From positions 1 through 61,659 of the forward strand of contig CAZYQY010000002.1 of the NCBI GenBank assembly GCA_964649795.1: a stretch of DNA of 61,659 nucleotides. Reading direction: 5' to 3'. This document shows positions 1-61,659 of this stretch, one piece after another. The notes under the pieces were generated by a model. It searched no databases and was not told the origin of the DNA. It saw only the letters and a program-made list of their open reading frames with translations. Made by a program: the position numbers and the translations under genes. Source of the DNA: an uncultured Candidatus Saccharibacteria bacterium (GTDB lineage: Bacteria; Patescibacteriota; Minisyncoccia; Portnoybacterales; UBA2143). Every line of letters starts with the position of its first letter. Positions within the stretch are counted from its first letter, which is position 1.

Positions 1-582
1 CTTCTTGGTTGGCTTTCCTATTGTCCTAGCGTCTTGTCGAACCCTATAAAATTGAGAAGGAGGGATATTTGTAACTTTAGACCAAAACTTCTCTAATTTT
101 TTTGTATTCTGATCCGCTCTACACATAAGTGTACAGCGAAATTTACTTTCATCAATACTATAACAGTATCTTAACGAATATAAAAACAAGCTTATAATAA
201 ATGGATCAGAATTACCAAACAACAATGAACCTCTTTGGTCCTTACCTCCTTCACCCAGATACAACATCGCAAGCGCAATTTTTACAATATCTTTGTTTCT
301 TAATGACTTCGCAAGGTATTTATTTCTATCCTCAACTGATTTTAAATACTTTTCTCTCTTAATTCGATTAACAACTAATGCAACTGCCCGGCCTTTATGC
401 GCATTTTTTAAAATTAATTCTTGAATCCTATCTCTATATTCCTTAGGTAATTCAATATTACTGCACCAATAAGAAAGAGTACTCTTAGGAATTTCTGTTT
501 TCAGAATTTTTTGAATCTTTGAATATGTTCTACCTTTTTTTCTTAATTCTATGGCTTTTTTTCTAAGCTTTATTCTGTCCAT
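1..582 (-). CDS. HTH plus LAGLIDADG-like endonuclease family protein; C-terminal part cut by the window edge
   Basis: Absent from the ORF track because it runs off the window. A reverse-strand ATG at 582-580 opens MDRIKLRKKAIELRKKGRTYSKIQKIL (resolvase-type HTH). It continues with ...ALAMLYLGEGGKDQRGSLLFGNSDPFII..., which resembles a LAGLIDADG block. The frame stays open to position 1. Confidence 0.45.
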   Translation of the reverse strand, partial: MDRIKLRKKAIELRKKGRTYSKIQKILKTEIPKSTLSYWCSNIELPKEYRDRIQELILKNAHKGRAVALVVNRIKREKYLKSVEDRNKYLAKSLRNKDIVKIALAMLYLGEGGKDQRGSLLFGNSDPFIISLFLYSLRYCYSIDESKFRCTLMCRADQNTKKLEKFWSKVTNIPPSQFYRVRQDARTIGKPTKK

Positions 583-650
583 TAATAATATTGTACCATG
601 GAACTTATCAATGTACAACAAAGGTTCAATCAAACTGTTGATTAATCATG

Positions 651-722
651 TACCCTCGGCAGGAATTGAACCCACATCAAGGGCTTAGGACGCCCCTGCT
701 TTGTCCGTTAAGCTACGAGGGC
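651..722 (-). tRNA. tRNA-Arg (anticodon CCT)
   Basis: The reverse complement GCCCTCGTAGCTTAACGGACAAAGCAGGGGCGTCCTAAGCCCTTGATGTGGGTTCAATTCCTGCCGAGGGTA folds by hand into a cloverleaf. It has a 7-bp acceptor stem, a GCTT/AAGC D stem, a GGGGC/GCCCT anticodon stem with loop GTCCTAA, and a TTCAATT T loop. Confidence 0.85.
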
Positions 723-809
723 AGTTTTCCCCACCTATTAATATTATAATATTGACTAAACCAAGTCAATGGAATATACTAAAAACATCTATAAATTAAA
801 AACAAAATT

Positions 810-1877
810 ATGCAAAAATCACCCGTTGTCCAAATCGTCAAAAAAGTGAGCCCTGCTGTAGTAAGTATTATTATCAGTAAGGACTTACCTAAAATAAGAA
901 AATATCATATTCAACCATTTGATGAATTCCTTGGTCCTTATGGACCACCGATTACCCAGTATCGTCAGGAAGGAAAACAAAAGGTTAAGATTGGCGGTGG
1001 CAGCGGTTTTTTTGTTTCTCCAGAAGGAATTATTTTAACTAATCGACATGTAATCGTCTCGCCTAATGTAGATTATACAATTGTCACGTTTGATGAAAAA
1101 GAATATCAAGCAGAAATTCTAGCCCGCGACACAGTTAATGATGTTGCCATTATTAAAGTAAAAAACGCAAAAAAGAAAAAGTTCTCATTTCTAGAATTAG
1201 GAATTTCTGACAAAGTTGAATTAGGAGAAAGCGTCATTGCTATTGGCAATCCTTTGGGCGTTTTCCCTAATACTGTTTCTACTGGAGTTGTTTCAGGTCT
1301 AAGCCGTTTTATTACTGCTCGTGACGGTGTTTCAGGACAAAGAGCTGAATTAAGAGGGTTAATTCAAACTGATGCAGCTATTAATCCAGGTAATTCGGGC
1401 GGACCATTAGTCAATATGGAAGGAAAAGTTATTGGCATCAATGTTGCTATTGTTATGGGCGCCCAAAATATTGGTTTTACTATCCCAATACACAATGCCA
1501 AAAAGGACATTGAAGACCTTAAAAAATATGGACGGATTATTCAGCCATTTTTAGGAGTCAGATATCTTATTATTAATAAAGCTACTAAAGAAGAATTCTC
1601 TCAAAGATTTAATATTCGTTTACCAATTGATCACGGAGCTTTAATTATCCGCGAACCAGAAGCAGGAGATCTGGCAGTTGTGCCTAACAGCCCAGCTGCA
1701 AAAGCAGGACTAATGGAAAATGATATTATTTTAGAATTTAATGGAATAAAAATTACTGACAAAAATCCTCTTCAGGAATTGATTCATAAATGCAAACCAG
1801 GAGATATAATTAAAATAAAAATTTTAAGAGGAGATAAAATAGGCGCCACTACAGTAAAATTAGAAGAAAGAAAATAA
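810..1877 (+). CDS. htrA: HtrA/DegP-family trypsin-like serine protease with C-terminal PDZ domain
   Basis: GNSGGPL catalytic serine motif, TNRHV histidine region, DVAIIK aspartate region and a PDZ-like C-terminus (SPAAKAGLMENDIILEFNG). Confidence 0.85.
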   Translation: MQKSPVVQIVKKVSPAVVSIIISKDLPKIRKYHIQPFDEFLGPYGPPITQYRQEGKQKVKIGGGSGFFVSPEGIILTNRHVIVSPNVDYTIVTFDEKEYQAEILARDTVNDVAIIKVKNAKKKKFSFLELGISDKVELGESVIAIGNPLGVFPNTVSTGVVSGLSRFITARDGVSGQRAELRGLIQTDAAINPGNSGGPLVNMEGKVIGINVAIVMGAQNIGFTIPIHNAKKDIEDLKKYGRIIQPFLGVRYLIINKATKEEFSQRFNIRLPIDHGALIIREPEAGDLAVVPNSPAAKAGLMENDIILEFNGIKITDKNPLQELIHKCKPGDIIKIKILRGDKIGATTVKLEERK

Positions 1878-1908
1878 GGCAAAGGGCATGTATTCCCTGC
1901 CTGAGAAC

Positions 1909-1937
1909 AAAAACCCTCTAATTTTTAGAGGGTTTTT
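1909..1937. terminator. Bidirectional rho-independent terminator between convergent genes
   Basis: aaaaa-ccctctaa-ttt-ttagaggg-ttttt: a perfect 8-bp stem flanked by an A5 run and a T5 run. Confidence 0.8.
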
Positions 1938-1963
1938 GTATTTTTAGTAAATGTATTCAAATT

Positions 1964-2581
1964 TTAACCGACAATAAATTGATAAATCAGAAAAACTAAT
2001 GGCAGAATCCATTGAAAAGCAAAGAATATAAAAAAGAGCAAAATAAAAGTTCCATACTGTTCTAAAAATAATCTTAAATTTTCTAAAGAACGAGGCAAAA
2101 AAGTAAAAAGTATTTTAGAGCCATCTAATGGCGGCAAAGGAATTAAATTAAAAATAGCCAAAAGAAGATTAAGAAAAACAATCAAGCCAAGAATCTGGAC
2201 TAATCCAGAAGATAAAAATTGAACTGGCAAAAAACGCAAAATTAAACCAAAAATCAAAGCCATTAAAAGATTTGCTGATGGACCAGCTGCTGCTACTTTT
2301 GCTATCCCATATTTCTGGTCACGCAAATTATATGGATTAAAAGGCACTGGTTTTGCCCAACCAAAAATAGCTTGGCCTCCAGAAAAAACAAATATTGTTA
2401 ATGGGACAATAAATGAACCCCAGAAATCCAAATGTTTAATCGGATTCAGCGTTAATCGCCCTTGATTTTTAGCCGTTGAATCGCCCAAATAAAAAGCCAT
2501 CCAGCCATGGGAAAATTCATGTATAACTACTGACATCAAAAGAACGGCTAATTGAAAAATTAATATAATAAATGTATCCAT
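1964..2581 (-). CDS. Site-2 protease (peptidase M50) family membrane metalloprotease
   Basis: HEFSHG (HExxH) motif in the first TM helix, multiple TM segments, and an LPPLDGS motif. Confidence 0.8.
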   Translation of the reverse strand: MDTFIILIFQLAVLLMSVVIHEFSHGWMAFYLGDSTAKNQGRLTLNPIKHLDFWGSFIVPLTIFVFSGGQAIFGWAKPVPFNPYNLRDQKYGIAKVAAAGPSANLLMALIFGLILRFLPVQFLSSGLVQILGLIVFLNLLLAIFNLIPLPPLDGSKILFTFLPRSLENLRLFLEQYGTFILLFFIFFAFQWILPLVFLIYQFIVG

Positions 2582-2625
2582 ATAACTTGAAAAATTATAA
2601 TCTATATGATAAAGTATAAGCTATT

Positions 2626-2817
2626 ATGAGTAGAAGATGCGCTATATGCGGTAAAAAATCAATGGTTGCTGTTACACGAAAGAAGCTTCGTGGTAATTAT
2701 AACCCAACAAGCAAGAAAAGAAAATACCCTAATCTGCAATGGGTTCGCATTGCTAATGGTAAAAGAGTTAAGGCCTGCGCTAAATGTATTAAAACAATGA
2801 GCAAAACTAAAAAATAA
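2626..2817 (+). CDS. rpmB: 50S ribosomal protein L28
   Basis: MSRRCAICGKK...RKKLRGNYNP...PNLQ is a typical L28 sequence at the expected size (63 aa). Confidence 0.9.
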   Translation: MSRRCAICGKKSMVAVTRKKLRGNYNPTSKKRKYPNLQWVRIANGKRVKACAKCIKTMSKTKK

Positions 2818-2888
2818 TACGGGATGTGGTTTAAAATAAAACGCCTTGCCAAGCGTTTTTTGTTTTGCTTAGCAAGGCGTTTATGCGT

Positions 2889-3167
2889 TTATCCATCAAT
2901 TCTTTTATAATTACATGCTGAGGCAATTCCATAGTCCCAGCCCCTACTCGATCGTACAAGGTCTGGAAACATTAACGCTTTTGCACCATCTGGAATCCGA
3001 ATGAAAAACCAATGTCTACTACTTTTATACAAATCTTCTCCGTTGGGAGATAAAAAAAATGCGATTTTTCCGTTTCTCAGACCAAAATGAGTGGCATTTT
3101 CAGGTACTGTGTATTCCTTTGCTGGATTTATTCCTTCGTTGCTACTGACTTTATCGAATCTTAACAT
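2889..3167 (-). CDS. Hypothetical protein
   Basis: 92-aa ORF with an upstream aggagg-like SD (taaggaggtat). No motif recognised. Confidence 0.45.
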   Translation of the reverse strand: MLRFDKVSSNEGINPAKEYTVPENATHFGLRNGKIAFFLSPNGEDLYKSSRHWFFIRIPDGAKALMFPDLVRSSRGWDYGIASACNYKRIDG

Positions 3168-3280
3168 AATACCTCCTTATAAATAATTGATGGGGTAATA
3201 AGAACTAATAAACAATAAACTAAACAGCTTCGCTAGAACAAAGTTACTATTAATATATCATTTTATAAAATATTTGTCAA

Positions 3281-3892
3281 TTATTCCTTTATTCCGTCTA
3301 AATTAACATCGTAAAGTATTACTTCGGGAATTAAACGATATTTTACAATCTCACTTTCTTTGAACCAAATTTTAATTTCTTTTTCTGCTTCTTCAGGACT
3401 AGCTGAAGCATGAACCAAATTTCTAATAGCGCGATCATCAGGATCAGCCAAAGAATATGAATCTATTGTAAAATCGCCTCTTATTGTTCCAACATCTGAA
3501 GATAAGGGTTCTGTATCCCCTGTAATTTTTCTAATTATGCCAATTGCTTCATTCCCTTGCCAGATCATAACAACTACTGGTCCAACTGTCATAAACGATT
3601 CTAATCTTTTCAATACAGCTATACCAACTTTTTTAGGATCTTTATAAGGCGGTTTTAATCCCTTTTTAACATAAGCATTTATTGACTTTGAGCCGACATC
3701 TTCCAGCCAAGTATTAAGAATTAAATAATGTTTTTTAACCTGTTCTTTATTAGGAATAAAGAATTTTAAAGCTGTTAATTTTAGGCCTGTTCGTTCATAA
3801 CGTTTTATTATTTCTCCAATCAAAGATCTTTGAACTCCATCTGGCTTAATAATAACTAAGCTTTTCTCTTTTTGTTTTTGATTTTTATTCAT
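3281..3892 (-). CDS. ndk: Nucleoside diphosphate kinase (long form with internal insertion)
   Basis: IIKPDGVQRSLIGEII, GTIRGDF and NLVHASAS (catalytic His) motifs. Confidence 0.85.
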   Translation of the reverse strand: MNKNQKQKEKSLVIIKPDGVQRSLIGEIIKRYERTGLKLTALKFFIPNKEQVKKHYLILNTWLEDVGSKSINAYVKKGLKPPYKDPKKVGIAVLKRLESFMTVGPVVVMIWQGNEAIGIIRKITGDTEPLSSDVGTIRGDFTIDSYSLADPDDRAIRNLVHASASPEEAEKEIKIWFKESEIVKYRLIPEVILYDVNLDGIKE

Positions 3893-3931
3893 ATTGTGCC
3901 TATTCTATCAGAAAAAACGCCCTTTTGCAAA

Positions 3932-4804
3932 TTATTTCTCAATCTTTATCTGTAGTAAATCCCCATTAGTTAAAACTTCTATATCACCATTTTTATCTGT
4001 TCTATAAACTAAAATATCTTTTAATCTTTCTAAAATATCTTTATGTGGATGATTGTATCTATTATCAAGTCCAACTGAAATAATCGCTATTTGTGGATTA
4101 ACTGCTTTAAAAAAATTGTAACTAGTGGATGTCTTGCTGCCATGGTGCGGTACTTTCAAAATATCTGATGCTAATCCGCAAGCCAATGGATTATTAATCA
4201 AATATTGTTCAACCTCTTTTTCAATATCGCCAGTTAAAAGAAATTCTATTTGTCCGTAAATTAATTTGCCAACTACTGAAACATTATTTGCTTTTTTAGC
4301 AAATGACTCAACTAAGGTTTGTTCTGGCCAAAGAATATTCATAATTATTTCCTTTTCTAAAATTATTTTTTGCCCGATTTGAGCAAGGGTTAAGGAAATA
4401 TTTTTTTCTTCAATTAAATCATGCCATCTTTTATAAACAGCTGTATCTTTTTCAAGGCCACTGGATAAAATGTGTCCGACCTGATAATGCTTAAGAACCT
4501 CAACCAAGCCAGTAATATGGTCAGCATCAGGATGAGTTAAAACGACTAAATCAATAGTTCTGTCATAAAAAGGCATTGTTTTGCCTAGTTTTTCCAAAAC
4601 TTTTTTATCAGGTCCGCCGTCAATCAAAATCTGTTTGCCTTGCGGTGTTTCAATAAAGATAGAATCTCCTTGCCCTATGTTAAAAAAATGAACTTCTAAA
4701 ATATTGTCAGGAGATTGCTTAAAAATAGATGACCAAATCCAAATAGTTCCTATTAAAAGGATACTTAATATTAAATAATTAATTCTGCGCTTTTTAAAAA
4801 ACAT
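3932..4804 (-). CDS. ComEC C-terminal metallo-beta-lactamase domain protein, encoded as a separate ORF
   Basis: N-terminal TM helix, HPDADH zinc motif, and PHHGS near the C-terminus. Overlaps the upstream comEC channel ORF by 11 nt. Confidence 0.8.
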   Translation of the reverse strand: MFFKKRRINYLILSILLIGTIWIWSSIFKQSPDNILEVHFFNIGQGDSIFIETPQGKQILIDGGPDKKVLEKLGKTMPFYDRTIDLVVLTHPDADHITGLVEVLKHYQVGHILSSGLEKDTAVYKRWHDLIEEKNISLTLAQIGQKIILEKEIIMNILWPEQTLVESFAKKANNVSVVGKLIYGQIEFLLTGDIEKEVEQYLINNPLACGLASDILKVPHHGSKTSTSYNFFKAVNPQIAIISVGLDNRYNHPHKDILERLKDILVYRTDKNGDIEVLTNGDLLQIKIEK

Positions 4805-6137
4805 TTTTTTTATTCTGATTCCAGATAAAAAATATTAAGACAAAATAATAGCCTAACAAAATTATCCAGGAAATATTTTCAAATTCATAAGCAGCAAAAG
4901 GAAAAGACGATAAATAGTCAATTACTTTAATTAAATAAGTTAATAATAGCCAAACTGGCAAGGCAATAATTTTAGCCAATCCTATTGATATAAGTCCAAT
5001 AAAACTCAAAATAATGCCGAAAATCATTATTATAGACAACAGCGGAACTATTAGCAGATTAGCTAAAGGAGAAATTAAAGAAAGCCGTCCAAAATGAAAA
5101 ATTAAAATTGGCAATGTACCTAATTGAGCTGCCAAAGTCATGGTCAAAATATCTTTTAAACGCCACGGATTAGGCCATTTGGATGTTTTATTATCTAAAA
5201 TGGGCTTAAGATAGACAATGCTTAAGCAGGCCATAAATGAAAGCTGAAACCCAACATCGGACTTTAATAATAATGGATTAAATACTAGCATTATTACGGC
5301 TGCAAAAACTATTGCTCTGTCTGCGCTACGCAACCGGCCTATTTTTTGAGCTAATAAAAGCAAACTAGCCATTATGCCTGCTCTTACTGCTGAAGCCGGA
5401 GCGCCAATCATTATAATATAGGCAACCATCAGAAGGACAACGAAATAAAAGGCTTGTCCCCGCCAAAGCCCAATGCCTAAAGCTAAAAAAAGCAAAATCT
5501 GAGTCATAATAATCATATGCATTCCGGAGATTGCTACAATATGGCGAGTACCGCTAATATTTAATTTCTCTTTCAATTCTTCTGAAAGACCATAGCGATC
5601 ACCTAAAAAAATTGCCTTTAGAATACTGCTTTGCGGAGGCAAAAGTGTTTGTTCGATAACTTTTCTTAATCTATCTTTGAAATTGAAAATCCTCTGGTAG
5701 AACCAATTAGCTTTATTACTTCCTAATAATTTAATATATGGAGAATAGATTACTGAATAAACTTTATCTTTGGCTAAATAAGCACGGTAATCAAAATCCT
5801 CAAATTGAGCTGGTTCTTTTAATTGGCCAATGATTTCCAGCTGATCTCCATAATGATATTCGGGATATAATCCTTTGGTAATTAAAATCTTGCCTGGAAT
5901 TTTTTCGGTATTGACTTGAAATTTCTGTTGATTAATTCTTTGTTCTGGTTCTTCAATAATAACTCCTTGAAAACTAATTTCTTGATCATAATATTGGCTG
6001 AATTTATCATTCTGTGGGACTTTAATAAAAGAATAAATAAAAACTCCGCCAATAAACAAAAGGCAGAGACAAAGAAAGATTTTGGATTTAGTCATATCAA
6101 TATTCAATCCATTTTCTTGCTTTAACTCCTTTTTCAA
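4794..6137 (-). CDS. comEC: ComEC/Rec2 DNA internalisation channel (OB-fold plus competence membrane domain)
   Basis: Polytopic membrane protein. The ISGMHM and GAPASAVRAG motifs are typical of the ComEC competence domain. Confidence 0.8.
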   Translation of the reverse strand: MKKELKQENGLNIDMTKSKIFLCLCLLFIGGVFIYSFIKVPQNDKFSQYYDQEISFQGVIIEEPEQRINQQKFQVNTEKIPGKILITKGLYPEYHYGDQLEIIGQLKEPAQFEDFDYRAYLAKDKVYSVIYSPYIKLLGSNKANWFYQRIFNFKDRLRKVIEQTLLPPQSSILKAIFLGDRYGLSEELKEKLNISGTRHIVAISGMHMIIMTQILLFLALGIGLWRGQAFYFVVLLMVAYIIMIGAPASAVRAGIMASLLLLAQKIGRLRSADRAIVFAAVIMLVFNPLLLKSDVGFQLSFMACLSIVYLKPILDNKTSKWPNPWRLKDILTMTLAAQLGTLPILIFHFGRLSLISPLANLLIVPLLSIIMIFGIILSFIGLISIGLAKIIALPVWLLLTYLIKVIDYLSSFPFAAYEFENISWIILLGYYFVLIFFIWNQNKKNVF

Positions 6138-6603
6138 AATAATGTTTAATTTGTTTCATCTCGGTAACCAAATCAGCAGATTGGATAATTTTTTTTGAAG
6201 CATTGCGGCCAGTTAAAACAAGTTCTATCGCTGATGGAGTTTTTTTTATTAAATCCAAAATATCTTTTGTTTTTATTAATCCGAAACTATTTACTACATT
6301 AATCTCATCTAAAATAATTAAATTATATAATTTATTTTGAATAGCTTTTTGAACAAAATTAAAACCTTGATTAGCAAGGTCAAAATCTTTTTTATCCAAC
6401 TTATTTTTATCTAAAAATCCTTTTTTACCAAAAATTTTTACATCGAAATTTTTTAATTTTCTAATTGTCTTTATTTCTGAACTCTGACCATCTTTTAAAA
6501 ATTGTACAAGTAAAACTTTTTTCCCAGCGCCATTCGCTCGCAAACCCAATCCCAAAGCAGCAGTTGTTTTGCCCTTGCCATCGCCAATATAAACCTGAAT
6601 CAT
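6097..6603 (-). CDS. cobO: Cob(I)yrinic acid a,c-diamide / cob(I)alamin adenosyltransferase (CobA/CobO/BtuR family)
   Basis: IQVYIGDGKGKTTAALGLGLRANGAGKKVLLVQFLK P-loop signature of the family. Lies 1 nt downstream of nrdJ. Confidence 0.75.
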   Translation of the reverse strand: MIQVYIGDGKGKTTAALGLGLRANGAGKKVLLVQFLKDGQSSEIKTIRKLKNFDVKIFGKKGFLDKNKLDKKDFDLANQGFNFVQKAIQNKLYNLIILDEINVVNSFGLIKTKDILDLIKKTPSAIELVLTGRNASKKIIQSADLVTEMKQIKHYFEKGVKARKWIEY

Positions 6604-6604
6604 A

Positions 6605-8800
6605 TTATTTAGTAGAATCTCCTAAAATAGAAGTAGGAGGAGCAATTTCTTCCTTTTTAGAGTCACAGTTGGGACAATCTGAGTCTAATCCTTCTTTCCC
6701 CTTAGTAGTTAATACTTCTTTTTCCCTTGACCCACTGCGATAAACAGTAAATGCTTTGCATCCTGACTGCCATGCCAATTGTATTACTTTTTCAACGTCA
6801 AACCTGGTAGTTTCATTAGGAAGATTAATAGTTTTAGAGATGCTATTATCTAAATGCTTTTGAAAAGCAACTTCCATCTTTATATGATCCTTTGGATCAA
6901 TATCCATTGAACCGACAAAAACTTTTCTAATATTTTTAGGAATCTCTTTTATATTCTGAACAGTTCCTTCTTTATAAATCCTATCAATTATTTTAGGAGA
7001 GTATAGTCCTTTTTCTCTAAGTTTTTTTTCTAAATAATGATTGACATAATAAAATTCCTCTTCTCCCATTATTTGTTGTTTGGTATAAGCTAAAGCAAAA
7101 TAAGGCTCTACGCCAGAAGAAACTTCTGGAATCATAGAGATAGTCCCCGTAGGAGCAATACAAGTAAGAGCGGCATTACGCATCTTAATTTTCTTCTTTT
7201 TCCAAATACTCAATTCGTAGTTAGGGAATACTTTCTTTTCATTGGCTAATTTTTGAGAAGTTGCATGAGCAGTTTGATTTATAAATTTCATTATTTTCTC
7301 TGCTGTTTCAAAGCCTTGTTCTGAATTATAAGGAATTTCTAATTGGAAAAGGAAATCAGCAAAACCCATTATTCCTATGCCAATTCTACGATTTTTCTTG
7401 AACATGCTATTTGTTCTGTCTATGGAGAATTCTGTAAGATCTATAACATTATCTAGCATTCGGGTAGCCAATTCAACCGCTTCTTTTAATCTTCCCCATT
7501 TAATTTTTTTATTTTCAACAAATTTGTCTAGATTAACAGAACCTAAATTGCAGACATCTCCGTCATGTAAAAATTGCTCTCCACATGGATTAGACGCCTC
7601 AATTTTTCCTAGTCCGGGCAAAGGATTAGTTTTATTAACCTTATCAATGAATATTATTCCAGGCTCTCCGTTAATCCAAGCATTATTGGCAATTTCAGCC
7701 ATAACTTCTCCAGGAGTAATTTTAATATCTTGAATTTGAGAAATTTTTTCATATCTATCTCTAATTATCCTTCTTGGCAGCATTTTTTTACCGTTAAATT
7801 GACACATCCACGGTTCTTCAGAATTATTCTTTACTTTTCTCATAAAATCATCCGTTAAAGAAATGGAGATATTAAAATTAGAGAGTTCGCCTTCTCTGTC
7901 TTTAGCATGAATAAAATCCAAAATATCTGGGTGGTCTATTCTCATTATTGCCATGTTTGCTCCGTGTCTGCCTTGCTGTTTAATAACGCCAAAAGCTTTA
8001 TCATATACATTCAAAAAAGAAATCGGACCAGAGGCAACGCCTTGAGTTCTCTTTGTTAATGAACCAGCTGGCCTAAGAAGATGGAAAGGGAATCCTATTC
8101 CAGAACCGCTTTGCTGCAATAGCGTAGCATCTCGAAGCGTATTAAAAATATCATTCATGCTGTCTCCAATATGCAGAACTACACAATTAGAGATCACTGG
8201 CATAGATGTGCCAGTATTAGTTAAGGTTCGTCCAGCCGGCAAAAATTCAAGATTAGACATTAATTGATAAAATTCATCTTGCCATTTTTTTATCTCTTTA
8301 GCAGATTTTCCGTATTTCTTTTCTACTTCAGCTATTGCTTTAGCAATTCTTTTGAACATTTCTTCTGGATTCTCAATAACTTTTCTTGTTTTGGGGTCTT
8401 TTCCTAAATACCTGCCAGCTAAAATTTTTAAAGAATTTAAACTTAAATGAAGTTGCGTACTCCTGCCATTTAGAATTCTTTCTCTCTCTTCCCTAATCCT
8501 TTGATGCTCTTTGCGGTAAATAATATATGATTTTGCTGAATCAATATAGTTTTCTTTCATTAAAGCAATTTCTACAATATCTTGAATATTTTCTACATCT
8601 GGGATATTTTTCTTATTTTTAAAAACTTTATTTAATCCATTAACCACTTGATCAGATATATTTTTAGCAACTTTCGAATTAAATTCTCCAGTAGCTTGAC
8701 CAGCGGCTAAGATAGCTTTGGTTATTCTGTTTTGTTCGAAACTAACAATACGACCATCTCTTTTTTTAATTTTATTAAACTTCATTTTTGTATTAGACAT
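6605..8800 (-). CDS. nrdJ: Adenosylcobalamin-dependent (class II) ribonucleotide reductase with N-terminal ATP-cone
   Basis: ATP-cone (KIKKRDGRIVSFEQNRI), SNPCGEQFL...CNLGSVNL active-site region, and a C-terminal CPNC redox pair. Confidence 0.8.
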   Translation of the reverse strand: MSNTKMKFNKIKKRDGRIVSFEQNRITKAILAAGQATGEFNSKVAKNISDQVVNGLNKVFKNKKNIPDVENIQDIVEIALMKENYIDSAKSYIIYRKEHQRIREERERILNGRSTQLHLSLNSLKILAGRYLGKDPKTRKVIENPEEMFKRIAKAIAEVEKKYGKSAKEIKKWQDEFYQLMSNLEFLPAGRTLTNTGTSMPVISNCVVLHIGDSMNDIFNTLRDATLLQQSGSGIGFPFHLLRPAGSLTKRTQGVASGPISFLNVYDKAFGVIKQQGRHGANMAIMRIDHPDILDFIHAKDREGELSNFNISISLTDDFMRKVKNNSEEPWMCQFNGKKMLPRRIIRDRYEKISQIQDIKITPGEVMAEIANNAWINGEPGIIFIDKVNKTNPLPGLGKIEASNPCGEQFLHDGDVCNLGSVNLDKFVENKKIKWGRLKEAVELATRMLDNVIDLTEFSIDRTNSMFKKNRRIGIGIMGFADFLFQLEIPYNSEQGFETAEKIMKFINQTAHATSQKLANEKKVFPNYELSIWKKKKIKMRNAALTCIAPTGTISMIPEVSSGVEPYFALAYTKQQIMGEEEFYYVNHYLEKKLREKGLYSPKIIDRIYKEGTVQNIKEIPKNIRKVFVGSMDIDPKDHIKMEVAFQKHLDNSISKTINLPNETTRFDVEKVIQLAWQSGCKAFTVYRSGSREKEVLTTKGKEGLDSDCPNCDSKKEEIAPPTSILGDSTK

Positions 8801-8851
8801 AAAAAAAATCCTTTCTTTATTTAGAATTCAAAATGTATTTCTATTTTACTC

Positions 8852-8884
8852 CATAAATAAAAGGCAGTCAAATGACTGCCTTTT
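8852..8884 (-). terminator. Rho-independent terminator downstream of ftsZ
   Basis: ggcagt-caaatg-actgcc hairpin, followed on the minus strand by ttttattt. Confidence 0.7.
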
Positions 8885-8905
8885 ATAAACAAAGAGTAAA
8901 TAAAT

Positions 8906-10018
8906 TTACTTCATTTTTCTGCGAATAAAAGCGGGGATATCCCACTCATCTTCCGGTTCTTCAATAGAAACTGGCCTAGGGCTAGGAACTCTTTTATTTT
9001 TTTCTTCTTGATTAATTGGCGAAATGTCTTGAATCCTTGTTTCTCCTGATTTCTTTAATAATCCTTCGTCAAAACCAGTTGCCACAACAGTGATTTTAAT
9101 TTCGCCTTTCTTTAACTTATCATCCATAACAGCGCCGAAAATCACTTTAGCTTCCGGATCAATTGATTCAGTTATAATTTTAGCCGCTTCATTAATTTCA
9201 GTCATGGCTAAATCAGAGCCACCGCTAACATTAAATAGAACTCCCTTAGCGCCATCAATTGAAATTTCCAAGAGAGGAGAGTTAATTGCCGCTTTAGCTG
9301 CTTCAACAGCCCTTTCATCACCACTAGACCATCCAATACCCATTAAAGCTGATCCAGCATCCTGCATAATTGCTTTAACATCAGCAAAATCAACGTTAAC
9401 AATTCCAGGAGTTACAACTAAATCAGAAATGCCTTGAACTGCTTGACGGAGAACATCATCAACAACTGAAAAAGCATTTAATAAAGACGTCTTATTATCA
9501 ATAACTGAAAGAAGTTTATCATTAGGAATTGTAATTAAAGTATCAACTCTATCTTTAATATGCATTAAACCTTCTTCAGCGATACGAGCCCTTTGTTGGC
9601 CTTCAAAAGAAAATGGCTTGGTTACAACTGCGACTGTCAAAGCTCCTGAATCTTTTGCTGCTTCAGCAATAATTGGACCAGCACCCGTTCCAGTTCCCCC
9701 GCCCAGTCCATAAGTAACAAAAACCATATCTGATCCTTTAACTACTTCATGGATTTCATCACGATTTTCTTCAGCTGCTTGGCGTCCTATTTCTGGATTC
9801 ATCCCAGATCCAAGACCCTTGGATAAATTTTTACCAATATGAACTTTTTCTGTCGCAGCAACATGATGCAAATCTTGCGCATCAGTATTAATAGCGACAA
9901 AATCTACTCCATGAATTTTAGAAGCCACCATTCTAGAGATGGCATTTCCTCCGGCTCCTCCTACGCCAATTACTTTAATTTTTGCAAAAGTTTCCACCTC
10001 CGGTTTTATCTGAGCCAT
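8906..10018 (-). CDS. ftsZ: Cell division protein FtsZ
   Basis: GGGTGTG tubulin signature and NTDAQ motif. Confidence 0.97.
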   Translation of the reverse strand: MAQIKPEVETFAKIKVIGVGGAGGNAISRMVASKIHGVDFVAINTDAQDLHHVAATEKVHIGKNLSKGLGSGMNPEIGRQAAEENRDEIHEVVKGSDMVFVTYGLGGGTGTGAGPIIAEAAKDSGALTVAVVTKPFSFEGQQRARIAEEGLMHIKDRVDTLITIPNDKLLSVIDNKTSLLNAFSVVDDVLRQAVQGISDLVVTPGIVNVDFADVKAIMQDAGSALMGIGWSSGDERAVEAAKAAINSPLLEISIDGAKGVLFNVSGGSDLAMTEINEAAKIITESIDPEAKVIFGAVMDDKLKKGEIKITVVATGFDEGLLKKSGETRIQDISPINQEEKNKRVPSPRPVSIEEPEDEWDIPAFIRRKMK

Positions 10019-10137
10019 ATTATTAAAATGACTGCTTTATTATCATAAGCAAAGTTTTAGAAACTGTACTTAAAATAACATTAACATCTTTATTAATAAC
10101 TAACATAACTTATAAAATAATGCAAGTGTTTTTCTTC

Positions 10138-11382
10138 TTAGGGCAAAAAATTCTGAAACCATCCTTTAATTGTCCTGATTGTTGAACCAATTGGAATTCC
10201 AGGAAGAGGAATTCCTCTCCTACTAGATCTGGCGCGTTTATCCATATTCCAAAGTATTAATCCAATAGCCGTAGCAAATGATGGATCGTCAATTTCATCT
10301 ATAGCGCCTTCTGTTTCCAAAGGAAATCCTATTTGTACTGGCAATTTCAATTCTCTCTTAGCCAAATCAACTAATCCAGGGATTTTAGCTCCTCCTCCCA
10401 AAAGGACTGCTCCTGCCGGCAATAATCCCTGACGGTCAACTTTTTTTAACTCATTATTGACTAATTCTAAAATTTCACATAATCGAGCTTCAATCATGCT
10501 AACCATTTCTATCCGAGGTATAATACCTCTTTCCTCCGGTTCTAGTTTAGACAAATCAACAATATCTTTTTTGCTAATTTCAGATGCTAAAGCTGAACCA
10601 TATTCTAATTTAACTTTTTCCGCCAAATCAATATTGCTCCTTATGCCAATAGCAATATCATTAGTAATATGCGAAGAACCAATCGGCAAAACATGACTAT
10701 GGACGATCTCTCCCTCTTCAAAAACTGTTAATCCAACTGTGCCACCTCCTAGATCTAAAGACAAAACGCCTAATTCCTTTTGTCTTTTGCTAAGAGCTGC
10801 TCGGCTGGCTGCTAATGGCGCTAAAATCATTTCCTCTATATCCAGACCGGCTTCTTCAATGCACTTCCTTAAATTTTTAATAAAAGGGACAGCTCCTTCA
10901 ATAATTAAAGCATCTACTTCCAGACGAACTCCATTCATGCCAACTGGCTCTTTAATCCCTTCTTGATTGTCAATAGAAAAATTTCTAGGAATAGTGTGCA
11001 GAATTTCTCTATTTTGAGGCACAGAGATAGCTGAGGCAGCTTTGATTGCTCTTTCGACATCCTCTTTTGAAACTTCACCATCTGCTCTGGAAACAGCTAC
11101 TACGCCTTTGCTAATTTTAGGAATAATGTGATTACCGCTTAAACTAACTAAAACACGTTCAATAGGCAAGCCACTACTTCTTTCAGCTTCCTGAATAGAT
11201 TGACTGATATTTTTAACTGTTTCTTCAATATCAACAACAGCTCCCCTGCGAAGTCCAAAAGAAGGCACTTTGCTAATGCCGATAATTTGAGGCTTTGTAT
11301 GATCAGCATTTATCTTAGCAACCACCGTTCGGATATAACAAGTACCGACATCTAAACCAACAATAATATTTTCTTTAGACAT
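10138..11382 (-). CDS. ftsA: Cell division protein FtsA
   Basis: Actin-like ATPase (GLDVGT, DLGGGT) located immediately upstream of ftsZ. Confidence 0.95.
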   Translation of the reverse strand: MSKENIIVGLDVGTCYIRTVVAKINADHTKPQIIGISKVPSFGLRRGAVVDIEETVKNISQSIQEAERSSGLPIERVLVSLSGNHIIPKISKGVVAVSRADGEVSKEDVERAIKAASAISVPQNREILHTIPRNFSIDNQEGIKEPVGMNGVRLEVDALIIEGAVPFIKNLRKCIEEAGLDIEEMILAPLAASRAALSKRQKELGVLSLDLGGGTVGLTVFEEGEIVHSHVLPIGSSHITNDIAIGIRSNIDLAEKVKLEYGSALASEISKKDIVDLSKLEPEERGIIPRIEMVSMIEARLCEILELVNNELKKVDRQGLLPAGAVLLGGGAKIPGLVDLAKRELKLPVQIGFPLETEGAIDEIDDPSFATAIGLILWNMDKRARSSRRGIPLPGIPIGSTIRTIKGWFQNFLP

Positions 11383-11869
11383 GATTTGTTTTTTTTAATA
11401 TTTTATCTTCCATTTCTTTCATCTCTTCTTCTTCCTGTCCACCTTTTTCGTGTTCATATCCCGATAGATGAAGGATACCATGGATCAACAAAATAGTCAG
11501 CTCTTTTTCTAAAGAATGGCCTAATCGCTTGCCTTGCTTTTTGGCTCTGGGATAACAAATAATTATTTCTCCCAATCTTTTTATTCCATCAGGTGGTTCA
11601 ATAAACTCTATATCTTTTCCCTTTCTCAGCCGAGGGAATGCCTTAGCCAAATACGGCAGAACTGATTTTCCACCGAATGCCAAAACATCAGTCACTCTGT
11701 TTCTGCCACGATACATTTTATTCAATTTTCTCATTCTGCCATCACCAACAATAGCTAAACTAATTTCTGTCTGTTCTTTTATACCTACTGTCCTTAAAAC
11801 AATTTTTGCTACTTTTTGAAAAAGCTTTTCATCTATTTTATTTTGAGTAAAATTATGAATCTCTAACAT
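11375..11869 (-). CDS. ybeY: rRNA maturation endoribonuclease YbeY
   Basis: HGILHLSGYEH zinc-binding motif. Confidence 0.9.
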   Translation of the reverse strand: MLEIHNFTQNKIDEKLFQKVAKIVLRTVGIKEQTEISLAIVGDGRMRKLNKMYRGRNRVTDVLAFGGKSVLPYLAKAFPRLRKGKDIEFIEPPDGIKRLGEIIICYPRAKKQGKRLGHSLEKELTILLIHGILHLSGYEHEKGGQEEEEMKEMEDKILKKTNHV

Positions 11870-11871
11870 TA

Positions 11872-12366
11872 TTATTTCTTCAGTTCTTCTTGAACAATTT
11901 TACTCACTATGTTCCCGTCTGCTTTGCCTTTAAACTGAGGCATTACGGCTCCCATAACCCTACCTGTTTCCTGAAGACTACTGGCTCCTAATTCTTCAAT
12001 TTTTTCTTTGACTAATCTTCTTATTTCTTCCTCATCTATTTGTTCAGGTAAATAATCAACTAAAATTTCTAATTCTTTTTTCTCTTGGTCAGCTAAATCT
12101 TTTCGGTTGCCTTTTTCATATTGTTCAATAGAATCTTTACGCTTTTTTGCTTCACTGGAAATTACTTCAATAACTTCTTCGTCAGTTAATTGACTCAATT
12201 TATCTAATTTTTCCAATTCTTCCTCAGTTTTGCTTATTTTATTCCTTTTCTCTTTTTCTTTGTTAAAAACAGCTGCCATAATCATACGTAAAACAGAAAC
12301 CGTCAAAGCATCTTTTTCTGTCATGGCTTTTTTAATATTTAATTGTATTTTTTCTTTTAGCATCAT
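11872..12366 (-). CDS. GatB/YqeY domain protein
   Basis: Size and the helical Lys/Glu-rich pattern (LKEKIQ..IKKAM..KD) are typical of YqeY. Confidence 0.65.
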   Translation of the reverse strand: MMLKEKIQLNIKKAMTEKDALTVSVLRMIMAAVFNKEKEKRNKISKTEEELEKLDKLSQLTDEEVIEVISSEAKKRKDSIEQYEKGNRKDLADQEKKELEILVDYLPEQIDEEEIRRLVKEKIEELGASSLQETGRVMGAVMPQFKGKADGNIVSKIVQEELKK

Positions 12367-12372
12367 CTTACA

Positions 12373-12624
12373 TTATCTTCTTTTCCATTTTGGTTCTTCT
12401 TTTAAAAGACCCATTTTTCTTAATTTCTCTTTTTCGCCTCCAATTTTAATACGCCTTAAAGCACTGGCTCTCCTTTCTGGTTTAGTTTTCCCTTTTTCTA
12501 AAAATCTAGCTTTGCGAGCACGAATTAAAATACCGCTTTGCTGAATCCTTCTAGAAAAACGCCTTAATAAACTACGAGTAGTTTCATTGTCTCTTTTTTT
12601 AATTTCAATAGCCACATGATCCAC
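12373..12624 (-). CDS. rpsU: 30S ribosomal protein S21
   Basis: SLLRRFSRRIQQSGIL..ARKARFLEKG is an S21-type basic sequence. Confidence 0.85.
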   Translation of the reverse strand: MDHVAIEIKKRDNETTRSLLRRFSRRIQQSGILIRARKARFLEKGKTKPERRASALRRIKIGGEKEKLRKMGLLKEEPKWKRR

Positions 12625-12631
12625 CTCCTTT

Positions 12632-13207
12632 TCAAGTTTGAATTTTTATTTCTTTTTCTTTATTAACTAATTTAATTAATTTTTCAACTAATTTTTTAGG
12701 ATTTGACTCATAAACAATCTTGCCAGGACCGCGATGAGAATTTTCTACAATTTTTTTAACTTCATCAGCTGTTCCTCCGCTGCCGATTAAAACACCTATG
12801 GGCTTATGGTCTTCAAAAGCAATAGTGAATTCATTCAAGGTTCCTATCCGTCCACAAACAATAATTACAGCGTCTGAAGAACGAGTTAAAAGCAAATTTC
12901 TACCAGCATAATTGAATCCGGTATAGATAATTAAATCATGAAAATCAATTGGCAAACGATATTTTTTAATATGGGCTTTTTCTGAAACAGCTGGCGAAAG
13001 TCCAATAACAATACCATTTTCTTCTTTAGCGCCAATTGCTGCCCAATAAGGCATACCAGAAGTAGCTCCAGTTACTAAAACTCCTCCTTGTTTAATAATC
13101 TGCCGACCAATTTCTTTAGACGATTCCAAAGCTCCTTCAGCACAGTGCCCTGTTTCAGCTGCGCCAGATACACAAATCTTATATTTTAAATAAGTTTTAC
13201 GTTTCAT
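12632..13207 (-). CDS. TIGR00725/LOG-like Rossmann-fold nucleotide-binding protein
   Basis: ICVSGAA...VLVTGATSGMPYWAA...GGTADE pattern of the LOG/DprA-like fold. Confidence 0.55.
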   Translation of the reverse strand: MKRKTYLKYKICVSGAAETGHCAEGALESSKEIGRQIIKQGGVLVTGATSGMPYWAAIGAKEENGIVIGLSPAVSEKAHIKKYRLPIDFHDLIIYTGFNYAGRNLLLTRSSDAVIIVCGRIGTLNEFTIAFEDHKPIGVLIGSGGTADEVKKIVENSHRGPGKIVYESNPKKLVEKLIKLVNKEKEIKIQT

Positions 13208-13310
13208 TTATTTAATCTTACTGTTTTTAATGGTTTTTGTCAAAAGATTATTTTGATTTTTAATTGAACACACTAATTATATCTTAATATATCAAATTTT
13301 AAAAATAAAA

Positions 13311-13338
13311 ACGAGGTACAACACTTGTCGTACCTCGT
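13311..13338. terminator. Hairpin terminator or insulator at the left edge of the DGR region
   Basis: acgaggtac-(10 nt)-gtacctcgt: a 9-bp perfect stem. The T-run ttttattttt follows on the minus strand, and atttt follows on the plus strand. Confidence 0.6.
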
Positions 13339-13826
13339 ATTTTAAAAATTCATTCAAAAGTCAAAGAGCAAAAGACCAATGACCACACTACTATAGAAAC
13401 AGCAAACTGCCAGAATAGTAGGCGTAGGCACCAGCCAAGTAAACCGTATTGTCGAAGTAGAGCTTGTCGTCGAAAGTCTGGAAGCCGAACGAATAGAACG
13501 AGATATTTAAGAAAGAAGAAGTTGATTGAGAATAAGGTTGTTAATCAATAGGTTAATTGCTAAACTCAACACGAAAGTAGGCTACTGCACCTTGGTTCAA
13601 GGATCGAGGTCGCCGAAATCCTAAGTCTCTAAAATTGCCAGAATCATAGTAATTACGGTTGCTATGAGCGCGCAAGAGAGATTTTAGATACTACTTACTG
13701 GTTCTTAGGGCGGGTGTCTTTTTTGGCTACCGCCAGATTAAATACAGGAAGCTTGAGTATATAGGTCACCTTAGGCGACAGTAACCCTCTGCTTCCAGTG
13801 GTAATAGACGAGAATCAGTAAAATTA

Positions 13827-13951
13827 CGGTTCCCGCTACAAGCATTCGGATAAGGTGCCGAATGTCTACCTCAACGACGACAAGCCGAAGCTCAACTGAA
13901 ACAACGCTGACAACTCGAATGACAAGTGGGGTTCCGCCTCGTGCCGTAGTC
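13827..13951 (+). repeat. DGR template repeat (TR)
   Basis: Aligns without gaps over 125 nt to the reverse complement of 15722-15846. 21 of 23 mismatches fall on TR adenines. An in-frame TGA occurs where VR has TGC. Confidence 0.85.
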
Positions 13952-13974
13952 TCTAAAATCAGAATTTACAAAAA

Positions 13975-13995
13975 AGCGTCCAATTGGAGGACGCT
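13975..13995 (-). terminator. Terminator immediately after the avd stop codon; also the hairpin following TR on the plus strand
   Basis: agcgtcc-aattgga-ggacgct: a 7-bp stem. Six T residues follow on the minus strand, and tttt follows on the plus strand. Confidence 0.65.
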
Positions 13996-13996
13996 T

Positions 13997-14356
13997 TTAG
14001 TTTAGGGATCTAATCCAGCCTCCGAGCATTCGGCCGATTTCCTGAATCTTTTCTTCCAGATTTAGGTATTTTTTATTATCCAGCATCTTAAACTCTCGAG
14101 CCATTCTAAGTAAAACTTTTAAAAGGTCAAATTTGTTATTCGCTTCTAATAGTTTTGCTTTTTTCTCTTGCTTATACGAGCTAACTGCGGATAATATCAA
14201 TTCCATAAAATCAATGATATTTTCTTCGCATTTCTTGCCCAACACATATTGATCCTTTTTAGGAAAGATTTTTAAACACTCATAGAACTCCTTGTAAAGA
14301 TCAGTTGTCTTTTTGAGGATTGGCGCCTCGCTTTGAATTTGGTTTAAATTTTGCAT
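13997..14356 (-). CDS. avd: DGR accessory variability determinant (Avd-like four-helix-bundle protein)
   Basis: 119-aa helical protein. LYKEFYECLKIFPKKDQYVLGKK and a C-terminal IGRMLGGWIRSL match the Avd / 23S-IVS four-helix-bundle family. Adjacent to the DGR RT and TR. Confidence 0.75.
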   Translation of the reverse strand: MQNLNQIQSEAPILKKTTDLYKEFYECLKIFPKKDQYVLGKKCEENIIDFMELILSAVSSYKQEKKAKLLEANNKFDLLKVLLRMAREFKMLDNKKYLNLEEKIQEIGRMLGGWIRSLN

Positions 14357-14358
14357 AT

Positions 14359-15409
14359 ATGAAGATTTATAAAGACATTTTTAAGGATATAATTTCAATG
14401 GAGAATTTGCTTTTGGCTTGGGATGAATTTAAAAAGGGCAAAAGAGAGAAACAAGATGTTCAGGAATTTGAGCTTCATCTAGAGGATAATCTGTTTGCCC
14501 TCCACCAAGAATTAAAAAGCAAGAAATACAAGCATGGCGACTATGTTGGTTTTTATATCAACGACCCAAAGAGAAGGCATATCCACAAAGCAACGGTCAG
14601 AGACAGAGTCGTCCATCATGCTATTCATCTAAAACTCTATCCTATTTTTAATCCGACCTTTGTTTACACCTCCTATTCATCCCGCAAAGAAAAAGGGACC
14701 CACCGGGCAGTTATTAAACTGGATAAAATGTTAAGGGCTGTTTATCAGACCCACGGCAGATGTTCTGTCTTAAAGTGTGATATTAAGAAGTTCTTTCCAA
14801 CTATTGATCATAAAGTATTAATGAAAATTATTGCCAAGCGGATTAAAGATAAAGATGCTTTGTGGTTGATAAAAAAGATTGTCAAAAGCTTTGAGTCGGA
14901 ATTTACCACCAAGAGAGATAAAAAAAGGAACCCCAATTGGCAATTTGACTTCTCAAATTTTGGTTAATATTTATATGAATGAAATGGATCAATTTATTAA
15001 AGACCAGCTTAAAGTTAAATATTATGTCCGCTACGCTGATGATTTTATTGTTGTTCATCATGCCCAGGATTATTTGCTGAGTTTGAAAGGTCAGATCGAA
15101 TCTTTTCTCAAAAAGAATCTAAAACTATCACTTCATCCGGGCAAAGTCACTATTCGTAAATACTACCAAGGGATTGATTTCTTGGGTTATGTAATCTTGC
15201 CTAAAGCCATTGTCTTAAGAACTAAAACTAAACAGAGAATTTTTAGGAAATTGAGACAAAGAGTAAAGGAATATAAACAAGAAAAAATAGATGAGAAAAC
15301 CTTCCTGCAATCGTTTAATTCTTATCTGGGAGTATTGAGTCACGCCAAGAGCTACAAGTTTGAGCAGGAATTAAAACACAAAATGTGGGAGTGGCTTAAA
15401 GAAGATTGA
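14359..15409 (+). CDS. DGR-type reverse transcriptase, reading frame interrupted at an A7 run (14920-14926)
   Basis: Joins ORFs 14320-14967 and 14879-15409. The probable start is the ATG at 14359 (MKIYKDIF...). Motifs seen are FFPTIDH, GTPIGNLTSQ (the DGR-specific IGxxxSQ), YVRYADDFIVV (YADD) and GIDFLGY. Removing one A at 14920-14926 restores ...RDKKGTPIGNLTSQ... Confidence 0.85.
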
Positions 15410-15436
15410 AATAAAAAAAGGGACAGCCGAGACCTG

Positions 15437-15560
15437 CTGCCCACATTGACTGAAACCCCAAAGGGCCCCAATTGTGGAGGACCAGCTGCCCCTTTCAGTC
15501 CACAATTGGACTAAAAAGAAACAACGGCCCATTGGTGGTATTCCCAATCAATGTAGGCAG
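15437..15560 (+). ncRNA. Candidate structured RNA element downstream of the RT (function unknown)
   Basis: GC-rich non-coding block. A closing helix ctgcccacattga / tcaatgtaggcag pairs at 12 of 13 positions. There is a perfect 10-bp ccaattgtgg / ccacaattgg pairing. It is interleaved with aaaggg / cccttt, which has pseudoknot topology. Confidence 0.3.
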
Positions 15561-15599
15561 CGCTTTTATTGTACTATAAAGATTATTAAAAATAAAGAA

Positions 15600-15623
15600 G
15601 GGTAGATCATTTTTGATCTACCC
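15600..15623. terminator. Bidirectional terminator between the RT and the convergent target gene
   Basis: gggtagatca-tttt-tgatctaccc: a perfect 10-bp stem with T-rich flanks on both strands. Confidence 0.75.
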
Positions 15624-15713
15624 TTTAAGTGCGCGTTTAGCGCAAAAATTTGTAGCGGTCGCCTTCGGCGAAAACAAGGAACAAGAAACCAAAAGGTCCA
15701 AAGTGTCAAGAAC

Positions 15714-16445
15714 CTAAGCCCGACTACGGCACGAGGCGGAACCCCACCTGCCATCCGAGTGGCCAGCGTCGTCGCAGTCGAGCTCCGGTCCGCCGTCGTC
15801 GAGGAAGACACTCGGCACCAAGCCCGAAAGCCTGTAGCGGGAACCGGTGCTCCAGAGATGATGATCTGATAACACATTCGTGTGAACACAAACAGCGATG
15901 TCTTCGTCGGTGATATGGCGCAGACGGTTTTGCTTTTTGATGATCTTTTCGGCGTCTTCGGGTGATTTACCGAGAGTGGCTTTCCCGGGCTCAACATCGT
16001 AGATATAATACGGATTTTTTGGGATTTCTTCTTCATTGTCGGTTATCTCGTTCGGATCAAGGTAGGTGTAGCCCATCTTGTCGTCATTGCGGACCATGGG
16101 CATAAGTCCATAGATGCCCATATAGGAACGGGGGATGACTGGCACGAACGGAATGTTTCCTTCGGGAACTTCCATTTCGGCCGCTTTGGATAAAACCTCG
16201 CTTTTTTTGTTCTGGAACGCTTCCAGAATGGCCTGTGGGCAGTTCCATGATTTCAGGGTTTCCATCTGGTTGTCAAACAGCTTGGCCAGTCCGTTCTTGC
16301 GGTCTTCAATCGTTTCGGCGTTGGCCTGTTTTTTGGCCTCGGCCACCACATCATCGATTACCTCGGCTCCCAGACCTTTGAAAAAAGCCGTTAGCTTGGC
16401 AATCAATCCTTCGCGCTGATCTTTGCACAAATCTTTCTTTGTCAT
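15714..16445 (-). CDS. DGR target (variable) protein with C-terminal VR
   Basis: 243-aa ORF, visibly GC-richer than its surroundings. It has a strong SD (aaaggagg). The last ~42 codons are the VR matching TR. Confidence 0.8.
   Translation of the reverse strand: MTKKDLCKDQREGLIAKLTAFFKGLGAEVIDDVVAEAKKQANAETIEDRKNGLAKLFDNQMETLKSWNCPQAILEAFQNKKSEVLSKAAEMEVPEGNIPFVPVIPRSYMGIYGLMPMVRNDDKMGYTYLDPNEITDNEEEIPKNPYYIYDVEPGKATLGKSPEDAEKIIKKQNRLRHITDEDIAVCVHTNVLSDHHLWSTGSRYRLSGLVPSVFLDDGGPELDCDDAGHSDGRWGSASCRSRA
15722..15846 (-). repeat. DGR variable repeat (VR) at the 3' end of the target gene
   Basis: See the TR feature. Encodes GSRYRLSGLVPSVFLDDGGPELDCDDAGHSDGRWGSASCRS. The 3'-terminal 26 nt are identical to TR (IMH-like). 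Confidence 0.85.
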
Positions 16446-16531
16446 GACAAACCTCCTTTGCTGGGTTTTAGTTTATTCTAAAAAATATTCCTATTTCAAT
16501 GTTCAAAATTCGTCAAATTTATCTTGCTGCT

Positions 16532-16560
16532 AATATATCACAATGCGATACTTTTGTCAA
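16532..16560 (-). promoter_or_regulatory. Sigma70-type promoter of the DGR target gene
   Basis: Minus strand reads TTGACA-17 nt-TATATT, about 85 nt upstream of the start codon. Confidence 0.5.
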
Positions 16561-16586
16561 GAAAATTTATCAGAGGCTATTTAGAA

Positions 16587-17936
16587 TTACAATTCAAATA
16601 TCTGGCCGGTTTTTGGGACTTCGGTTGGCAATCCTAAATGATCTTTAATATGAGAAGACAATGTCATAGCTGGCTTTTCTTCTCCTTGAACAATAAAAAC
16701 TTTTTTTAATGAATCTTTCATTTGCCTGACCCAGTAACAAAGCGCTTTTTGGTCAGCATGTGCTGAATAACCTCCAATTGCTCTGATTTGTATTTTATTT
16801 GGAATTTCTTGCCTGAATATTTTAACTTTCTCGGCTCCATCTAAAATTTTTCTCCCTAAAGTCCCTGGAACCTGATAACAGATAATCAAAAACGTATTTT
16901 TAGAATCAGACAGATATTTAATTTCATGGTGCATAATCCGGCCGCCAGTAGACATTCCTGAACCAGCAATAATGATTTTGGGTGGATTAACTTGGCTAAT
17001 TTGCTTAGATTCTGCAACTGTGCGGGTCATTTTAAATCCAGGAAATTCAAAAAGCTTATCCCCGGACTTAATCAAAGAAAGCGCTTCTTGATTAAAATAT
17101 TCAGGATATTTTCTATAAATTTCAGTTAATTTAATAGCTAATGGACTATCAAGGAAAATCGGCACATGAGGAATACGATGGTTCTCTACTAATTCATTTA
17201 ATTCATAAAGAATTTCCTGTGTTCTTTCCAAAGCAAAACTAGGTATAAGCAATGTTCCTCCTCGAGTAATTGTATTTTCAACGGCATCTTCTAATAAATC
17301 CTTACGCTGTTTTTTATCTTCATGAATACGATCGCCATAAGTTGATTCAACAAGAACATAATCCGCTTCTTTTATAAATTCAGTTGGTTTTAAAATAGGC
17401 ACTGGCGGATTGCCTAAGTCCCCAGAAAAAACTATCTTTTGCTTTTCAGCCCAAACTTCAATAATAGCTGAGCCTAAAACATGTCCTGCATCTCTAAAAC
17501 AAAAAGAAATATTATCGTTTAATTTCATTTTCTCTCCATAATCTATGCCTTGGAAAAGTCCCAAGGTTTTTTCCACATCAGATTTATTGTAAAAAGATTC
17601 TTTGCCAGTTGTTTTATTTATTTCATAATTAATTTCTTCAGCGTCAAAAAGCATTGCCCGGGCAAAATCCTTAGTTGGTTTAGTGGCAAAAATTTTCCCT
17701 TTGAATCCTTTTTTGACTAAATAAGGCAAACGGCCAATATGATCAATATGTGCATGGGTAACTAAAACTGCTTCAATTTTGCTTGGGTCATAAGGAAATT
17801 CTTTCTGATTCATTTTACGCGCATCTCGGCCGCCCTGAAACAGACCGCAATCAACTAAAATTTTAGTTTGTTTAGTTTCTAATAAATAATTAGCGCCAGT
17901 TACCCACCTAGCGCCTCCATAAAAATGCAATTTCAT
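16587..17936 (-). CDS. Metallo-beta-lactamase / beta-CASP family RNA-metabolising hydrolase
   Basis: THAHIDHIG zinc motif, the beta-CASP layout and a C-terminal GGYSAHAD motif. Confidence 0.75.
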   Translation of the reverse strand: MKLHFYGGARWVTGANYLLETKQTKILVDCGLFQGGRDARKMNQKEFPYDPSKIEAVLVTHAHIDHIGRLPYLVKKGFKGKIFATKPTKDFARAMLFDAEEINYEINKTTGKESFYNKSDVEKTLGLFQGIDYGEKMKLNDNISFCFRDAGHVLGSAIIEVWAEKQKIVFSGDLGNPPVPILKPTEFIKEADYVLVESTYGDRIHEDKKQRKDLLEDAVENTITRGGTLLIPSFALERTQEILYELNELVENHRIPHVPIFLDSPLAIKLTEIYRKYPEYFNQEALSLIKSGDKLFEFPGFKMTRTVAESKQISQVNPPKIIIAGSGMSTGGRIMHHEIKYLSDSKNTFLIICYQVPGTLGRKILDGAEKVKIFRQEIPNKIQIRAIGGYSAHADQKALCYWVRQMKDSLKKVFIVQGEEKPAMTLSSHIKDHLGLPTEVPKTGQIFEL

Positions 17937-18023
17937 GTTTTAATTCTACCAAAACTTTGCTAAAAAGAAAAGCCGCTGCTTAACAACGGCTTATACAAAA
18001 TAGTAAATTTAAAAAATTATGCT

Positions 18024-18524
18024 TTATACATACTTATCAGCTACGCTGGAAGCAGCGTAAGATTCTGGCTTTATTTTCGCCTTAAAGCCATTGCCTCTAA
18101 CCATACCAACTACTTCCTTAATCATTTCCCGAGTTGGACCGTTTTGCCCTACATCAATATGAATCTGAAAATCATAATTAAGTTCACTAATATTTTTCAA
18201 AGAAACTCCTAATTTGCCAATAAGATCCTGCGCTGTTCCTAAAGACAAAGTTACCTCTTGGTGAATTCTATCTCGCAAAGTATGATAAACTTTACCCCCA
18301 TTAGTTTTTTTCCAGAAATAACGCCCACCTCGACCAACTCGATAAACAATAATAGCTGTGACAAAATCAGTTTTTTTGCCGCCATTGGAATCAGTACCAA
18401 CAATCAACTTATATTCATCCTGCGAGTCCTGATTTATAAAATCAGAAATTTCTTTAATTATTCTAGTTAATTTCATCCGGCCTTGAGTCGGACTGCAAAA
18501 AATATCTTTATTATTCGTTTTCAT
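18024..18524 (-). CDS. RNase H-like YkuK (DUF458) family protein
   Basis: KLIVGTDSN...FVTAIIVYRVGRGGRYFW pattern typical of DUF458. Confidence 0.6.
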   Translation of the reverse strand: MKTNNKDIFCSPTQGRMKLTRIIKEISDFINQDSQDEYKLIVGTDSNGGKKTDFVTAIIVYRVGRGGRYFWKKTNGGKVYHTLRDRIHQEVTLSLGTAQDLIGKLGVSLKNISELNYDFQIHIDVGQNGPTREMIKEVVGMVRGNGFKAKIKPESYAASSVADKYV

Positions 18525-18582
18525 TACTTATAATATACTCCCTTGCTTGTCTTTTGACAAGTATTTTTCCGCTTAATTAATA

Positions 18583-19707
18583 TCAAAAACTGTAAATAAC
18601 CTGGTAAATAACTCCTGAAGCTAAAATTATGATTAGTCCGTAATAAATATATGGATGCAGGTTAAGAGAATATTCTGGCTTACGCTGCCCTGTTTTTTTT
18701 GCCCGCTGATAAATTAGAATTAAAAGAATCATTTGCAAACCAGCTAAAGTTGCTCCTAGAAAACTAATAACCGTAATGAAATCGCGCAAATTGAATAAAT
18801 AAGCAACTAAAGGAACAATACAAGTTAAAGACCAGGCTAAATATTTGTTAATCTTGTAATCATACCAAAAGGTTTTTTTTAATGATAAGCCAACAACTAA
18901 AAAAGAAGTAGTTACAGCTAAAAGGCCAAAAATAGCTCCCCAAATAATTGTATGGTTCTCTAGCGCCTTAACCATACCCTGTATTGCCTCAGGAGAAGTT
19001 TGGCTTCCAGTTATTCCAACCACAGTTAAAACAAAAATGCCGCAAAGAAATATAGGCAAAATAGTTCCTAAAATAATAGCTTTTTTTAGAGAACTATAAT
19101 TTTTTTTAAAGATTTCCTTCATTTCTGGAATAGCTGAGGGGCCAGTTAATGCCCAAAAGATCATCCCATAAGGAAGAAAAAAATATTTCCAATCCAAAGT
19201 AGATAAATTATCTAAGTTAATAACAGGCAGACCCTTAATAAATATTAAAATAATAATAGCTGCTAAAAATATACTCATTAAAACTTCCATTTTAGCCACA
19301 ACTCGCAAGCCAAAAAGAATTGCCATGGAACAAACAGCAAAAAAAATCATACTCCACATAAATTCAGAGCCGTTAAAAATTATCTTGAGGAATTTTCCAC
19401 CAACAATTAAATAAGCAAGCAGAGCGCCATAGAAAATAAAAATTGACGTAAAAGCGATTAATCTTTTGCCCCATAATCCTAAATATTTCTCAGCATAACC
19501 AGCATAACGATGTTTGCCAGGAGTACGTAAAATAATTTCTCCATATAACAAATGGAGCAATAAAGTAATCGCGCCTAATCCAAATAAAAAAAGTAGGCCA
19601 ATTAAAAAACCGGATTTAGCCACTACATAAGGAACGCCAAAAATCCCTACGCCAATTATAGTGCCAATCAAAGTAGATGTGGCAGCCCAAAAATTTTTGT
19701 TTAACAT
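18583..19707 (-). CDS. Amino acid permease-like polytopic membrane transporter
   Basis: About 11 predicted TM helices, with an N-terminus resembling aromatic/serine amino acid transporters. Confidence 0.55.
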   Translation of the reverse strand: MLNKNFWAATSTLIGTIIGVGIFGVPYVVAKSGFLIGLLFLFGLGAITLLLHLLYGEIILRTPGKHRYAGYAEKYLGLWGKRLIAFTSIFIFYGALLAYLIVGGKFLKIIFNGSEFMWSMIFFAVCSMAILFGLRVVAKMEVLMSIFLAAIIILIFIKGLPVINLDNLSTLDWKYFFLPYGMIFWALTGPSAIPEMKEIFKKNYSSLKKAIILGTILPIFLCGIFVLTVVGITGSQTSPEAIQGMVKALENHTIIWGAIFGLLAVTTSFLVVGLSLKKTFWYDYKINKYLAWSLTCIVPLVAYLFNLRDFITVISFLGATLAGLQMILLILIYQRAKKTGQRKPEYSLNLHPYIYYGLIIILASGVIYQVIYSF

Positions 19708-19708
19708 T

Positions 19709-19990
19709 TTAATAAACAGGCAAATAACCCTGTTGAGCTAACCAACGAGATAAATAAATAGTAATTAACCCCCAGATAATTGCGATAGCCAAAATAATTC
19801 TTGCTTCTTTTTTAAATTCTGCTTCAGTCCAAAAGGCCAATCCAATAATTAATCCGGAAAAAATAGGGTTAATTAAGGCTATAATGATGCCAAGCCAAAA
19901 CCATTTTTTCCTTGAGCTTAAACTTATTTTTTCTTTTTCTGCAGTCAAAGAATTGTCTAAGGGAGACTGAAAAAATTTTTTGTTATCCAC
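19709..19990 (-). CDS. Small membrane protein
   Basis: 93 aa with two hydrophobic helices. The gene abuts the transporter gene. Confidence 0.5.
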   Translation of the reverse strand: MDNKKFFQSPLDNSLTAEKEKISLSSRKKWFWLGIIIALINPIFSGLIIGLAFWTEAEFKKEARIILAIAIIWGLITIYLSRWLAQQGYLPVY

Positions 19991-19995
19991 TTATT

Positions 19996-20349
19996 TCACC
20001 TCCTTTCTAAAGAATGGATATCTTCATAAAGCATCCCGCCTCCAAGCAGATGCAGATGGACATGTTCTATTTCCTGTCCGCCATATTTTTTAACTCTAAA
20101 TAAAAGCTTATACCCTTTTTCGCTTAATCCTGAATCATCGGCTATTTTTTTAGCAACAAAAATCATTTTACCAAAAAGATTTACATCACTCTCATCTATT
20201 TCAACAATAGATGAAATGTGTTTTTTGGGAATAATTAAAATATGGACCGGAGTTATCGGTTTAATATCATTAAAAGCAATTATTTGTTCGTCTTCATAGA
20301 CAATATCAGTTTTTTGTTGATGATTAGCAATTTCACAAAAAAGACACAT
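19996..20349 (-). CDS. HIT-family nucleotide hydrolase/transferase
   Basis: HVHLHLLGG histidine-triad motif. Confidence 0.9.
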   Translation of the reverse strand: MCLFCEIANHQQKTDIVYEDEQIIAFNDIKPITPVHILIIPKKHISSIVEIDESDVNLFGKMIFVAKKIADDSGLSEKGYKLLFRVKKYGGQEIEHVHLHLLGGGMLYEDIHSLERR

Positions 20350-20352
20350 AAT

Positions 20353-21669
20353 TTAGGTTTTATGTTTTAGTTTTTTCTTCAATCTGTCAATTACTTTTTC
20401 TAAAGGGATGATTTCTTGGCTTCCAGAAAGCATATCTTTAATAATAATTGTCTTATCAAGCGCTTCTTTCTGTCCCAAAATTAAGGTAAAGCGCACTTGA
20501 AGCCTATTAGCTATTTTTAATTGGGAAGTAATAGTATTTTGGCTAAGAGAGCTAATTGTTTTTAAGCCTGCTTTCCGTAAATCTTCAAATAGTTTTAAGG
20601 ATTTTTTCTTGCCTAAATCGCCTAATTGAGCCAAAAAAATTAACGGACGGCTTTTTAATGGAACTTTAACCCCTTTTTCCTTCATTTGATTTACTGCTCT
20701 GTCCAACCCTATTGCAAAACCAACTGCTGGAGTGTCTTTCCCTCCTAAAAGTTTAACTAATTTATCATAGCGTCCGCCACCAGCCAAAGCAATCTGTCGT
20801 CTTTCTTCATCTTCAGGCCAAATTTCAAAAACCGTTTTGTTATAATAATCCAGTCCTCTAACTAAATGTGAATTTAAAATATATGGAATTTCTAATTCAT
20901 CTAAATATTCTAAAACATTTTTAAAGTGATTATGGCAATCTTCGCATAGATAATCAATAATTGGAGGCGCTTGTTCAGCTATTTGAACACATTTTTTTTC
21001 TTTGCAATCTAATAATCTTAAAGGATTTTGTTGATAACGTTTTTGGCAATTACTACAAAGCTCTTTTTTCCTTTTTCTATAAAAACTCATTATGGCCTTT
21101 TTATAAATCGGCCTGCATTTAGTACATCCAATACTGTTAATTTGAGTAATTAAATTCTTAAGTCCTAACGCATTATTAATAGAAAAAGACAGCTGGATTA
21201 ATTGAGCATCAAGAATTGGGTCTTTTTCTCCTATAATTTCAAAATTGGCTTGATATGATTGTCTATAACGACCCTTTTGAGGTCTTTCATAACGGAAAAT
21301 AGGGCCTATGCTATATAGTTTCACTGGATGCGGCAAACTAGACAGACCGTTTTCCAGATAAGCTCTTATAATAGCTGGCGTAAACTCAGGACGCAAACTT
21401 AATTTATCTCCCCCTTTAGTTCTTAAAGAATACATTTCTTTTTCAACAATGTCAGTATAAATGCCAGTCCCTTTAATAAATAATTCTGAATCTTCAAGAA
21501 TTGGCGTATTAATGAGTTTAAAACCATAAGCATCAGCCAAATTTTTAATTGTCTGTTCAATTTTATCCCAGTAGATTTGCTCTTCAGGCAAAATATCCCT
21601 CATTCCTTTGGGAGCTTGAAATGATTTTTTATATCTTGGTTTAGGTTTTGGTTTAGGGTTAGATGGCAT
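20353..21669 (-). CDS. hisS: Histidyl-tRNA synthetase
   Basis: Class II motifs, including FRYERPQKGRYRQ and GGGRYD. Confidence 0.93.
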   Translation of the reverse strand: MPSNPKPKPKPRYKKSFQAPKGMRDILPEEQIYWDKIEQTIKNLADAYGFKLINTPILEDSELFIKGTGIYTDIVEKEMYSLRTKGGDKLSLRPEFTPAIIRAYLENGLSSLPHPVKLYSIGPIFRYERPQKGRYRQSYQANFEIIGEKDPILDAQLIQLSFSINNALGLKNLITQINSIGCTKCRPIYKKAIMSFYRKRKKELCSNCQKRYQQNPLRLLDCKEKKCVQIAEQAPPIIDYLCEDCHNHFKNVLEYLDELEIPYILNSHLVRGLDYYNKTVFEIWPEDEERRQIALAGGGRYDKLVKLLGGKDTPAVGFAIGLDRAVNQMKEKGVKVPLKSRPLIFLAQLGDLGKKKSLKLFEDLRKAGLKTISSLSQNTITSQLKIANRLQVRFTLILGQKEALDKTIIIKDMLSGSQEIIPLEKVIDRLKKKLKHKT

Positions 21670-21678
21670 GTCTTTTTT

Positions 21679-22215
21679 TTAAAATATTTTAAATGAATCA
21701 AAAGGCCAAGCTCTTATCCAAACAAATCCAATAATATTTTCTCTTGGCAAAACTCCCCATTGACGAGAGTCAGAACTCGCTTGACGATTATCCCCCAATA
21801 CAAAATACTCTTCTTGGTTCAGTTCAACTTTAATATTTCCTTTAGTAATCCTGCCTTGAGGTAAATAATCAGATTCGTCTAAATCTATTTCTTCTAAAGT
21901 GTTTGTATTATATACAAAAACCTGGCCATTTTTAATCTCAACTGTTTCGCCAGGTAATCCAATTATTCTTTTAATATAATATTGTGAAGGATTCAAAGGA
22001 TATTTAAAAATAATAACTTGTCCTCGCTCTGGCTTTTCAAAACGATAATTAATTTCATTAATAACTAGATATTGTCCATTATCAAAATTAGGCGTCATAG
22101 AAGCGCCACGGACAAAGAATGGCTGAATTAGATAATAACGGATTGGAATTATAATAGCCAAGGAGATAACTACTATCTTAGCGGTCTCCCAAATAAAAAT
22201 AAGTACTTTTTTCAT
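21679..22215 (-). CDS. lepB: Signal peptidase I
   Basis: GASMTPNF (catalytic Ser), KRIIGLPGE (Lys) and GDNRQASSDSR boxes. Confidence 0.92.
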   Translation of the reverse strand: MKKVLIFIWETAKIVVISLAIIIPIRYYLIQPFFVRGASMTPNFDNGQYLVINEINYRFEKPERGQVIIFKYPLNPSQYYIKRIIGLPGETVEIKNGQVFVYNTNTLEEIDLDESDYLPQGRITKGNIKVELNQEEYFVLGDNRQASSDSRQWGVLPRENIIGFVWIRAWPFDSFKIF

Positions 22216-22273
22216 AACAATTACATTCTATCAGTTTTTCAAAAAAAATCAAATCTGTTATAATATAATAGCA

Positions 22274-23284
22274 ATGAATCAATGTAAAAAAAATGATAAA
22301 AAACTGAAAATTGCTTGTTTGATTGTCTCTCTTTTAATTATTGTTTTTTCCTTGATTCTTATTCGCCAATTAATTCCATCTTCTTCAATAGAAATTTCCC
22401 ATGATAATAAAAAAGATGAAGGTAAAGTTATTATTAATTCAATTCTGCCTTCTTTGTCAGTTAAAAAAGATGGCCCAAATATGAATGTTTTGGTTCTTGG
22501 TCATCCAGGCCAAGGCTATTCTGGACAAGATTTAACTGATACAATAATCTTAGCTCATCTGGAACCAGCCAATGGAAAAGCCGTCTTGATTTCTCTGCCA
22601 CGTGATTTGTTAGTTAAAATTCCCAATCAAGGCGTTTTAACTAAAATAAATTCTCTTTATGCAAGATGCGGGATTAATTGCCTTAAAGAAAAAATACAAG
22701 AGATTACTGGTATTACTGTTGATCACCATATAATTATTGACTTAGTTGTTGTTAAAGAAGTTATTGAATTAGTCGACGGATTAAATGTTTATGTGCCAAA
22801 AGATATTAATGACCCATATTTCCCTGGACCAAATTATTCTTACCAAACCTTTAATCTTTCAGCTGGCTGGCGCTATTTAGATGGACAAACAACACTTAAA
22901 TATGTCCGCACTCGATATACTTCTCCTAATGGCGATTTTGATAGAATGGCTAGACAGCAGCAAATTATTCAACTTATTAAACAAAAAGTCTTAGCTCTTA
23001 ATCCTCTTTGGGACCTGCCGACTTATTTAAAAATTTTCTATGCGCTTAATGACAATATTAAAACCGACCTTGGCTTGTTGAAAATAAAGTCATTATGGCA
23101 AATAGCTAAAGATATTGGCGCGGACAAAATAATAAGTTTGGTTGTTGACAAGAAAGAAACAAATCTGCTAGTTGGCGGACAAGTAATGTTTGGACAGCAA
23201 AAAGCTTCGGTTGTTTATCCCAAGGCAGGACAAGAGAATTATGATAAAATTAAAGAGTATATTGAAAAAGCAATTAAGGAATAA
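22274..23284 (+). CDS. LytR-CpsA-Psr (LCP) family cell-envelope phosphotransferase
   Basis: N-terminal TM helix, with DTIILAHL...SLPRDL and YVRTRY motifs. Confidence 0.8.
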   Translation: MNQCKKNDKKLKIACLIVSLLIIVFSLILIRQLIPSSSIEISHDNKKDEGKVIINSILPSLSVKKDGPNMNVLVLGHPGQGYSGQDLTDTIILAHLEPANGKAVLISLPRDLLVKIPNQGVLTKINSLYARCGINCLKEKIQEITGITVDHHIIIDLVVVKEVIELVDGLNVYVPKDINDPYFPGPNYSYQTFNLSAGWRYLDGQTTLKYVRTRYTSPNGDFDRMARQQQIIQLIKQKVLALNPLWDLPTYLKIFYALNDNIKTDLGLLKIKSLWQIAKDIGADKIISLVVDKKETNLLVGGQVMFGQQKASVVYPKAGQENYDKIKEYIEKAIKE

Positions 23285-23286
23285 AT

Positions 23287-23799
23287 ATGAAATTAATAAT
23301 TGGTTTAGGTAACCCAGGAATTAAATATAAAAAAACCCGGCATAACCTCGGATTTCGAGTAATAGGCGAACTTGCTGAAAAATTTCAATCGGCCTTTAAC
23401 GCGGAAATTTCTGAGAAAAGAATTAAGAATCAAAAAATTATCTTAGCCAAACCGCAAACTTTTATGAATAATTCTGGGATGGCTGTAAAATCAATTATAG
23501 ATTATTATAAAATTCCCGTTAAAGATGTTATTGTTATTCATGATGATATTGATTTGCCTTTGGAGGAAATAAAGATTCAGCAAGGACGAGGTTCAGCTGG
23601 ACACAAAGGCGTCCAATCAGTTATTGATTATTTAAACAGTAAAGATTTTATTAGAATGCGAATAGGAATTAGGCCTGATAACGAAGATGAAATAATTAAT
23701 ACGGAAAAATTTGTTCTTCAAAAATTTACTTCAGAAGAAGAAAAGATTATTCAAAAGATAATAAAAAAGGCCACTGATTTAATTACAGCGGCCCTCTAA
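23287..23799 (+). CDS. pth: Peptidyl-tRNA hydrolase
   Basis: LIIGLGNPG..Y..TRHNLGF signature. Confidence 0.93.
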   Translation: MKLIIGLGNPGIKYKKTRHNLGFRVIGELAEKFQSAFNAEISEKRIKNQKIILAKPQTFMNNSGMAVKSIIDYYKIPVKDVIVIHDDIDLPLEEIKIQQGRGSAGHKGVQSVIDYLNSKDFIRMRIGIRPDNEDEIINTEKFVLQKFTSEEEKIIQKIIKKATDLITAAL

Positions 23800-23800
23800 G

Positions 23801-23995
23801 TTAGGAACGATTGCGCAAGAACTTGCCAACGGCAACTAGAGAAAAAATCCCTAATCCGAACAAAGCCACCAGAAGTCCTTCGGTAAACGCCTCTGGAGAA
23901 GAATCAACCTCTATATGGCCAACTCCTCCCAGAACTAATAAAAACCCGATAATTCCGAAAATTGATCCTATTGTATCTACAAATTTCTTTTTCAT
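23801..23995 (-). CDS. Small two-TM membrane protein
   Basis: 64-aa ORF with an aggagg SD. It is preceded by a long structured leader. Confidence 0.5.
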   Translation of the reverse strand: MKKKFVDTIGSIFGIIGFLLVLGGVGHIEVDSSPEAFTEGLLVALFGLGIFSLVAVGKFLRNRS

Positions 23996-24024
23996 CCTTT
24001 TCCTCCTATAAAAAAGAACTTATT

Positions 24025-24161
24025 TTAACCTTCATCAGCCTACCTAGGAGTGCTGGAAATAAATTCACAAAAGCAAACCATCTCCAATCTTTATGCCTAA
24101 CCGAACATTAGGAGGGATTGCCCGATATAAGCGACTCTCTAGGCAGGCTGATAAAGGTTAA
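24025..24161 (-). promoter_or_regulatory. 137-nt inverted-repeat-closed leader element upstream of the small membrane protein gene
   Basis: The 23-nt arms ttaaccttcatcagcctacctag / ctaggcaggctgataaaggttaa pair at 21 of 23 positions and enclose inner hairpins (cctaa..ttagg). The element starts just downstream of a near-consensus minus-strand promoter and ends 29 nt before the start codon. Confidence 0.35.
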
Positions 24162-24172
24162 AAACTATCCCT

Positions 24173-24200
24173 ATTATAACAAAATGACAGAATTTGTCAA
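24173..24200 (-). promoter_or_regulatory. Extended -10 sigma70-type promoter on the minus strand, embedded in the first codons of dprA
   Basis: Minus strand reads TTGACA-16 nt-(TGt)TATAAT. Confidence 0.45.
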
Positions 24201-25074
24201 CCCCAAAGCTAAATATTATAACGCTTTTAATTTAATTGGCGGGATCGGACCTGTTGGTTTTAAGAAAATCCTGACATATTTTAATTCTCTTGATAATGCC
24301 TGGTCAGCTGAAATTAAAGAATTCAAAAAAGCTGGCTTAACTGAATTTGTTATTGAGCAAATTAGGGGAAAACGTCCTAAAATTAATCCTGATTGGGAAA
24401 TGGAAAAATTAGACAAGCAAGGAATTAATTTAATTACTACCCAGGACAAAGATTATCCCAAATTACTCAAAGAAATCTATGCTCCTCCAGCTACACTTTA
24501 TATCCGCGGCCATTTTGAATCAACCGATAAATATTTTGGTATTGTTGGCACTAGAAAACTTTCTGCTTACGGCAGCCAAATAACTCCTTTAATCACAGCT
24601 GACTTAGCTAAATCTGGTTTAACTATTGTTAGCGGATTAGCCAAGGGAATTGATACTATTGCCCATGAAACAGCTCTTAAAACAAATAATCGAACTATTG
24701 CTGTTCTAGGCTCTGGCATAGATAAAACAAGTATTTATCCTTTTATTAACCAAGATCTAGCGGAAAAAATCAGCCAGAACGGAGCAGTTATCAGCGAGTT
24801 TCCAATTGGAACCCAGCCCCTTGCGCAAAATTTTCCTCAACGCAATCGAATTATTTCTGGATTAAGCTTGGGAGTTTTAGTTATTGAAGCGCCTGAAAGA
24901 AGCGGCGCCATGATTACAGCACGAAACGCTTTAGAGCAAAATAGAGATGTATTTGCTATTCCTGGTCCTATTATTTCTAAAAATTCTTTTGGCCCTAATA
25001 ACTTAATAAAAATGGGGGCTAAATTGGTGAGCCAAGCTGAAGATATTTTAGAAGAACTTAATTTAAATTTTTAA
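24184..25074 (+). CDS. dprA: DNA processing protein DprA
   Basis: IVGTRK.S.YG, SGLAKGID..AH and the GAMITA Rossmann-like DprA core. The ORF is open from 24118, but the ATG at 24184 (MTEFVNPK) is the likelier start. Confidence 0.88.
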   Translation: MTEFVNPKAKYYNAFNLIGGIGPVGFKKILTYFNSLDNAWSAEIKEFKKAGLTEFVIEQIRGKRPKINPDWEMEKLDKQGINLITTQDKDYPKLLKEIYAPPATLYIRGHFESTDKYFGIVGTRKLSAYGSQITPLITADLAKSGLTIVSGLAKGIDTIAHETALKTNNRTIAVLGSGIDKTSIYPFINQDLAEKISQNGAVISEFPIGTQPLAQNFPQRNRIISGLSLGVLVIEAPERSGAMITARNALEQNRDVFAIPGPIISKNSFGPNNLIKMGAKLVSQAEDILEELNLNF

Positions 25075-25076
25075 TC

Positions 25077-27269
25077 ATGAATCTTATTATAGTAGAGAGT
25101 CCAACAAAGGCAAAAACAATTAGTAAATTTATTGGCAAGAATTATAAAATTCTGTCTTCTTATGGTCATATTCGCGATTTGCCTAAAAAAAATATTGGCA
25201 TTGATATTGAACATAATTTCAAGCCAGAATACGTTATTCCAGATAAAGCAGGAAAGATTGTTAAAGAATTAAAGCAGGTCAGCAAAAAAGCAGATTTGGT
25301 TATTCTGGCTACTGATGAAGATAGAGAAGGAGAAGCTATTGCCTGGCATATTGCCCAAATTTTAAAACTGGATAAAAAAGATTATCAAAGAATCGCTTTT
25401 CATGAAATAACAAAAAAAGCCATTGAACAAGCGCTGGAAAATCCAAGAAAGATAAATATGAACTTAGTTGATGCCCAGCAAGCTAGACGGATTTTGGACA
25501 GATTAGTAGGATATAAGCTATCGCCTTTTTTATGGAAAAAAGTAATGAGAGGACTATCAGCAGGACGTGTTCAATCAGTAACTGTTCGTTTAATTGTTGA
25601 CCGAGAAAGAGAAATTAAAGATTTTAAGCCAGATGAATATTGGACAATTGTTGCTTCTTTGATCAAAATCAAAAATAATCAAGAAAAAATTGAATCTAAA
25701 TTAATAAAGATAAATAATAAAAGACTATCTAAGCTTGGAATAAAGACAAAGCAAGAAGCAGACAAAATATTAAAAGATTTAAAAGAAGCAGAATACAAAG
25801 TAATTGATATTAAGAAAAAAGAAGTCCAAAAACATCCGGGGCCGCCATTTACCACCAGCACCCTTCAACAAGAAGCATCCCGCAAATTAGGTTTTTCTGC
25901 CAAACAGACAATGTCTATTGCTCAACGGCTTTATGAAGGTGGTCATATTACTTATCATCGAACTGATTCTTTAAATCTTTCGAACGAAGCATTGAATGTG
26001 GCTAAAAAATTTATTGAAAAAGAATTTGGCAAAAAATATGCTTTAAATGCTCATCGATTTTACAAAAATAAATCCAAAGGCGCTCAAGAAGCGCATGAAG
26101 CAATTAGACCAACTCAACCTGACTGCATTCCGGGCAAAATCAAACAACATTTAGATTCAAGTCAATACAGGCTTTACAATTTAATCTGGCAAAGGTTTAT
26201 TGCCTGTCAAATGGCATCAGCTATTTTAGATGCTACAACTGTTGATATTTCAGCTTTTGAAAATTATATTTTCCGGGCAACTGGTTCAACAATTAAATTT
26301 GACGGCTTTCTTAAGGTTTATTCGGCTAAATTAAAAGAATTTATAATTCCTCCTCTGGCCAAAGAAGAAATGTTAAAATTAATAAAGCTTATTCCAGAAC
26401 AACATTTTACTGAAGGGCCAGCTCGTTATAATGAGGCCTCTTTAATAAAGACCTTAGAAGATTACGGCATTGGTCGTCCTTCAACATATGCTCCGATTAT
26501 CAGCACAATTCAAGAACGCGGATATACTGAAAAAGATGAACAAAAAAGATTTATCCCGACTGAAATAGGATTCATTGTCATTGATATGCTTAAGGAAAAC
26601 TTTCCACAAATCGTTGATACTAAATTTACTGCTTATTTAGAAAAAGATCTTGATAAAATTGCTGATAACCGCCAGGATTGGTTAAGTGTGCTCCAAAAAT
26701 TTTATAAACCATTTAATGAAAATCTTCTTAAGAAATACAAAGATGTGGAAAAGAAAAAATTAGAAGAACCAACTGATAAAAAATGCCCTAAATGTAATAG
26801 TTCTTTAGTTATTAAATTAGGCCGCTTTGGCAAGTTTTTAGCCTGTTCTAATTTTCCTGAATGCAAATACACTGAACCATTAGGAGAAGACAAAGAACTT
26901 AAAGAGAAATATAAAGACATTGTCTGCGATAAATGCGGCGGTGCCATGATAATAAAACACGGAAGATTTGGGCCATTTTTAGCTTGCAGTAATTATCCTA
27001 AATGCAAAAACATTAAACCAATTGTAAAATCTACAGGCGTCCAATGTCCAAAATGTTTTGAAGGAGAATTAATTGAAAGAAAAACCAAAAAGGGCAAAAT
27101 TTTTTATTCATGTTCTAGATATCCAAAATGCGATTTTGCTTTATGGGATAAACCGATTAATGAAAAATGTCCTAAATGCGGCTCTTTGTTGGTTGAGAAA
27201 AAAAATAAGCAGATTAAATGCAGCAACAAAGAATGCGACTATAAGAAAAAATCTTTAGGAAAAAAATAA
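25077..27269 (+). CDS. topA: DNA topoisomerase I with C-terminal zinc-ribbon repeats
   Basis: TOPRIM domain (IVESPTKAK, DEDREGE), the active-site region GHITYHRTDS, and four CxxC...CxxC fingers. Confidence 0.95.
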   Translation: MNLIIVESPTKAKTISKFIGKNYKILSSYGHIRDLPKKNIGIDIEHNFKPEYVIPDKAGKIVKELKQVSKKADLVILATDEDREGEAIAWHIAQILKLDKKDYQRIAFHEITKKAIEQALENPRKINMNLVDAQQARRILDRLVGYKLSPFLWKKVMRGLSAGRVQSVTVRLIVDREREIKDFKPDEYWTIVASLIKIKNNQEKIESKLIKINNKRLSKLGIKTKQEADKILKDLKEAEYKVIDIKKKEVQKHPGPPFTTSTLQQEASRKLGFSAKQTMSIAQRLYEGGHITYHRTDSLNLSNEALNVAKKFIEKEFGKKYALNAHRFYKNKSKGAQEAHEAIRPTQPDCIPGKIKQHLDSSQYRLYNLIWQRFIACQMASAILDATTVDISAFENYIFRATGSTIKFDGFLKVYSAKLKEFIIPPLAKEEMLKLIKLIPEQHFTEGPARYNEASLIKTLEDYGIGRPSTYAPIISTIQERGYTEKDEQKRFIPTEIGFIVIDMLKENFPQIVDTKFTAYLEKDLDKIADNRQDWLSVLQKFYKPFNENLLKKYKDVEKKKLEEPTDKKCPKCNSSLVIKLGRFGKFLACSNFPECKYTEPLGEDKELKEKYKDIVCDKCGGAMIIKHGRFGPFLACSNYPKCKNIKPIVKSTGVQCPKCFEGELIERKTKKGKIFYSCSRYPKCDFALWDKPINEKCPKCGSLLVEKKNKQIKCSNKECDYKKKSLGKK

Positions 27270-27280
27270 CCTTAAATTTA

Positions 27281-28750
27281 ATGGAAATAAAAAAATTCTT
27301 AGAAGAATTAAAAAAAATTAATCCGGAGCTTGATTTTGATTTGATTGAAAAAGCCTGTTTTTTTGCTAAAGAAAATTATCAGGGATTAATTCGGCTCTCT
27401 GGTCAAACTTATCTTGACCACTGTTTGGAGGTTGCGATTGATTTAGCTAAAATAAAATTACATTCAGTCTGTATTGCCACAACCATTCTTCACGAAATAA
27501 TAGAAAGAACAGATATAACTAAAGACCAGCTTAAAAAGAATTTTGGCGAAGAAATAACTTTTTTAGTTGAAGGAGTAACTAATGTTGGTAAAATAGAGCA
27601 TAAAAAAGCCGAGCGCAGTTCAGAAAATCTCCGTAAATTATTTTTAGCCATGGCTCAAGATATACGAGTTGTTATAATCAAGCTTTTTAACCGATTGCAT
27701 GGATTAAGAACTCTTTATGTCTTCTCGTTGGAGAAACAAAAAAGGATATCTTTGGAAACTTTGGATATCTATGCTCCTTTAGCTAATCGGCTTGGGATTG
27801 GCTGGCTTAAAGGCGAATTAGAGGACTTATCTTTTGCCTATGGTTATCCCAAGGAATATCATGACTTAATTAAACAAGTAAAAGATAAATATAGTCAAGG
27901 TAAAGAATATCTAAATAAAATCATTCCTTTTACCAAAAAGATACTAACCAAAAGAGGAATTAAGGTGGTTGAAATCCATGCAAGAACAAAACATTATTAT
28001 AGCTTATACAGAAAACTTAAAAAATATGATATGGATTGGCACAAAATCTATGATTTAGCTGCTATAAGAATTATTGTTCCGGATATTGAAACTTGTTACG
28101 CTGCTTTAGGAATTATACATAAAAAATGGAAGCCGTTAATTGGTCAGATTAAAGATTATATTGCTATACCCAAGCCAAATGGCTATCAATCGCTTCATAC
28201 AACTGTTTTTTGCGAAAAAGGGAAAATTACTGAATTTCAGATTCGTACTTCTGAAATGCATCAAGAAGCTGAATATGGAATTGCTGCTCACTGGCGATAT
28301 AGCGAGAAAAAAGGAATTAGAGATTATATTGAAAAGAAAATATTAGGCAAGAAACCGGAAAAAGAGCTTAAAAAAGAATTAATCTGGGTAAAACAGCTTC
28401 AAGAATGGCAAAAAGAGAAATCATCTTCATCTCAAGATTTTCTTGACTCTCTAAAAATTGATTTTTTAAAAGATCGTATTTTCGTTTTTACTCCTAAAGG
28501 AGATGTTATTGATTTGCCTGAAGGAAGCACATCTATAGATTTTGCCTATCAAATCCATACTGATATCGGACATCAATGCGCTGGCGTTAAAATTGACGGT
28601 AAATTAAGCTCATTATCTGAACCATTGCGAAATGGACAAATAGTGGAAATTGTTATCCAAAAAAACAAAAAGCCAAATAGAGATTGGCTTAAATTTGCTA
28701 AAACAACACAGGCAAAAAATAGAATTAGCGCCTGGTTTAGGAAAAATTAG
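27281..28750 (+). CDS. RelA/SpoT homolog (HD domain, (p)ppGpp synthetase domain, TGS domain)
   Basis: Synthetase motifs (IYDLAAIRIIV, NGYQSLHTTV, EFQIRTSEMH) and a TGS domain (VFTPKGDVIDLPEGST). The HD motif reads LHEIIERT rather than LHDvvEDT. Confidence 0.85.
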   Translation: MEIKKFLEELKKINPELDFDLIEKACFFAKENYQGLIRLSGQTYLDHCLEVAIDLAKIKLHSVCIATTILHEIIERTDITKDQLKKNFGEEITFLVEGVTNVGKIEHKKAERSSENLRKLFLAMAQDIRVVIIKLFNRLHGLRTLYVFSLEKQKRISLETLDIYAPLANRLGIGWLKGELEDLSFAYGYPKEYHDLIKQVKDKYSQGKEYLNKIIPFTKKILTKRGIKVVEIHARTKHYYSLYRKLKKYDMDWHKIYDLAAIRIIVPDIETCYAALGIIHKKWKPLIGQIKDYIAIPKPNGYQSLHTTVFCEKGKITEFQIRTSEMHQEAEYGIAAHWRYSEKKGIRDYIEKKILGKKPEKELKKELIWVKQLQEWQKEKSSSSQDFLDSLKIDFLKDRIFVFTPKGDVIDLPEGSTSIDFAYQIHTDIGHQCAGVKIDGKLSSLSEPLRNGQIVEIVIQKNKKPNRDWLKFAKTTQAKNRISAWFRKN

Positions 28751-29655
28751 ATTTTCAATAAATAATTAATTATTTTATCTAATTCTTTTTGACTGGCAAA
28801 TTCAATGTTTAAATAATTGTTTCCGCCTCTTTTAATAATACTCACACGATTACCTAAGACCTGGCCAAGGTCTTTTTCTATTTTTATAAAAATCGGATTC
28901 CTTGGACCAACTGTTCTTGGTTTTTTGGGAAGAGATAATTTTCTTGCTTTTTCTTCTGATCGACGAACACTTAGTTTATTTCTAATAATTTCTCTAAAAA
29001 GAGATGATTGAGCATCTGGGCTAGCCATTAAAATAGCCCGTCCATGCCCTTCGCTAATGCGACAAGCTGATATGGCTTTTTGGGCTTCTTTGGGCAAATC
29101 CAATAAGCGCAATGTATTAGTTACTGCTACCCTGGATTTGCCTACTTTCTGGGCAATATCTAAATGTCTTAATTTAAATTCATTGCGAAGCTGTTCAAAA
29201 GCTGCTGCTGCTTCCATTGGATTAAGATCTTCACGCTGGAGATTTTCTACTAATGCTATTTCTAGTTTTTCTTTGGCTGAACTATCTCTAATAATTACTG
29301 GCACTTGAGGCAATTTGGCTATTTGAGCTGCTCGCCATCTCCGTTCTCCTGCAACTAATTCGTATTCTACTTGCCTGCCCCTACTGGTTGATTTCTCGCT
29401 CTTAGTAACAATCAATGGTTGGAGTATCCCATGCTCTTTAATAGAATTTGCCAATTCTTTTAAGGCATCTTGAGAAAAATCACTGCGCGGCTGACGAGAA
29501 TTAGGTTTAATTTTATCAATTTCAATGTTAAAAATACTCTCTTTTTTTGATTTATCCCAATCAGTTATTTTTATTTCTTTATCAGATTGAAAATATTTTC
29601 CAGATTGTTTTTTAGGTATTAAAGATCGTAATCCTTTACCAAGCGATTGTTTCAT
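28747..29655 (-). CDS. parB: Chromosome partitioning protein ParB
   Basis: GILQPLIV and LVAGERRWRAA ParB boxes, plus an HTH. Confidence 0.92.
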   Translation of the reverse strand: MKQSLGKGLRSLIPKKQSGKYFQSDKEIKITDWDKSKKESIFNIEIDKIKPNSRQPRSDFSQDALKELANSIKEHGILQPLIVTKSEKSTSRGRQVEYELVAGERRWRAAQIAKLPQVPVIIRDSSAKEKLEIALVENLQREDLNPMEAAAAFEQLRNEFKLRHLDIAQKVGKSRVAVTNTLRLLDLPKEAQKAISACRISEGHGRAILMASPDAQSSLFREIIRNKLSVRRSEEKARKLSLPKKPRTVGPRNPIFIKIEKDLGQVLGNRVSIIKRGGNNYLNIEFASQKELDKIINYLLKI

Positions 29656-29665
29656 GATTTTGTTT

Positions 29666-30430
29666 TTATTTATCTAATTTAATAATTTCTTTGGCTAATT
29701 CACGATATGCCTTAGCTCCTTTAGAATGTGAATTATATTGTAAAATTGACTGGCCAAAACTTGGTGCTTCAGCCAATTTAACACATCTTGGAATAATTGT
29801 TTCAAAAACATAACCGGCAAAATTTCTTTCTATTTCTTTACGTACCTGGCGAGAGAGCCGGTTGCGACGGTCATACATAGTTAGTAAGGCGCCTTTAATT
29901 TTTGTCTGGCTGCCTAAATTATCTTGAACTAATTCAACTGTTTTTAAAAGTTGGCCTAATCCTTCTAAAGCATAATATTCGCATTGTACTGGAATAATAA
30001 TTTCATCAGCAGCTACCAAGCCATTAATTGTTAAAAGCCCTAAACTGGGAGGGCAGTCAACTAAAATATAGTCATAATTAGTTCTAATCCTACCAAGCAA
30101 TTCATGGAGTTTAAATTCACGATTATTTTGAGGAACCAATTCTACAGTTGCGCCAGCTAAATCAGAAGTAGAAGGCATAACATCATAACCAAAAAGATTT
30201 GTTTTACGGATAATTTCTTCGGGCAAAATGCCTCCTATTAAAGAATGGTATAAACTTAAAGGAACTGTCTGCGGATTAATACCAATCCCAGAAGTAGCAT
30301 TTGCCTGCGGATCAATATCAACTAAAAGAACATACTTGCCCATAGCAGCTAAATAACTTGCCAAATTTATTGCCGATGTGCTCTTTCCTACACCACCTTT
30401 TTGATTGACTAAACTCACAATTTGAGCCAT
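29666..30430 (-). CDS. parA: Chromosome partitioning ATPase ParA/Soj
   Basis: Deviant Walker A motif NQKGGVGKST. Confidence 0.93.
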   Translation of the reverse strand: MAQIVSLVNQKGGVGKSTSAINLASYLAAMGKYVLLVDIDPQANATSGIGINPQTVPLSLYHSLIGGILPEEIIRKTNLFGYDVMPSTSDLAGATVELVPQNNREFKLHELLGRIRTNYDYILVDCPPSLGLLTINGLVAADEIIIPVQCEYYALEGLGQLLKTVELVQDNLGSQTKIKGALLTMYDRRNRLSRQVRKEIERNFAGYVFETIIPRCVKLAEAPSFGQSILQYNSHSKGAKAYRELAKEIIKLDK

Positions 30431-30494
30431 ATAATCTTATTATACATCATCTTCCAATTGACAACAAGTGGATTTTAAGAGAAAATACTAATAG

Positions 30495-30581
30495 GCCGAC
30501 GTGGCGGAACTGGCCTACGCGTACGACTCAAAATCGTATGGGCGCAAGCCCTTGTGGGTTCGAATCCCACCGTCGGCACCA
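30495..30581 (+). tRNA. tRNA-Leu (anticodon CAA), CCA encoded
   Basis: GCCGACG acceptor stem, anticodon arm TACGA-CTCAAAA-TCGTA, a long variable arm, GTGGG-TTCGAAT-CCCAC T arm, and a CGTCGGC-A-CCA 3' end. Confidence 0.9.
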
Positions 30582-30583
30582 AG

Positions 30584-31222
30584 TTATCTAAACAACTTAT
30601 CAAGTTCTTTTTTACTTACTGGGCCTACTCGAGTAATTTTAGGCTTTAGACCTGTTAAGTCCAAAACAGTTGAAGGAAGTTTTTTTAATAAATCTCCTGC
30701 GTCTAAAATTAAATCAGGTCGAGGATGCGCTTTTATAAAAATTTTAATAACTTCTCTAGCAGAACTTAATGGCGGTTCGCCAGAAAAATTAGCTGAGGTG
30801 ACTGTAATTGGTTTTTCTAAATGCTCCATTAAAGCTTGCGTGAATAAACAATTCGGTATTCTCAAGCCAATGGTTCTTTTACCAGCAGTTAAAATATCAG
30901 GGACAATGTCTCTTTTTTCTAAAATTACAGTTACTGGTCCAGGCCAAATTTCTTCTAAGATTTTTTCTTTTTCTCTGTTAATAAAAGATAGCGTCTTAGC
31001 CATAGCAATATCACGAATCATTACTGGTACTGGCTTTGTCTCAGGCCTTTTTTTAATTTTAAAAAGCCGTTCAATATTATATTTATCTAAAGCATTGACT
31101 CCCAATCCATAAACAGTGTCAGTCGGGTATACAATACTTCCATTTCTTTGAATAACCCCTGCTGCTATTTCAATAATCCTGCTGTCTAATTCGTCAGATA
31201 AATTAAATTTAATAATTTCCAT
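30584..31222 (-). CDS. tsaC: L-threonylcarbamoyladenylate synthase (TsaC/YwlC/Sua5 family)
   Basis: YPTDTVYGLG and TSANFSGEPP motifs. Confidence 0.88.
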   Translation of the reverse strand: MEIIKFNLSDELDSRIIEIAAGVIQRNGSIVYPTDTVYGLGVNALDKYNIERLFKIKKRPETKPVPVMIRDIAMAKTLSFINREKEKILEEIWPGPVTVILEKRDIVPDILTAGKRTIGLRIPNCLFTQALMEHLEKPITVTSANFSGEPPLSSAREVIKIFIKAHPRPDLILDAGDLLKKLPSTVLDLTGLKPKITRVGPVSKKELDKLFR

Positions 31223-31223
31223 G

Positions 31224-33623
31224 TTAAACCACTATATTAACTAATCGATTTGGAATATAGATAATTTTCTTTGGCTCTTTATTATCTATCCATTTCTTGA
31301 TTTTTTCTTGGGACAAGGCTATTTCTTTTGCTTTTTTTTCTGGGATTTCTTGTCTAACTTCTATTTTATCCCTGACTTTGCCATTAATTTGGATAATTAA
31401 TTGCCAAGTTTCTTCTTTGATTAACTTCTTGTTGTATTTAGGCCATTTTTCCAAAAAAATGCTTTTTTTATTTCCTGATTGTTCCCATAATTCTTCTGCA
31501 ATATGAGGTGCAAAAGGAGCTAATAGCTTTAAAAACATCTCTGATTCTTTTTTAGCCAAAGCATTATTTTCTTCGGCCCATAAGTTAATAAATTCCATAA
31601 AAGCAGCTATAACTGTATTGAATTTCATTGATTCCAAATCTTGATTAACTTTTTTAATTAATTGATGTAATTTAGTAATTAATTCTCTATTGCTTCTTGA
31701 GTTGAATTTTTCCTTATTGCTAAATATTTGCCAAACTTTATTAATAAAACGAAAACATCCTTGAACACCTTTATCGCTCCAGCTAATCATCTGATCAAAA
31801 GGACCCATAAACATTTCATAAGTCCTTAATGTGTCAGCTCCGTAATGTACAATAACATCATCAGGCCTTACAACATTATCAAAACTTTTGCTCATTTTGC
31901 GGCTATCTCCAGATAAAACCACTCCATGAGAATAACGGCGTTGATATGGTTCTATAGTTGGCACAATTCCTATGTCATACAGAAACTTATGCCAAAAACG
32001 AGAGTATAGCAAATGCAAAGTAGTATGCTCCATTCCTCCATTATACAAATCAACTGGCAGCCAATATTTTAATTTTTTAAAATCAGCAAGTTCTTTGTTG
32101 TTATTTGGGTCAATGTATCTCAAAAAATACCATGAAGAACCAGCCCAATTAGGCATAGTATCAGTTTCTCTTTGAGCCGGGCCATTGCATTTAGGACATT
32201 TTGTATTAACCCATTTTTTAATTTTAGCCAAAGGCGATTCGCCTGTTTTGCTTGGCTTGTATTTCTTTACATGAGGCAGTTCAACTGGCAAGCTTTTTTC
32301 TGGCACAGGCACAATTCCGCATTTATCACAATGAATAATGGGAATTGGCTCGCCCCAATAGTGCTGTCTGGAAAATATCCAGTCACGCAGCTTATACTGC
32401 GTTGTTTCTTTACCATTTTTATTTTTAATCAACCAATCAGTAATTTTCTCAATAGCTTCTTTAGAAAATAGTCCGTTAAAATTGCCTGAATTTATTAATT
32501 TGCCATAATTAACATAAGGTTCTTTTGAAATATTGCCGCCTGAAATAACTTCTCTGATCTCCAAGCCATATTTTTTGGCAAACTGGTAATCTCTTTTATC
32601 ATGAGCTGGTACAATCATAACTGCGCCGCCGCCGTAAGTAGCAATTACATAATCACTAACCCAAATTGGCACTTTCTCCTGATTAATTGGATTAATGCAA
32701 TATGAACCAGTAAAGACGCCTGTTTTTTCTTTTTCTAATTTTGTTCTCTCAAATTCGCTTTTCTTTTTTGAATCTAAAACATACTTTTTAATTTTTTCTT
32801 TATTCTCATTAGCAGTTAATTTTTCCAATAAAGGATGTTCTGGAGCAACAATTAATGCCGTGATGCCAAAAATAGTATCAACACGTGTAGTAAAAACAGT
32901 AATTTTATCTGAAGAATCAGCTATTTGCAGATTAAATTCTGTGCCATGGCTTTTCCCAATCCAATTAATCTGCTGTGTCTTAATTTTTTCTAAATAATTA
33001 ATTTTATCCAAATCCTTAATTAATCTATCTGCATATTTAGTTATTTTAAGCATCCATTGTTTAATTGTTTTTTTCTCAGTCTGAGCTCCGCATCTTTCAC
33101 ATTTCCCAGCTATGACTTCTTCATTAGCTAAACCGATTTTACAGCTTGGGCACCAATTAATTGGCATTTTTGATTGATAGGCCAATCCCTTTTTAAAGAG
33201 TTGAATAAAAATCCATTGGCTCCATCTGTAATATTTGGGCTCGCTAGTATTGATTTCCCTTGACCAATCAAAAGAAAGGCCAAGTGAATTCATTTGTTTT
33301 TTGAAAATCTTAATATTATTTTCAGTTACCTTAGCTGGATGAATGCCTGTTTTAATCGCATAATTTTCTGTTGGCAAGCCAAAAGCATCCCAGCCCATAG
33401 GATAAAGCACATTGAATCCCTCCATTCTTTTTTTACGCGCCAAGGCGTCTAAAGAACAATAACTGCGTAAATGCCCCATGTGCAAACCATCTCCAGAAGG
33501 ATAAGGGAATTCAACCATAATGTATTTTTTTGGCTTTTTGGAAAAATCCTCGGCTTTATATAGATCCTGCTTTTCCCATTTCTTCTGCCACTTTTTTTCT
33601 ATTTTATTTGGATTGTATTTCAT
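31224..33623 (-). CDS. leuS: Leucyl-tRNA synthetase
   Basis: HMGHL (HIGH) and KMSKS motifs and a CP1 editing domain. Confidence 0.96.
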   Translation of the reverse strand: MKYNPNKIEKKWQKKWEKQDLYKAEDFSKKPKKYIMVEFPYPSGDGLHMGHLRSYCSLDALARKKRMEGFNVLYPMGWDAFGLPTENYAIKTGIHPAKVTENNIKIFKKQMNSLGLSFDWSREINTSEPKYYRWSQWIFIQLFKKGLAYQSKMPINWCPSCKIGLANEEVIAGKCERCGAQTEKKTIKQWMLKITKYADRLIKDLDKINYLEKIKTQQINWIGKSHGTEFNLQIADSSDKITVFTTRVDTIFGITALIVAPEHPLLEKLTANENKEKIKKYVLDSKKKSEFERTKLEKEKTGVFTGSYCINPINQEKVPIWVSDYVIATYGGGAVMIVPAHDKRDYQFAKKYGLEIREVISGGNISKEPYVNYGKLINSGNFNGLFSKEAIEKITDWLIKNKNGKETTQYKLRDWIFSRQHYWGEPIPIIHCDKCGIVPVPEKSLPVELPHVKKYKPSKTGESPLAKIKKWVNTKCPKCNGPAQRETDTMPNWAGSSWYFLRYIDPNNNKELADFKKLKYWLPVDLYNGGMEHTTLHLLYSRFWHKFLYDIGIVPTIEPYQRRYSHGVVLSGDSRKMSKSFDNVVRPDDVIVHYGADTLRTYEMFMGPFDQMISWSDKGVQGCFRFINKVWQIFSNKEKFNSRSNRELITKLHQLIKKVNQDLESMKFNTVIAAFMEFINLWAEENNALAKKESEMFLKLLAPFAPHIAEELWEQSGNKKSIFLEKWPKYNKKLIKEETWQLIIQINGKVRDKIEVRQEIPEKKAKEIALSQEKIKKWIDNKEPKKIIYIPNRLVNIVV

Positions 33624-33632
33624 AATTTTAAA

Positions 33633-34496
33633 CTATATTCCAAACAAATCTTTTGCGTTTTTTGTTGTTTGTTCAGCAATTTTTTTAAAACTTACTTTCT
33701 TTATTTCAGCTATTTTTTTAGCTACATATTTTACATACAAGGGTTCGTTTCTTTTATATCGGTGAGGTATTGGAGTTAAATACGGCGCATCGGTTTCTAA
33801 TAAGATTCTTTCTAATGGCAAATTCTTAATCACTTTATCGTAGTCGCGAGCGTAAGTGATTAAGCCATTAAATCCAAAATAAAAACCCATGGTCATTAAT
33901 TTCTCGGCCTGTGACCAGCGTCCCATATAGCAATGAATCACTCCTCTGATTTTTTTGCTACTGGCGCCCGGACAATTAAAAGGGCAATTAGCGCAGTTAT
34001 TTGACAAACAGTCCAAAATTTCAATCAAATCGTCATAGGCCTTGCGACAGTGGAAAATAACCGGTTTGTCCATTTTTTGAGCTAATTCCAATTGCTCTAT
34101 TAAAACCTGCCTTTGCTTATCTTTTGCTTCTTGACTGATTTCATCGCCATATTCCAGACCGATTTCGCCCATTGCCACTGTTTTAGGATTTTCTAATAAT
34201 TCTTTATATTTTCCCGGCTTAAATTCTTCCAATTCCCGGATTTCTGTTTGAGCTCCTTTATCCTGTTCAAGATTATCCTGATGAATATGGCTTGGATGAA
34301 TACACACAGCTGCATAAACTCCTTGTTTATATTTTTCTGCATATTCAACGGCTCGACAACTAGTGCTATATTGAGCGCCAACATTAATTGTCCAGATATT
34401 TTCTTTTAATGCCCGTTTAATGACTTTGTCGCCATCATCCTTAAAAGCGTTAAAATTAACATGCGTATGAGTATCGATTAACAATGGTCTGTTCAT
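33633..34496 (-). CDS. tatD: TatD-family metal-dependent hydrolase
   Basis: IDTHTH start motif and ETDAPYL near the C-terminus. Confidence 0.85.
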   Translation of the reverse strand: MNRPLLIDTHTHVNFNAFKDDGDKVIKRALKENIWTINVGAQYSTSCRAVEYAEKYKQGVYAAVCIHPSHIHQDNLEQDKGAQTEIRELEEFKPGKYKELLENPKTVAMGEIGLEYGDEISQEAKDKQRQVLIEQLELAQKMDKPVIFHCRKAYDDLIEILDCLSNNCANCPFNCPGASSKKIRGVIHCYMGRWSQAEKLMTMGFYFGFNGLITYARDYDKVIKNLPLERILLETDAPYLTPIPHRYKRNEPLYVKYVAKKIAEIKKVSFKKIAEQTTKNAKDLFGI

Positions 34497-34502
34497 ATAA
34501 TC

Positions 34503-35930
34503 TTACAACCGCGGGAATAATGCCTTGGTTTTTTTGTTTTGTTTGATTTGCTTTAAAATTTTCTCTGATGTCTCTGGCATAAACGGTTCCAATAAATCAG
34601 CTATTGTATATAACGTTCCTAGAAGATTTGAAATAATTTCTTTAAATTTATCTGAATCTTTTTCTAATCCCCACGGCTTATTTTTTTCAATATATTCATC
34701 GCAAAAACTAATTAATTGCCGAATTGATTCCAGAGCTTCGTTAAATTTAATTTCTTTCATTGCACTTTTATATCTCTCCTGAACTGATTTAATTTCTAAA
34801 TTAAATACCTTGTCTATTTTCTTTGATTTAACGTTAACTTTTTCTGACAAAGTTAAAACTCTGCTTACTAAATTACCTAATCCATTAGCCAAGTCAGCAT
34901 TATAACGTTCTTCTAAACGCTTAATGCTAAAATCACCATCTTGTCCAAAAGAAATTTCACGCAAAAGAAAATATCTTACTACATCTGCCCCATATTTATC
35001 AACCAAATAAATTGGATCAATAACATTGCCCAATGTCTTGCTCATTTTCTGCCCTTCTACTGTAAAAAAACCATGAACAAATATTTTTTTCGGCAGCTCC
35101 AAGCCAACAGCTAATAATAAAGCGGGCCAGAAAATAGCGTGAAATTTAACAATATCTTTGGCTATTAAATGTAAATCAGCTGGCCAATATTTATTAAATT
35201 TTTTTGAATCATTCTCATAGCCAATAGCTGTGATATAGTTTTGGAGGGCTTCTACCCAAACATATATTTTTTGTTTTTTATCAAAAGGCAAATCAATCCC
35301 CCATTTTACTTTTTGTCTTGAAATAGAAAGATTACCTAAATCCTGCTTAAGTAAAGACAAAACTTCTTTTTTACGTTCTTTTGGTTTAATTATTATCTTA
35401 TCTTTTTCAATTAATCCCTTTACTTTAGGAAGAAAATCTTTTAATTTGAAAAAATAGTTTGTTTCAGAAATTAATTCGGGCTTTGTCTTATGATAAGGAC
35501 ATTTACCATTTATTAAATCTTTTTTGAAAATAAAATCTTCACATCCTGTACAATACAAAGCCTTATATTCATCCTGGTAAATTTTGTTGCTTTCTTTTAA
35601 CTTTAATAAAAATTTTGCTACTCCTTTTTTATGCTTTTCATCTGTTGTCCGTATAAAATCATCATATTGAATATTTAGTTTTGCCCAAGCTGTTTTAAAT
35701 TTTTCAGCTATTTCATCAACAAATTTTTGCGGTGTTTTACCCGCTTCACTTGCGGCTTGAGCAATTTTTTCTCCATGTTCGTCTGTCCCAGTCAAAAAGA
35801 AAACTTCTTCGCCTAATTTCTTATGATAGCGAGACAAAACATCAGCTGCCACAGTAGTATAGGTTGTGCCGATGTGAGGTGGCTGATTAGTATAATAAAT
35901 TGGAGTAGTGATATAGAATTTCTTTGCCAT
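34503..35930 (-). CDS. metG: Methionyl-tRNA synthetase (short form)
   Basis: PHIGTTY (HIGH-type) and KMSKTLGN motifs. Confidence 0.95.
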   Translation of the reverse strand: MAKKFYITTPIYYTNQPPHIGTTYTTVAADVLSRYHKKLGEEVFFLTGTDEHGEKIAQAASEAGKTPQKFVDEIAEKFKTAWAKLNIQYDDFIRTTDEKHKKGVAKFLLKLKESNKIYQDEYKALYCTGCEDFIFKKDLINGKCPYHKTKPELISETNYFFKLKDFLPKVKGLIEKDKIIIKPKERKKEVLSLLKQDLGNLSISRQKVKWGIDLPFDKKQKIYVWVEALQNYITAIGYENDSKKFNKYWPADLHLIAKDIVKFHAIFWPALLLAVGLELPKKIFVHGFFTVEGQKMSKTLGNVIDPIYLVDKYGADVVRYFLLREISFGQDGDFSIKRLEERYNADLANGLGNLVSRVLTLSEKVNVKSKKIDKVFNLEIKSVQERYKSAMKEIKFNEALESIRQLISFCDEYIEKNKPWGLEKDSDKFKEIISNLLGTLYTIADLLEPFMPETSEKILKQIKQNKKTKALFPRL

Positions 35931-35931
35931 A

Positions 35932-36594
35932 TTATTTTTTACTCACAACAACAACAAATTCTCCTTTAATTTTATCTTTTTCTATTTGATTAATAATTTC
36001 ATTAACATTTCCACGATAAATTGTTTCAAATTTTTTAGTTAACTCGCGACAAACAACAATTTTTAATTCAGGACTTAATTCTCCTAAGGTTTTAATAATT
36101 CTATGGCAGGATTCATAAAATACAACAGTATGTTTTGCCTTAATTATTTCCTGAAAAAACTTTTCCCTTTTTTTCTTAATTGGAGGAAAGCCAGAAAAAA
36201 CAAACTTATCAACTGGAAACCCGGAAATACTTAAGGCGGAAATTAAAGCTGAAGGACCGGGAATAGGAATAATTTTTAAATCAGGCTGTTCCTTGACTAA
36301 ATAATCAATTAATTTTGCGCCGGGATCGCTAATACATGGTGTGCCAGCATCTGAAATTAAAGCTAATCTCTTGTGCTTTTTTAACTGTTCTGAGATATAT
36401 TTAATCTTATTTAATTTGCTATGCTGATGATAGCTAATGGTTGGCTTTGAAATTTTGTAATGACTTAATATTTTTTTTGTTATCCTGGTATCTTCGCAAA
36501 GAATTAAATCAACTTCTTTTAAGACTCGTAATGCCCTAAAAGACAGGTCTTCAAGATTCCCAATAGGAGTAGCAATGATATATAAAGTAGGCAT
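35932..36594 (-). CDS. rsmI: 16S rRNA (cytidine1402-2'-O)-methyltransferase
   Basis: LYIIATPIGNLEDLS..A...L..VD.ILCEDTR signature. Confidence 0.9.
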   Translation of the reverse strand: MPTLYIIATPIGNLEDLSFRALRVLKEVDLILCEDTRITKKILSHYKISKPTISYHQHSKLNKIKYISEQLKKHKRLALISDAGTPCISDPGAKLIDYLVKEQPDLKIIPIPGPSALISALSISGFPVDKFVFSGFPPIKKKREKFFQEIIKAKHTVVFYESCHRIIKTLGELSPELKIVVCRELTKKFETIYRGNVNEIINQIEKDKIKGEFVVVVSKK

Positions 36595-36664
36595 AGTTTA
36601 ATTGTATCTAAAAACCGCCCCTTTTGGCAAGGACGACTATAAATTATCTTTTTCTATATTAAAT

Positions 36665-37678
36665 TTAAACAGATTTTTCCTGGAAATCTTTAAAAAATTC
36701 AGCTATGGCAGCAGTTACTGGAACAGCTAAAATAATCCCCAAAACACCGGCCAACTTAGCTCCAATAAGCATGGCCACAATAATAATTATTGGATTCAAG
36801 CCAACTGCTTTTTTCATCACTTGAGGATAAATAATATAATTTTCTAATTGTTGAATAACAATATACAAAATTACAACCAATAAAGCCAAGAAAGGCGATT
36901 GGAAAAAAGCAAGAATAACAGCAGGGATAGCAGCCAGAATTGGACCGATATAAGGAATAATTTCTAAGAGAGTAGCAATTAAAGCTAAAGTTAAAGCATA
37001 TTTTATTCCTAAAAAATAAAGGCCAATATAAGTTAATACGCCAACAATTAGCATCAACAATAATTGTCCTCTTAACCATCCGCCAATTTTGCTTTCAATC
37101 CGCTCTATTAAATTAGAAAGATAACTTTGATGTTCGCTTGGCGTTAAAGAGACTAAGAATTTCTTAGCTCCTTTTTTCTGGACAGCCAAATAAAAAGAAA
37201 TAACTAGAATAACAATGGCTGAAAACAAACCGCCAAAAAGATCAATAATAGTACCAAAGACGCTTGAAGTAGCTTGAGCTAACTTATTGCTCATTTTGTC
37301 TAAAAGGGTTTGTAAACTACCTTCAATTTGATAGTTAGCCCACCACTCTTGAACGCTTAAACCTATTTTCTCCATAAATTCTGGGAAATAGAGAGCTAAT
37401 TGTTTAATCTGTTCAGCTAAAGGAGGAAAAATTAAAGTTACAATTAAAGCCAAGAAAAATAAAATAAACAAATAAATAAAAATTACTCCTAAAATACGAG
37501 GGATTTTATGCCTCTGTAGCCAGCTAACTGGTCCGTTGATAGCAGCTGCAATAATAACAGCCACAAAAACCACTATTAAAATATCTCTAATCAGATACAA
37601 AAAAACTAGAGCCAACAAAATTAAGATAGTCCGAAAAATAGTGGAAGTAGAAATATTAATTGTTTGAGAATTGTTCAT
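36665..37678 (-). CDS. AI-2E family (PerM-like) transporter
   Basis: Eight TM helices and the LLEIIPYIGP motif. Confidence 0.8.
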   Translation of the reverse strand: MNNSQTINISTSTIFRTILILLALVFLYLIRDILIVVFVAVIIAAAINGPVSWLQRHKIPRILGVIFIYLFILFFLALIVTLIFPPLAEQIKQLALYFPEFMEKIGLSVQEWWANYQIEGSLQTLLDKMSNKLAQATSSVFGTIIDLFGGLFSAIVILVISFYLAVQKKGAKKFLVSLTPSEHQSYLSNLIERIESKIGGWLRGQLLLMLIVGVLTYIGLYFLGIKYALTLALIATLLEIIPYIGPILAAIPAVILAFFQSPFLALLVVILYIVIQQLENYIIYPQVMKKAVGLNPIIIIVAMLIGAKLAGVLGIILAVPVTAAIAEFFKDFQEKSV

Positions 37679-38943
37679 AAAATAGAAATAATTCTATTAA
37701 ATCTTTCTTTATCCTTGAATGGACCGATTAAGGCTAAATTAAGTTTTTCTGGCTTGAATATATCTTTAGCCACTCGTTGAATATCATTTACAGTTACTGC
37801 ATCAATTTTAGCGAATTTTTGCTCTAAAGTCAAAATTTTATCGATTAAAAGCTCTTGAAGAGCATAAAACGAGGCCTGAGCATCAGACGATTCCATGCTA
37901 ATAAGAGACGTCCCTTTTATATAATCCTTAGCTTTTTTAAGTTCTATCTGACTAATTTTTCTTTGAGATATTTTTTTATACTCTTGAAGAATCGTTTTAA
38001 TGGCTTTCTCTATTTTTTGATTATCTACGCCAGCATGAGTACATAAAAATCCAGTATCCGTATCTGTTTCAGCGCTAGTGCTAATATGATAAGCTAAGCC
38101 CTGTCTTTCTCTAACAGAAATAAATAAACGGGAACTCATATTGCCGCCTAAAATTACTCCTAATAATCCCAGAGCATATTTATCCGGATGAAAAGTGTTA
38201 TAAGCACGCACCCCTAAATTAATATGGGTCTGGTCTGTTTTTTTGTAATAAATCAGAGACTGCGGCTTGTTTTGTTTTTCTATTACTGGCAATTTATCTT
38301 CAACTATCTGGCTATTAATCAATTCAAAATATTTTTTAATTTTATTAATTACAGAAGAATGATTAATATGGCCAGCTACAGCAATAACTGTATTTTTAGA
38401 AGAATAATGTTCTTTCAAATATTTTATAAATTGAGATCTGTTGGTTTCTTTTATCATCTTTTCGGTGCCAATTATCCTCCATCCAGCTGGCTGGTCCCTG
38501 TATAAAAGTTCTGTCCAAAGATCTTCAACATAGCGAGCTGGATTATCCAAGCACATATTAAGTTCTTGAAGAATCGTCCCTCTTTCTCTATTTATTTCCT
38601 CTTGAGCAATTTTTGAATTTAAATAAATATCAGAGACCCAATCCAATGCTAAATCCAAATTCTTTGCGTCAACTTTAGCCCAATACCCAGTCATTTCTTG
38701 TCCAGTAAAGGCATTGTAAATACCGCCAATCTTATCTAATGGTTCAATTAATTTCAAAGTATTAGGACGCTTTTTAGTCCCCTTAAAGAACATATGCTCC
38801 AAGAAATGAGAAAGGCCATTAATTTCCCTTATCTCGTATTTAGATCCTACGCCAACTAACAATAATACAGCTGCTGTTTTGGTGTTTTTGGCAGGAACAG
38901 TAATAATTCTTAAACCATTAGTCAGTTTTGTTTTTTTATACAT
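37675..38943 (-). CDS. M16-family (pitrilysin-like) zinc peptidase
   Basis: HFLEH inverted zinc motif near the N-terminus. Confidence 0.88.
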   Translation of the reverse strand: MYKKTKLTNGLRIITVPAKNTKTAAVLLLVGVGSKYEIREINGLSHFLEHMFFKGTKKRPNTLKLIEPLDKIGGIYNAFTGQEMTGYWAKVDAKNLDLALDWVSDIYLNSKIAQEEINRERGTILQELNMCLDNPARYVEDLWTELLYRDQPAGWRIIGTEKMIKETNRSQFIKYLKEHYSSKNTVIAVAGHINHSSVINKIKKYFELINSQIVEDKLPVIEKQNKPQSLIYYKKTDQTHINLGVRAYNTFHPDKYALGLLGVILGGNMSSRLFISVRERQGLAYHISTSAETDTDTGFLCTHAGVDNQKIEKAIKTILQEYKKISQRKISQIELKKAKDYIKGTSLISMESSDAQASFYALQELLIDKILTLEQKFAKIDAVTVNDIQRVAKDIFKPEKLNLALIGPFKDKERFNRIISIL

Positions 38944-40312
38944 TTATTTTCTCTTTTAAATAATCAGTTAATTTATTTATCTTTACTCTTTCCTGCTTCA
39001 TGGTATCCCGGTCCCGGACTGTCAAGTCATCGCCTTTTAAGCTCTCAAAGTCAACCGTTAAGCACATTAAAGTGCCTATTTCGTCTTGCCTGCGATAGCG
39101 TTTGCCAATATTCCCATTGTCGTCAAATTCACAGACAAATTCTGATTTAAGCTGTTTATAAACCTCCTTAGTTTTTTTAACTAATTCTGGCTTATTCCTT
39201 AGTAAGGGGAAAACCGCTACTTGAACCGGGGCTAATTTTTTAGGAAATTTCATAACTATCCTCATCTCTTTGTCAATTTTTTCTTCAGTATATGCTTCGG
39301 TCAAAACAGCAAAAACAGTTCGACCAACGCCAACTGATGATTCAATAATATGGGGAATATATTTCTTGTTAGTTTTCGGGTCAAGATAAGACAAGTCCTT
39401 GCCTGAAAACTTAGTATGTTGCGATAAATCATAATTACCGCGCGCATGCACACCTTCTAATTCATCAAAACCAAAAGGGAAATTGTAATCTATGTCATAA
39501 GCAGCTTTAGCATAAAAAACCAAATTCTTATGCTTATTCCATTTCAGATTCTCTTTTCTAAGACCTAAATCTAAATAATATTGCCAACGATCTTTCCGTA
39601 GTTTTTCATACTCTTCCATTTCCTTGTCTGGATGAACAAAATATTGCATTTCCATTTGTTCAAATTCCCTTGTTCTGAAAAGAAACTGACGAGCTGTTAT
39701 CTCGTTGCGAAAGGCCTTGCCAATTTGGGCAATGCCAAATGGTATTTTAACTCTAGTTGAATCCAAAACATTTTTGTAATTAACATAAATTCCCTGGCAA
39801 GTCTCTCCTCGCAAATATACAGGTTCTTTGTCCCAATTATCAGTAAAGTTGCCTAAATTAGACTTAACTAATAAATTAAATTTCCTGGCATCAGTAAAAT
39901 CTTTTTCACCACAATTGGGGCACTTTAGTTTATCCTTGTTCTTAGAAAAAATCTCGTTAATTTCTTTTTCGGACATTTTTTCATCTGTCTCTATTCCTAT
40001 ACCCTCCAATAAATGATCGACTCTGGAACGAGTATGGCAATTTTTGCATTCAATCAAGGGATCGGAAAATCCAGCTACGTGGCCACTTGCTTCCCAAATT
40101 TTCGGGTGCATAAAGATAGCTGAATCCAAGCCAACAATATCCTGTCTTTGCCGGACAAGATTTTTCCACCAAAATTTTTTAATATTGTTTTCCAATTCTA
40201 CGCCATAGGGGCCATAATCATAGATTGCGGCAAAACCACCATAAATATCCGACGAAGGGAAAATAAATCCTCGTCGTTTAGCTAAAGAAATAATTTTTTC
40301 CATTGTTACCAT
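38936..40312 (-). CDS. glyQS: Glycyl-tRNA synthetase (alpha2 type)
   Basis: RGFIFPSSDIYGG start and class II motifs (FRNEITAR, GVGRTV). Confidence 0.95.
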   Translation of the reverse strand: MVTMEKIISLAKRRGFIFPSSDIYGGFAAIYDYGPYGVELENNIKKFWWKNLVRQRQDIVGLDSAIFMHPKIWEASGHVAGFSDPLIECKNCHTRSRVDHLLEGIGIETDEKMSEKEINEIFSKNKDKLKCPNCGEKDFTDARKFNLLVKSNLGNFTDNWDKEPVYLRGETCQGIYVNYKNVLDSTRVKIPFGIAQIGKAFRNEITARQFLFRTREFEQMEMQYFVHPDKEMEEYEKLRKDRWQYYLDLGLRKENLKWNKHKNLVFYAKAAYDIDYNFPFGFDELEGVHARGNYDLSQHTKFSGKDLSYLDPKTNKKYIPHIIESSVGVGRTVFAVLTEAYTEEKIDKEMRIVMKFPKKLAPVQVAVFPLLRNKPELVKKTKEVYKQLKSEFVCEFDDNGNIGKRYRRQDEIGTLMCLTVDFESLKGDDLTVRDRDTMKQERVKINKLTDYLKEKINV

Positions 40313-40331
40313 AATTTTAAAATTTATATTT

Positions 40332-42203
40332 TTATTCTATTACTTTTCCATCTTGGGAAATACTTAAATCATCAGGTAAATCAGTATCAATAATCTTGCC
40401 TAAATCGCTTAAATCTGAATTAACAAAATTGTCATAACCAGTTACTGTAGATTGTCCAATTAATTCCATAGTACTGTCAAGATGAGCTAAGCTTGGAATT
40501 ATTGCAATTTGAAAAGCTACTTGTTTTACAGGTAAAAGGATGCCTGTGGCAGATGGCAAGTCGCCAACCTGCCAAATGAGTTCGCCGGTTTGTGAATTGT
40601 ATTTCAAATCAGAATTAGCTGGAACAATTTTGTTCTTCCACTGAACATTAGGCGGTAAAAATGCTTTCACTTTTACATTGCTTAAATCATTGGCTGTATT
40701 AACTAATCTCCATTTAATTGCATAGGTAGTTGTTTGCCCGATTTTAGGAGGAATCGGTCCGCTATTGCTAATTAAATCATCGTTAAAATATCCCTTGGCC
40801 TGAATATCCAATTGACTGGCTATTTTAGTTATTGCCTCGCTTTGTCCATCAATTTGAATATCTTTCAGAGTAGAAGGCGCTTCTGAAGAATCTATTTTAA
40901 CTGTACTAGTAATAACAAAATTTTTGTCAGCGTATTTTTTTATTGGCAAAGGTTTTTTAATTTTAATTAAAAAACCAATCTTGCCTTTCTGTAAATGATC
41001 TAAGAAAGCTAATTCCTGGAGATTGCCAGCATTCCAGATAATTGTTTGACTTGCTCCGTCAAAAGATCCTTTATCTAATTCTAGGCTAGTCAAATCTAAA
41101 GCTTGTCCCTCTAATTTAGCAGAAATAATTACATTTTTAATGCCAACATTGGTAGTATTTTGGTAATTGATTTGATATTTTAATGTATCGCCAGCCTTGG
41201 CAATATAATCACTTGATTCATTAATAGTTTGACTGACAAATAAAGGAGATACAGAGATTTTAAAAGCGTCAACTGTTTCAGCATAAATAGTAAATTGATT
41301 ATCCTTAAATGATCCTATTTGCGCTTTAAATGATTTTAATTCATCTTTTTCCCCTTGAATAATTCCATTAATAATAATCTCTCCTTGACTTTTAGCTGTT
41401 AATTCACCTATTTGCCAGATTTTATCTTTTTCTATTGGTTTAGGGTCAGATGATACTAAATTGAACCCATCAGGATAATCAATTCTAATCTGTAAATTAT
41501 CAAAAGAAGTTTCTGATTGGTTTGAGTATTTTAGAGAATAATCAAAAGATTGTCCGCTGACTAATTTTTCTGGCAAATCAAGATTAATTGCCAAAGGAAC
41601 TGAGGCTATTTTTGTGGAAAATTCAGTTTGGCTGATAAAATGAGAACTGATTTTCCCTGGCTGATAGCTCAATTCAGCTGATACTTTTTTATCTTCATCT
41701 TTTAAGCCAATAATTCTTGCTGATAAATCAACTTGGTTTTCCTGTCCAGGCTCTAAATTAGGCAAATTATGTATTTCAGTCAAATCATCTGTATTTGAAG
41801 GCATTGATTTTTCCGGATAACGGAAAACCAACTTAACATCCTTTAAAGACAATCTTGTATTATTCTTATACTTTACAATATAAGTTGCTTGGTCTCCGCT
41901 AATTATTTTTTCTGGTCCTTGAATTATCAAGCTAATCTTATCTTTATCAAAAGAAGTTAGGCCATGCCAGATCATTAAACTGACTATAATAAAAAATGCA
42001 ATCCCTGAATAAATCGCTCCAAGACGCAAATATTTCTTTTGTTTAGAAGATAATTCTCTCTTTTTTATATCCGCCCATTCTCCTGAAGAAGTTTTTCCCC
42101 TTTTCTCGCCAGCCCGAAATATTTCTGGTGTTTCAAGTCGTTTCTCAAATTCAGATTCTGGTTTATAAAGTTTTCTTCTCAACTTTTTAAGTTCTATAGA
42201 CAT
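40332..42203 (-). CDS. Membrane-anchored large extracytoplasmic protein with repeated beta-rich (DUF11-like) modules
   Basis: Single N-terminal TM helix. This is followed by about four similar segments (..Y.I.Y.N....L.N..I...). Confidence 0.5.
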   Translation of the reverse strand: MSIELKKLRRKLYKPESEFEKRLETPEIFRAGEKRGKTSSGEWADIKKRELSSKQKKYLRLGAIYSGIAFFIIVSLMIWHGLTSFDKDKISLIIQGPEKIISGDQATYIVKYKNNTRLSLKDVKLVFRYPEKSMPSNTDDLTEIHNLPNLEPGQENQVDLSARIIGLKDEDKKVSAELSYQPGKISSHFISQTEFSTKIASVPLAINLDLPEKLVSGQSFDYSLKYSNQSETSFDNLQIRIDYPDGFNLVSSDPKPIEKDKIWQIGELTAKSQGEIIINGIIQGEKDELKSFKAQIGSFKDNQFTIYAETVDAFKISVSPLFVSQTINESSDYIAKAGDTLKYQINYQNTTNVGIKNVIISAKLEGQALDLTSLELDKGSFDGASQTIIWNAGNLQELAFLDHLQKGKIGFLIKIKKPLPIKKYADKNFVITSTVKIDSSEAPSTLKDIQIDGQSEAITKIASQLDIQAKGYFNDDLISNSGPIPPKIGQTTTYAIKWRLVNTANDLSNVKVKAFLPPNVQWKNKIVPANSDLKYNSQTGELIWQVGDLPSATGILLPVKQVAFQIAIIPSLAHLDSTMELIGQSTVTGYDNFVNSDLSDLGKIIDTDLPDDLSISQDGKVIE

Positions 42204-42208
42204 TATTC

Positions 42209-42745
42209 TTATTTTAACAAATAAAGCGCTTCTTGTAAAAAATATTTTGAATTCAATTTTTCTCTTAAAAACGCTTCAACAAAATCAAGAGGATTTTTTT
42301 GTTTTCCATACCCTAAAAATTCTAACAATTTATTTTCAAAATCACTAATAATGATTTTAACATCCTGATTTGGCTGATTGAGTTTTTGTAAGCTAGATAA
42401 AAATATTTGCCAAATATTTTCATCTTTTTCTGGACCAGGAATCAATTTATCAATTAATTCTGACAGATAATAAGCAGATGATAAAGAGATTAAATTCTTA
42501 TGAATAAAAGAGAATCTTTTGAATGTTTCTGCTCCTGTGATAATATCAAATCTTTTGGCTGGAGCAATCATCAGATGTGTGTATAAAAAAAGCTCGAGAT
42601 GACCTTTAAGCTTAGCTTGGTTTTTTCTAATTGATTTGCCTCTAACTAAAATTTTGCCAAAGTCCTTGGTATAAACAGTTAAAAGTCTGTCAAACTCACC
42701 TAAATTAGTTCTTTTAATAATAATCCCTTGCGTTTTATAGAGCAT
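42209..42745 (-). CDS. recO: DNA repair protein RecO (short form)
   Basis: N-terminal OB fold (TQGIIIKRTNLGEFDRLLTVYT) and size typical of RecO. Confidence 0.75.
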   Translation of the reverse strand: MLYKTQGIIIKRTNLGEFDRLLTVYTKDFGKILVRGKSIRKNQAKLKGHLELFLYTHLMIAPAKRFDIITGAETFKRFSFIHKNLISLSSAYYLSELIDKLIPGPEKDENIWQIFLSSLQKLNQPNQDVKIIISDFENKLLEFLGYGKQKNPLDFVEAFLREKLNSKYFLQEALYLLK

Positions 42746-42753
42746 ATAAATTA

Positions 42754-45700
42754 TTATTTCTTAATCCCCAGCCAGATTTTCTGATTATCTAAAACAATCT
42801 CTTTTTCTGCTAAAAAGTTCTTTGTTTTTTTTAATTGAATCTCTATTTTCTTAGCAGAAATTTCTTTCTTAATTTCTGTTTCATTTTTCTGAACTAACTT
42901 ATTCAAGAAATCATTTCCTGAATAATACAAATGAATTTCTTGACCAGGTTCTAATCTGCCGTCCTTGCGCATCCCCTGAATAAAACGAACAAGATCTCTA
43001 ATCATCCCTTCGGTCTTTAATTCATCAGTAATTTTAATATCTAATTTAATATTTTTTCCAAATACAATTTCTTTTACATTCACTTCTTCCTTTATTAATC
43101 CTGATAATTCCTTATCAGAAACTATATGCTTATTATTAATTGTTAAACATGCTAATGGTTGGCGCACTTTTAAGCCAGCCTTAGCTCTTTGAGCTAAAGA
43201 TTCAGCAGTTATCTGCCTTGCTTGATCCATTTTTTCTTCTAAATTTTTATTAATTAATTTTTCTTTTGGTTTTGGATAATCATCTAAATGAACTGATTCT
43301 TTATCGCCTAACGATTGATATATTTTTTCAGTAAGAAATGGCAAAAAAGGAGCTGCTATTTTAGATAAATTAATTAAAACATAAGACAATACTCTTTCGG
43401 CTTGTTGTTTCTCTGTTATATTCTCAGGTTTTTGAAAGCGTTTGCGTGAACGTCTAATATACCAATTAGAAAGATCATCTATAAATTTATCAATTAAACG
43501 AGCAGCTTTAGTTAATTCATATTCATCCATCAATCTTATTATTTCCTTATTAAAAGAATTTTGTCTGGATATAATCCATTTATCTAATATGTTTTTGGAA
43601 ATTATTGATTTAGGCGCTTTATTTTTTTTATCTGCATAAGTATTATAAAACACGAATGAATTCCAAAGAGTCATAATTGTTCTACGCATTGTCTCTCCAA
43701 TTCTTTTTTCAGAGAAAATATAATCTTCGCCCATGGGTGTCCCTGTAAGAAGAAAATATCTTAATGAATCAGCGCCATATTTATCAAAAATTATTTCCGG
43801 AGTTGCGTAATTTTTCAAACGCTTAGATAATTTCTTATTATCTTCGCTTAAAATTAACCCGTTAACAATAACATTTTTAAAAGACGAGGTTTTTTTGCCA
43901 AGCCCTTTGTTCTTTAAAGTTAAAGCAGTTGCTAAAACATGCAAAGTGTAAAACCAGCCTCTGGTTTGATCCAACCCCTCAGCAATGAAATCAGCTGGGA
44001 AAGTCCTTTCTACTAATTTTTTGTTTTCAAAGGGATAATGCCATTGTCCATAAGGCATTGAACCAGATTCAAACCAGCAATCAAAAACTTCTAATGTTCT
44101 TTTCATTTTTCCTCCACAAGAACAATCTAAAACAATTTTATCAATAAATGGACGATGGAGATTTAAATTGCCTTCATTATCAAAAGGTAAATTTTTAAAT
44201 TTAAGAGAATGAAATTGCCCAGTTTTAATGCGATCAGGTACATTTTTTATTATCTCTTCGTTTTCAAGTCCTTGAACAGCTCCTTGTAAAATCCAAAGCG
44301 GAGCACCATGGCTGATAATAAGAATATTTTTGTTAGAATATTTCTTATTCATTGTCAAGAAAGAATTCATCATTCTTTTTTTAACCTGATTAAGACTTTC
44401 GCCTTTAGATGGTATTTTGGTAAATCTCAATAAATCATTATTATTAAAATAAGCTAAATATTCTTTTATAAGCTTGCCCTTAAAAATACCTGGATTTAGA
44501 TCTCTGAGTTTTTTGTCATAAATAATCTTAATATTTAATAACTTACTAATCATAGAAGCAGTTTGGCTCGCTCTAAAATAATCTGAAGAAAAAATTAAAT
44601 CAATCTTAGCTTTTTTTAATTCTGGAATTAGCTTATTTATTCGTTTTTCGCCTTCTTTTGTTAAGGGCATCTTTTTATTTTCTTCATCAGTATAAATCTT
44701 ATTGATTATATTATTCTCTGTATGTCCATGGCGAAGAATAAAATAATTATTTTTTTTGGTTTTTCCAGATAATCCTTCGAGTCCGCCAATAGCTTTTGTC
44801 TTGCCACATTTCTCGCATCGCCAAATTGGAATTGGCGCACCCCAGTAACGATTTCTTGAAAAAGACCAGTCGCGCGCGCCTTCTAACCATTTGCCAAAAC
44901 GGCCTTCCTTCAAATGCCCTGGCACCCACCTAATTTTTTTATTATTCTCAACTAATGCTTTTTTAAACTTAGTAACTGAAATATACCAGCTGTTTAAAGG
45001 ATAGTACAAAAGAGGACTTTCGCAGCGCCAACAAAAAGGATAAGCATGAACTATTTTTTCTTCTTTGAATAATAAATCGCGTTTCTTTAAATCTGCCTTG
45101 ATATCAGCATCTGCTTTTTTAACAAATTTGCCTTCACCTGGGATTTTTAATCCTTTGATTATCTTGCCTTCTTCGTCAACCGTAATTACTGCAGGTAAAT
45201 TTTCTTTTTTACCTAATTCCATGTCTTCTTCTCCAAAAGCAGGAGCAATATGAACTAAACCAGTTCCGTCGTCAACTGAAACAAAATCAGCTGGAACAAC
45301 TCTATAACCAGAACCTTCTAGTTTCATCTTGTATAGTGGATTGTATTCTTTGCCAACTAAATCTTTTCCTAAAAATTTATCAACAATCTCATAATTATTG
45401 CTATTGCCTAAAACATCTAATCTGTCCTTAACTAAAATTAAATATTCATTATTTATTTTTACTTTAACGTATTTGAAATCAGGACCAACAGCAATGCCAG
45501 TATTAGCGCCTAATGTCCAAGGAGTAGTTGTCCAGACAAATAGATAAGTATCTTTTTCGTTTTTAAGCTTAAATTTAATGTAAACTGACTCATCTTCTAC
45601 ATTTTTATAAGCGCCTGGCTGATTAAGTTCAAAATTAGATAAAGGAGTACCACAGCGTGGACAATATGGAGTAACTCGATAATCCTGATAAACTAAACCT

Positions 45701-46185
45701 TGATCCCATAATTGCTTTAATACCCACCAAACAGATTCAATATATGTATTATCCATTGTTGCATAAGAATTAGAATAATCAGACCATCTGCCAACACGAT
45801 TTAATGTTTTATACCAATCATTAATACACAGAAAAACAGACTTTTTACATTCTTTATTAAATTTGCCAATGCCATATTCTTCAATATCTTTTTTGCTTTT
45901 CAACCCTATTTTCTTTTCAACCATATTTTCTACGGGTAAACCATGACAATCCCAGCCAACTCTCCATAATATATTATGACCTTTCATAGACCAATATCGT
46001 AAAACCGTATCTTTAATCGTGCTGGCTAAAATGTGACCGTAATGAGGTAACCCAGAGGCAAAAGGCGGCCCATCATAAAAACTAAAAAAGGGCTTCTTTT
46101 CTCGAAGCTTAATTGATTTGGCAAAAATATTTTCCTTATGCCAAAATTTTAATATTTTCTTTTCTATTTCAGGAATTTGATTCAT
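42754..46185 (-). CDS. ileS: Isoleucyl-tRNA synthetase with an inserted histidine-phosphatase-like domain
   Basis: PHYGHIL (HIGH) and KLSKRLKN (KMSKS) motifs and a CP1 editing domain. There is an extra block of about 200 aa with RHGHTENN...FRASQTA...ISHGAP between WRCEKCG and LHRPFIDK. Confidence 0.93.
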   Translation of the reverse strand: MNQIPEIEKKILKFWHKENIFAKSIKLREKKPFFSFYDGPPFASGLPHYGHILASTIKDTVLRYWSMKGHNILWRVGWDCHGLPVENMVEKKIGLKSKKDIEEYGIGKFNKECKKSVFLCINDWYKTLNRVGRWSDYSNSYATMDNTYIESVWWVLKQLWDQGLVYQDYRVTPYCPRCGTPLSNFELNQPGAYKNVEDESVYIKFKLKNEKDTYLFVWTTTPWTLGANTGIAVGPDFKYVKVKINNEYLILVKDRLDVLGNSNNYEIVDKFLGKDLVGKEYNPLYKMKLEGSGYRVVPADFVSVDDGTGLVHIAPAFGEEDMELGKKENLPAVITVDEEGKIIKGLKIPGEGKFVKKADADIKADLKKRDLLFKEEKIVHAYPFCWRCESPLLYYPLNSWYISVTKFKKALVENNKKIRWVPGHLKEGRFGKWLEGARDWSFSRNRYWGAPIPIWRCEKCGKTKAIGGLEGLSGKTKKNNYFILRHGHTENNIINKIYTDEENKKMPLTKEGEKRINKLIPELKKAKIDLIFSSDYFRASQTASMISKLLNIKIIYDKKLRDLNPGIFKGKLIKEYLAYFNNNDLLRFTKIPSKGESLNQVKKRMMNSFLTMNKKYSNKNILIISHGAPLWILQGAVQGLENEEIIKNVPDRIKTGQFHSLKFKNLPFDNEGNLNLHRPFIDKIVLDCSCGGKMKRTLEVFDCWFESGSMPYGQWHYPFENKKLVERTFPADFIAEGLDQTRGWFYTLHVLATALTLKNKGLGKKTSSFKNVIVNGLILSEDNKKLSKRLKNYATPEIIFDKYGADSLRYFLLTGTPMGEDYIFSEKRIGETMRRTIMTLWNSFVFYNTYADKKNKAPKSIISKNILDKWIISRQNSFNKEIIRLMDEYELTKAARLIDKFIDDLSNWYIRRSRKRFQKPENITEKQQAERVLSYVLINLSKIAAPFLPFLTEKIYQSLGDKESVHLDDYPKPKEKLINKNLEEKMDQARQITAESLAQRAKAGLKVRQPLACLTINNKHIVSDKELSGLIKEEVNVKEIVFGKNIKLDIKITDELKTEGMIRDLVRFIQGMRKDGRLEPGQEIHLYYSGNDFLNKLVQKNETEIKKEISAKKIEIQLKKTKNFLAEKEIVLDNQKIWLGIKK

Positions 46186-46197
46186 ATTATTTTTTAA

Positions 46198-47736
46198 CTA
46201 CATCTTTTCTGGGGCTGAAATGCCCATTAGCTCCAGAGTATTTTTAAGAACTATTCTTGTTGCCTGAATTAAACTGATACGCGCTTGAGTTAATTTTTTA
46301 TCTTTTTCGTCAATCACGCGACACTGTTCATAAAACTGATGAAAACTATTAGCCAGTTCCATGGCATAATAAGGCAATCTTTGGACTTGATAATCTTTGG
46401 CTGTGTCTTCAATAACCTCTGGAAATTTAATTAATTTACGAACAAGATTTAATTCTGGCTTTGTCATTCTGAGGCCAAAAGCCGAAGAATCTAGATCCTT
46501 CGCTTCGCTCAGGATGACGTCTTTCGCTTTTCTTAAAATACTGCAGATTCTTGCGTGAGCGTATTGAACATAATAAACTGGATTTTTTGCTGATTGTTCT
46601 TGAGCTAATTTCAAATCAAAATTCAAATGGGTATCAGCTGATTTTTGTAAAAAGAAAAAACGAACAGCATCAGCACCAACTTTGTCTAATAACTCATCCA
46701 TTTCCACATAAAGCCCTGCTCTTTTTGACATTTTTTGCTTTTCGCCTTTATCTAAAATTGTCACAAACTGTAAAAGAATAATTTCTAATTTGTCTTTATA
46801 ACCAATTGCTTCTACCCCGGCCAGAAGCCCTGGCACATCTCCATGATGATCAGCGCCCCAAATATTAATTACTTTATCAAATTTCTTTTCCTTAAACTTA
46901 TACTCATGCAAAGCAATATCGCCAGCTAAATATGTTTTATTTCCGTCTTTTTTAATAAGAACTCTATCTCTTTTATCTCCAAATTTAGTTGATTTAAACC
47001 ATTGAGCTCCATCTCCCTGTTTAATTAAACCCTTTTCATCTAAAATTTTCAAGACTTTATCAACTATGCCTGATTTATGCAAATCTGATTCAAAAATCCA
47101 TTCGTCGTATTTAATTCCCAATTTGTCAGTCGTTTTCTGAATTAAATCTTTAATAATATGCTTAGCCAAAATTTGACCGACTTGATAAGGATCTTTCCCG
47201 TCTATTTTTTCTCTAATTCTATCAATATAATTGCTTTTGTATTTTCCTTTGCCTAAATCCAAAATTTGCTGGCCAGCATCATTAATATAATAGGCCTTTG
47301 CAGTTTTAAAGCCCGCTTTATTTAAAACATTAGTTAAAACATCTCCAAAAGGCCCGCCACGAGCATTAGCCACGGTTAAAGGCCCGGTTGGATTGGCTGA
47401 AATAAATTCAACCTGAATTTTTTTGTTTTGGCCAATATCTAATTGCCCGTAATTGTCTCCTTGTTTAATAATCTCATCTAATTCTTCCTCAAGCGCTTTT
47501 TCAGACAAAAAAAAGTTAATAAAACCCGGTCCAGCTTTTTCAATTTTTTTAAATAAAGGATTGTCTTTTAACTTGATAATAATCTTTTCTGGGTCAGTTT
47601 TCGTCTGCAAAACGATATTAGTTGAATAATCGCCAAATTCCGAATTAGCCGGATGATCTAAATGAATTTCTTTTTTAACAACATCTTTAATTAATTTTTC
47701 TATTTCTCTTCTAATCATGTATTCATCATAGCCCAT
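46198..47736 (-). CDS. argS: Arginyl-tRNA synthetase
   Basis: SANPTGPL, ADHHGD and QKMSKRAG motifs, and a C-terminal DALR domain (YVQYAHARICSILRKA). Confidence 0.95.
   Translation of the reverse strand: MGYDEYMIRREIEKLIKDVVKKEIHLDHPANSEFGDYSTNIVLQTKTDPEKIIIKLKDNPLFKKIEKAGPGFINFFLSEKALEEELDEIIKQGDNYGQLDIGQNKKIQVEFISANPTGPLTVANARGGPFGDVLTNVLNKAGFKTAKAYYINDAGQQILDLGKGKYKSNYIDRIREKIDGKDPYQVGQILAKHIIKDLIQKTTDKLGIKYDEWIFESDLHKSGIVDKVLKILDEKGLIKQGDGAQWFKSTKFGDKRDRVLIKKDGNKTYLAGDIALHEYKFKEKKFDKVINIWGADHHGDVPGLLAGVEAIGYKDKLEIILLQFVTILDKGEKQKMSKRAGLYVEMDELLDKVGADAVRFFFLQKSADTHLNFDLKLAQEQSAKNPVYYVQYAHARICSILRKAKDVILSEAKDLDSSAFGLRMTKPELNLVRKLIKFPEVIEDTAKDYQVQRLPYYAMELANSFHQFYEQCRVIDEKDKKLTQARISLIQATRIVLKNTLELMGISAPEKM
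46463..46518. repeat. 56-nt palindromic repeat element lying in frame inside argS
   Basis: gtcattctgag...ctcaggatgac outer arms match at 10 of 11 positions, and cgaagaatc / gatccttcg inner arms at 8 of 9. Translated within ArgRS it gives VILSEAKDLDSSAFGLRMT. Confidence 0.6.
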
Positions 47737-47783
47737 TTCTTCTATTTTCTCAATACCAATGACATGCTAAAATTATCTTAACT

Positions 47784-48248
47784 ATGCCTACATTAACTAC
47801 TAATCCCAGAGCTAAATTTGATTATTCTATTTTAGAAACCTTTGAAGCGGGTATGGTTTTGTCTGGCCAGGAAGTTAAGTCAACTAAAAACAATAAAATG
47901 AGCTTAAAGGGTTCTTATATAACGATTAAAAATGAGGAGGTGTGGTTAATTAATGCATTTGTACCTCCTTATCAGACCAAAAATACGCCTGAGGATTATA
48001 AACCTGACAAATCTAGAAAACTGCTTTTGCATAAAAAAGAAATCAATAGATTAATCGGTAAAACCAAACAAAAAGGCTTGACTTTAGTGCCTTTGCGCGT
48101 TTATACTAAACACAACCGTATAAAATTAGAGTTTGGCTTAGGCCAAGGTAAAAAGAAAATAGACAAACGAGAAAAAATTAAAAAAAGAGAAGTTAAGCGC
48201 AGCATTGACAGAGCACTACGAGACAAAGGGGATGATAGGCATCGATAA
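47784..48248 (+). CDS. smpB: SsrA-binding protein SmpB
   Basis: NPRAKFDY...LSGQEVKS...SLKGSY signature with a basic C-terminal tail. Confidence 0.93.
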   Translation: MPTLTTNPRAKFDYSILETFEAGMVLSGQEVKSTKNNKMSLKGSYITIKNEEVWLINAFVPPYQTKNTPEDYKPDKSRKLLLHKKEINRLIGKTKQKGLTLVPLRVYTKHNRIKLEFGLGQGKKKIDKREKIKKREVKRSIDRALRDKGDDRHR

Positions 48249-48568
48249 GAGTTCTTTTCTTAATAAGCAAGTCGAGCTTAAAAACTCGTTAAACTTTTAA
48301 CCCTAATAAGTGCTAACAAAAATTTAGCCTTTGCTGTTGCTTAAGCGCATCAGCCATCCAAACTTTTGACTCCTGATAAAAAGCTTTGGGTGTTATCTTA
48401 TCAGGATAGACATTTAGATTGTTTCGACTAATTGTTAAATCTTAGAAGCAGGAATTAAAAAAATTTGCTTGGTTTTTAGTTTTTAATTCTCATTACAAAT
48501 CAAGCTAAACTTGTAGAATTATTAAGAAATGCCTTTTACACGCGGGTTCGATTCCCGCCGTCTCCACC
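48228..48568 (+). ncRNA. ssrA: tmRNA (SsrA)
   Basis: 5' GGGGATG pairs with 3' CGTCTCC, giving a G3:U pair. There is a T-arm-like GGGTTCGATTCCCGCC. The tag reading frame at 48312-48344 (gct aac aaa aat tta gcc ttt gct gtt gct taa) encodes ANKNLAFAVA. Confidence 0.85.
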
Positions 48569-48623
48569 CCGTAAAAACAACTTAAAACCTATTTACAAAA
48601 GATATTACAATAAAAAAATAGAA

Positions 48624-49127
48624 TTGCGTACCAGAGTAAATCATTGGATTAAAATTAGTCCTATTCATTTAATCGACGACCAAGGGAACAATTTAGGAAC
48701 TACTGAAACATCTAAAGCGCTTAAAATGGCCCGGGAAAGAGGGCTTGATTTAATTGAAATTGCTCCTAATGCTAAACCGCCTGTTTGCCGAATAATGGAT
48801 TATGGGAAATACAAATATCAAAAATCCAAAAAAGAAAAAGACCAAAGAATAAAACAGAAAAAAGTGGAAATAAAAGGCATTAGAATAAGTTTTCGAACTA
48901 GCCAGCATGATTTAGAAATAAAAGCTAAAAGAACTGAAAAATTTCTTGGACAAGGACATAAAGTTAAAATAGAAATGATTTTACGCGGCCGTGAAAAAAG
49001 TTTTTCTTTATTTGAAATGGCAAAAGAAAAATTTAATCAATTTACTAAGTTGATTGGTCCAGAAATCAAAGTTGAACAAGAAGTGAAAAGGCAGCCAAGA
49101 GGATTAATTATGGTAATAAGTAAATAA
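48624..49127 (+). CDS. infC: Translation initiation factor IF-3
   Basis: IKISPIHLIDDQGNNLG N-domain start, followed by the C-domain. The apparent start codon is a non-ATG (TTG). Confidence 0.9.
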   Translation: MRTRVNHWIKISPIHLIDDQGNNLGTTETSKALKMARERGLDLIEIAPNAKPPVCRIMDYGKYKYQKSKKEKDQRIKQKKVEIKGIRISFRTSQHDLEIKAKRTEKFLGQGHKVKIEMILRGREKSFSLFEMAKEKFNQFTKLIGPEIKVEQEVKRQPRGLIMVISK

Positions 49128-49132
49128 TAAAA

Positions 49133-49330
49133 ATGGGTAAAATTAAGACAAAAAAAGCTTTGTTAAAAAGAATTAGAGTAACCAGCAAAGGGAAGATAAT
49201 GCGACGTTCTGTTCGTCAAGGACATTTTAATGCTAAAGAATCAAGCAACAAAACTAGAGGGAAAAGAAGAATAAATAAAATTTCCCAAGTTGATAAAAAA
49301 AGAATTAAAAAAATATTGCCAAGTATTTAA
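49133..49330 (+). CDS. rpmI: 50S ribosomal protein L35
   Basis: MGKIKTKKALLKRIRVTSKGKIMRR, in the infC-rpmI-rplT gene order. Confidence 0.92.
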   Translation: MGKIKTKKALLKRIRVTSKGKIMRRSVRQGHFNAKESSNKTRGKRRINKISQVDKKRIKKILPSI

Positions 49331-49334
49331 ATTT

Positions 49335-49679
49335 ATGACTAGAGTCAAAAGAGGAACAATGGCCCATAAGCGCAGAAAGAAGATTATTAAACAAGCCAAA
49401 GGGTTTAAATGGGGTCGCAAATCAAAATATAAATTAGCCAAGGATGCTCTTAAGCACGCTTGGACTTATGCCTATAGAGATCGCAGAAGGAAAAAGCGGG
49501 ACTTTCGCCAACTCTGGCAAATTAAAATTAATGCTGCAGCTCGAGAAAGTGGTTTAACTTATAGTCAATTTATTAATAAATTAAAAAAAGCCAAGATTGA
49601 ACTTGACCGAAAAATATTGTCTTATTTAGCTGAAAAACAGCCAGAGATATTTAAAAAGATTATTGAAAAGGTTAGATAA
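49335..49679 (+). CDS. rplT: 50S ribosomal protein L20
   Basis: MTRVKRGTMAHKRRKKIIKQAKGF.. The ORF-track start at 49290 overlaps rpmI, so the ATG at 49335 is preferred. Confidence 0.92.
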   Translation: MTRVKRGTMAHKRRKKIIKQAKGFKWGRKSKYKLAKDALKHAWTYAYRDRRRKKRDFRQLWQIKINAAARESGLTYSQFINKLKKAKIELDRKILSYLAEKQPEIFKKIIEKVR

Positions 49680-49689
49680 AAATACTCTT

Positions 49690-50622
49690 TTAAATTTCTC
49701 CTATTAGCAAATCTAAAGCGGTTGTACCATCTATGCGTCCGCTTTTTATTTTTAAATCAATTTCCAATAATTGCTGGTAGATTTTTTTTAATTGGTCTAA
49801 AGTAAAATTTCTTAATTGCTCTGAACTTTTTTTAACTACAAAAGGATGAAGCTTACTTATTTTGGCTAAATTATAAAAAGGAGTTCCTTTGTCTATTAAG
49901 TCCTTTAATTTTAATAAAGATCGTATCTGGTAAATAAACATGGAAAGCAAATAAATCTCATTTTCGCCTTTTTCTAAATGCTCATGCAAAAGCCGCAGAG
50001 CTGTTTTTTTATCCTTTTGAGCTAAAGCGTCAAGAGTTTTAAAAATGTTCAAGTCCATTTTTGATTTAATCATCAATTCAACATCCTGGGTATTAATTAT
50101 CTGACCTGCCTTATAACTAATCAATTTTTTAATCTCGTTATTTATCTGCCACAAATCATTTCCTACATAAGCAATTAATTTATTGATTGCTTCTGGATTA
50201 ATCTCTGCTTGATTTTTATTAATTTCTTTTTTAATCCAATTATTTAAATTCATCCCCTCTAAAGGCTTAAATTCTTCTAACATACTTACTTTGCGCTTTA
50301 AAGCAGTTATTGGTAATTTCTCTCTTGAATAAAGAACTATAATGATATCTTGGTTATTTTTTAATTTATTCTTATTTGCGTATTTAAAAAAAATATCTTG
50401 AAAATCTTTATTTTTAAAAATATTTTCTAAAACAATTAATTTTTTTTCATCAAACATGGAAACTGCTTCAATTTTTTCTCTAATTTTATTGAATTCCAAA
50501 TTATTCTCTGCAAAATGCATTAAATTAAGCCCTGTTTGATGTTTGGCTTGATATTCTTGAATAATTTCATTTAATTTTTCACGAGAACGATAAGTATCCT
50601 CGCCGTAAAGAAGTATAAGCAT
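49690..50622 (-). CDS. holA: DNA polymerase III delta subunit
   Basis: LLYGEDTY start, and a size and helical C-terminus typical of HolA. Confidence 0.75.
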   Translation of the reverse strand: MLILLYGEDTYRSREKLNEIIQEYQAKHQTGLNLMHFAENNLEFNKIREKIEAVSMFDEKKLIVLENIFKNKDFQDIFFKYANKNKLKNNQDIIIVLYSREKLPITALKRKVSMLEEFKPLEGMNLNNWIKKEINKNQAEINPEAINKLIAYVGNDLWQINNEIKKLISYKAGQIINTQDVELMIKSKMDLNIFKTLDALAQKDKKTALRLLHEHLEKGENEIYLLSMFIYQIRSLLKLKDLIDKGTPFYNLAKISKLHPFVVKKSSEQLRNFTLDQLKKIYQQLLEIDLKIKSGRIDGTTALDLLIGEI

Positions 50623-50678
50623 AATAAAATTAAAAGTTTAATTCTAATTATAACTTACTAAAAACAATATCTCAACTA

Positions 50679-50706
50679 TTGACTTTCTTTGACAATTTGA
50701 TATAAT
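50679..50706 (+). promoter_or_regulatory. Sigma70-type promoter of the second target-like gene
   Basis: TTGACT-16 nt-TATAAT. It is followed by a leader of about 160 nt. Confidence 0.5.
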
Positions 50707-50872
50707 GATAGCGTTATGATTAGTTCTTTTCAAATGCGGTTTAGAATACTATGAGGCAAGTATTTTGGATATCAAATTATTTGATTTCTGAAATACTTGT
50801 CTCATAAAGAGATAAGTCGTTAGTCCGAGCGATTCGGATAGAAAATCACAGAAAGGATAAAGGAGGTATGCC

Positions 50873-51646
50873 ATGGAAAGTATGGTGAGCCACACCCTGT
50901 CGGTGCACAACGAACACGAATTTTTACTGAAAATGGAGAAGGCGGGTCTTTCTGAAGAACTTGCCCAGAAGGTCATTGACTCAAATGGCAACGAACTCGC
51001 CCAAAAAGTAGTCAGATTCATTCAGAACGGCGGTTTTGAGCCGACAACCAGCCAGAAGCGCACTCGTGAAATCATAGGTCAGAATTTCTTCGGTGTCGAA
51101 GAGGCCATCCAGCATTTCGGAGTTAACCCAACCCGTCAGCAAACACTTGCTTTGTCGGAGGTTCCTTTTTCTGAAGAAGTACTTCAGAAGGCAAGGGATA
51201 CTCACGCTCTGATGGCGGTCTTCCCGCTTTCGATTCTCGAGATTCGCGGCAAGGTTGAGCGAAAGCTTTTTTACGGCTATGAAGATGCTTGGTATAACAA
51301 GCAAGCATTTGCCAAAGAGCGTGGTGAGACAAGCTGGCAACTGGTTCGCAAAACACCAGTGAACAATTCAACCTCGAAAAACTGGGAAGAGCAACAAGCT
51401 CTTATTTCGAAAGAGGACGAAGTCCCGACTCCCCAAGTGATGGTCTATACCATTATTGGTCATTACCTGGCTACTGGCGAGCGTCTGTTCGAGCACATTT
51501 ATGTCCGTACGTCATTTGTAGTTTCGGACGGCTTCCGCGTCTACGTCGGCAGCTTCGATTCGGATGGTCTCTCTGTCGGCAGCTACTGGGATGACCGCCG
51601 TGAGGGCGGCTTGGGCGTCTCGTCCGCTCGGAAGTTCCCCGCATAA
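50873..51646 (+). CDS. DGR-target-like protein paralog (no cognate TR found in this window)
   Basis: GC-rich 257-aa ORF with an aaaggagg SD. The C-terminus GFRVYVGSFDSDGLSVGSYWDDRREGGLGVSSARK parallels the VR segment of the 15714-16445 protein, including a similar ending (GSASCRS vs GVSSARK). Confidence 0.65.
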   Translation: MESMVSHTLSVHNEHEFLLKMEKAGLSEELAQKVIDSNGNELAQKVVRFIQNGGFEPTTSQKRTREIIGQNFFGVEEAIQHFGVNPTRQQTLALSEVPFSEEVLQKARDTHALMAVFPLSILEIRGKVERKLFYGYEDAWYNKQAFAKERGETSWQLVRKTPVNNSTSKNWEEQQALISKEDEVPTPQVMVYTIIGHYLATGERLFEHIYVRTSFVVSDGFRVYVGSFDSDGLSVGSYWDDRREGGLGVSSARKFPA

Positions 51647-51834
51647 ATCACGAAGTGATTTTGCGGGATAAATTGAATCCTGAACCCTTAAAATTTTGTT
51701 CCTTTTGATAACTTGAGCCTTCGGCGATATTTTCGTTGAGGGCTCTTTTCTTTCCCTAAGATTTCCTATAAAATATAAATGTCTGCTAATGAAGGTTGGA
51801 CCACGGTTTAACCTCGCGGACGTCTCATCTTTGA

Positions 51835-52032
51835 GATATCGCCAGAGTATCGTTGTTTACGGATAACGATAGCGTGCGACAAAAGATGGAGATTGAACTT
51901 CTTAAGGGAATAATCAGCCAAGAAATTCTTGAGCAATCGTTTCAGTCCTACATGGGCGTTCTTTCTCATGCTGATACTTATAAATTGGGACAGGAACTGA
52001 AAAATCAATTCTGGTTTTGGCTTAACAAATAG
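51835..52032 (+). pseudogene. Fossil C-terminal fragment of a second DGR-type reverse transcriptase
   Basis: The open frame translates to ...VRQKMEIELLKGIISQEILEQSFQSYMGVLSHADTYKLGQELKNQFWFWLNK*. This is collinear with the RT C-terminus LRQRVKEYKQEKIDEKTFLQSFNSYLGVLSHAKSYKFEQELKHKMWEWLKED*. No finger or palm motifs lie upstream. Confidence 0.6.
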
Positions 52033-52078
52033 AAATACCCCCTAACGGATTAAATATATTATCTAAAGAATGGACAAT

Positions 52079-53110
52079 TTACTCCCAAGCTATCTTTTGA
52101 TCAGGCTCAACTATTTCTATCCATGTTTGGCCAGGCACAAAAGAAATTTCTTCGTTGTTTTTTCTGTCTAAAAATTTAAGTTTACTGGTTGGATTATTCT
52201 CGCTTTTTTGCCAAATACAAGGTATAACTTCCCCATTTTGATAAACACTACATTGCCCTTCACCTTCCAAATTTAAATCATTATAATATGGCCCTTCAAT
52301 TTGTTCTGAGAAAACTTTCATTATAACTATGTTTTTAGCTCTAACTTGCTGATTATTATTAGCATCTATTTCTTTAGTATTAGTTCTCCATCGTAAATAA
52401 GAATTAGTTTCTGAATCATATTCATAAGATACATTATATGGATAAGAATATTCTATTCTTAAAATTTTATCCTCTTCATTCTGAGTATTTTTTTCTTTTG
52501 CATACGGATATCCTTCGAATTGATTTTCTAAACGATAATTTAATTTTTTAGCTGCTTTAATCAATTTTTCTATTGATGTAAAGCCATCGTGAGGGGCTGA
52601 TTTTGTGTTTTTTCTGTAAAAAGCATTGGCTGGATTTTTCAAAGCATCTATATTGTCCATTATTCCATTATTAAGCTTGTCTAAAGCAAAATGCGAACCG
52701 CCCCAATGGGCCAGAATAGCATCAAACCCCATAGTCAAAGGGATAAAATCATGGCGAGCGCTGCGCATAGAACCAATTTCTTTTGGGAAATTGCAAATAT
52801 AAAAAGCTATTGTTCTGGTAATGCTATTAGTGATTACCGGCATTTCTATTACTAAGTCGGCTTGAGAAAGCCCGTACAAAGGACGAGCCATTGGATCATT
52901 TGCAAAAACAACGGCCAATGGCCTTCTTTGATAATCTGGACAAGTCAATCCGCTTAATGGACTAATATCTCCTTGTATTTGATTGCCTGAATCAGTTAAA
53001 TTGTCTTCCGTATTTAATTCCCAACTATTTTTCTCCAAAACAAAAATTAGCCCAAGGGCTAAAACAACTAAAATTGAAATTATTACCCATTTATTATTCA
53101 GATTAAACAT
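52079..53110 (-). CDS. DUF3048-like secreted or lipid-anchored protein
   Basis: N-terminal TM/signal helix. PLSGL.C......RPLAVVFANDPMARP..GLSQADLV.E.PV matches the pattern I associate with DUF3048 (YerB-like). Confidence 0.55.
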   Translation of the reverse strand: MFNLNNKWVIISILVVLALGLIFVLEKNSWELNTEDNLTDSGNQIQGDISPLSGLTCPDYQRRPLAVVFANDPMARPLYGLSQADLVIEMPVITNSITRTIAFYICNFPKEIGSMRSARHDFIPLTMGFDAILAHWGGSHFALDKLNNGIMDNIDALKNPANAFYRKNTKSAPHDGFTSIEKLIKAAKKLNYRLENQFEGYPYAKEKNTQNEEDKILRIEYSYPYNVSYEYDSETNSYLRWRTNTKEIDANNNQQVRAKNIVIMKVFSEQIEGPYYNDLNLEGEGQCSVYQNGEVIPCIWQKSENNPTSKLKFLDRKNNEEISFVPGQTWIEIVEPDQKIAWE

Positions 53111-53125
53111 AATTCGTAAATTTTA

Positions 53126-53998
53126 TTATATCATATCAAATCTTTTTATCAAACTTCTGAATTCCAGATTTTCTAATAATTTAATTACTTTCTTTTTGTT
53201 ATAACTTCCCCATTTACACTTTTCTAAATCAAAATCAATAGGAATATCTTTTTTTATAGTAGCTAAGCGTCTGCTAAAAAATGCTTGTTCTTTGTATTCC
53301 AGCAATCTTGCTTTTAATTTTGGGTCTATATCATTTATTTCTATATCCTTATAAAGTTTTTCAATGCTGTTAAATTTTTCAATTAATTTAATAGCTGTTT
53401 TTTCGCCAATTCCAGGCACACCGGGTATATTGTCAGAAGCATCGCCTTTAAGTCCTTTTAAATCAATTATTTGTTCTGGTTTTAAATTATAGCGTTTTTT
53501 GACTGCTAATGTATTATAAATAATTATATCTTTAATCCCTTTTTTAGGAACATGAACTTCTGCCTTTTTATCAACTAATTGAAGCATGTCTAAATCACCA
53601 GTAATAATTATATTCTTTATTTCTGATTCTTTATTTCTCATTTTTGATACAATTGTCCCAATAATATCATCTGCTTCAAATCCTTTTTTTTCATAAATAG
53701 GAATTTCTAATGCTTTTACTACTTCTTTTATTTTAGGAATCTGGTCATATAATTCCTGCGGATGCTTAACTCTTTTAGCCTTATATTCTTTATATTCCAA
53801 ATCACGAAAAGTAGGTCCAGCCAAATCAAAAGTGGCAACTAAATAATCAGGCCCTAATTTTTGAATAACGCCCAAAAGAATGCTAATAAATCCATAAACA
53901 GCATTAACTAATTCTCCTTTTTTAGTTTTTAGAGGAGGCATAGCATGAAATGCGCGATGGATCAAAGCATTTCCGTCAATAATGACTAATTTTTCCAT
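53126..53998 (-). CDS. 5'-3' exonuclease (stand-alone Pol I N-terminal / FEN-like domain)
   Basis: LVIIDGNALIHRAFHA, the acidic clusters (ADDIIGT, TGDLDMLQL), and the H3TH motif GDASDNIPGVPGIGEKTA. Confidence 0.88.
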   Translation of the reverse strand: MEKLVIIDGNALIHRAFHAMPPLKTKKGELVNAVYGFISILLGVIQKLGPDYLVATFDLAGPTFRDLEYKEYKAKRVKHPQELYDQIPKIKEVVKALEIPIYEKKGFEADDIIGTIVSKMRNKESEIKNIIITGDLDMLQLVDKKAEVHVPKKGIKDIIIYNTLAVKKRYNLKPEQIIDLKGLKGDASDNIPGVPGIGEKTAIKLIEKFNSIEKLYKDIEINDIDPKLKARLLEYKEQAFFSRRLATIKKDIPIDFDLEKCKWGSYNKKKVIKLLENLEFRSLIKRFDMI

Positions 53999-54444
53999 TT
54001 GATTATAATCTCTCTTTTATTTTCATTAATATGATTAAACTTCATCCATATGGCATCTAATGGCAAGCTTTTTTTAATCCTTTCAGCCCATTCAATAACA
54101 ACTACATTTTTAGAATTATTAATGATTTCTTTGAAATCTAATTCATCTAAATCTTTTGGCCCAATTCTATAGCAATCAATGTGATAGAAACTTGAAACTT
54201 TTAATTTTAATATTTTATATTTTCTCAAAATAACAAATGTAGGACTGGTAATTTGCTCTTTAATTCTAAATCCTTTAGCCATTCCTTGAATAAAAGTTGT
54301 TTTGCCGCTGCCTAAATCGCCTTCCATACCAACAATTAATGCTTTTGTTTTTTCCGACTTGCTGTTAATTATCTCTTGAGCTAAAAATTTTCCTATTTTC
54401 TGTGTTTTTTGAGCGCTTTCAGTAATAATTTCCATATTGTTCAT
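53986..54444 (-). CDS. tsaE: tRNA t6A biosynthesis ATPase TsaE
   Basis: GDLGSGKTTF Walker A and the SPTF..L..Y motif. Confidence 0.88.
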   Translation of the reverse strand: MNNMEIITESAQKTQKIGKFLAQEIINSKSEKTKALIVGMEGDLGSGKTTFIQGMAKGFRIKEQITSPTFVILRKYKILKLKVSSFYHIDCYRIGPKDLDELDFKEIINNSKNVVVIEWAERIKKSLPLDAIWMKFNHINENKREIIIKWKN

Positions 54445-54547
54445 TATACCAAAAAACCGCCATTAAGGCGATTTTTTTAGAGGTTTGACCTCGAATAGTA
54501 GCGACATTGCGAAGCAGGGTCGCGCTTGAGAGGTCGAACCTCGATAG

Positions 54548-54580
54548 GAAGCAAGGACGTCATTTTAAGGACGATGCCTC
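54548..54580. repeat. Left 33-nt inverted repeat bracketing the TA/nuclease cassette
   Basis: gaagcaaggacgtcattttaaggacgatgcctc matches the reverse complement of 56408-56440 at 32 of 33 positions. Confidence 0.7.
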
Positions 54581-54609
54581 GAGATTATGAAAACAACGCC
54601 TCTGGATTA

Positions 54610-54945
54610 TTATAAATCAAAATGGATTCTTAAATAATCTTTAACTTGATCTATTGTATCTTTCTTTATAGCTCCAATTTGTTTAATAAAACGTGATCTA
54701 TCAAAAGACTGAATATGATGAACTTTTAATATTGAATCACAAAACAATCCATTCTGACTATCCTTAATTACTAAAATATCATCTTGAATTTTATTATTTG
54801 AATTTGAAGTAAGTGGAATTATTGTAAAAACAGAACTCTTTTTAATTTGAGAATTGGTTTCAATAATTAAAGCAGGTCGTTCTTTCTTATATTCGTGGCC
54901 AACTGAATTCAAAAATTTAACTAACCAAATTTCGCCTTGATTCAT
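54610..54945 (-). CDS. mazF: MazF/PemK-family type II toxin endoribonuclease
   Basis: GEIWLVKF....G.E..K.RPALII...IIPLTS pattern. Overlaps the upstream antitoxin gene by 4 nt. Confidence 0.8.
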   Translation of the reverse strand: MNQGEIWLVKFLNSVGHEYKKERPALIIETNSQIKKSSVFTIIPLTSNSNNKIQDDILVIKDSQNGLFCDSILKVHHIQSFDRSRFIKQIGAIKKDTIDQVKDYLRIHFDL

Positions 54946-55796
54946 AAATTCTTATAATAATTATATTCCTTATCCGACATCTCTCCTAAACTTTTAAGCG
55001 TATCTCCCGCAGCAACATCTTGCCATACTTGTTCATAATCAAATTGAGCATAGGGCAATTCACGATAAACTACTAAATCATAAGAAATAATTTCATTATC
55101 TTTAGTAGAATTCCATGGCGCATCTCCATGAACATATTCTTCAATTTGCCTAGCGCTCATATCTGACAAACGAGTAAGAACTTTATCAACTAATTCCTTT
55201 TCTTTTATTAAAAAACCATCCATTTTGTAATCCTTAAGAGCTATGTATCTTTTTTGAGTTCTTCCATAATAATCTTGATTAAAAATCTTTATTTCTTGAT
55301 TATTTCTCATATTTTGGACAACATGCTTATATTGTTTTATTTGCGGTATGGGCCCAAATTTCTGATGTATATAATTCATTCCTGTTATTGGTCTTCCCAA
55401 GGATTCATAAGCGTCAAAATCAATAAAATATAAGAGTTTATATAAAACTGTCTCTCCAAAATTCGGCTTACCGCCGCACTTTGATAAAATATACAAAATA
55501 AGTTCACGCAATTTCTCAGATTCAAATTTTATATCCTTGTTTGCATTTACTGCGCGTTTACTTTTAATAGAATCTTCAATTTCTACTTTTTTATTCTTAA
55601 GTAATTCATCAGCACTCAATTCAAATACTTTTGCCATCTTTACTAATTCTAAAGCGTCAATGCTGCGATTGCCTCTTTCAAGCTCTGATAATGCCGCGCG
55701 TGAAATGCCAATAAATTTTGCTAATTTTTCTTGACTAAATTCTCTTTCTTCGCGCAATTTTTTAATTTTTTGACCTAATTGTTTTTGTGTAAACAT
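54942..55796 (-). CDS. XRE-type HTH fused to a DUF4065 (Panacea/SocA-like) antitoxin domain
   Basis: The N-terminus LGQKIKKLREEREFSQEKLAKFIGISRAALSELERGNR is an XRE HTH. The C-terminal region KLRELILYILSK.GG...FGETVLYKLLYFIDFDAY...G.PITG..Y....FGPIP is DUF4065-like. Confidence 0.7.
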   Translation of the reverse strand: MFTQKQLGQKIKKLREEREFSQEKLAKFIGISRAALSELERGNRSIDALELVKMAKVFELSADELLKNKKVEIEDSIKSKRAVNANKDIKFESEKLRELILYILSKCGGKPNFGETVLYKLLYFIDFDAYESLGRPITGMNYIHQKFGPIPQIKQYKHVVQNMRNNQEIKIFNQDYYGRTQKRYIALKDYKMDGFLIKEKELVDKVLTRLSDMSARQIEEYVHGDAPWNSTKDNEIISYDLVVYRELPYAQFDYEQVWQDVAAGDTLKSLGEMSDKEYNYYKNL

Positions 55797-55830
55797 ATTT
55801 TTATTAATTTAAGTTATCCACACTACTTCT

Positions 55831-55860
55831 AGTATAACGTATTGATGGATTTACTGTCAA
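55831..55860 (-). promoter_or_regulatory. Candidate promoter of the antitoxin-toxin operon
   Basis: Minus strand reads TTGACA-18 nt-TATACT, about 35 nt upstream of the start codon. Confidence 0.4.
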
Positions 55861-55877
55861 TACCCCGCTGGATTTTC

Positions 55878-55906
55878 TTGACATTAAAGAACTATTTTAG
55901 TAAAAT
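55878..55906 (+). promoter_or_regulatory. Candidate promoter of the SNase-like gene
   Basis: TTGACA-17 nt-TAAAAT. It is followed by a leader of about 150 nt carrying two hairpins (aacaggg..ccctgtt and aatgtgt..acacatt). Confidence 0.45.
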
Positions 55907-56060
55907 GCAAGGATAAACCCAGAAATAAAACAGGGTCAACATAAAAGTCGAGCCCTGTTTGGAAATGTGTTAAGTCGATATCCTATACACATTAACCTTA
56001 CATTAACAGAATAGCATATTTTCAGTTTTTGGGAAATAAAAATTAACCGCTTTCAAATTT

Positions 56061-56330
56061 ATGCCAAAAGGTAAAGTAAAAGAAGTTGTTGACGGCGATA
56101 CTGTTAGATTGCCCTATAATAAATTCATTAGGCTATCTGGTGTTGACGCACCAGAAAAAAACCAAAAAGGAGGATCTGCTGCTACAAATGAACTTAAAAA
56201 ATTAGTTGAAGATAAAACTATCAGCTACACAGAAGATGCCCGATCGTATGGTCGTATAGTAGGGACAGTAAAGGTTGGAAGTAAAAACGTCAATAATGCA
56301 ATGAATAGTTTCATTAAAAAACAGAAATAA
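56061..56330 (+). CDS. Minimal staphylococcal-nuclease (SNase/thermonuclease)-like protein
   Basis: VVDGDTVRL, RLSGVDAPE and YGRIVG mirror the SNase Ca-binding and catalytic positions. The protein is only 89 aa. Confidence 0.6.
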   Translation: MPKGKVKEVVDGDTVRLPYNKFIRLSGVDAPEKNQKGGSAATNELKKLVEDKTISYTEDARSYGRIVGTVKVGSKNVNNAMNSFIKKQK

Positions 56331-56340
56331 AAAAGTTTTT

Positions 56341-56371
56341 AGCAGGAAGTAATTAGCTTCTTGCTTTTTTT
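56341..56371 (+). terminator. Rho-independent terminator of the SNase-like gene
   Basis: agcaggaag-taattag-cttcttgct stem (one G:U pair), followed by six T residues. Confidence 0.75.
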
Positions 56372-56407
56372 GCCCTTCCCAAATCTCCTCCAAATCTCAT
56401 AGCCAAA

Positions 56408-56440
56408 GAGGCGTCGTCCTTAAAATGACGTCCTTGCTTC
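56408..56440. repeat. Right 33-nt inverted repeat bracketing the TA/nuclease cassette; part of a 63-nt hairpin (56408-56470)
   Basis: gaggcgtcgtccttaaaatgacgtccttgcttc. The segment also folds back on tcattttaaggacaagcctc at 56451-56470. Confidence 0.7.
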
Positions 56441-56547
56441 GCAAGAAGCATCATTTTAAGGACAAGCCTCTTCGTAATTTGATTATACTACATTGACCAG
56501 GAAACTGAAATGAGATAAAATTAAAATAATTAGCTAAAAGAAACAAA

Positions 56548-59500
56548 ATGGATTTATCTAATAATAATGATACAGCTACTCCAAATAAAGAGAAAGAAAA
56601 AATTCTTGGCAAAAAGGAAAGTTCTCTTAAAAGTAAAGAAGATCTTGAAAAAAGATTAAGCAAAATAAAGCGTAATGAAGAAGAAGATAAGGCTAAGCAT
56701 TTGGGAGAAAAACTCAACCTCCCTTATGTTAATTTAGATTTAATACCAGTTGATTCTAATGATCTGAATATATTGGCAAAAGAAAAATCTGAAAAAGGAA
56801 ATATTTTAGTTATTAGAAAAATTGGGAAAAATCTTCAATTGGCTGTTAAAAATCCTGATGATTCTCAAACAAAAGAAATTATTAAAGAATTAGAAGATCA
56901 AGGATATAAATGTTCTTTAGTTATTGTTTCTTTAAGCGGTTTAAGAAAAAAAAGGCTTCGTTATGAATTAATTGCGACTAATCTTGTTTCTATAACAAGT
57001 GCTTTGGTTATCCAAGAAGAAGAACTAAAAGAATTTGAAAAATCATTACAGACAATCCAAGAACTGAAAAAGACAATTAATACTCTTTCAACGACTCGTC
57101 TCTTGAACATTATTATAGCTGGGGCTATTAAAATGGGGGCTTCTGATATTCATTTTGAACCAGGTAAGGAAAGTATTCGACTTCGCTATAGGATTGACGG
57201 GCTGCTTCAAGATATTACTGATTTTCCTGCTAATGCTTATAGATTTTCACTTTCCAGAATCAAAACTTTATCAGGCATGATTCTTAATGTTAATGAAATT
57301 TCCCAGGACGGCCGTTTTTCTGTTAAAATTATGAACAAAGGAAAATCTGTTAAAAACATTGACATAAGAGTTTCTATTTTGCCAAGCGGTTATGGAGAAA
57401 GCATTGTTATGCGTCTTTTAGGATTAGGGGCTATTGAATTAGATTTAATTGATTTAGGATTTGGACCGGAATTATTTGAAATAGTCAAAGGTCAGATTAC
57501 GCGACCAAACGGAATGGTTCTAACTACTGGACCAACTGGTTCAGGCAAAACCACTACTCTTTACGCATGTCTTAATAATGTTAATAAATCAAGCACTAAA
57601 ATCATTACTGTTGAAGATCCGATTGAGTATAGACTAAAAGGAATCACTCAAACTCAAATTAGCGAACGCAAAGGACAAACTTTTTTAAAAGCTCTTAAAA
57701 CTGTTGTTAGGCAAGACCCGGATATTTTAATGATTGGCGAAATTAGAGACGGAGAAAGCGCTAATATCGCCATTCAATCCGCTTTAACAGGGCACTTGGT
57801 ATTTTCCACTATTCATACTAATGACGCAGCTGGAGCTGTGCCTCGTTTAATAGAAATGGGAATTAAGCCATTTCTTATTCCAGCAGCCCTTAATTTGGTT
57901 ATTGCCCAGCGTTTAGTTAGACGGCTTTGTCCTTATTGCAAAGAATCTTACAAACCATCAGCTGAATTAATTAAAAGCACAAAAAAGATTTTCTCGCTGA
58001 TTTCGCCAAAATCAGGAATTGATATTCCTAAAAAACTATCTGTTTTTTATAAAGCTAAAGGATGTGAAAAATGCTATGGATTAGGATATCAAGGCAGAAT
58101 TGGCATTTTTGAATTGTTTACTGTTAATGATGCTATTGAAAAATTGATTCTTAAACAAGCCACCTCTTATGAGCTTAGAGCAAAAGCAATGGAAGAAGGC
58201 ATGCTTACATTAATGCAAGATGTAATGCTAAAAGTTGCTGAAGGGATAACAAGCATAGAGGAAGTTCAAAGAGTTATCGGCTCTCCTCAATATATTGAAC
58301 AGCTTTATGGCAGGGCAATTATGTCTATGCTTAGCCGGGCTCTGGTCATAGATGAGGAAATTTTCGAATGGTCTCAATCTATAACTCTAGGCGATAAAAA
58401 AATACAGGAAAAGATTAGTCAAGCCAGAATGGATGATTTAATAAAATGGATTATTGCTATTTCCTTAAAACTAAAAGCTACTGATATTCATTTTGAAGCA
58501 GAAGAAACAAGTCTCATAATAAGATTAAGAATAGACGGCTCTCTAGAAAAAGTAGCTGAAATTGCCAAAGAATTATTCCTGTCTACGGTAGCACAAATAA
58601 AAGAATTGGCTGGTATGGTAATTGACGTTCATAAAAAAGCCCAGGACGGAAGATTTAAAATAGAATGCCCTGATGAAAAAGTTTATGACACTAGAGTATC
58701 AGTTATCCCTAGTGGGTACGGAGAATCAATAATCATTCGCCTGCTTAGACCTGACATAGCTGTTCTTTCTTTAGAACAATTAGGAGTTCGTCCAGAATTA
58801 TTAAAAGATTTACAAAAAGTTATTAAATCGCCTAATGGAATTGTATTTGTAACTGGGCCGACTAGCGCTGGCAAAACAACTACTCTTTATTCTATCCTTA
58901 GCCAATTAAATAGGCCTGAGACAAAAATTTTCACAATTGAAGACCCTATTGAATATCGACTCTCCGGCATAATCCAAACTCAAATTGACAAAGAAGAAGG
59001 TTACACTTTTTTTGAAGCTTTAAGAGCCCTTCTTCGCCAAAACCCGAATATTATTATGCTTGGCGAAATTAGAGATTCAGAGACCGCGCAATCAGCTATT
59101 CAGGCCTCTCTTACCGGCCATTTAGTTTTAACCACCCTTCACACTAATAGCGCAGTTGAAGCTATACAGAGATTAACTAATCTTGATATCAAGATTGGAG
59201 ATATTAGTTCTTCAACTAAAGCTATTGTAGCCCAAAGATTAGTTAAAAAACTTTGTCCTTATTGCAGAAAGGAACAAAAAATTTCTCCTGAGACTTTGGA
59301 GAGAATAGAAAAAGAGCTAAAGCAAATGCCAGCTCTCTATCAAAAGCAAATTAAAGAAATAAAATTATATAAACCAGGTAAATGCGAGAAATGCAATCAA
59401 AGGGGATATAAAGGACAAATAGGTATCTTTGAAATATTAATCACTGACAAAGAGATAAAAAAGAGTATTCTTTCTTCAGCCAGTCCAGAACAGATAGAAG

Positions 59501-59613
59501 AACTGGCCAGAAGCAAAGGCATGCTCACGCTATATCAAGATGGTTTGCTTAAAGCAATTGAAGGAATAACTACTCTGGAAGAGATAGAAAGAGTAATAGG
59601 ACGAAGACCTTAA
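56548..59613 (+). CDS. pilB: Tandem-fused double PilB/GspE-type secretion/pilus assembly ATPase
   Basis: There are two complete modules. Module 1 has a T2SSE_N-like N-terminus, ASDIHFEP, GPTGSGKTTTLY, ITVEDPIEY, MIGEIRD, TGHLVFSTIHTND and CPYC..CEKC. Module 2 has ATDIHFEA, GPTSAGKTTTLY, FTIEDPIEY, MLGEIRD, TGHLVLTTLHTNS and CPYC..CEKC. Confidence 0.85.
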   Translation: MDLSNNNDTATPNKEKEKILGKKESSLKSKEDLEKRLSKIKRNEEEDKAKHLGEKLNLPYVNLDLIPVDSNDLNILAKEKSEKGNILVIRKIGKNLQLAVKNPDDSQTKEIIKELEDQGYKCSLVIVSLSGLRKKRLRYELIATNLVSITSALVIQEEELKEFEKSLQTIQELKKTINTLSTTRLLNIIIAGAIKMGASDIHFEPGKESIRLRYRIDGLLQDITDFPANAYRFSLSRIKTLSGMILNVNEISQDGRFSVKIMNKGKSVKNIDIRVSILPSGYGESIVMRLLGLGAIELDLIDLGFGPELFEIVKGQITRPNGMVLTTGPTGSGKTTTLYACLNNVNKSSTKIITVEDPIEYRLKGITQTQISERKGQTFLKALKTVVRQDPDILMIGEIRDGESANIAIQSALTGHLVFSTIHTNDAAGAVPRLIEMGIKPFLIPAALNLVIAQRLVRRLCPYCKESYKPSAELIKSTKKIFSLISPKSGIDIPKKLSVFYKAKGCEKCYGLGYQGRIGIFELFTVNDAIEKLILKQATSYELRAKAMEEGMLTLMQDVMLKVAEGITSIEEVQRVIGSPQYIEQLYGRAIMSMLSRALVIDEEIFEWSQSITLGDKKIQEKISQARMDDLIKWIIAISLKLKATDIHFEAEETSLIIRLRIDGSLEKVAEIAKELFLSTVAQIKELAGMVIDVHKKAQDGRFKIECPDEKVYDTRVSVIPSGYGESIIIRLLRPDIAVLSLEQLGVRPELLKDLQKVIKSPNGIVFVTGPTSAGKTTTLYSILSQLNRPETKIFTIEDPIEYRLSGIIQTQIDKEEGYTFFEALRALLRQNPNIIMLGEIRDSETAQSAIQASLTGHLVLTTLHTNSAVEAIQRLTNLDIKIGDISSSTKAIVAQRLVKKLCPYCRKEQKISPETLERIEKELKQMPALYQKQIKEIKLYKPGKCEKCNQRGYKGQIGIFEILITDKEIKKSILSSASPEQIEELARSKGMLTLYQDGLLKAIEGITTLEEIERVIGRRP

Positions 59614-59815
59614 CACACATTAATCTGTAGACAATGACTCCCTGCCTGAGAACAGAGAGAAAAGATTTTCCGAGGAATATTCCAGCCGGAGCCAAAATAC
59701 CCAAAAACTAAGATAAACCCCCATCGAACTAATTTTAAAAAAATTAAGTTCTTATTGCCTACAGATTAATAAATATTAAGATCATTTATTAAGATAATAA
59801 CAAGTTATTAAGAAA

Positions 59816-60829
59816 ATGTCAAGCATAATTACTGAACAAAAAAAATCTGAAGATAATTATTTAGATTCAACTCTTCGCCCTCATTCTTTTCAAGAATATG
59901 TGGGGCAGCAAAAAATTAAAGATAATCTTCAAATTTTAATACAAGCAGCCAAGAAAAGAAAGGAATCAATTGACCATATCTTATTATATGGCAGCGCTGG
60001 TCTCGGTAAAACGACTTTAGCCCATATTATTGCCAAAGAAATGGGAAATAGTATTAAAATAACTTCTGGCCCAGCTATTGAAAAAGTAGGTGATTTAGCT
60101 TCTATCCTGACCAATTTACAAAATGGCGATGTTCTTTTTATAGATGAATTCCATCGGCTTAACAGGACCATTGAAGAAACATTGTATCCAGCAATGGAAG
60201 ATTTTGTTTTGGATATTGTTATTGGCAAAGGCCCTTCAGCTCGGACTCTACAATTAGAACTGCCTCGTTTTACATTAATTGGCGCCACTACTCGCATTGG
60301 CATGCTTTCTTCTCCTTTGCGCAGCAGATTTGGGGCAACTTATCGTCTGGACTTCTATGACCAAGAAGATATAGAAAAAATTATTAATCGGTCAGCTCAA
60401 ATATTAAAGACAGATATTGAACCAATAGCTATTCAAACAATAGCTAAATGCTCGCGCTATACCCCCCGTGTAGCTAATCGTCTGTTAAAAAGAACTCGTG
60501 ACTATGCTCAAGTTAAAGCTGATGGTCTAATTAACCAAAAATTATCTCAAGAAGCATTAAAAATGCTTGAAATAGACGAGCTTGGGCTAGAATTGGCTGA
60601 CAGGCATATTTTGGAAACTATTATCCAAAAATTCAATGGCGGACCAGTAGGTTTGCAAACTCTGGCAGCAGCTACGAATGAAGAAACTGATACTATTCAA
60701 GAAATCTACGAGCCTTATTTGCTTCGTTTAGGTTTTTTGGCCCGCACGCCTAAAGGCCGCATGGCTGCTAAATTAGCCTATGACCATCTGGGTCTGAAAT
60801 ATGATACTGAAGAAAATAAACTATTTTGA
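59816..60829 (+). CDS. ruvB: Holliday junction branch migration helicase RuvB
   Basis: [32 protein letters not shown] and [15 protein letters not shown] motifs. Confidence 0.96.
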
Positions 60830-60834
60830 TTGAA

Positions 60835-61092
60835 TTACTGATAAATTCGGTGGGTTCCGACTGAGTGAAGATAGACTATGTCTTTATCCGCAAATTCAAA
60901 AATAATTCGGTATTTATAGTCAATAGAAAAAGACCAGAAGCCCTTGAATTTTCCAGCAAGCTTATGAGTTTTTAACCTCTTGTCAAAAGGATTTTTAAGG
61001 AAAATTTTTTCATTGTCCTCAATCAAATCCTTAATCTTGTCCGGCAGTTTCTTGTATTTACGAACAAAACAAGGAGAGTATAAAACTTTCAT
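60835..61092 (-). CDS. relE: RelE/ParE-superfamily type II toxin
   Basis: 85 aa. F.K.YKKL......+....I..L..NPF...LKTHKL.G...G.WSFSI...YRIIF pattern. Confidence 0.75.
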   Translation of the reverse strand: MKVLYSPCFVRKYKKLPDKIKDLIEDNEKIFLKNPFDKRLKTHKLAGKFKGFWSFSIDYKYRIIFEFADKDIVYLHSVGTHRIYQ

Positions 61093-61118
61093 TAAATTAT
61101 CCGTTGTTTAATTTATAC

Positions 61119-61334
61119 TTATCTTAAATCTCTAAAAGAATGTAAAACTTTGCCTTTGCCAGCTTTAAACTCTCGGCGACTTTCTCCTATTTCGGCTAAA
61201 AGTTTATTTTCTTCGTACTCACGCAAAAGAGAACGGAAAAATTCGCTAACGCTTGCATACTTGCCTTTTTTTACCTCCTGCTTGATCATTTTAGCCATTT
61301 CAGCAGGCATTGAAATATTTATAATATTACGCAT
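61119..61334 (-). CDS. Ribbon-helix-helix (CopG/ParD-like) antitoxin
   Basis: The likely start is MRNIINISMPAEMAKMIKQEVKKGKYASVSEFFRSLLR (ATG at 61334). The ORF is open to 61391. It lies directly upstream of the toxin. Confidence 0.65.
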   Translation of the reverse strand: MRNIINISMPAEMAKMIKQEVKKGKYASVSEFFRSLLREYEENKLLAEIGESRREFKAGKGKVLHSFRDLR

Positions 61335-61403
61335 GTTTTTTGTTGTAATAATTTGTATTACAATTTTAGCAGAGCTAAAAACCATTGTCAAGTCTTAACA
61401 TTA

Positions 61404-61507
61404 GAGGCGCGTCCTTAAAATACATACCCTTGCCAACGATACTCTTTAAATAATAGTCAATCATCTAAACTCAGATGGAAAGGGTATGTATTTTAAGGAC
61501 GCGCCTC
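61404..61507. repeat. Long hairpin repeat (perfect 28-bp arms, 48-nt loop), same family as the 54548 and 56408 repeats
   Basis: gaggcgcgtccttaaaatacataccctt ... aagggtatgtattttaaggacgcgcctc. Shares the core gaggcgYgtccttaaaat with 56408-56426. Confidence 0.7.
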
Positions 61508-61521
61508 GGGATTCGAAAAAT

Positions 61522-61545
61522 CTCTCGCTTGCGGGAGTTTTTTTT
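61522..61545. terminator. Hairpin plus T8 terminator-like element
   Basis: ctctcg-cttg-cgggag stem-loop, followed by tttttttt on the plus strand. Confidence 0.5.
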
Positions 61546-61659
61546 ATTTTTTAAAAACCCCTAAAACTATGCACATGATGAGATACATAGGTAACACCCC
61601 TAAAATCAAGCAATATGACAAAAATGGTTGATAAAGAGGGTTTTACATATTATGATAGA

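What the first reader, a model, noticed from the sequence alone, without database searches (positions are those of the whole stretch)
13827..15846. Diversity-generating retroelement: 125-nt TR/VR pair with adenine-restricted mismatches
TR (13827-13951, plus strand) aligns without gaps to the coding strand of the last ~125 nt of the minus-strand gene 15714-16445 (VR, 15722-15846).

My base-by-base hand alignment gives 23 mismatches:
- 21 sit on adenines of the TR sense strand, changed to G, T or C in VR.
- The two exceptions are TR T13851 vs C and TR G13884 vs A.

Further details fit a DGR:
- The 3'-terminal 26 nt (gtggggttccgcctcgtgccgtagtc) are invariant, like an IMH.
- TR has an in-frame TGA where VR has TGC, so TR is a non-coding template.
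- The variable TR codons are mostly AAC/AAG/AAT/GAC.
- Between the repeats lie an Avd-like four-helix-bundle gene and an RT with the DGR-diagnostic IGNLTSQ motif plus YADD.

DGRs are known in CPR lineages. This target has no obvious signal peptide, and its VR (...WGSASCRS) does not resemble the common GGSWNN-type C-type-lectin VR consensus.
Basis: partly seen in the sequence, partly recalled or inferred. Interest (0 to 1): 0.85.

Follow-up and report, generated by a model that had tools for sequence, protein, structure and literature searches.

The report
CPR-type DGR with broken reverse transcriptase
This is a real diversity-generating retroelement of the layout typical of candidate-phyla-radiation bacteria. 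In this strain its reverse transcriptase is frameshifted and its variable region looks frozen. Its relatives point to a template RNA whose priming domain sits upstream of the template instead of downstream.

Summary
TR 13827-13951 (+) matches the reverse complement of VR 15722-15846 without gaps, with 23 mismatches, 21 at TR adenines (P = 5e-13).

Between the repeats lie an Avd gene (NCBIfam DGR-Avd equivalog) and an RT closest to the Bordetella phage DGR RT. The cassette has the known CPR layout TR-(avd)-RT, Wu et al.'s architecture B3.

The target is a 243-aa DUF5701 protein with no signal peptide. Its C-terminal domain is predicted with high confidence and weakly resembles C-type lectin folds.

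- The RT carries one extra A in an A-run (14920-14926), splitting the ORF. Orthologues are intact.
- The VR is identical in seven assemblies and in diverged alleles, whereas sister lineages differ only inside the VR. This copy is probably inactive.

Beyond the finding:
- A 254-nt leader directly 5' of TR is a covarying structured RNA conserved across the clade.
- One leader strand pairs with the TR 3' boundary.
- The next leader strand pairs just upstream of TR.
- This mimics the primer and stop duplexes of the BPP-1 spacer RNA, but circularly permuted.

An 8-nt periodic YTTGR array follows every VR. A second, deleted DGR relic lies at 50.9-52.0 kb.

The parts
13538..13566 (+). Putative promoter of the TR RNA: TTGTTA, 17-nt spacer, TG-C-TAAACT (extended -10). 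The predicted start is near 13573.
   Evidence: Read from the sequence. A TGnTAnAnT-like element sits at the same distance upstream of the conserved leader start in most of the nine type-A loci, although the surrounding sequence is not conserved (alignment). It falls below the threshold of the consensus scan. Inferred, not shown.
13573..13826 (+). Conserved structured leader of the TR RNA, proposed here as a spacer-like domain:
- P1 13580-13614
- P2 13635-13675
- J2 13679-13694
- P3 13695-13705 paired with 13811-13821
- P4 13710-13733
- P5 13747-13796
   Evidence: - Homology with the L007 and L009 cassettes starts exactly at 13573.
- nhmmer finds the leader directly 5' of TR in about 44 loci of the RT clade.
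- RNAalifold on 32 sequences gives 52 pairs, 41 with compensatory changes. On full-length RNAs it gives 66 pairs, 53 compensatory.
- No Rfam family matches, even at E <= 5.
13679..13694 (+). J2, the proposed primer-like strand (AGATTTTAGATACTAC). G13680-A13688 pairs with 13952-13960, and A13690-C13694 pairs with 13946-13950.
   Evidence: - Cognate versus permuted duplex energies: z = -6.2, 0 of 20000 permutations as low.
- The single-sequence MFE fold of 13573-14003 recovers the helix (z = -3.67).
- Pair count on a gapless, independently anchored alignment: 80.3% of cells paired vs 62.8 +/- 1.9 shuffled (0/500); covariation score 0.51 vs 0.21; slid registers reach at most 48%.
13827..13951 (+). 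Template repeat (TR), 125 nt, 34 adenines, with an in-frame TGA at 13897-13899.
   Evidence: In 26 loci the TR/VR homology starts a median of 4 nt after the P3 3' strand. It ends a median of 4 nt after the invariant G that pairs with the last J2 base.
13946..13960 (+). TR 3' boundary (GTAGTC|TCTAAAATC), which pairs with J2.
13972..13998 (+). P6: a 10-bp hairpin between an A-run and a U-run. It is a likely bidirectional terminator of the TR RNA and of avd, and a possible Avd-binding stem-loop.
   Evidence: MFE fold. All 11 consensus pairs are kept across 26 loci, with strong covariation (columns 504-533). Handa et al. report stem-loops just downstream of TR in 207 DGRs.
13997..14356 (-). avd, 119 aa, on the strand opposite to TR and RT.
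   Evidence: Pfam bAvd 1.8e-23. NCBIfam DivGenRetAVD 92.6 bits, cut-off 80. PHROG 'Avd protein of DGR'.
14359..15409 (+). DGR reverse transcriptase, disrupted by a 1-nt insertion in the A-run 14920-14926. Frame 1 stops at 14967. The rest of the enzyme, including IGNLTSQ and YADD, is in frame 2.
   Evidence: -.
- DNA alignment with the intact orthologues L007 and L009 shows one extra A.
- The repaired protein aligns end to end with them, 90% and 79% identity.
- The same frameshift is seen in the independent assemblies L001 and L006.
- The best solved relative is 8ub7, the BPP-1 bRT.
15598..15625 (-). Intrinsic terminator of the target gene.
   Evidence: 12-bp stem followed by a T-run. Conserved in type-A loci.
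15675..15720 (-). Array of about six YTTGR-like motifs with an 8-nt period, directly after the VR and stop codon. Candidate target-site element.
   Evidence: In 46 loci there are 3.4 motifs per 70 nt downstream of VR, against 0.5 downstream of TR, 0.53 in background and 0.49 +/- 0.09 in shuffles. Spacing peaks at 8 nt. Its function is inferred only.
15722..15846 (-). Variable repeat (VR), encoding residues about 201-241 of the target.
15714..16445 (-). Target gene: a 243-aa DUF5701 protein, with an N-terminal helical part and a C-terminal domain that holds the VR.
   Evidence: - Pfam PF18959 43.3 bits, cut-off 27.4.
- 110 homologue clusters share the scaffold TGSRY..VP.V.L....P.L.W.....S...WGSASCRSR.
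- 1140 representatives in the 50% library.
- AlphaFold2: pLDDT 92 for the whole protein and 94.8 for the domain.
16532..16560 (-). Promoter-like site of the target gene (TTGACA, 17-nt spacer, TATATT, with TG), at the edge of the conserved cassette.
   Evidence: 11 of 12 consensus matches. Homology with L007 ends at 16560.

Best explanation
The locus is a chromosomal DGR cassette of about 3 kb (13573 to about 16560) with the CPR-typical architecture TR-(avd)-RT. Its single target gene lies downstream and converges on the RT.

Shown:
- A TR/VR pair with adenine-specific differences.
- A bona fide Avd.
- An RT of the DGR type.
- A DUF5701 target whose C-terminal 41 residues are the VR.

Also shown: in this strain the RT has a 1-nt insertion in an A-run. 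The VR is invariant across assemblies and across diverged alleles. In sister lineages with an intact RT, alleles differ only inside the VR. The element therefore worked in the recent past and is now most likely inactive or nearly so.

Order of events, inferred: the TR mutated TGG to TGA, and at least one homing event followed, because the VR has TGC at that codon. Later came the TR change C13851T, the VR change at 15789 and the RT frameshift.

Mechanism when intact, inferred from covariation and by analogy with the BPP-1 cryo-EM structure:
1. A transcript of about 430 nt (13573 to about 14000) carries a structured 254-nt leader, TR, and a terminal hairpin.
2. Leader strand J2 pairs with the last nucleotides of TR and its 3' flank, forming a template:primer-like duplex. 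Reverse transcription would start next to it, around C13945.
3. The contiguous strand P3 pairs with the nucleotides just 5' of TR, forming a stop-like duplex that ends the cDNA.
4. The spacer function that lies 3' of TR in BPP-1 is thus supplied from the 5' side. This would explain how avd can sit antisense between TR and RT.
5. The adenine-mutagenised cDNA replaces the VR. The VR-specific 8-nt YTTGR array may help mark the recipient site.
For: DGR identity:
- Adenine-restricted mismatches (P = 5e-13).
- Avd.
- RT closest to bRT. The repaired RT is collinear with intact orthologues.
- The architecture TR(+)-avd(-)-RT(+) is shared by about 80 related loci, with A-biased TR/VR pairs in most. It equals architecture B3 of Wu et al..

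Inactivity:
- One extra A relative to L007 and L009.
- The same sequence appears in independent assemblies, with 100% identity over the VR in six further contigs.
- Cluster members P0111 (about 13 N-terminal substitutions) and P0112 keep an identical VR. Clusters of P0002 and P0005 vary only in the VR.
- TR T13851 is derived: it is C in the orthologous TRs and in this VR.
- A second cassette in the window has lost TR, avd and most of its RT, so no intact RT is seen in these 61.7 kb.

RNA model:
- Leader covariation.
- J2:TR helix.
- P3 and J2 bracket the TR/VR homology in 26 loci.
- In BPP-1, Sp 47-56 pairs with TR 117-129 and primes at A56, and Sp 59-70 pairs with the 11 nt upstream of TR (bioRxiv 10.1101/2023.10.23.563531).
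Against: - No read-level data were available, so a minority of diversified VRs or of A6 RT alleles in the population cannot be excluded.
- An A7 run followed by AGG could allow some +1 ribosomal or transcriptional slippage.
- The assemblies that share the frameshift may come from one site and one clonal population.
- The RNA model rests on covariation and analogy only. The priming nucleotide, the 5' and 3' ends of the transcript and any binding by RT-Avd are untested.
- The register of the J2 helix is less regular in some type-B subclades (8 of 14 pairs in L081, L116, L059 and L073).
- Handa et al. state that CPR DGRs have elements downstream of TR. This is compatible with P6 but was not examined for this clade.
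- The CLec fold assignment of the target is weak (best Foldseek E = 1e-2).
Confidence: 0.8

Rival explanations
1. The DGR is still active. The RT frameshift is bypassed by +1 ribosomal slippage on A-AAA-AAA-AGG, or by transcriptional slippage on the A7 run. This would give low, perhaps regulated, RT levels.
For: The frameshift sits in a homopolymer of seven A followed by AGG, and runs of this kind are known slippage sites (my own knowledge of programmed frameshifting and transcriptional realignment). Both RT halves are otherwise free of stops and 90% identical to an intact orthologue, so the lesion is recent or tolerated. Only 2 of 23 mismatches are off adenine.
Against: No relative uses such a site: the orthologues L007 and L009 read through in frame at the corresponding A-run, and the 80 related RTs gave a single near-full-length tblastn match where the contig allows. 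The VR is identical in all assemblies and in alleles that diverged elsewhere, unlike in sister lineages. The TR has drifted since the last homing event.
Confidence: 0.13
2. The conserved leader is not a spacer-like priming domain. It would instead be another kind of RNA element: for example a regulatory 5' region or riboswitch that controls TR RNA synthesis or stability, or the 3' UTR of the upstream target gene in type-B cassettes. The J2:TR pairing would then serve folding or attenuation rather than priming.
For: There is no sequence similarity to the BPP-1 spacer or to any Rfam RT motif. In type-B loci the leader lies between the target gene and TR. Handa et al. place the conserved elements downstream of TR in many DGRs, CPR included.
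Against: The leader is found only next to TRs of this RT clade, in both target arrangements. J2 and P3 are contiguous, and together they bracket exactly the segment that is copied into the VR. This is the topology of the primer and stop duplexes of BPP-1. Only about 20 nt and one hairpin lie between TR and the antisense avd, which leaves no room for a 140-nt spacer.
Confidence: 0.2
3. The RT frameshift is an assembly or sequencing artefact in a homopolymer, and the gene is intact.
For: Homopolymers are error-prone on some platforms. The assemblies that share it may derive from related samples.
Against: Two further assemblies from different JGI samples carry the identical A7 (L001 and L006). 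The frozen VR is independent evidence for loss of activity.
Confidence: 0.05
4. The repeat is an ordinary partial gene duplication or pseudogene fragment that happens to lie beside a retroelement.
For: None beyond the existence of a repeat.
Against: Mismatches are confined to one base of one copy (P = 5e-13). The same TR/VR relation recurs in dozens of related cassettes. VR-only variation is seen among sister alleles.
Confidence: 0.01

Closest known systems
CPR diversity-generating retroelements with architecture B3, TR-(avd)-RT (Wu et al. 2018, PMC5758913; 'DGR clade 2' of Roux et al. 2021, PMC8144416; Paul et al. 2017)
   Same: - Same gene order and strands: TR, reverse-oriented avd, RT.
- Patescibacteria hosts.
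- Chromosomal location.
- A small target without a transmembrane segment or recognisable functional domain.
- A VR that fits none of the CLec1-3 or Ig classes.
   Different: - This copy has a frameshifted RT and a frozen VR.
- The target family can now be named (Pfam DUF5701) and modelled.
- I did not find the 5' structured leader, its pairing with the TR boundary, or the YTTGR array mentioned in the papers I could read. Paul et al. 2017 could not be read.
Bordetella phage BPP-1 DGR (mtd-avd-TR-Sp-brt) and its RT-Avd-RNA particle (PDB 8ub7 series; bioRxiv 10.1101/2023.10.23.563531)
   Same: - RT homologous over its full length (E = 2e-40), with I/LGxxxSQ and YxDD.
- Avd.
- Adenine mutagenesis, with the VR at the C-terminus of the target.
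- Proposed RNA logic of two adjacent duplexes: one between a non-template strand and the 3' end of TR, one between the following strand and the nucleotides just 5' of TR.
- A stem-loop just 3' of TR.
   Different: - Here the non-template strands lie 5' of TR rather than in a 140-nt spacer 3' of TR.
- avd is antisense and sits between TR and RT.
- No IMH/IMH* difference inside the repeat.
- No GC-rich cruciform directly after the VR. Instead there is an 8-nt periodic YTTGR array, with a small hairpin about 55 nt away.
- The target is cytoplasmic-looking rather than a phage tail fibre.
C-type-lectin-fold DGR variable proteins (Mtd, TvpA, AvpA, TaqVP) and the Ca-free CLec variant Bd2740 (PDB 8oks)
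   Same: - The VR forms the C-terminal strands and loops of a compact alpha/beta domain.
- The best Foldseek match of the model is Bd2740 (probability 0.97-1.0, TM 0.64 on the target), a CLec variant likened to Mtd (PMC10769870).
- Much of the rest of the hit list is C-type lectin domains.
   Different: - No hit reaches E <= 1e-3.
- No solved DGR variable protein appears among the top 50.
- No FGE-sulfatase or DUF1566 Pfam match.
- The scaffold motif is ..WGSASCRSR rather than ..GGSW..N..GFR.
Rfam RT-10 motif, the spacer RNA between TR and RT of BPP-1-like DGRs (Weinberg et al. 2017, PMC5737381)
   Same: A structured non-coding RNA adjacent to a TR, proposed to prime reverse transcription.
   Different: It lies on the other side of TR. 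There is no detectable match to RT-10 or any other RT motif in Rfam 15.

Membership tests
Diversity-generating retroelement (DGR) | Two near-identical repeats whose differences fall almost only on adenines of one copy (TR) | tested here: met
   21 of 23 mismatches at TR adenines, P = 5e-13
Diversity-generating retroelement (DGR) | Reverse transcriptase of the DGR lineage (closest to bRT; motif 4 [LIV]GxxxSQ; YxDD) | tested here: met
   8ub7 (bRT) at E = 2e-40, against 2e-24 for the best group II intron RT. PIGNLTSQ aligns with bRT PIGSLTSQ, and YADD with YMDD. A full phylogeny was not built.
Diversity-generating retroelement (DGR) | Intact RT open reading frame | tested here: not met
   A 1-nt insertion in the A-run 14920-14926 relative to intact orthologues. 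It is reproduced in the independent assemblies L001 and L006.
Diversity-generating retroelement (DGR) | Accessory variability determinant (Avd) | tested here: met
   NCBIfam NF033474 DivGenRetAVD, 92.6 bits, cut-off 80. Pfam bAvd.
Diversity-generating retroelement (DGR) | VR at the 3' end of a protein-coding target, with TR adenines in codon positions 1 and 2 | tested here: met
   The VR covers residues about 201-241 of 243. The TR codons AAC, AAG, AAT and GAC are in the ORF frame.
Diversity-generating retroelement (DGR) | Ongoing diversification of the VR in populations | tested here: not met
   At the level of assembled consensus sequences, the VR is identical in seven assemblies and in diverged alleles P0111 and P0112. 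The feature is met in sister lineages, where clusters of P0002 and P0005 vary only in the VR. Read-level data are not testable with these tools.
Diversity-generating retroelement (DGR) | IMH/IMH* pair and a GC-rich hairpin directly downstream of the VR, as in BPP-1 | tested here: not met
   The last 26 nt of TR and VR are identical, and the flanks diverge at once. The nearest small hairpin, CGCCGAAGGCG, is about 55 nt away. Wu et al. find the repeat in only 34% of DGRs, so this is not disqualifying.
Diversity-generating retroelement (DGR) | Spacer RNA between TR and RT that primes cDNA synthesis (BPP-1 type) | tested here: not met
   TR is followed by about 20 nt, a terminator-like hairpin and the antisense avd. 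There is no Rfam RT-motif match. A covarying domain 5' of TR has the equivalent pairings.
CPR-type DGR, architecture B3 (Wu et al. 2018) | Order and orientation TR-(avd)-RT | tested here: met
   TR on +, avd on -, RT on +. The same holds in about 80 related loci. Definition.
CPR-type DGR, architecture B3 (Wu et al. 2018) | Host in Patescibacteria/CPR | tested here: inconclusive
   The nearest cassettes and target homologues are in MAGs labelled Patescibacteria, Parcubacteria or Saccharibacteria. The window's own taxonomy was not determined with marker genes.
Pfam DUF5701 (PF18959) | Score above Pfam's gathering threshold | tested here: met
   43.3 bits against 27.4, residues 75-218 on profile positions 20-169 of 206. 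All but two of the 110 homologue clusters are pre-annotated PF18959.
C-type lectin fold DGR variable domains | VR-bearing domain adopts the CLec fold | tested here: inconclusive
   The model is confident (pLDDT 94.8, pTM 0.91). The best Foldseek hits are the CLec variant Bd2740 (E 1e-2 to 4e-2, TM 0.64) and many CTLDs at E 0.4-3. None reaches E <= 1e-3, and there is no sequence-level hit.

The most novel reading that the evidence does not exclude
In the whole CPR clade of TR-(avd)-RT elements, the DGR RNA is a circular permutation of the BPP-1 DGR RNA.
- The primer strand (J2, ending in an invariant C, C13694 here) and the stop-duplex strand (P3) sit in a roughly 250-nt structured domain 5' of TR.
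- cDNA synthesis would be cis-primed from that upstream domain, start a few nucleotides inside the 3' end of TR, and end at P3.
- An 8-nt periodic YTTGR array that follows every VR, but no TR, would replace the IMH/cruciform as the recipient-site mark.

Neither feature appears in the literature I could search or in Rfam.
Probability: 0.5. Interest if true: 0.7.

Novelty: new member of a known kind. Interest (0 to 1): 0.5.

Why it matters
As an element it is ordinary: one more CPR DGR, and a decaying one.

It is still useful in three ways:
1. It links a named but uncharacterised Pfam family (DUF5701, about 1100 clusters at 50% identity) to DGR targeting. It also gives a confident model of a small, apparently cytoplasmic variable domain. 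This bears on the open question of what CPR DGR targets do.
2. The frozen VR beside a broken RT, set against sister lineages that vary only in the VR, is a natural on/off comparison for DGR activity.
3. The comparative set it opened suggests how DGRs with an antisense avd between TR and RT prime and terminate cDNA synthesis: from a structured domain upstream of TR. It also points to a new VR-flanking repeat.

Both proposals can be tested directly with an intact orthologue, and both matter for engineering DGR-based mutagenesis systems.

Tried and rejected
- **Alternative reading frame of the VR end.** It reads ..VGFRLVP*, reminiscent of canonical CLec VRs. I considered a frameshifted CLec target. 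I rejected this because WGSASC(R/G)SR is conserved in 110 homologue clusters.
- **Sequence searches of the target.** A profile search against PDB sequences gave only a spurious four-helix-bundle hit for the N-terminal part. NCBIfam, PHROGs and PADLOC gave nothing for the target. No paper mentions DUF5701.
- **Fold searches.** The viral library (BFVD) gave no significant match.
- **Rfam.** Searches at the gathering threshold and at E <= 5 gave nothing in the cassette.
- **TR search near other DUF5701 genes.** Most of the 30 genome loci found with the target profile have no TR or similar RT within 5 kb. They were uninformative on architecture: the DGR may lie elsewhere, or contigs end.
- **RNAalifold on full-length RNAs.** It did not call the J2:TR helix, because MAFFT put the two strands out of register. 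I therefore counted it on an independently anchored gapless alignment.
- **Programmed frameshift in the RT.** Considered and judged unlikely, because relatives are in frame.
- **Paul et al. 2017.** The paper could not be read.

Full report
**1. Observation**

I aligned 13827-13951 (+) with the reverse complement of 15722-15846. The alignment is ungapped, with 102 of 125 identities and 23 mismatches.
- 21 mismatches fall on the 34 adenines of the plus-strand copy.
- The probability of at least 21 of 23 mismatches landing on adenines by chance is 5e-13.
- The pair is the longest inverted repeat in the window.
- Its identical 26-nt 3' end is found nowhere else in the window.
- Homology stops abruptly on both sides.

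**2. Genes**
- avd (13997-14356, minus strand) matches Pfam bAvd. It exceeds the curated cut-off of NCBIfam's DGR Avd equivalog.
- The RT is split into two ORFs in different frames.
- DNA alignment with two close orthologous cassettes shows one extra A in the run 14920-14926. These cassettes are L007 from a Patescibacteria MAG and L009.
- With one A removed, the protein is collinear with both orthologues, at 90% and 79% identity.
- Its best solved relative is the Bordetella phage DGR RT, 8ub7, at E = 2e-40. Group II intron RTs (2e-24) and the chains the PDB names as retrons (5e-5 or worse) score worse. PIGNLTSQ and YADD align to the bRT motifs.

**3. Target**
- The 243-aa ORF 15714-16445 (minus strand) is a Pfam DUF5701 protein.
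- It has 110 homologue clusters at 90% identity, nearly all about 240 aa, from Patescibacteria-type MAGs and metagenomes.
- It has 1140 representatives at 50% identity.
- All share the C-terminal scaffold TGSRY..VP.V.L....P.L.W.....S...WGSASCRSR, with hypervariable positions in between. This fixes the reading frame and shows the family is a habitual DGR target.
- There is no hydrophobic N-terminus (maximum Kyte-Doolittle 19-residue mean 1.07).
- AlphaFold2 gives pLDDT 92 for the whole protein and 94.8 (pTM 0.91) for residues 90-243.
- Foldseek against the PDB puts the C-terminal domain of Bdellovibrio Bd2740 first (E 1e-2 to 4e-2, TM 0.64). The authors describe that domain as a Ca-free C-type lectin variant comparable to Mtd (PMC10769870).
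- Many classical C-type lectin domains follow at non-significant E-values.
- I read this as a divergent CLec-like domain, not proven. It fits the prediction by Roux et al. that uncharacterised CPR VR domains are new CLec variants.

**4. Is it active?**

Six further contigs from other samples carry exactly this target gene. All are 100% identical to the window wherever they overlap, VR included. The two that reach the RT have the same A7.

The 90% cluster tells the same story:
- One allele with about 13 substitutions in the N-terminal part and one with a single substitution both keep an identical VR.
- The sister clusters behave in the opposite way. P0002 versus P0113/P0114 (the L007 lineage, intact RT) and nine members of the P0005 cluster are identical or nearly so outside the VR. 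They differ at many VR positions that correspond to adenine-containing TR codons.

The family's DGR therefore diversifies in nature, but this strain's copy appears frozen.

The TR itself has drifted:
- T13851 is C in the orthologous TRs and in this strain's VR.
- The TGA codon is TGG (the conserved Trp) in the orthologous TRs.
- Because the VR has TGC at that codon, at least one homing event followed the TGG-to-TGA change. After that change, faithful copying would have truncated the protein.

I cannot exclude low-level rescue by slippage on the A7-AGG site. No relative uses such a site, however.

**5. Cassette and clade**
- Homology with L007 and L009 runs from 13573 to about 16474-16560, with unrelated flanks.
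- The conserved stretch includes a strong promoter-like site for the target (16560-16532) and its terminator (15625-15598).
- A metagenome scan with the RT returned 80 loci at 49-80% identity.
- All loci that are long enough show TR(+)-avd(-)-RT(+).
  - In RTs of 59% identity or more, a DUF5701 target converges downstream (type A, as here).
  - In the others, the target lies upstream on the TR strand (type B), mostly from other families.
- This is architecture B3 of Wu et al., reported for 90% of CPR DGRs.
- The lack of membrane or known domains in CPR targets is also on record.
- As an element the finding is thus a new member of a known kind.

**6. The template RNA**

The 254 nt between 13573 and TR are more conserved than the proteins.
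- An nhmmer profile finds the same leader directly 5' of TR in about 44 loci of both types.
- RNAalifold on 32 leaders gives 52 pairs, 41 with compensatory changes.
- On 26 full-length RNAs it gives 66 pairs, 53 compensatory, including an 11-bp terminal hairpin between an A-run and a U-run.

The unpaired stretch J2 (13679-13694) is complementary to GTAGTC|TCTAAAATC, which spans the TR 3' boundary (13946-13960).
- The complementarity recurs with different sequences in other subclades.
- Cognate pairs are more stable than permuted pairs (z = -6.2, 0 of 20000).
- The MFE fold of the 431-nt RNA finds the helix unaided.
- On a gapless alignment, 80% of cells pair against 63% in shuffles and at most 48% in slid registers. 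That alignment is anchored only on the P3 start and a conserved G. Twelve of 14 pairs show double changes.

J2 is contiguous with P3, whose partner strand ends a median of 4 nt before the first TR/VR-homologous base. The homology ends a median of 4 nt after the G paired to the last J2 base.

In the BPP-1 particle, the spacer downstream of TR forms a template:primer duplex with the 3' end of TR. An adjacent stop duplex forms with the nucleotides just upstream of TR. The same two duplexes in the same order are formed here by a domain upstream of TR.

I therefore propose a circularly permuted DGR RNA. This is inference from covariation and analogy. No Rfam family matches, and I found no description in the papers available.

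**7. Recipient site**
- The TR and VR flanks differ from the first base after GTAGTC.
- Downstream of the VR and stop codon, 46 loci carry 3.4 YTTGR motifs per 70 nt. The comparison values are 0.5 after TR, 0.5 in background and 0.5 in shuffles. Spacing peaks at 8 nt.
- In the window the array is at about 15675-15720.
- Its role is unknown. I suggest it marks the recipient.

**8. Other things seen**
- A second DGR relic lies at 50873-52032. It consists of:
  - a type-B target with a VR-like C-terminus;
  - its YTTGR array and hairpin;
  - a leader remnant (P1, P2 and J2) fused to the last roughly 55 codons of an RT.

  The TR, avd and most of the RT have been deleted.
- A conserved extended hairpin of about 140 nt with its own terminator lies on the minus strand at 15421-15562 in one subclade.
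- The target gene is 47-57% G+C in a 30-38% background. This is unexplained.

**9. Verdict**

The element is a CPR-type DGR, probably inactivated. Its main value lies in what its relatives show about the RNA and the target site of this class.

Noticed in passing
window 50873-52032 (+): A second, decayed DGR of the same RT clade.
- The target-like gene 50873-51646 is 60% identical to type-B DGR targets in L053 and L045, with a VR-like C-terminus.
- It is followed by a YTTGR array and a hairpin.
- A leader remnant at 51778-51893 (P1, P2, J2; nhmmer E = 1e-6) is fused to a 59-aa ORF (51853-52032), which is the C-terminal end of an RT.
- TR, avd and most of the RT are deleted.
   Followed up: partly
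window 15421-15562 (-): A conserved extended hairpin of about 140 nt (MFE -74.5 kcal/mol). It has a promoter-like TATAGTACAAT upstream and a terminator (15442-15421). It lies between the target terminator and the RT stop. It is present in the window, L007, L009, L010, L015 and L048, but not in other type-A cassettes. Only 6 pairs show double changes, because the sequences are too similar. Possibly a small RNA gene.
   Followed up: partly
window 15675-15720 (-); 46 related loci: An 8-nt periodic array of YTTGR motifs immediately after the VR and stop codon. It is about 7-fold enriched over background and absent after TR.
   Followed up: yes
window 15714-16445: The whole target gene, not only the VR, is 47-57% G+C. 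RT, avd and the neighbouring genes are 30-38%. No explanation was tested.
   Followed up: no
window 14354-14361: The avd and RT start codons are divergent and only 2 nt apart, so each promoter must lie inside the other gene. Relatives show the same near-overlap.
   Followed up: no
window 15093, 15431, 15490 (ends of contigs L002, L005, L003/L004): Independent assemblies of the same strain break inside the RT or the intergenic hairpin element. This may reflect strain heterogeneity or repeats there.
   Followed up: no
window 54548-54580 / 56408-56440 and 61404-61435 / 61476-61507: Two pairs of 32-33-nt inverted repeats, each 97% complementary, share the core GAGGCG.CGTCCTTAAAAT.
   Followed up: no
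L009 5598-5722 vs 7499-7620: The orthologous cassette L009 has a 3-nt insertion (GCC) in the VR relative to its TR. All 20 substitutions are at TR adenines.
   Followed up: partly
L021 3603-4304 and 5001-5724; L018 2315-2941 and 5001-5729: Some genomes carry two DUF5701 paralogues near each other, with no TR or related RT within 5 kb. This suggests multi-target or remote DGRs.
   Followed up: no

What the first reader, a model, noticed from the sequence alone, without database searches (positions are those of the whole stretch)
44161..44763. Complete histidine-phosphatase (PGAM-like) domain nested inside isoleucyl-tRNA synthetase
IleRS proteins of this type normally have only a short linker between the conserved ...PIWRCEKCGK... 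and ...LHRPFIDKIVLDCSCGGKMKR.. segments. This protein carries about 200 extra residues there.

The extra block has every hallmark of the histidine phosphatase superfamily:
- YFILRHGHTENN (RHGxTxxN with the nucleophilic His).
- IFSSDYFRASQTA (SSxxxRAxQTA).
- DKKLRDLNPGIFKG.
- KGESLNQV.
- ILIISHGAPL (second catalytic His).

The host enzyme keeps HIGH (HYGH), KMSKS (KLSKR) and the editing domain, and the frame is continuous. This is a domain insertion, not a gene fusion artefact.

I am not aware of an IleRS with a nested phosphatase. Possible roles, such as hydrolysis of adenylated or phosphorylated by-products or tRNA 3'-end repair, are pure speculation.
Basis: partly seen in the sequence, partly recalled or inferred. 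Interest (0 to 1): 0.65.

Follow-up and report, generated by a model that had tools for sequence, protein, structure and literature searches.

The report
Phosphatase domain nested inside isoleucyl-tRNA synthetase
The essential enzyme that loads isoleucine onto tRNA here carries a complete, apparently active phosphatase inside its catalytic core; hundreds of ultra-small (CPR/Parcubacteria) bacteria share this, it is swapped in and out by recombination, and no paper found in the searchable library describes it.

Summary
ORF 42754..46185 (-) is a 1143-aa type-2 IleRS (TIGR00392 888.8 bits, cutoff 621.4). It carries a ~197-aa histidine-phosphatase domain (PF00300, E 7e-28; aa 478-674 = window 44164-44754) at the tip of the CP3 zinc knuckle, where T. 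thermophilus IleRS has a ~7-residue loop.

It is not an assembly artefact. 62 of the 121 closest IleRS sequences and 62 of 80 GTDB species loci of this phosphatase subfamily show the same nesting.

The same syntenic locus (smpB | argS-ileS-recO) occurs in three states:
- phosphatase nested in ileS;
- phosphatase as a stand-alone ~190-aa gene directly upstream of an insert-less ileS (gap -11 to +32 nt);
- no phosphatase at the locus.

Nearly identical ileS genes (96-100% DNA identity) differ only by a sharply bounded patch holding the knuckle with or without the insert. The module is therefore exchanged by homologous recombination.

The catalytic residues (R485, H486, R538, E/D562, E596, H626) are invariant in 181 domains, and dN/dS is about 0.1-0.3. 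Rare relatives have 2-4 tandem copies, or fusions to ValRS, ArgRS or TsaC.

The best reading is an accessory, dispensable small-molecule phosphohydrolase tethered to adenylate-forming tRNA enzymes. Its substrate is unknown. PPi or AMP is my inference and is untested. I rate it a new variant of a known kind.

The parts
42754..46185 (-). ileS: 1143-aa type-2 isoleucyl-tRNA synthetase with the nested phosphatase
   Evidence: ORF. TIGR00392 888.8 bits vs cutoff 621.4. Foldseek best match 8C8V, P. megaterium IleRS2, TMt 0.85.
44755..46185 (-). IleRS N-terminal part (aa 1-477): first Rossmann half with HIGH (HYGH, 46033-46044), CP1 editing domain (WTTTPW, 45517-45534), CP2, the CP2-CP3 linker ARDWSFSRNRYWG (44839-44877), and the first half of CP3
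   Evidence: Aligns to 1ILE residues 10-481. Motifs verified. Invariant columns H48, G50, W218-T221, D321. Domain naming follows yeast IleRS in PMC7955072.
44806..44817 (-). CxxC half of the CP3 zinc knuckle (CEKC, aa 457-460)
   Evidence: C457 is invariant and C460 is >=90% conserved in 118 IleRS. Translation verified.
44164..44754 (-). The insert (aa 478-674): a histidine-phosphatase domain plus the return linker
   Evidence: Present in 62 and absent from 59 of the 121 closest IleRS, with bimodal segment lengths of ~245-258 vs ~49-79 aa.
44251..44742 (-). PF00300 His_Phos_1 core (aa 482-645). Catalytic residues: R485/H486 (RHG, 44725-44733), R538 (44572-44574), D562 (44500-44502), E596 (44398-44400), H626 (44308-44310)
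   Evidence: Pfam E 7.1e-28. The residues are 100% conserved (position 562 is always E or D) in 61 nested and 120 stand-alone homologues. AF2 domain model pLDDT 92.1. Foldseek matches 4IJ5, 1H2E and 6NRU.
44164..44193 (-). Return linker NLPFDNEGNL (aa 665-674), found only in nested forms (consensus LP[YF]DxxGxL)
   Evidence: These columns are gaps in 87-98% of stand-alone homologues but conserved (P667 87%, G672 90%) in nested ones.
44116..44124 (-). CxC half of the CP3 zinc knuckle (CSC, aa 688-690)
   Evidence: C688 and C690 are invariant. Translation verified.
42754..44163 (-). IleRS C-terminal part (aa 675-1143): rest of CP3, second Rossmann half (DCWFESG), KMSKS (KLSKR, 43819-43833), anticodon-binding domain, DUF5915 C-terminal domain
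   Evidence: Aligns to 1ILE residues 489-820. PF08264 and PF19302 hits. Motif verified.
46198..47736 (-). argS (ArgRS), upstream neighbour in the conserved operon. The stand-alone phosphatase gene of other lineages sits between argS and ileS
   Evidence: ORF. Synteny in L001, L002, L005, L007, L088, L089 and L091.
42209..42745 (-). recO-like gene, downstream neighbour (conserved synteny)
   Evidence: ORF. RecO_N/RecO_C hits in the syntenic loci.

Best explanation
The segment is a catalytically competent histidine phosphatase (superfamily branch 1, compact PhoE/PspA/CobC-like type). It has been recruited as an accessory module of IleRS in Parcubacteria/Paceibacteria.

Shown:
- It is inserted at the tip of the CP3 zinc knuckle of the catalytic domain. 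The insertion point comes directly after the CP2-CP3 linker, which in yeast IleRS lines the tRNA-CCA/reveromycin pocket.
- IleRS keeps its synthetic, editing and anticodon-binding features.
- The same phosphatase subfamily is otherwise found almost only as a ~190-aa gene placed directly upstream of, and often overlapping, an insert-less ileS. Fusion and neighbourhood evidence therefore both link the two proteins.
- The module is dispensable and modular. Close relatives lack it at the locus, and nested and insert-less alleles are exchanged as a sharply bounded recombination patch.
- Copy number varies from 1 to 4.
- Rare relatives attach the domain to ValRS (at the homologous CP3 site), to ArgRS or to TsaC.

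Inferred: the domain is a third active site that works next to the adenylation site, in cis when nested and probably in a complex when encoded separately. It would hydrolyse a small phosphorylated compound common to ATP -> acyl-AMP + PPi enzymes of the tRNA pathway. The simplest candidates are the by-products PPi or AMP, whose removal would pull adenylate formation forward. I give this specific substrate assignment only about 0.2-0.25.
For: - Domain identity and intactness.
- Insertion site.
- IleRS intact.
- Spread: 62 of 121 close IleRS carry it. More than 431 relatives occur in GTDB genomes. Of the best 80 species loci, 62 are nested, 1 is nested but cut by a contig end, and 12 are directly upstream of ileS. 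332 cluster representatives score E <= 1e-30.
- Tight gene coupling of the stand-alone form: gaps of -11 to +32 nt, with ATGA overlaps.
- Three states of one syntenic locus.
- Recombination patch: L005 and L007 are 96-100% identical except for 48 nt + 594-nt indel + 72 nt, with breakpoints right after CQKCG and right before EVFDCW.
- Patch flanks group by insert state, not by core phylogeny: 53% identity vs 86-90% at core distance below 0.15.
- Purifying selection: invariant catalytic residues and dN/dS of 0.1-0.29.
- Small-molecule reading: the nearest sequence and structure relatives are all small-molecule phosphomonoesterases. Tandem duplication to 2-4 domains suggests catalytic dosage. The partner set of IleRS, ValRS, ArgRS and TsaC shares adenylate chemistry.
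Against: - No substrate was tested, and branch-1 histidine phosphatases are classically phosphomonoesterases. PPi hydrolysis is not an established activity of this branch (my own knowledge).
- I could not test whether these genomes lack a conventional pyrophosphatase. The window has none, but it covers only 61 kb.
- The ValRS and TsaC fusions are singletons on 3.7-3.9-kb contigs.
- The ArgRS fusion could be a trivial read-through into the neighbouring gene.
- Loss in close relatives shows that IleRS does not need the domain.
- The apparently ancestral position of the insert in my tree is biased, because insert-bearing sequences score higher against an insert-bearing query.
Confidence: 0.6

Rival explanations
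1. Macromolecular phosphatase acting on tRNA. The domain would remove a 3'-terminal phosphate, cyclic phosphate or pyrophosphate (for example damage by RNases or toxSAS-type CCA pyrophosphorylation) from tRNA-Ile at the acceptor-end side of the enzyme, making the tRNA chargeable again.
For: The insertion lies in CP3, immediately after the CP2-CP3 linker that lines the CCA pocket in yeast IleRS. The partners IleRS, ValRS and ArgRS all bind tRNA acceptor ends. Patchy gain and loss by recombination is typical of traits under conflict-type selection.
Against: No histidine phosphatase of this branch is known to act on RNA ends (my own knowledge), and all close relatives are small-molecule enzymes. 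2-4 tandem copies are hard to reconcile with a single defined macromolecular site. TsaC does not handle the acceptor end. PADLOC gives no defence-system hit. The yeast IleRS-tRNA paper mentions CP3 only once, in the domain list, with no described tRNA contact.
Confidence: 0.15
2. An unrelated housekeeping metabolic phosphatase (for example a phosphoserine phosphatase, PGM-like or nucleotide phosphatase) that is only co-expressed with ileS. Operon position and then fusion would guarantee expression, with no mechanistic link to aminoacylation.
For: The closest characterised relatives are metabolic enzymes: PspA, PhoE, CobC and the riboflavin-pathway HFP. The domain also occurs fused to ArgRS in a locus without ileS (L091) and once away from any aaRS (L082). 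IleRS works without it.
Against: Insertion into a surface loop of the catalytic core of an essential enzyme, at one conserved site, in hundreds of species, is a costly way to achieve mere co-expression. At least 75 of 80 family loci are tied to ileS. There is an independent nesting at the homologous CP3 site of ValRS. The domain fails all curated cutoffs of the known metabolic subfamilies.
Confidence: 0.12
3. Protein phosphatase that reverses inhibitory phosphorylation of the synthetase itself, for example on the serine of the KMSKS loop (KLSKR here). This is the site that HipA/HipT-type toxin kinases target in GltX and TrpS.
For: IleRS and ArgRS here carry K[LM]SKR loops. Some histidine phosphatases are protein phosphatases, such as SixA, PGAM5 and Sts-1 (my own knowledge), and there is a weak SixA hit at 2.8e-6. 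The accessory, recombining distribution fits an arms race.
Against: No IleRS-targeting kinase is known (my own knowledge). TsaC has no KMSKS loop. Tandem multiplication is unexplained by this model. The SixA score is 27.3 vs a cutoff of 74.5. No defence or toxin gene is conserved in the neighbourhood, and PADLOC is negative.
Confidence: 0.06
4. Non-catalytic structural or RNA-binding appendage. The phosphatase fold would be used only as a scaffold, analogous to lineage-specific insertions such as the LeuRS leucine-specific domain.
For: aaRS commonly acquire non-catalytic insertions (my own knowledge). A paralogue with a degenerate phosphatase site (RHG -> RPG/RAG) retains the domain (L019-B and P0315).
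Against: All catalytic residues are invariant in 181 domains, while the rest of the domain evolves faster than the IleRS core. The degenerate cases occur only in a paralogue whose IleRS active site is also degenerate.
Confidence: 0.05
5. Assembly chimera or annotation artefact.
For: None found. Read-level data were not available.
Against: The frame is continuous. The same architecture appears in dozens of independent assemblies from NCBI, JGI, ENA and Logan, including a complete genome. The nested-specific linker is conserved. The AF2 model is confident across both junctions.
Confidence: 0.01

Closest known systems
Type-2 (eukaryote-like, mupirocin-resistant) bacterial IleRS, e.g. Priestia megaterium IleRS2 (8C8V) and T. 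thermophilus IleRS (1ILE)
   Same: Same overall fold and domain order: Rossmann fold, CP1 editing domain, CP2, CP3 zinc knuckle, KMSKS, anticodon-binding and C-terminal domains. HIGH, KMSKS and editing motifs are intact.
   Different: Those enzymes have a ~7-residue loop at the tip of the CP3 knuckle where this protein has a ~197-aa enzyme domain.
Compact branch-1 histidine phosphatases: PspA phosphoserine phosphatase (4IJ5), PhoE/YhfR (1H2E), CobC alpha-ribazole phosphatase (6NRU), GpgP (4PZ9), riboflavin-pathway HFP (9MMH)
   Same: Same fold (TM 0.75-0.79) and the same catalytic set of Arg-His, Arg, acidic residue and His.
   Different: Only ~20% identical. Below every curated subfamily cutoff: PspA 59 vs 350, CobC 65.2 vs 162.9, dPGM_arch 68.9 vs 225. 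Those enzymes are free-standing metabolic proteins, whereas this subfamily is nested in or coupled to IleRS.
Hydrolytic domains built into class Ia aaRS: the CP1 post-transfer editing domain of IleRS, ValRS and LeuRS
   Same: A second hydrolase inserted into the Rossmann fold as a connective-peptide insertion, acting in cis. Trans-acting stand-alone homologues exist for some editing domains (my own knowledge), paralleling the nested and stand-alone states seen here.
   Different: CP1 hydrolyses aminoacyl esters and is universal and required for fidelity. This domain is a phosphohydrolase in CP3, restricted to certain lineages and dispensable.
NCBIfam NF040702 'isoleucine--tRNA ligase, N-acetyltransferase domain-containing' and other aaRS with appended enzymes
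   Same: Precedent for IleRS carrying an extra catalytic domain. One relative (P0388) combines an IleRS N-terminal part, the phosphatase and a GNAT domain.
   Different: The window protein scores 266 vs a cutoff of 1999 for NF040702 and has no GNAT domain. The extra domain here is internal, not terminal.
Rv2228c-type bifunctional RNase H / CobC-like acid phosphatase (NF005567)
   Same: A branch-1 histidine phosphatase fused to a nucleic-acid enzyme, with an unexplained functional link (profile hit at 3.1e-16).
   Different: That is a terminal fusion to RNase H, not a nested insertion in an aaRS. The score is 59.7 vs a cutoff of 326.

Membership tests
Isoleucyl-tRNA synthetase (TIGR00392; type 2) | Profile score above the curated equivalog cutoff | tested here: met
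   888.8 bits vs 621.4, in two stretches split by the insert.
Isoleucyl-tRNA synthetase (TIGR00392; type 2) | Class I signature motifs HIGH and KMSKS | tested here: met
   HYGH at aa 48-51 and KLSKR at aa 785-789. H48, G50, K785, S787 and K788 are invariant in 118 homologues.
Isoleucyl-tRNA synthetase (TIGR00392; type 2) | CP1 editing domain with the Thr-rich motif and conserved Asp | tested here: met
   WTTTPW at aa 218-223. W218, T219-T221, N228 and D321 are invariant. Matches the isolated editing-domain structure 1WK8 at E 1.7e-40.
Isoleucyl-tRNA synthetase (TIGR00392; type 2) | Overall fold of type-2 IleRS, including the C-terminal domains | tested here: met
   AF2 pLDDT 91.4. Foldseek 8C8V TMt 0.85 and 1ILE TMt 0.92. 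PF08264 and PF19302 hits.
Isoleucyl-tRNA synthetase (TIGR00392; type 2) | Aminoacylation of tRNA-Ile | not testable with these tools
   Needs biochemistry. It is the only ileS seen in the window.
Histidine phosphatase superfamily, branch 1 (PF00300) | Profile score above the Pfam gathering threshold | tested here: met
   98 bits vs 21.7, aa 482-645 covering profile positions 2-166 of 194.
Histidine phosphatase superfamily, branch 1 (PF00300) | Catalytic core: RHG nucleophile His, second Arg, second His, acidic proton donor | tested here: met
   R485, H486, R538 and H626 are 100% conserved and position 562 is always E or D, in 61 nested and 120 stand-alone domains.
Histidine phosphatase superfamily, branch 1 (PF00300) | Alpha/beta fold of the superfamily | tested here: met
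   Domain model pLDDT 92.1. Foldseek 4IJ5, 1H2E, 6NRU and 4PZ9 at TM 0.75-0.79, E ~1e-11 to 1e-13.
Histidine phosphatase superfamily, branch 1 (PF00300) | Phosphatase activity via a phospho-histidine intermediate | not testable with these tools
   Needs an enzyme assay.
Cofactor-dependent phosphoglycerate mutase (dPGM / 'PGAM' proper) | Score above the curated dPGM model cutoffs | tested here: not met
   NF038349 dPGM_arch 68.9 vs 225, GpmB NF002901 58.6 vs 261, PRK01112 29.9 vs 320. 'PGAM-like' therefore holds only at superfamily level.
CobC alpha-ribazole phosphatase / PspA phosphoserine phosphatase / SixA | Score above the curated equivalog cutoffs | tested here: not met
   TIGR03162 65.2 vs 162.9, NF045917 59 vs 350, TIGR00249 27.3 vs 74.5.
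Intein or other self-excising / mobile protein insertion | Hint / intein splicing domain, or homing-endonuclease or transposase signatures in the insert | tested here: not met
   Pfam and NCBIfam find only PF00300-type matches in aa 478-674. Presence/absence is explained by homologous-recombination patches with breakpoints in conserved IleRS motifs.
Known anti-phage defence components (PADLOC) | Any PADLOC-DB profile match | tested here: not met
   No hits for the insert or for two stand-alone homologues.

The most novel reading that the evidence does not exclude
The nested phosphatase is a true third catalytic site of an aminoacyl-tRNA synthetase. It would be a portable, recombination-swapped module that ultra-small bacteria plug into, or encode next to, adenylate-forming tRNA enzymes (IleRS, and rarely ValRS, ArgRS and TsaC). 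Its job would be to destroy a phosphorylated by-product, inhibitor or lesion at the active site, for example local PPi/AMP removal, or reversal of a phosphorylation-based attack on tRNA or the enzyme. That would be a new class of aaRS accessory activity and would explain a conserved feature of Parcubacteria translation.
Probability: 0.3. Interest if true: 0.8.

Novelty: new variant of a known kind. Interest (0 to 1): 0.68.

Why it matters
Aminoacyl-tRNA synthetases are among the best-studied enzymes, and their accessory domains (editing, tRNA-binding, signalling) have each revealed new biology.

- **New accessory domain.** A conserved, catalytically intact phosphohydrolase inside the catalytic core of IleRS was not described in any paper I could search. 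Yet it is present in hundreds of Parcubacteria species.
- **A natural experiment.** The module occurs nested, as a coupled stand-alone gene, absent, and multiplied, so its function can be tested by comparing natural variants.
- **Domain evolution.** The sharply bounded recombination patches show how a whole domain can be moved in and out of an essential gene without disrupting it.
- **Annotation.** NCBI names several of these proteins only 'class I tRNA ligase family protein', and JGI labels some stand-alone phosphatases 'isoleucyl-tRNA synthetase'.
- **CPR biology.** If the substrate is PPi or AMP, or a toxin-made lesion, the module would reveal a constraint on translation specific to these minimal, symbiotic cells.

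Tried and rejected
- **Misassembly:** rejected. Many independent assemblies share the architecture.
- **Simple in-frame deletion as the source of insert-less alleles:** rejected. In L005 vs L007 the 48 nt before and 72 nt after the indel are about 35-45% divergent, while the rest of the gene is 96-100% identical.
- **Intein or mobile element:** no such signatures.
- **Membership of dPGM, CobC, PspA or SixA:** all below their cutoffs.
- **Defence-system component:** PADLOC is negative.
- **A 915-1030-aa 'editing-less IleRS with nested phosphatase' class from the exhaustive search:** mostly 5'-truncated gene calls. Only the L019-B / P0315 pseudo-enzyme type is real.
- **Insert is ancestral:** my core tree shows the insert on all deep branches. 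I do not rely on this, because hits were ranked by score to an insert-bearing query, which favours distant insert-bearing sequences.
- **Geometry of the model:** coordinates are not exposed to scripts, so no distances could be measured.
- **PPase absence test:** the window has no PPase motif, but 61 kb is uninformative. The CPR literature search gave nothing usable.
- **Literature:** four searches for any description of IleRS plus a histidine phosphatase or PGM domain found nothing relevant.
- **Foreign origin by composition:** the insert is slightly more AT-rich (GC 0.25-0.29 vs 0.30-0.39 in the flanks). That fits weaker constraint and does not point to foreign origin.
Full report
**1.

The minus-strand ORF 42754..46185 encodes a continuous 1143-aa protein. 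Pfam finds tRNA-synt_1 in two stretches, Anticodon_1, DUF5915 and, between the two catalytic stretches, His_Phos_1 (PF00300) at aa 482-645 with E 7.1e-28. NCBIfam TIGR00392 (ileS) scores 888.8 bits against a cutoff of 621.4, again split in two.

GC content dips slightly inside the insert (0.25-0.29 vs 0.30-0.39 in the flanks), with no other compositional break.

**2. Where exactly the insert sits**

I aligned the protein with its 120 best database relatives. The segment between WIN residues 455 and 700 is bimodal in length: ~245-258 residues in 62 sequences and ~49-79 in 59.

- Insert-less orthologues read '...CxKCxxKKC[VI]GS[VL]KELGxxxK|DLHRPxIDxxxxKCSCGG...'. The window protein has aa 478-674 (window 44164-44754) at the bar.
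- T. thermophilus IleRS (1ILE) aligns to query 4-477 and 675-1004, with only its residues 481-489 in between.
- The four cysteines on either side (C457, C460, C688, C690) are invariant or nearly so. The domain therefore sits at the tip of a zinc knuckle.
- In the nomenclature used for yeast IleRS (CP3 = residues 459-526; CP2-CP3 linker 453-ARDWNVSRNRYWG-465 lining the reveromycin/tRNA-CCA pocket; PMC7955072), the insertion is in the middle of CP3. It lies about 30 residues after the window's equivalent linker, ARDWSFSRNRYWG (aa 437-449).

**3. Both enzymes look functional**

For IleRS, HIGH, KMSKS, the editing-site residues and the DxWFESG / GxDQTRGWF motifs are invariant across 118 homologues. 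An AlphaFold2 model of the whole protein is confident (mean pLDDT 91.4, pTM 0.85, insert blocks mostly above 90). It matches type-2 IleRS structures: 8C8V at TMt 0.85 and 1ILE at 0.92.

For the phosphatase:
- R485, H486, R538, E596, R604 and H626 are 100% or nearly 100% conserved, and position 562 is always E or D, in 61 nested and 120 stand-alone homologues.
- The rest of the domain evolves faster than the IleRS core. WIN vs P0122 is 76% identical over the core and 64% over the insert.
- Where dS is not saturated, dN/dS for the insert is 0.1-0.29.
- Modelled alone, the domain folds confidently (pLDDT 92.1). It is closest to compact small-molecule phosphatases: PspA 4IJ5, the riboflavin-pathway HFP 9MMH, PhoE 1H2E, CobC 6NRU and GpgP 4PZ9, at TM 0.75-0.79. 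The sequence-profile ranking agrees.
- It fails the curated cutoffs of dPGM, CobC, PspA and SixA. It is a histidine phosphatase of unassigned specificity, not a phosphoglycerate mutase.

**4. Not a one-off**

About half of the closest IleRS sequences in a 5.8-billion-protein database carry PF00300. Source names include Parcubacteria, Nealsonbacteria, Jorgensenbacteria, Pacebacteria and Paceibacterota.

A pattern scan of GTDB species genomes with a profile of the phosphatase found more than 431 relatives. Of the best 80 species loci:
- 62 have the domain nested in ileS, and one more is nested but cut by a contig end;
- 12 have it as a separate gene directly upstream of an insert-less ileS;
- L009 appears nested, but with a ~190-nt gap before the domain;
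- L019 is nested and is followed by a second ileS-like gene;
- L022 has an insertion between the phosphatase gene and ileS;
- L067 ends at a contig edge;
- only L082 lacks ileS within 6 kb.

An exhaustive HMMER search of 1.84 billion cluster representatives gave 332 proteins at E <= 1e-30. Four literature searches found no description of this architecture.

**5. Three states of one locus**

The window's gene order is smpB(+) | argS-ileS-recO-623-aa protein(-). This order is conserved in the related loci.

- In L001 a 186-aa phosphatase (P0002, 49% identical to the insert) lies between argS and an insert-less 962-aa ileS, overlapping its start by 4 nt.
- Across 13 such loci the gap is -11 to +32 nt.
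- The window's closest relative, P0128, is 90% identical over the IleRS core. It has neither the insert nor a phosphatase gene, and argS abuts ileS (L002-L004).
- The same is true of P0138, P0209 and P0156.

Nested and stand-alone domains are intermixed in a domain tree. Domain fusion and conserved, often overlapping gene adjacency both tie this phosphatase subfamily to IleRS. Its absence from close relatives shows it is dispensable at the locus.

**6. The module is exchanged by homologous recombination**

L005 (P0124, nested) and L007 (P0138, insert-less) have ileS genes that are 96-100% identical in 90-nt windows. The exception is the windows next to the 594-nt indel, at 70% and 64%.

At base resolution the two genes are identical up to '...TGTCAAAAATGCGG' (CQKCG). 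They then diverge for 48 nt, the indel and 72 nt, and are identical again from 'GAGGTTTTTGATTGTTGG' (EVFDCW) onward. A deletion cannot produce that pattern. The knuckle segment, with or without the domain, was replaced as a patch through the flanking conserved motifs.

- The window vs L002 shows the same pattern: a ~90% background and 66-69% next to the indel.
- Across all sequences the short flanks group by insert state, not by core phylogeny. Mixed-state pairs share 53% identity against 86-90% for same-state pairs at core distance below 0.15.
- Larger mosaic tracts also occur. L051 and L069 are 85-100% identical over aa ~280-700 and 50-70% elsewhere.

I do not infer which state is ancestral, because my sampling favours distant insert-bearing sequences.

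**7. Variations that bear on function**

The exhaustive search and the follow-up scans turned up these architectures:
- Full-length IleRS with two tandem nested phosphatases: P0278, P0339 and P0377. The P0339 cluster has 3 members on up to 6 contigs.
- A stand-alone tandem pair, P0288.
- A ValRS (P0241) with one phosphatase after the editing domain and three in tandem straight after '...DWCISRQIWWGHRIPVWY', the site homologous to the IleRS CP3 insertion.
- An ArgRS with a C-terminal phosphatase (P0248), in a syntenic locus that has no ileS (L091).
- A bona fide TsaC (TIGR00057 146.8 bits vs cutoff 123.2) with a C-terminal phosphatase, P0302.

The ValRS and TsaC cases are singletons on short contigs and should be weighed accordingly. 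What the partners share is ATP-dependent formation of an acyl-adenylate with release of PPi, within the tRNA pathway.

**8. Most likely mechanism**

Shown: an intact phosphohydrolase is physically or genetically tethered to IleRS, it is under purifying selection, and it is modular and dispensable.

Inferred: it acts next to the adenylation site on a small phosphorylated compound. Three observations favour small-molecule turnover over a structural role or a single macromolecular site:
- all its nearest relatives are small-molecule phosphatases;
- it is multiplied to 2-4 copies in some lineages;
- its partners share adenylate chemistry.

PPi or AMP are the simplest candidates, since removing them would pull adenylation forward. 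Branch-1 histidine phosphatases are classically monoesterases, however, and nothing here tests the substrate. I give the general model about 0.6 and the PPi/AMP assignment about 0.2-0.25.

The rivals, with their evidence and refutation tests, are in the rival explanations section:
- tRNA-end repair (0.15);
- an unrelated metabolic phosphatase that is merely co-expressed (0.12);
- reversal of KMSKS-loop phosphorylation (0.06);
- a non-catalytic scaffold (0.05);
- an artefact (0.01).

**9. Limits**

- Whole-genome co-occurrence, for example with pyrophosphatases, could not be computed. The window has no PPase motif, but that is uninformative.
- PADLOC gave no hit.
- Read-level support for this particular assembly was not available.

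**10. Verdict**

The architecture is already present, but poorly named, in public databases, and it is undescribed in the literature I could search. I classify it as a new variant of a known kind: an aaRS with a new nested accessory enzyme. It has an unusually informative natural distribution, and I score its interest at 0.68.

Noticed in passing
L019 8083..11112 (+), downstream of the nested ileS at 4522..8064; also P0315 / P0391: A tandem IleRS paralogue (1009 aa, 33-36% identical) appears to be a double pseudo-enzyme. The CP1 editing domain is deleted, HIGH has become PNINH, DCWFESGSMP has become DPCFSLSLFP, KMSKS is lost, and the nested phosphatase is retained but with RHG changed to RPG (RAG in P0315). 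It recurs in at least two protein clusters, which suggests a non-catalytic (regulatory or tRNA-binding?) IleRS-like protein.
   Followed up: partly
L022 6555..7522: The stand-alone phosphatase gene is followed by the first ~17 codons of ileS (FPKIEKKILKFWQENKI). A ~960-nt insertion carrying an ORF comes next, and ileS restarts after it. This looks like a gene inserted into the 5' end of ileS with duplication of the target.
   Followed up: no
L082 5986..6955: This is the only family member in the 80 loci that is clearly away from ileS. The phosphatase is followed 8 nt later by a MazG-like NTP pyrophosphohydrolase, and is preceded by an M23 peptidase and a class-IV (branched-chain-type) aminotransferase.
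   Followed up: no
L091 6001..8070: An ArgRS with a C-terminal histidine phosphatase (P0248) sits in the usual smpB | argS ... recO synteny, but with no ileS in the locus. ileS must be elsewhere in that genome.
   Followed up: partly
P0388 (1066 aa): An IleRS N-terminal part with an IS200-type Y1 transposase hit at aa 340-461 (where the editing domain should be), then the phosphatase, then a C-terminal GNAT acetyltransferase. It may be a chimera or a heavily remodelled IleRS-like protein.
   Followed up: no
window 47784..48568 (+): smpB (47784..48248) is followed immediately by the tmRNA gene (48228..48568, tag ANKNLAFAVA), overlapping the end of smpB by ~20 nt. The trans-translation pair sits divergently next to the argS-ileS-recO operon.
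   Followed up: partly
window 42209..47736 (-): argS, ileS and recO are packed with 12-nt and 8-nt gaps. Rfam finds no T-box or other leader RNA upstream of ileS, so the aaRS genes appear to be co-transcribed without the riboswitch control common in Firmicutes.
   Followed up: partly
Database annotations of homologues: JGI names several ~190-aa stand-alone phosphatases (P0012, P0024, P0113) 'isoleucyl-tRNA synthetase', probably by transfer from the fused proteins. NCBI names several nested IleRS only 'class I tRNA ligase family protein'. Both are annotation side-effects of this architecture.
   Followed up: no
L051 vs L069 ileS (aa ~280-700 in WIN numbering): A large mosaic tract (85-100% aa identity vs 50-70% in the rest of the gene; insert dS 0.33 vs core dS 1.17). 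This indicates recent intragenic recombination between otherwise diverged species, so ileS seems to be a recombination hotspot in these lineages.
   Followed up: partly

What the first reader, a model, noticed from the sequence alone, without database searches (positions are those of the whole stretch)
50679..52032. Second, apparently orphaned DGR locus: target paralog followed by a fossil RT C-terminus
About 35 kb from the DGR lies a second GC-rich gene (50873-51646). Its C-terminal segment (DGFRVYVGSFDSDGLSVGSYWDDRREGGLGVSSARK) parallels the VR segment of the first target (GLVPSVFLDDGGPELDCDDAGHSDGRWGSASCRS).

Some 190-385 nt downstream, an open frame (51835-52032) encodes ...EQSFQSYMGVLSHADTYKLGQELKNQFWFWLNK*. 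This is collinear with the last ~50 residues of the RT at 14359-15409 (...KTFLQSFNSYLGVLSHAKSYKFEQELKHKMWEWLKED*).

Upstream of that frame I see no palm or finger motifs, no avd and no TR. By eye, TR 13827-13951 does not match this gene.

This looks like a DGR that lost its template and enzyme, leaving a frozen variable protein. Both targets are followed by a small GC hairpin sharing gccttcggcga (15660-15670 and 51720-51730), in the position where DGR VRs often carry a hairpin.
Basis: partly seen in the sequence, partly recalled or inferred. Interest (0 to 1): 0.65.

Follow-up and report, generated by a model that had tools for sequence, protein, structure and literature searches.

The report
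Decayed DGR leaving a frozen target
A bacterial "targeted hypermutation" cassette (a diversity-generating retroelement) has lost its template, helper gene and most of its reverse transcriptase in one ~1.6-kb deletion. Its once-variable target gene remains intact but can no longer be diversified locally, an ordinary kind of decay that turns out to be common in this gene family.

Summary
Gene 50873-51646 (T2) belongs to a family of over 1000 Patescibacteria proteins. In intact relatives these are followed by spacer, TR, bAvd (opposite strand) and RT.

In the window, homology to every intact relative stops at 51903. It resumes at 51904 inside the last 42 codons of the RT. About 1.58 kb is missing: the 3' part of the spacer, TR, avd and RT codons 1 to ~307.

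VR2 (51517-51637) still carries the adenine-mutagenesis signature against the family TR consensus. No cognate TR exists in the window. The junction is identical in four other assemblies.

Two claims are weaker:
- T2 is not demonstrably a paralog of the first target (a DUF5701, C-type-lectin-like protein).
- The shared 11-mer lies in opposite orientation relative to the two genes. At locus 2 it sits inside a terminator-like hairpin.

Such decay is frequent: only 13 of 35 informative family loci keep a full cassette.

By-products:
- A covarying structured RNA of about 250 nt, with no Rfam match, precedes TR in this DGR clade. It is complete in DGR1, and only its 5' domain survives in the fossil.
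- DGR1's RT carries a reproducible A7 frameshift.

The parts
50679..50706 (+). Sigma-70-like promoter TTGACT-16-(TG)TATAAT at the left edge of the cassette. Homology to other cassettes begins here.
   Evidence: It matches 11 of 12 consensus positions. Homology to L135 starts at 50679. The promoter is conserved in the family alignment. Four Logan contigs break exactly at 50680.
50750..50806 (+). Long hairpin in the 5' UTR of the target gene, conserved in the family.
   Evidence: The fold gives dG -30.5 kcal/mol and z -8.7. An inverted repeat of 28-nt arms is reported. In the whole 5'-UTR alignment, 11 of 42 predicted pairs show two-sided changes.
50873..51646 (+). T2: an intact 257-aa DGR target gene of a large Patescibacteria family with no Pfam assignment. 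It has an AGGAGG ribosome-binding site upstream.
   Evidence: ORF. Over 1000 homologs at 66-83% identity. The C-terminal ~35 aa are hypervariable on a fixed scaffold. Homologs sit next to TR, bAvd and RT. No family hit in Pfam or NCBIfam.
51517..51637 (+). VR2: the former variable region, now without a template.
   Evidence: It aligns without gaps to the TRs of 19 relatives. It differs at 16 of 27 conserved-A columns against 3 of 68 conserved non-A columns, with Fisher p between 1e-5 and 1e-9 for 18 of the 19 TRs taken singly; the exception, L039 (p 0.07), is an A-poor copy that is probably a second VR. No partner exists in the window. It is identical in 8 other assemblies.
51715..51745 (+). 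Terminator-like hairpin (13-bp stem, then UUUUCUUUCC) containing the 11-mer GCCTTCGGCGA at 51717-51727.
   Evidence: (dG -22.2 kcal/mol, z -4.9). The same hairpin follows both VR-bearing genes of L001.
51777..51886 (+). Surviving 5' domain (helices 1-5) of the structured RNA that precedes TR in intact relatives. Remnant sequence continues to 51903.
   Evidence: Covariance model R2, built without the window, scores 121 bits, E 3e-26, full length.
51903..51904 (+). Deletion junction (plus or minus 1 nt, no useful microhomology). About 1.58 kb is missing: the 3' domain of the leader RNA, TR, bAvd and RT codons 1 to ~307.
   Evidence: Left homology ends at 51903 in 10 of 10 relatives. Right homology begins at 51904 or 51905. 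The junction is identical in L003, L004, L006 and L007.
51904..52032 (+). RT 3' remnant: the last 42 codons plus the stop.
   Evidence: Pairwise BLASTP against RT1: 55% identity over 38 aa, E 2e-13; tblastn against the whole window: 57% over 37 aa, E 2e-9. 85.5% nucleotide identity, ungapped, to the 3' end of the L135 RT over 131 nt. PHROG RT hit at E 2.3e-4.
13573..13826 (+). Context: the complete TR-leader structured RNA of DGR1, abutting TR1 (13827-13951).
   Evidence: R2 hits 13573-13682 at E 1.2e-8. R1 hits 13690-13826 at 81.6 bits, E 1.3e-17.
14359..15409 (+). Context: the RT of DGR1, split by a +1 frameshift at an A7 run (14920-14926). It is the only other RT in the window.
   Evidence: Two overlapping ORFs, each with a half of RVT_1. 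The A7 run is identical in L138, L143 and L146.

Best explanation
Locus 50679-52035 is what remains of a Patescibacteria-type DGR cassette whose original order was promoter, target gene (VR at its 3' end), terminator hairpin, ~250-nt structured leader RNA, TR, bAvd (opposite strand), RT.

A single internal deletion of about 1.58 kb joined position 51903 to codon ~308 of the RT. Position 51903 lies in the leader RNA, at the 5' strand of its long-range helix 6. The deletion removed the 3' half of the leader, the TR, avd and the catalytic part of the RT.

Mutagenic retrohoming needs a TR transcript and an RT-Avd complex. The VR can therefore no longer be rewritten from this locus.

The target gene keeps its promoter, ribosome-binding site, open frame and terminator. 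It persists as a fixed allele whose last diversified state is frozen.

What is shown: the deletion, its junction, the family context, the adenine signature in VR2, and the absence of a TR in 61.7 kb. What is inferred: that the gene is still expressed and useful, and that no cognate TR exists elsewhere in the genome.
For: Family context: T2 homologs are followed by TR, bAvd and RT in L001, in 13 of 35 informative metagenome loci, and in six GTDB genome loci, L116, L127, L128, L129, L130 and L135.

Junction: homology to 10 relatives ends at 51903 and restarts at 51904 or 51905 within the RT 3' end. The missing stretch is 1575-1584 bp.

RT remnant.

VR2 signature: 16 of 27 conserved-A columns differ, against 3 of 68 conserved non-A columns.

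No TR: the A-tolerant scan of the whole window finds no partner. The model of the leader's 3' domain, which abuts TR, finds only DGR1.

Not an assembly artefact: four other assemblies span the junction at 100% identity, and eight cover the gene and VR at 100%.

No near-identical VR variants: the T2 cluster at 90% identity has one member, and the next relative is 83% identical with differences spread over the whole length.

No helper in cis: the only other RT in the window is frameshifted in every assembly seen, and its TR matches only VR1.
Against: Only 61.7 kb of the genome was examined, roughly a tenth for this kind of organism. The source genome was not among the GTDB representatives matched by the VR 3' 18-mer. 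A second DGR with a matching TR elsewhere therefore remains possible.

DGRs of this family can serve two targets: L001 has a second VR-bearing gene.

Identical consensus sequences across assemblies do not exclude low-frequency VR variants. DGR1's VR, which still has a TR, is equally invariant across assemblies. That test alone therefore does not discriminate.

Expression of T2 was not measured.
Confidence: 0.88

Rival explanations
1. T2 is a remote target. It is still diversified in trans by an intact DGR elsewhere in the genome whose TR matches VR2. The adjacent deletion merely removed a redundant copy of the machinery.
For: Remote and multiple targets are a recognised feature of DGRs (Roux et al. 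2021, PMC8144416). L001 shows one TR serving two genes. About 90% of the genome is unseen.
Against: No cognate TR or second TR-leader RNA lies in the window. The only nearby RT is frameshifted, and its TR and the 3' end of its VR are unrelated to VR2. No VR variants of this gene exist in the 15-billion-protein collection. The locus is 100% identical in 8 assemblies.
Confidence: 0.08
2. The junction is an assembly artefact: a collapse or chimera between a target gene and the 3' end of an RT gene.
For: Several short-read contigs break inside 51800-51875 and at 50680. That shows the region is hard to assemble in these communities.
Against: Four independent assemblies span the junction with identical sequence. 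They come from three JGI samples and one SRA run, built with different assemblers. The flanking host genes are contiguous on both sides: holA upstream, and DUF3048 and the 5'-3' exonuclease downstream.
Confidence: 0.01
3. The fused frame (51853 or 51886 to 52032; called as a 48-aa gene in other assemblies) is a new functional small protein built from the RT thumb tail.
For: The frame is open and was called as a gene in three assemblies.
Against: Its N-terminal part is a translation of a covarying RNA structure. None of the surveyed orphan or partial loci keeps an RT 3' remnant at the expected position; one short, weak match lies ~4.6 kb downstream in L068. No ribosome-binding site is evident by eye in the sequence (not tested with a tool).
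Confidence: 0.02

Closest known systems
Patescibacteria (CPR) DGRs, 'DGR clade 2' of Roux et al. 2021 (PMC8144416)
   Same: The host group and the RT and bAvd types are the same. Both are chromosomal cassettes with a C-terminal VR diversified at TR adenines. The intact relatives of this locus (L001, L135 and others) and DGR1 in the same window are ordinary members.
   Different: This locus lacks TR, avd and about 88% of the RT, so it is a relic rather than a working member. The clade assignment is inferred from host and architecture. No RT phylogeny was made.
Bordetella phage BPP-1 DGR (mtd-avd-TR-brt), the prototype
   Same: The logic is the same: TR RNA is copied by RT-Avd, adenines are randomised, and the cDNA replaces the VR at the 3' end of the target. 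[quoted passage not shown] The structured leader found here would be the counterpart of that upstream segment.
   Different: Here avd lies on the opposite strand between TR and RT. The RNA upstream of TR is therefore a dedicated non-coding, covarying ~250-nt element rather than the 3' end of avd. The hairpin after the VR starts about 78 nt after the VR and looks like an intrinsic terminator. In BPP-1, by contrast, the GC hairpin or cruciform lies close to the VR (Guo et al. 2011, PMC3240598; the position is recalled from my own knowledge of that paper, which was not read here).
Remote or orphan DGR targets (VRs not adjacent to an RT)
   Same: A VR-bearing gene without adjacent machinery.
   Different: Remote targets are normally inferred to be serviced by a TR elsewhere. 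Here the remains of the gene's own cassette are still attached, which shows that the machinery was lost in place.
DUF5701 (PF18959) DGR targets, such as target 1 of this window
   Same: Similar size at about 250 aa, no evident signal peptide by eye (not tested with a tool), helical N-terminal part, and a C-terminal VR ending in a G-x-S-S/A-x-R motif. The secondary-structure order is the same in the C-terminal half. Two DUF5701 members share T2's N-terminal ~55-aa module.
   Different: There is no significant sequence similarity over the VR-bearing domain. T2 has no Pfam hit. T1 models confidently as C-type-lectin-like, whereas the T2 VR domain is not confidently modelled.

Membership tests
Functional DGR cassette | DGR-type reverse transcriptase with finger and palm motifs | tested here: not met
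   Only the last 42 codons remain (51904-52032). tblastn with two full RTs finds nothing else at the locus.
Functional DGR cassette | A template repeat matching the VR except at adenines | tested here: not met
   No partner of 51400-51700 exists in the window. TR1 is unrelated. The rest of the genome is not available.
Functional DGR cassette | Accessory variability determinant (Avd) | tested here: not met
   The only Avd match in the window is DGR1's.
DGR target (variable protein), by descent | Homologs lie next to TR, Avd and RT, with the VR at their 3' end | tested here: met
   L001 and 13 of 35 informative metagenome loci, plus six GTDB loci.
DGR target (variable protein), by descent | Differences between VR and TR concentrated at TR adenines | tested here: met
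   Tested against the TRs of relatives, since its own TR is gone: 16 of 27 conserved-A columns differ against 3 of 68 conserved non-A columns.
DGR target (variable protein), by descent | C-type-lectin-like fold carrying the VR | tested here: inconclusive
   The AF2 model has mean pLDDT 65.6, below 50 over residues 207-257. Foldseek against the PDB finds nothing. Only the order of secondary-structure elements resembles T1.
DUF5701 (PF18959) | A match to the Pfam model at or above its gathering score | tested here: not met
   There are no Pfam hits for T2 or for 25 family members, even at E up to 10. T1 does match, at 43.3 bits against a cut-off of 27.4.
Paralog of target 1 | Significant sequence or profile similarity over the VR-bearing domain | tested here: not met
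   BLASTP E of 1 or worse. hhalign probability 3-6%. HMM cross-search E of 0.27 or worse, except for the N-terminal module in 2 of 112 sequences.
Known RNA family (Rfam 15) for the spacer element | A match to any of 4227 covariance models | tested here: not met
   Nothing reaches gathering score in the window. Only chance-level hits on the terminator appear at E up to 1 in L001 6700-7700. None of the RT-1 to RT-19 motifs of Weinberg et al. 2017 (PMC5737381) matched.

The most novel reading that the evidence does not exclude
The ~250-nt covarying RNA that directly precedes TR is an undescribed, obligatory part of the template RNA of Patescibacteria DGRs. It has 10 helices and is found with two unrelated target families and two cassette layouts. 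It would be the scaffold that recruits RT-Avd, replacing the avd-derived upstream segment of the Bordetella system.

Repeated loss of the cassette, with the target retained, would then mean that these cytoplasmic variable proteins are routinely 'fixed' after a period of diversification. In this survey 22 of 35 informative loci lack a full cassette, and the breakpoints differ from locus to locus.
Probability: 0.45. Interest if true: 0.6.

Novelty: new member of a known kind. Interest (0 to 1): 0.4.

Why it matters
This locus is a clean natural example of how a DGR dies. One deletion removes template, helper and enzyme while the diversified gene stays intact.

The family survey suggests this is a common fate rather than an accident. 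That bears on two points:
- How long targeted hypermutation is actually useful to a lineage.
- How many 'hypothetical' Patescibacteria genes are frozen former variable proteins.

DGR surveys that start from RT genes miss such loci altogether.

The comparison also exposed a conserved structured RNA next to TR. It could guide experiments on how these DGRs, which have avd on the opposite strand between TR and RT, assemble their template RNA.

Tried and rejected
- A-tolerant search for a TR in the window returned only A-rich noise.
- Scan of GTDB genomes with the A-free 3' 18-mer of VR2 gave 47 loci, mostly chance hits in GC-rich genomes. Eight were Patescibacteria DGR loci, and none was the source genome. 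The test for a remote TR could therefore not be completed.
- Homology of T1 and T2 was tested by BLASTP, two hhalign runs and reciprocal HMM searches. Only an N-terminal ~55-aa module shared with two DUF5701 members is significant.
- The T2 structure model was too weak in the VR domain. Foldseek against the PDB, a PDB sequence search, Pfam, NCBIfam and PHROGs gave no assignment.
- Rfam gave nothing for the spacer RNA.
- No useful microhomology was found at the junction, 1 nt at most.
- The shared 11-mer was rejected as evidence of a common DGR hairpin, because it is inverted relative to the two genes. The DGR1 copy is only a 5-bp stem, and its 71-nt surrounding stretch folds no better than shuffles (z -0.84).
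- Contig breaks at 51800-51875 were considered as a sign of co-existing undeleted strains. This was rejected because the break points differ between assemblies.
- Three literature searches found no description of decayed Patescibacteria DGRs or of DUF5701 as a DGR target. A fourth search and one follow-up reading found no description of a TR-leader RNA. One 2026 preprint could not be opened.

Full report
**Setting.** The window is AT-rich (about 27% GC) and carries Patescibacteria-type housekeeping genes. Around the locus these are rplT, holA, a DUF3048 gene and a 5'-3' exonuclease. The finding concerns 50679-52032.

**The first DGR is real.**
- TR1 (13827-13951) and VR1 (about 15722-15846 on the minus strand, at the 3' end of gene 15714-16445) differ at 23 positions, 21 of them TR adenines.
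- bAvd (13997-14356, minus strand) scores E 1.8e-23. Both halves of the RT match RVT_1. The target matches DUF5701.
- The RT is split by one extra A in an A7 run (14920-14926). The same A7 run is present in three other assemblies.

**The observation at locus 2.**
- Gene 50873-51646 (T2) is an intact 257-codon ORF at 46-51% GC in flanks of 21-30% GC.
- The frame 51835-52032 is open. Its C-terminal part matches the RT1 tail in pairwise BLASTP at 55% identity over 38 aa, E 2e-13, and by tblastn against the whole window at 57% over 37 aa, E 2e-9. It also matches a PHROG reverse-transcriptase family, E 2.3e-4.
- No other RT, Avd or TR1-like sequence lies at the locus.
- An adenine-tolerant scan finds no partner for the T2 3' region anywhere in the window.
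- The 11-mer GCCTTCGGCGA occurs exactly twice, at 15661-15671 and 51717-51727, against 0 expected.

**What T2 is.**
- It has more than 1000 relatives of 66-83% identity and about 255 aa. Where named, nearly all are from Patescibacteria.
- The relatives are nearly invariant except for a C-terminal stretch of about 35 residues. That stretch varies on a fixed scaffold, SDGxRVxVGxFDSxGLxVxxxWDDxRxDxLGVSSARKF.
- In a 304-kb contig (L001) the homolog is followed by a 350-nt spacer and a TR whose variable codons are AAC or AAT. Then come bAvd on the opposite strand and a 349-aa RT. This TR-avd(opposite strand)-RT core is the same as in DGR1.
- The same arrangement is found in many metagenome loci and in six GTDB genome loci, L116, L127, L128, L129, L130 and L135.
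- T2 is therefore a genuine DGR target family, although it has no Pfam, NCBIfam or PDB assignment.

**The deletion.**
- Compared with ten relatives, homology downstream of T2 always ends at window position 51903. With those relatives that align to the end, it restarts at 51904 or 51905 inside the 3' end of the RT gene.
- The missing stretch is 1576 bp in L036, 1578 bp in L028, 1575 bp in L075 and about 1584 bp in L135.
- L135 is the closest intact cassette. It is 97% identical over the spacer, 82% over 50679-51904 and 85.5% over the RT tail.
- In L135 the missing stretch contains the 3' part of the spacer, the TR, avd and RT codons 1 to ~307.
- There is at most 1 nt of microhomology at the junction.
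- Only 51904-52032 (42 codons plus the stop) is RT-derived. The open frame upstream of that is an accidental reading of non-coding sequence.
- Four other assemblies span the junction and are 100% identical. Eight cover T2 and its VR at 100%. An assembly artefact is therefore very unlikely.

**VR2 is a former DGR product, now without a template.**
- VR2 (51517-51637) aligns without gaps to the TRs of 19 relatives. It differs at 16 of 27 columns where the TRs conserve A, against 3 of 68 columns where they conserve another base.
- For 18 of the 19 TRs taken singly, Fisher p lies between 1e-5 and 1e-9. The exception is L039 (p 0.07), an A-poor copy that is probably a second VR rather than a TR.
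- The T2 cluster at 90% identity holds a single sequence. The next relative differs throughout its length, not just in the VR.
- The model of the RNA domain that abuts TR finds only DGR1 in the window.

**Limits.**
- Only about a tenth of the genome is visible.
- The GTDB scan with the A-free end of the VR did not recover the source genome.
- Consensus assemblies cannot show rare variants. VR1, which still has a TR, is equally invariant, even in a strain whose N-terminus has diverged by 5%.

**How common decay is.** Of 35 family loci with at least 2.6 kb downstream:

| State of the locus | Loci |
|---|---|
| Full cassette | 13 |
| Partial cassette | 6 |
| Spacer remnant only | 8 |
| Nothing recognisable within 5 kb | 8 |

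- These are counts of loci, not of independent lineages. L014, L015 and L016 look like the same sequence recovered from three samples, and L081 is the same contig as L001.
- Partial examples: L015 has TR and avd but no RT; L030 has only avd residues 85-115; L025 has avd 1-70 and RT 1-50.
- The spacer remnants have different lengths: 63, 68, 72, 110, 123, 132, 211 and 294 nt.
- A GTDB Veblenbacteria locus (L103) has a frameshifted target and fragments of avd and RT.
- None of the other orphan or partial loci keeps an RT 3' remnant at the expected position; one short, weak match lies ~4.6 kb downstream in L068. The breakpoints therefore differ and the losses look independent.
- I found no paper describing this. 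Conceptually it is ordinary gene decay.

**The 'paralog' claim.**
- T1 models confidently, with pLDDT 92.3. Its C-terminal domain resembles the Bdellovibrio Bd2740 C-terminal domain (probability 0.99) and C-type lectins. This is the canonical DGR target fold.
- The T2 model is poor in the VR domain and finds nothing in the PDB.
- No sequence or profile method links the two VR domains.
- Only an N-terminal module of about 55 aa is shared with two DUF5701 proteins, at E about 1e-11.
- The order of secondary-structure elements is similar in the two C-terminal halves, so a common fold is plausible but unproven.

**The hairpin.**
- At locus 2 the 11-mer lies in a 13-bp stem followed by a U-tract (dG -22.2 kcal/mol, z -4.9). 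This is an intrinsic-terminator-like element.
- Against L001 the stem keeps pairing through G-U changes, by eye, which suggests an RNA-level role.
- It follows both VR genes of L001.
- At DGR1 the 11-mer is a 5-bp stem, and its 71-nt surrounding stretch folds no better than shuffles (z -0.84). It lies in the opposite orientation relative to its gene.
- I do not regard the shared word as evidence of a common element.
- A role of the locus-2 hairpin in target recognition, as in BPP-1, is possible but untested.

**By-product: a structured RNA in front of TR.**
- The spacer is more conserved than the coding sequence. An alignment of 30 loci gives 70 pairs in 10 helices, and 37 pairs show compensatory changes.
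- 96.7% of cells are paired, against 44-48% when the partners are slid. The covariation score is 0.376 against about 0.09. No shuffle out of 500 reaches the observed values.
- Two covariance models were built without the window. The 3' domain hits 13690-13826, abutting TR1, at 81.6 bits and E 1.3e-17. The 5' domain hits 51777-51886 at E 3e-26 and 13573-13682 at E 1.2e-8.
- DGR1 therefore has the complete element, although its target family and cassette layout differ. The fossil keeps only helices 1-5. The deletion starts at the 5' strand of the long-range helix 6.
- No Rfam family matches.
- By analogy with Bordetella, where the template needs flanking RNA segments, I infer that it is the upstream part of the template RNA. 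This is untested.

**Verdict.** It is well supported, of a known kind, and moderately interesting mainly for two reasons: such decay is frequent in this family, and the comparison revealed the leader RNA.

Noticed in passing
window 13573-13826 and 51777-51886; L001 6826-7116: A conserved, covarying structured RNA of about 250 nt (10 helices) lies directly upstream of TR in this Patescibacteria DGR clade and has no Rfam match. It is complete in DGR1 and truncated in the fossil locus.
   Followed up: yes
window 14920-14926: DGR1's reverse transcriptase is split by a +1 frameshift in an A7 run. An A6 run would restore '...KRDKKGTPIGNLTSQ...'. The A7 run is identical in three other assemblies, so DGR1 is either inactive or depends on slippage. 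VR1 is invariant across nine assemblies.
   Followed up: partly
window 50750-50806 (and 50709-50715 with 50867-50873): The T2 5' UTR holds a hairpin of about 26 bp (z -8.7) that is conserved with compensatory changes in the family. The consensus fold also pairs a leader segment with the start-codon region. This may be a regulatory leader.
   Followed up: partly
window 50679-52035: The whole cassette is a GC-rich island (46-51% against about 27%). Its nucleotide sequence is 70-97% conserved across loci labelled as different Patescibacteria lineages, and the spacer is 97% identical to L135 while the adjacent gene is only 74% identical at protein level. Four Logan contigs break exactly at its left edge (50680). 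This suggests horizontal spread and mosaic recombination of the cassette.
   Followed up: partly
L001 8861-9742: The intact relative has a second target downstream of the RT. It is 293 aa, 35% identical to T2, and carries the same VR and the same 66-nt 3' flank with the hairpin.
   Followed up: partly
L015, L030, L025/L041, L058, L103: Other cassettes of the family are caught at different stages of decay: RT gone, only an avd tail left, a truncated avd and RT, or a frameshifted target in a Veblenbacteria genome.
   Followed up: partly
P0224, P0229 (DUF5701 members) against T2 residues 1-58: An N-terminal module of about 55 aa (LSVxxEHELL...AG...SKxNxLAxKV) is shared between the T2 family and two DUF5701 proteins at E about 1e-11. 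This suggests domain shuffling between two DGR target families.
   Followed up: partly
window 15714-16445 (T1): DUF5701 models with pLDDT 92. Its C-terminal domain is C-type-lectin-like; the top PDB match is the Bdellovibrio Bd2740 C-terminal domain. This gives a fold assignment to a Pfam 'domain of unknown function'.
   Followed up: yes
P0231 against T1: A strain variant of T1 differs at about 12 N-terminal residues but has an identical VR. This is unexpected if DGR1 were actively diversifying.
   Followed up: no
L046/L047 4373-4713: Two loci carry extra GC-rich hairpins inserted into loops of the leader RNA (after helix 3 and in the helix-5 loop). This is typical of tolerated expansion sites in structured RNAs.
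   Followed up: no
window 48228-48569: A tmRNA gene (140.8 bits) lies about 2 kb upstream of the locus. It is ordinary.
   Followed up: no
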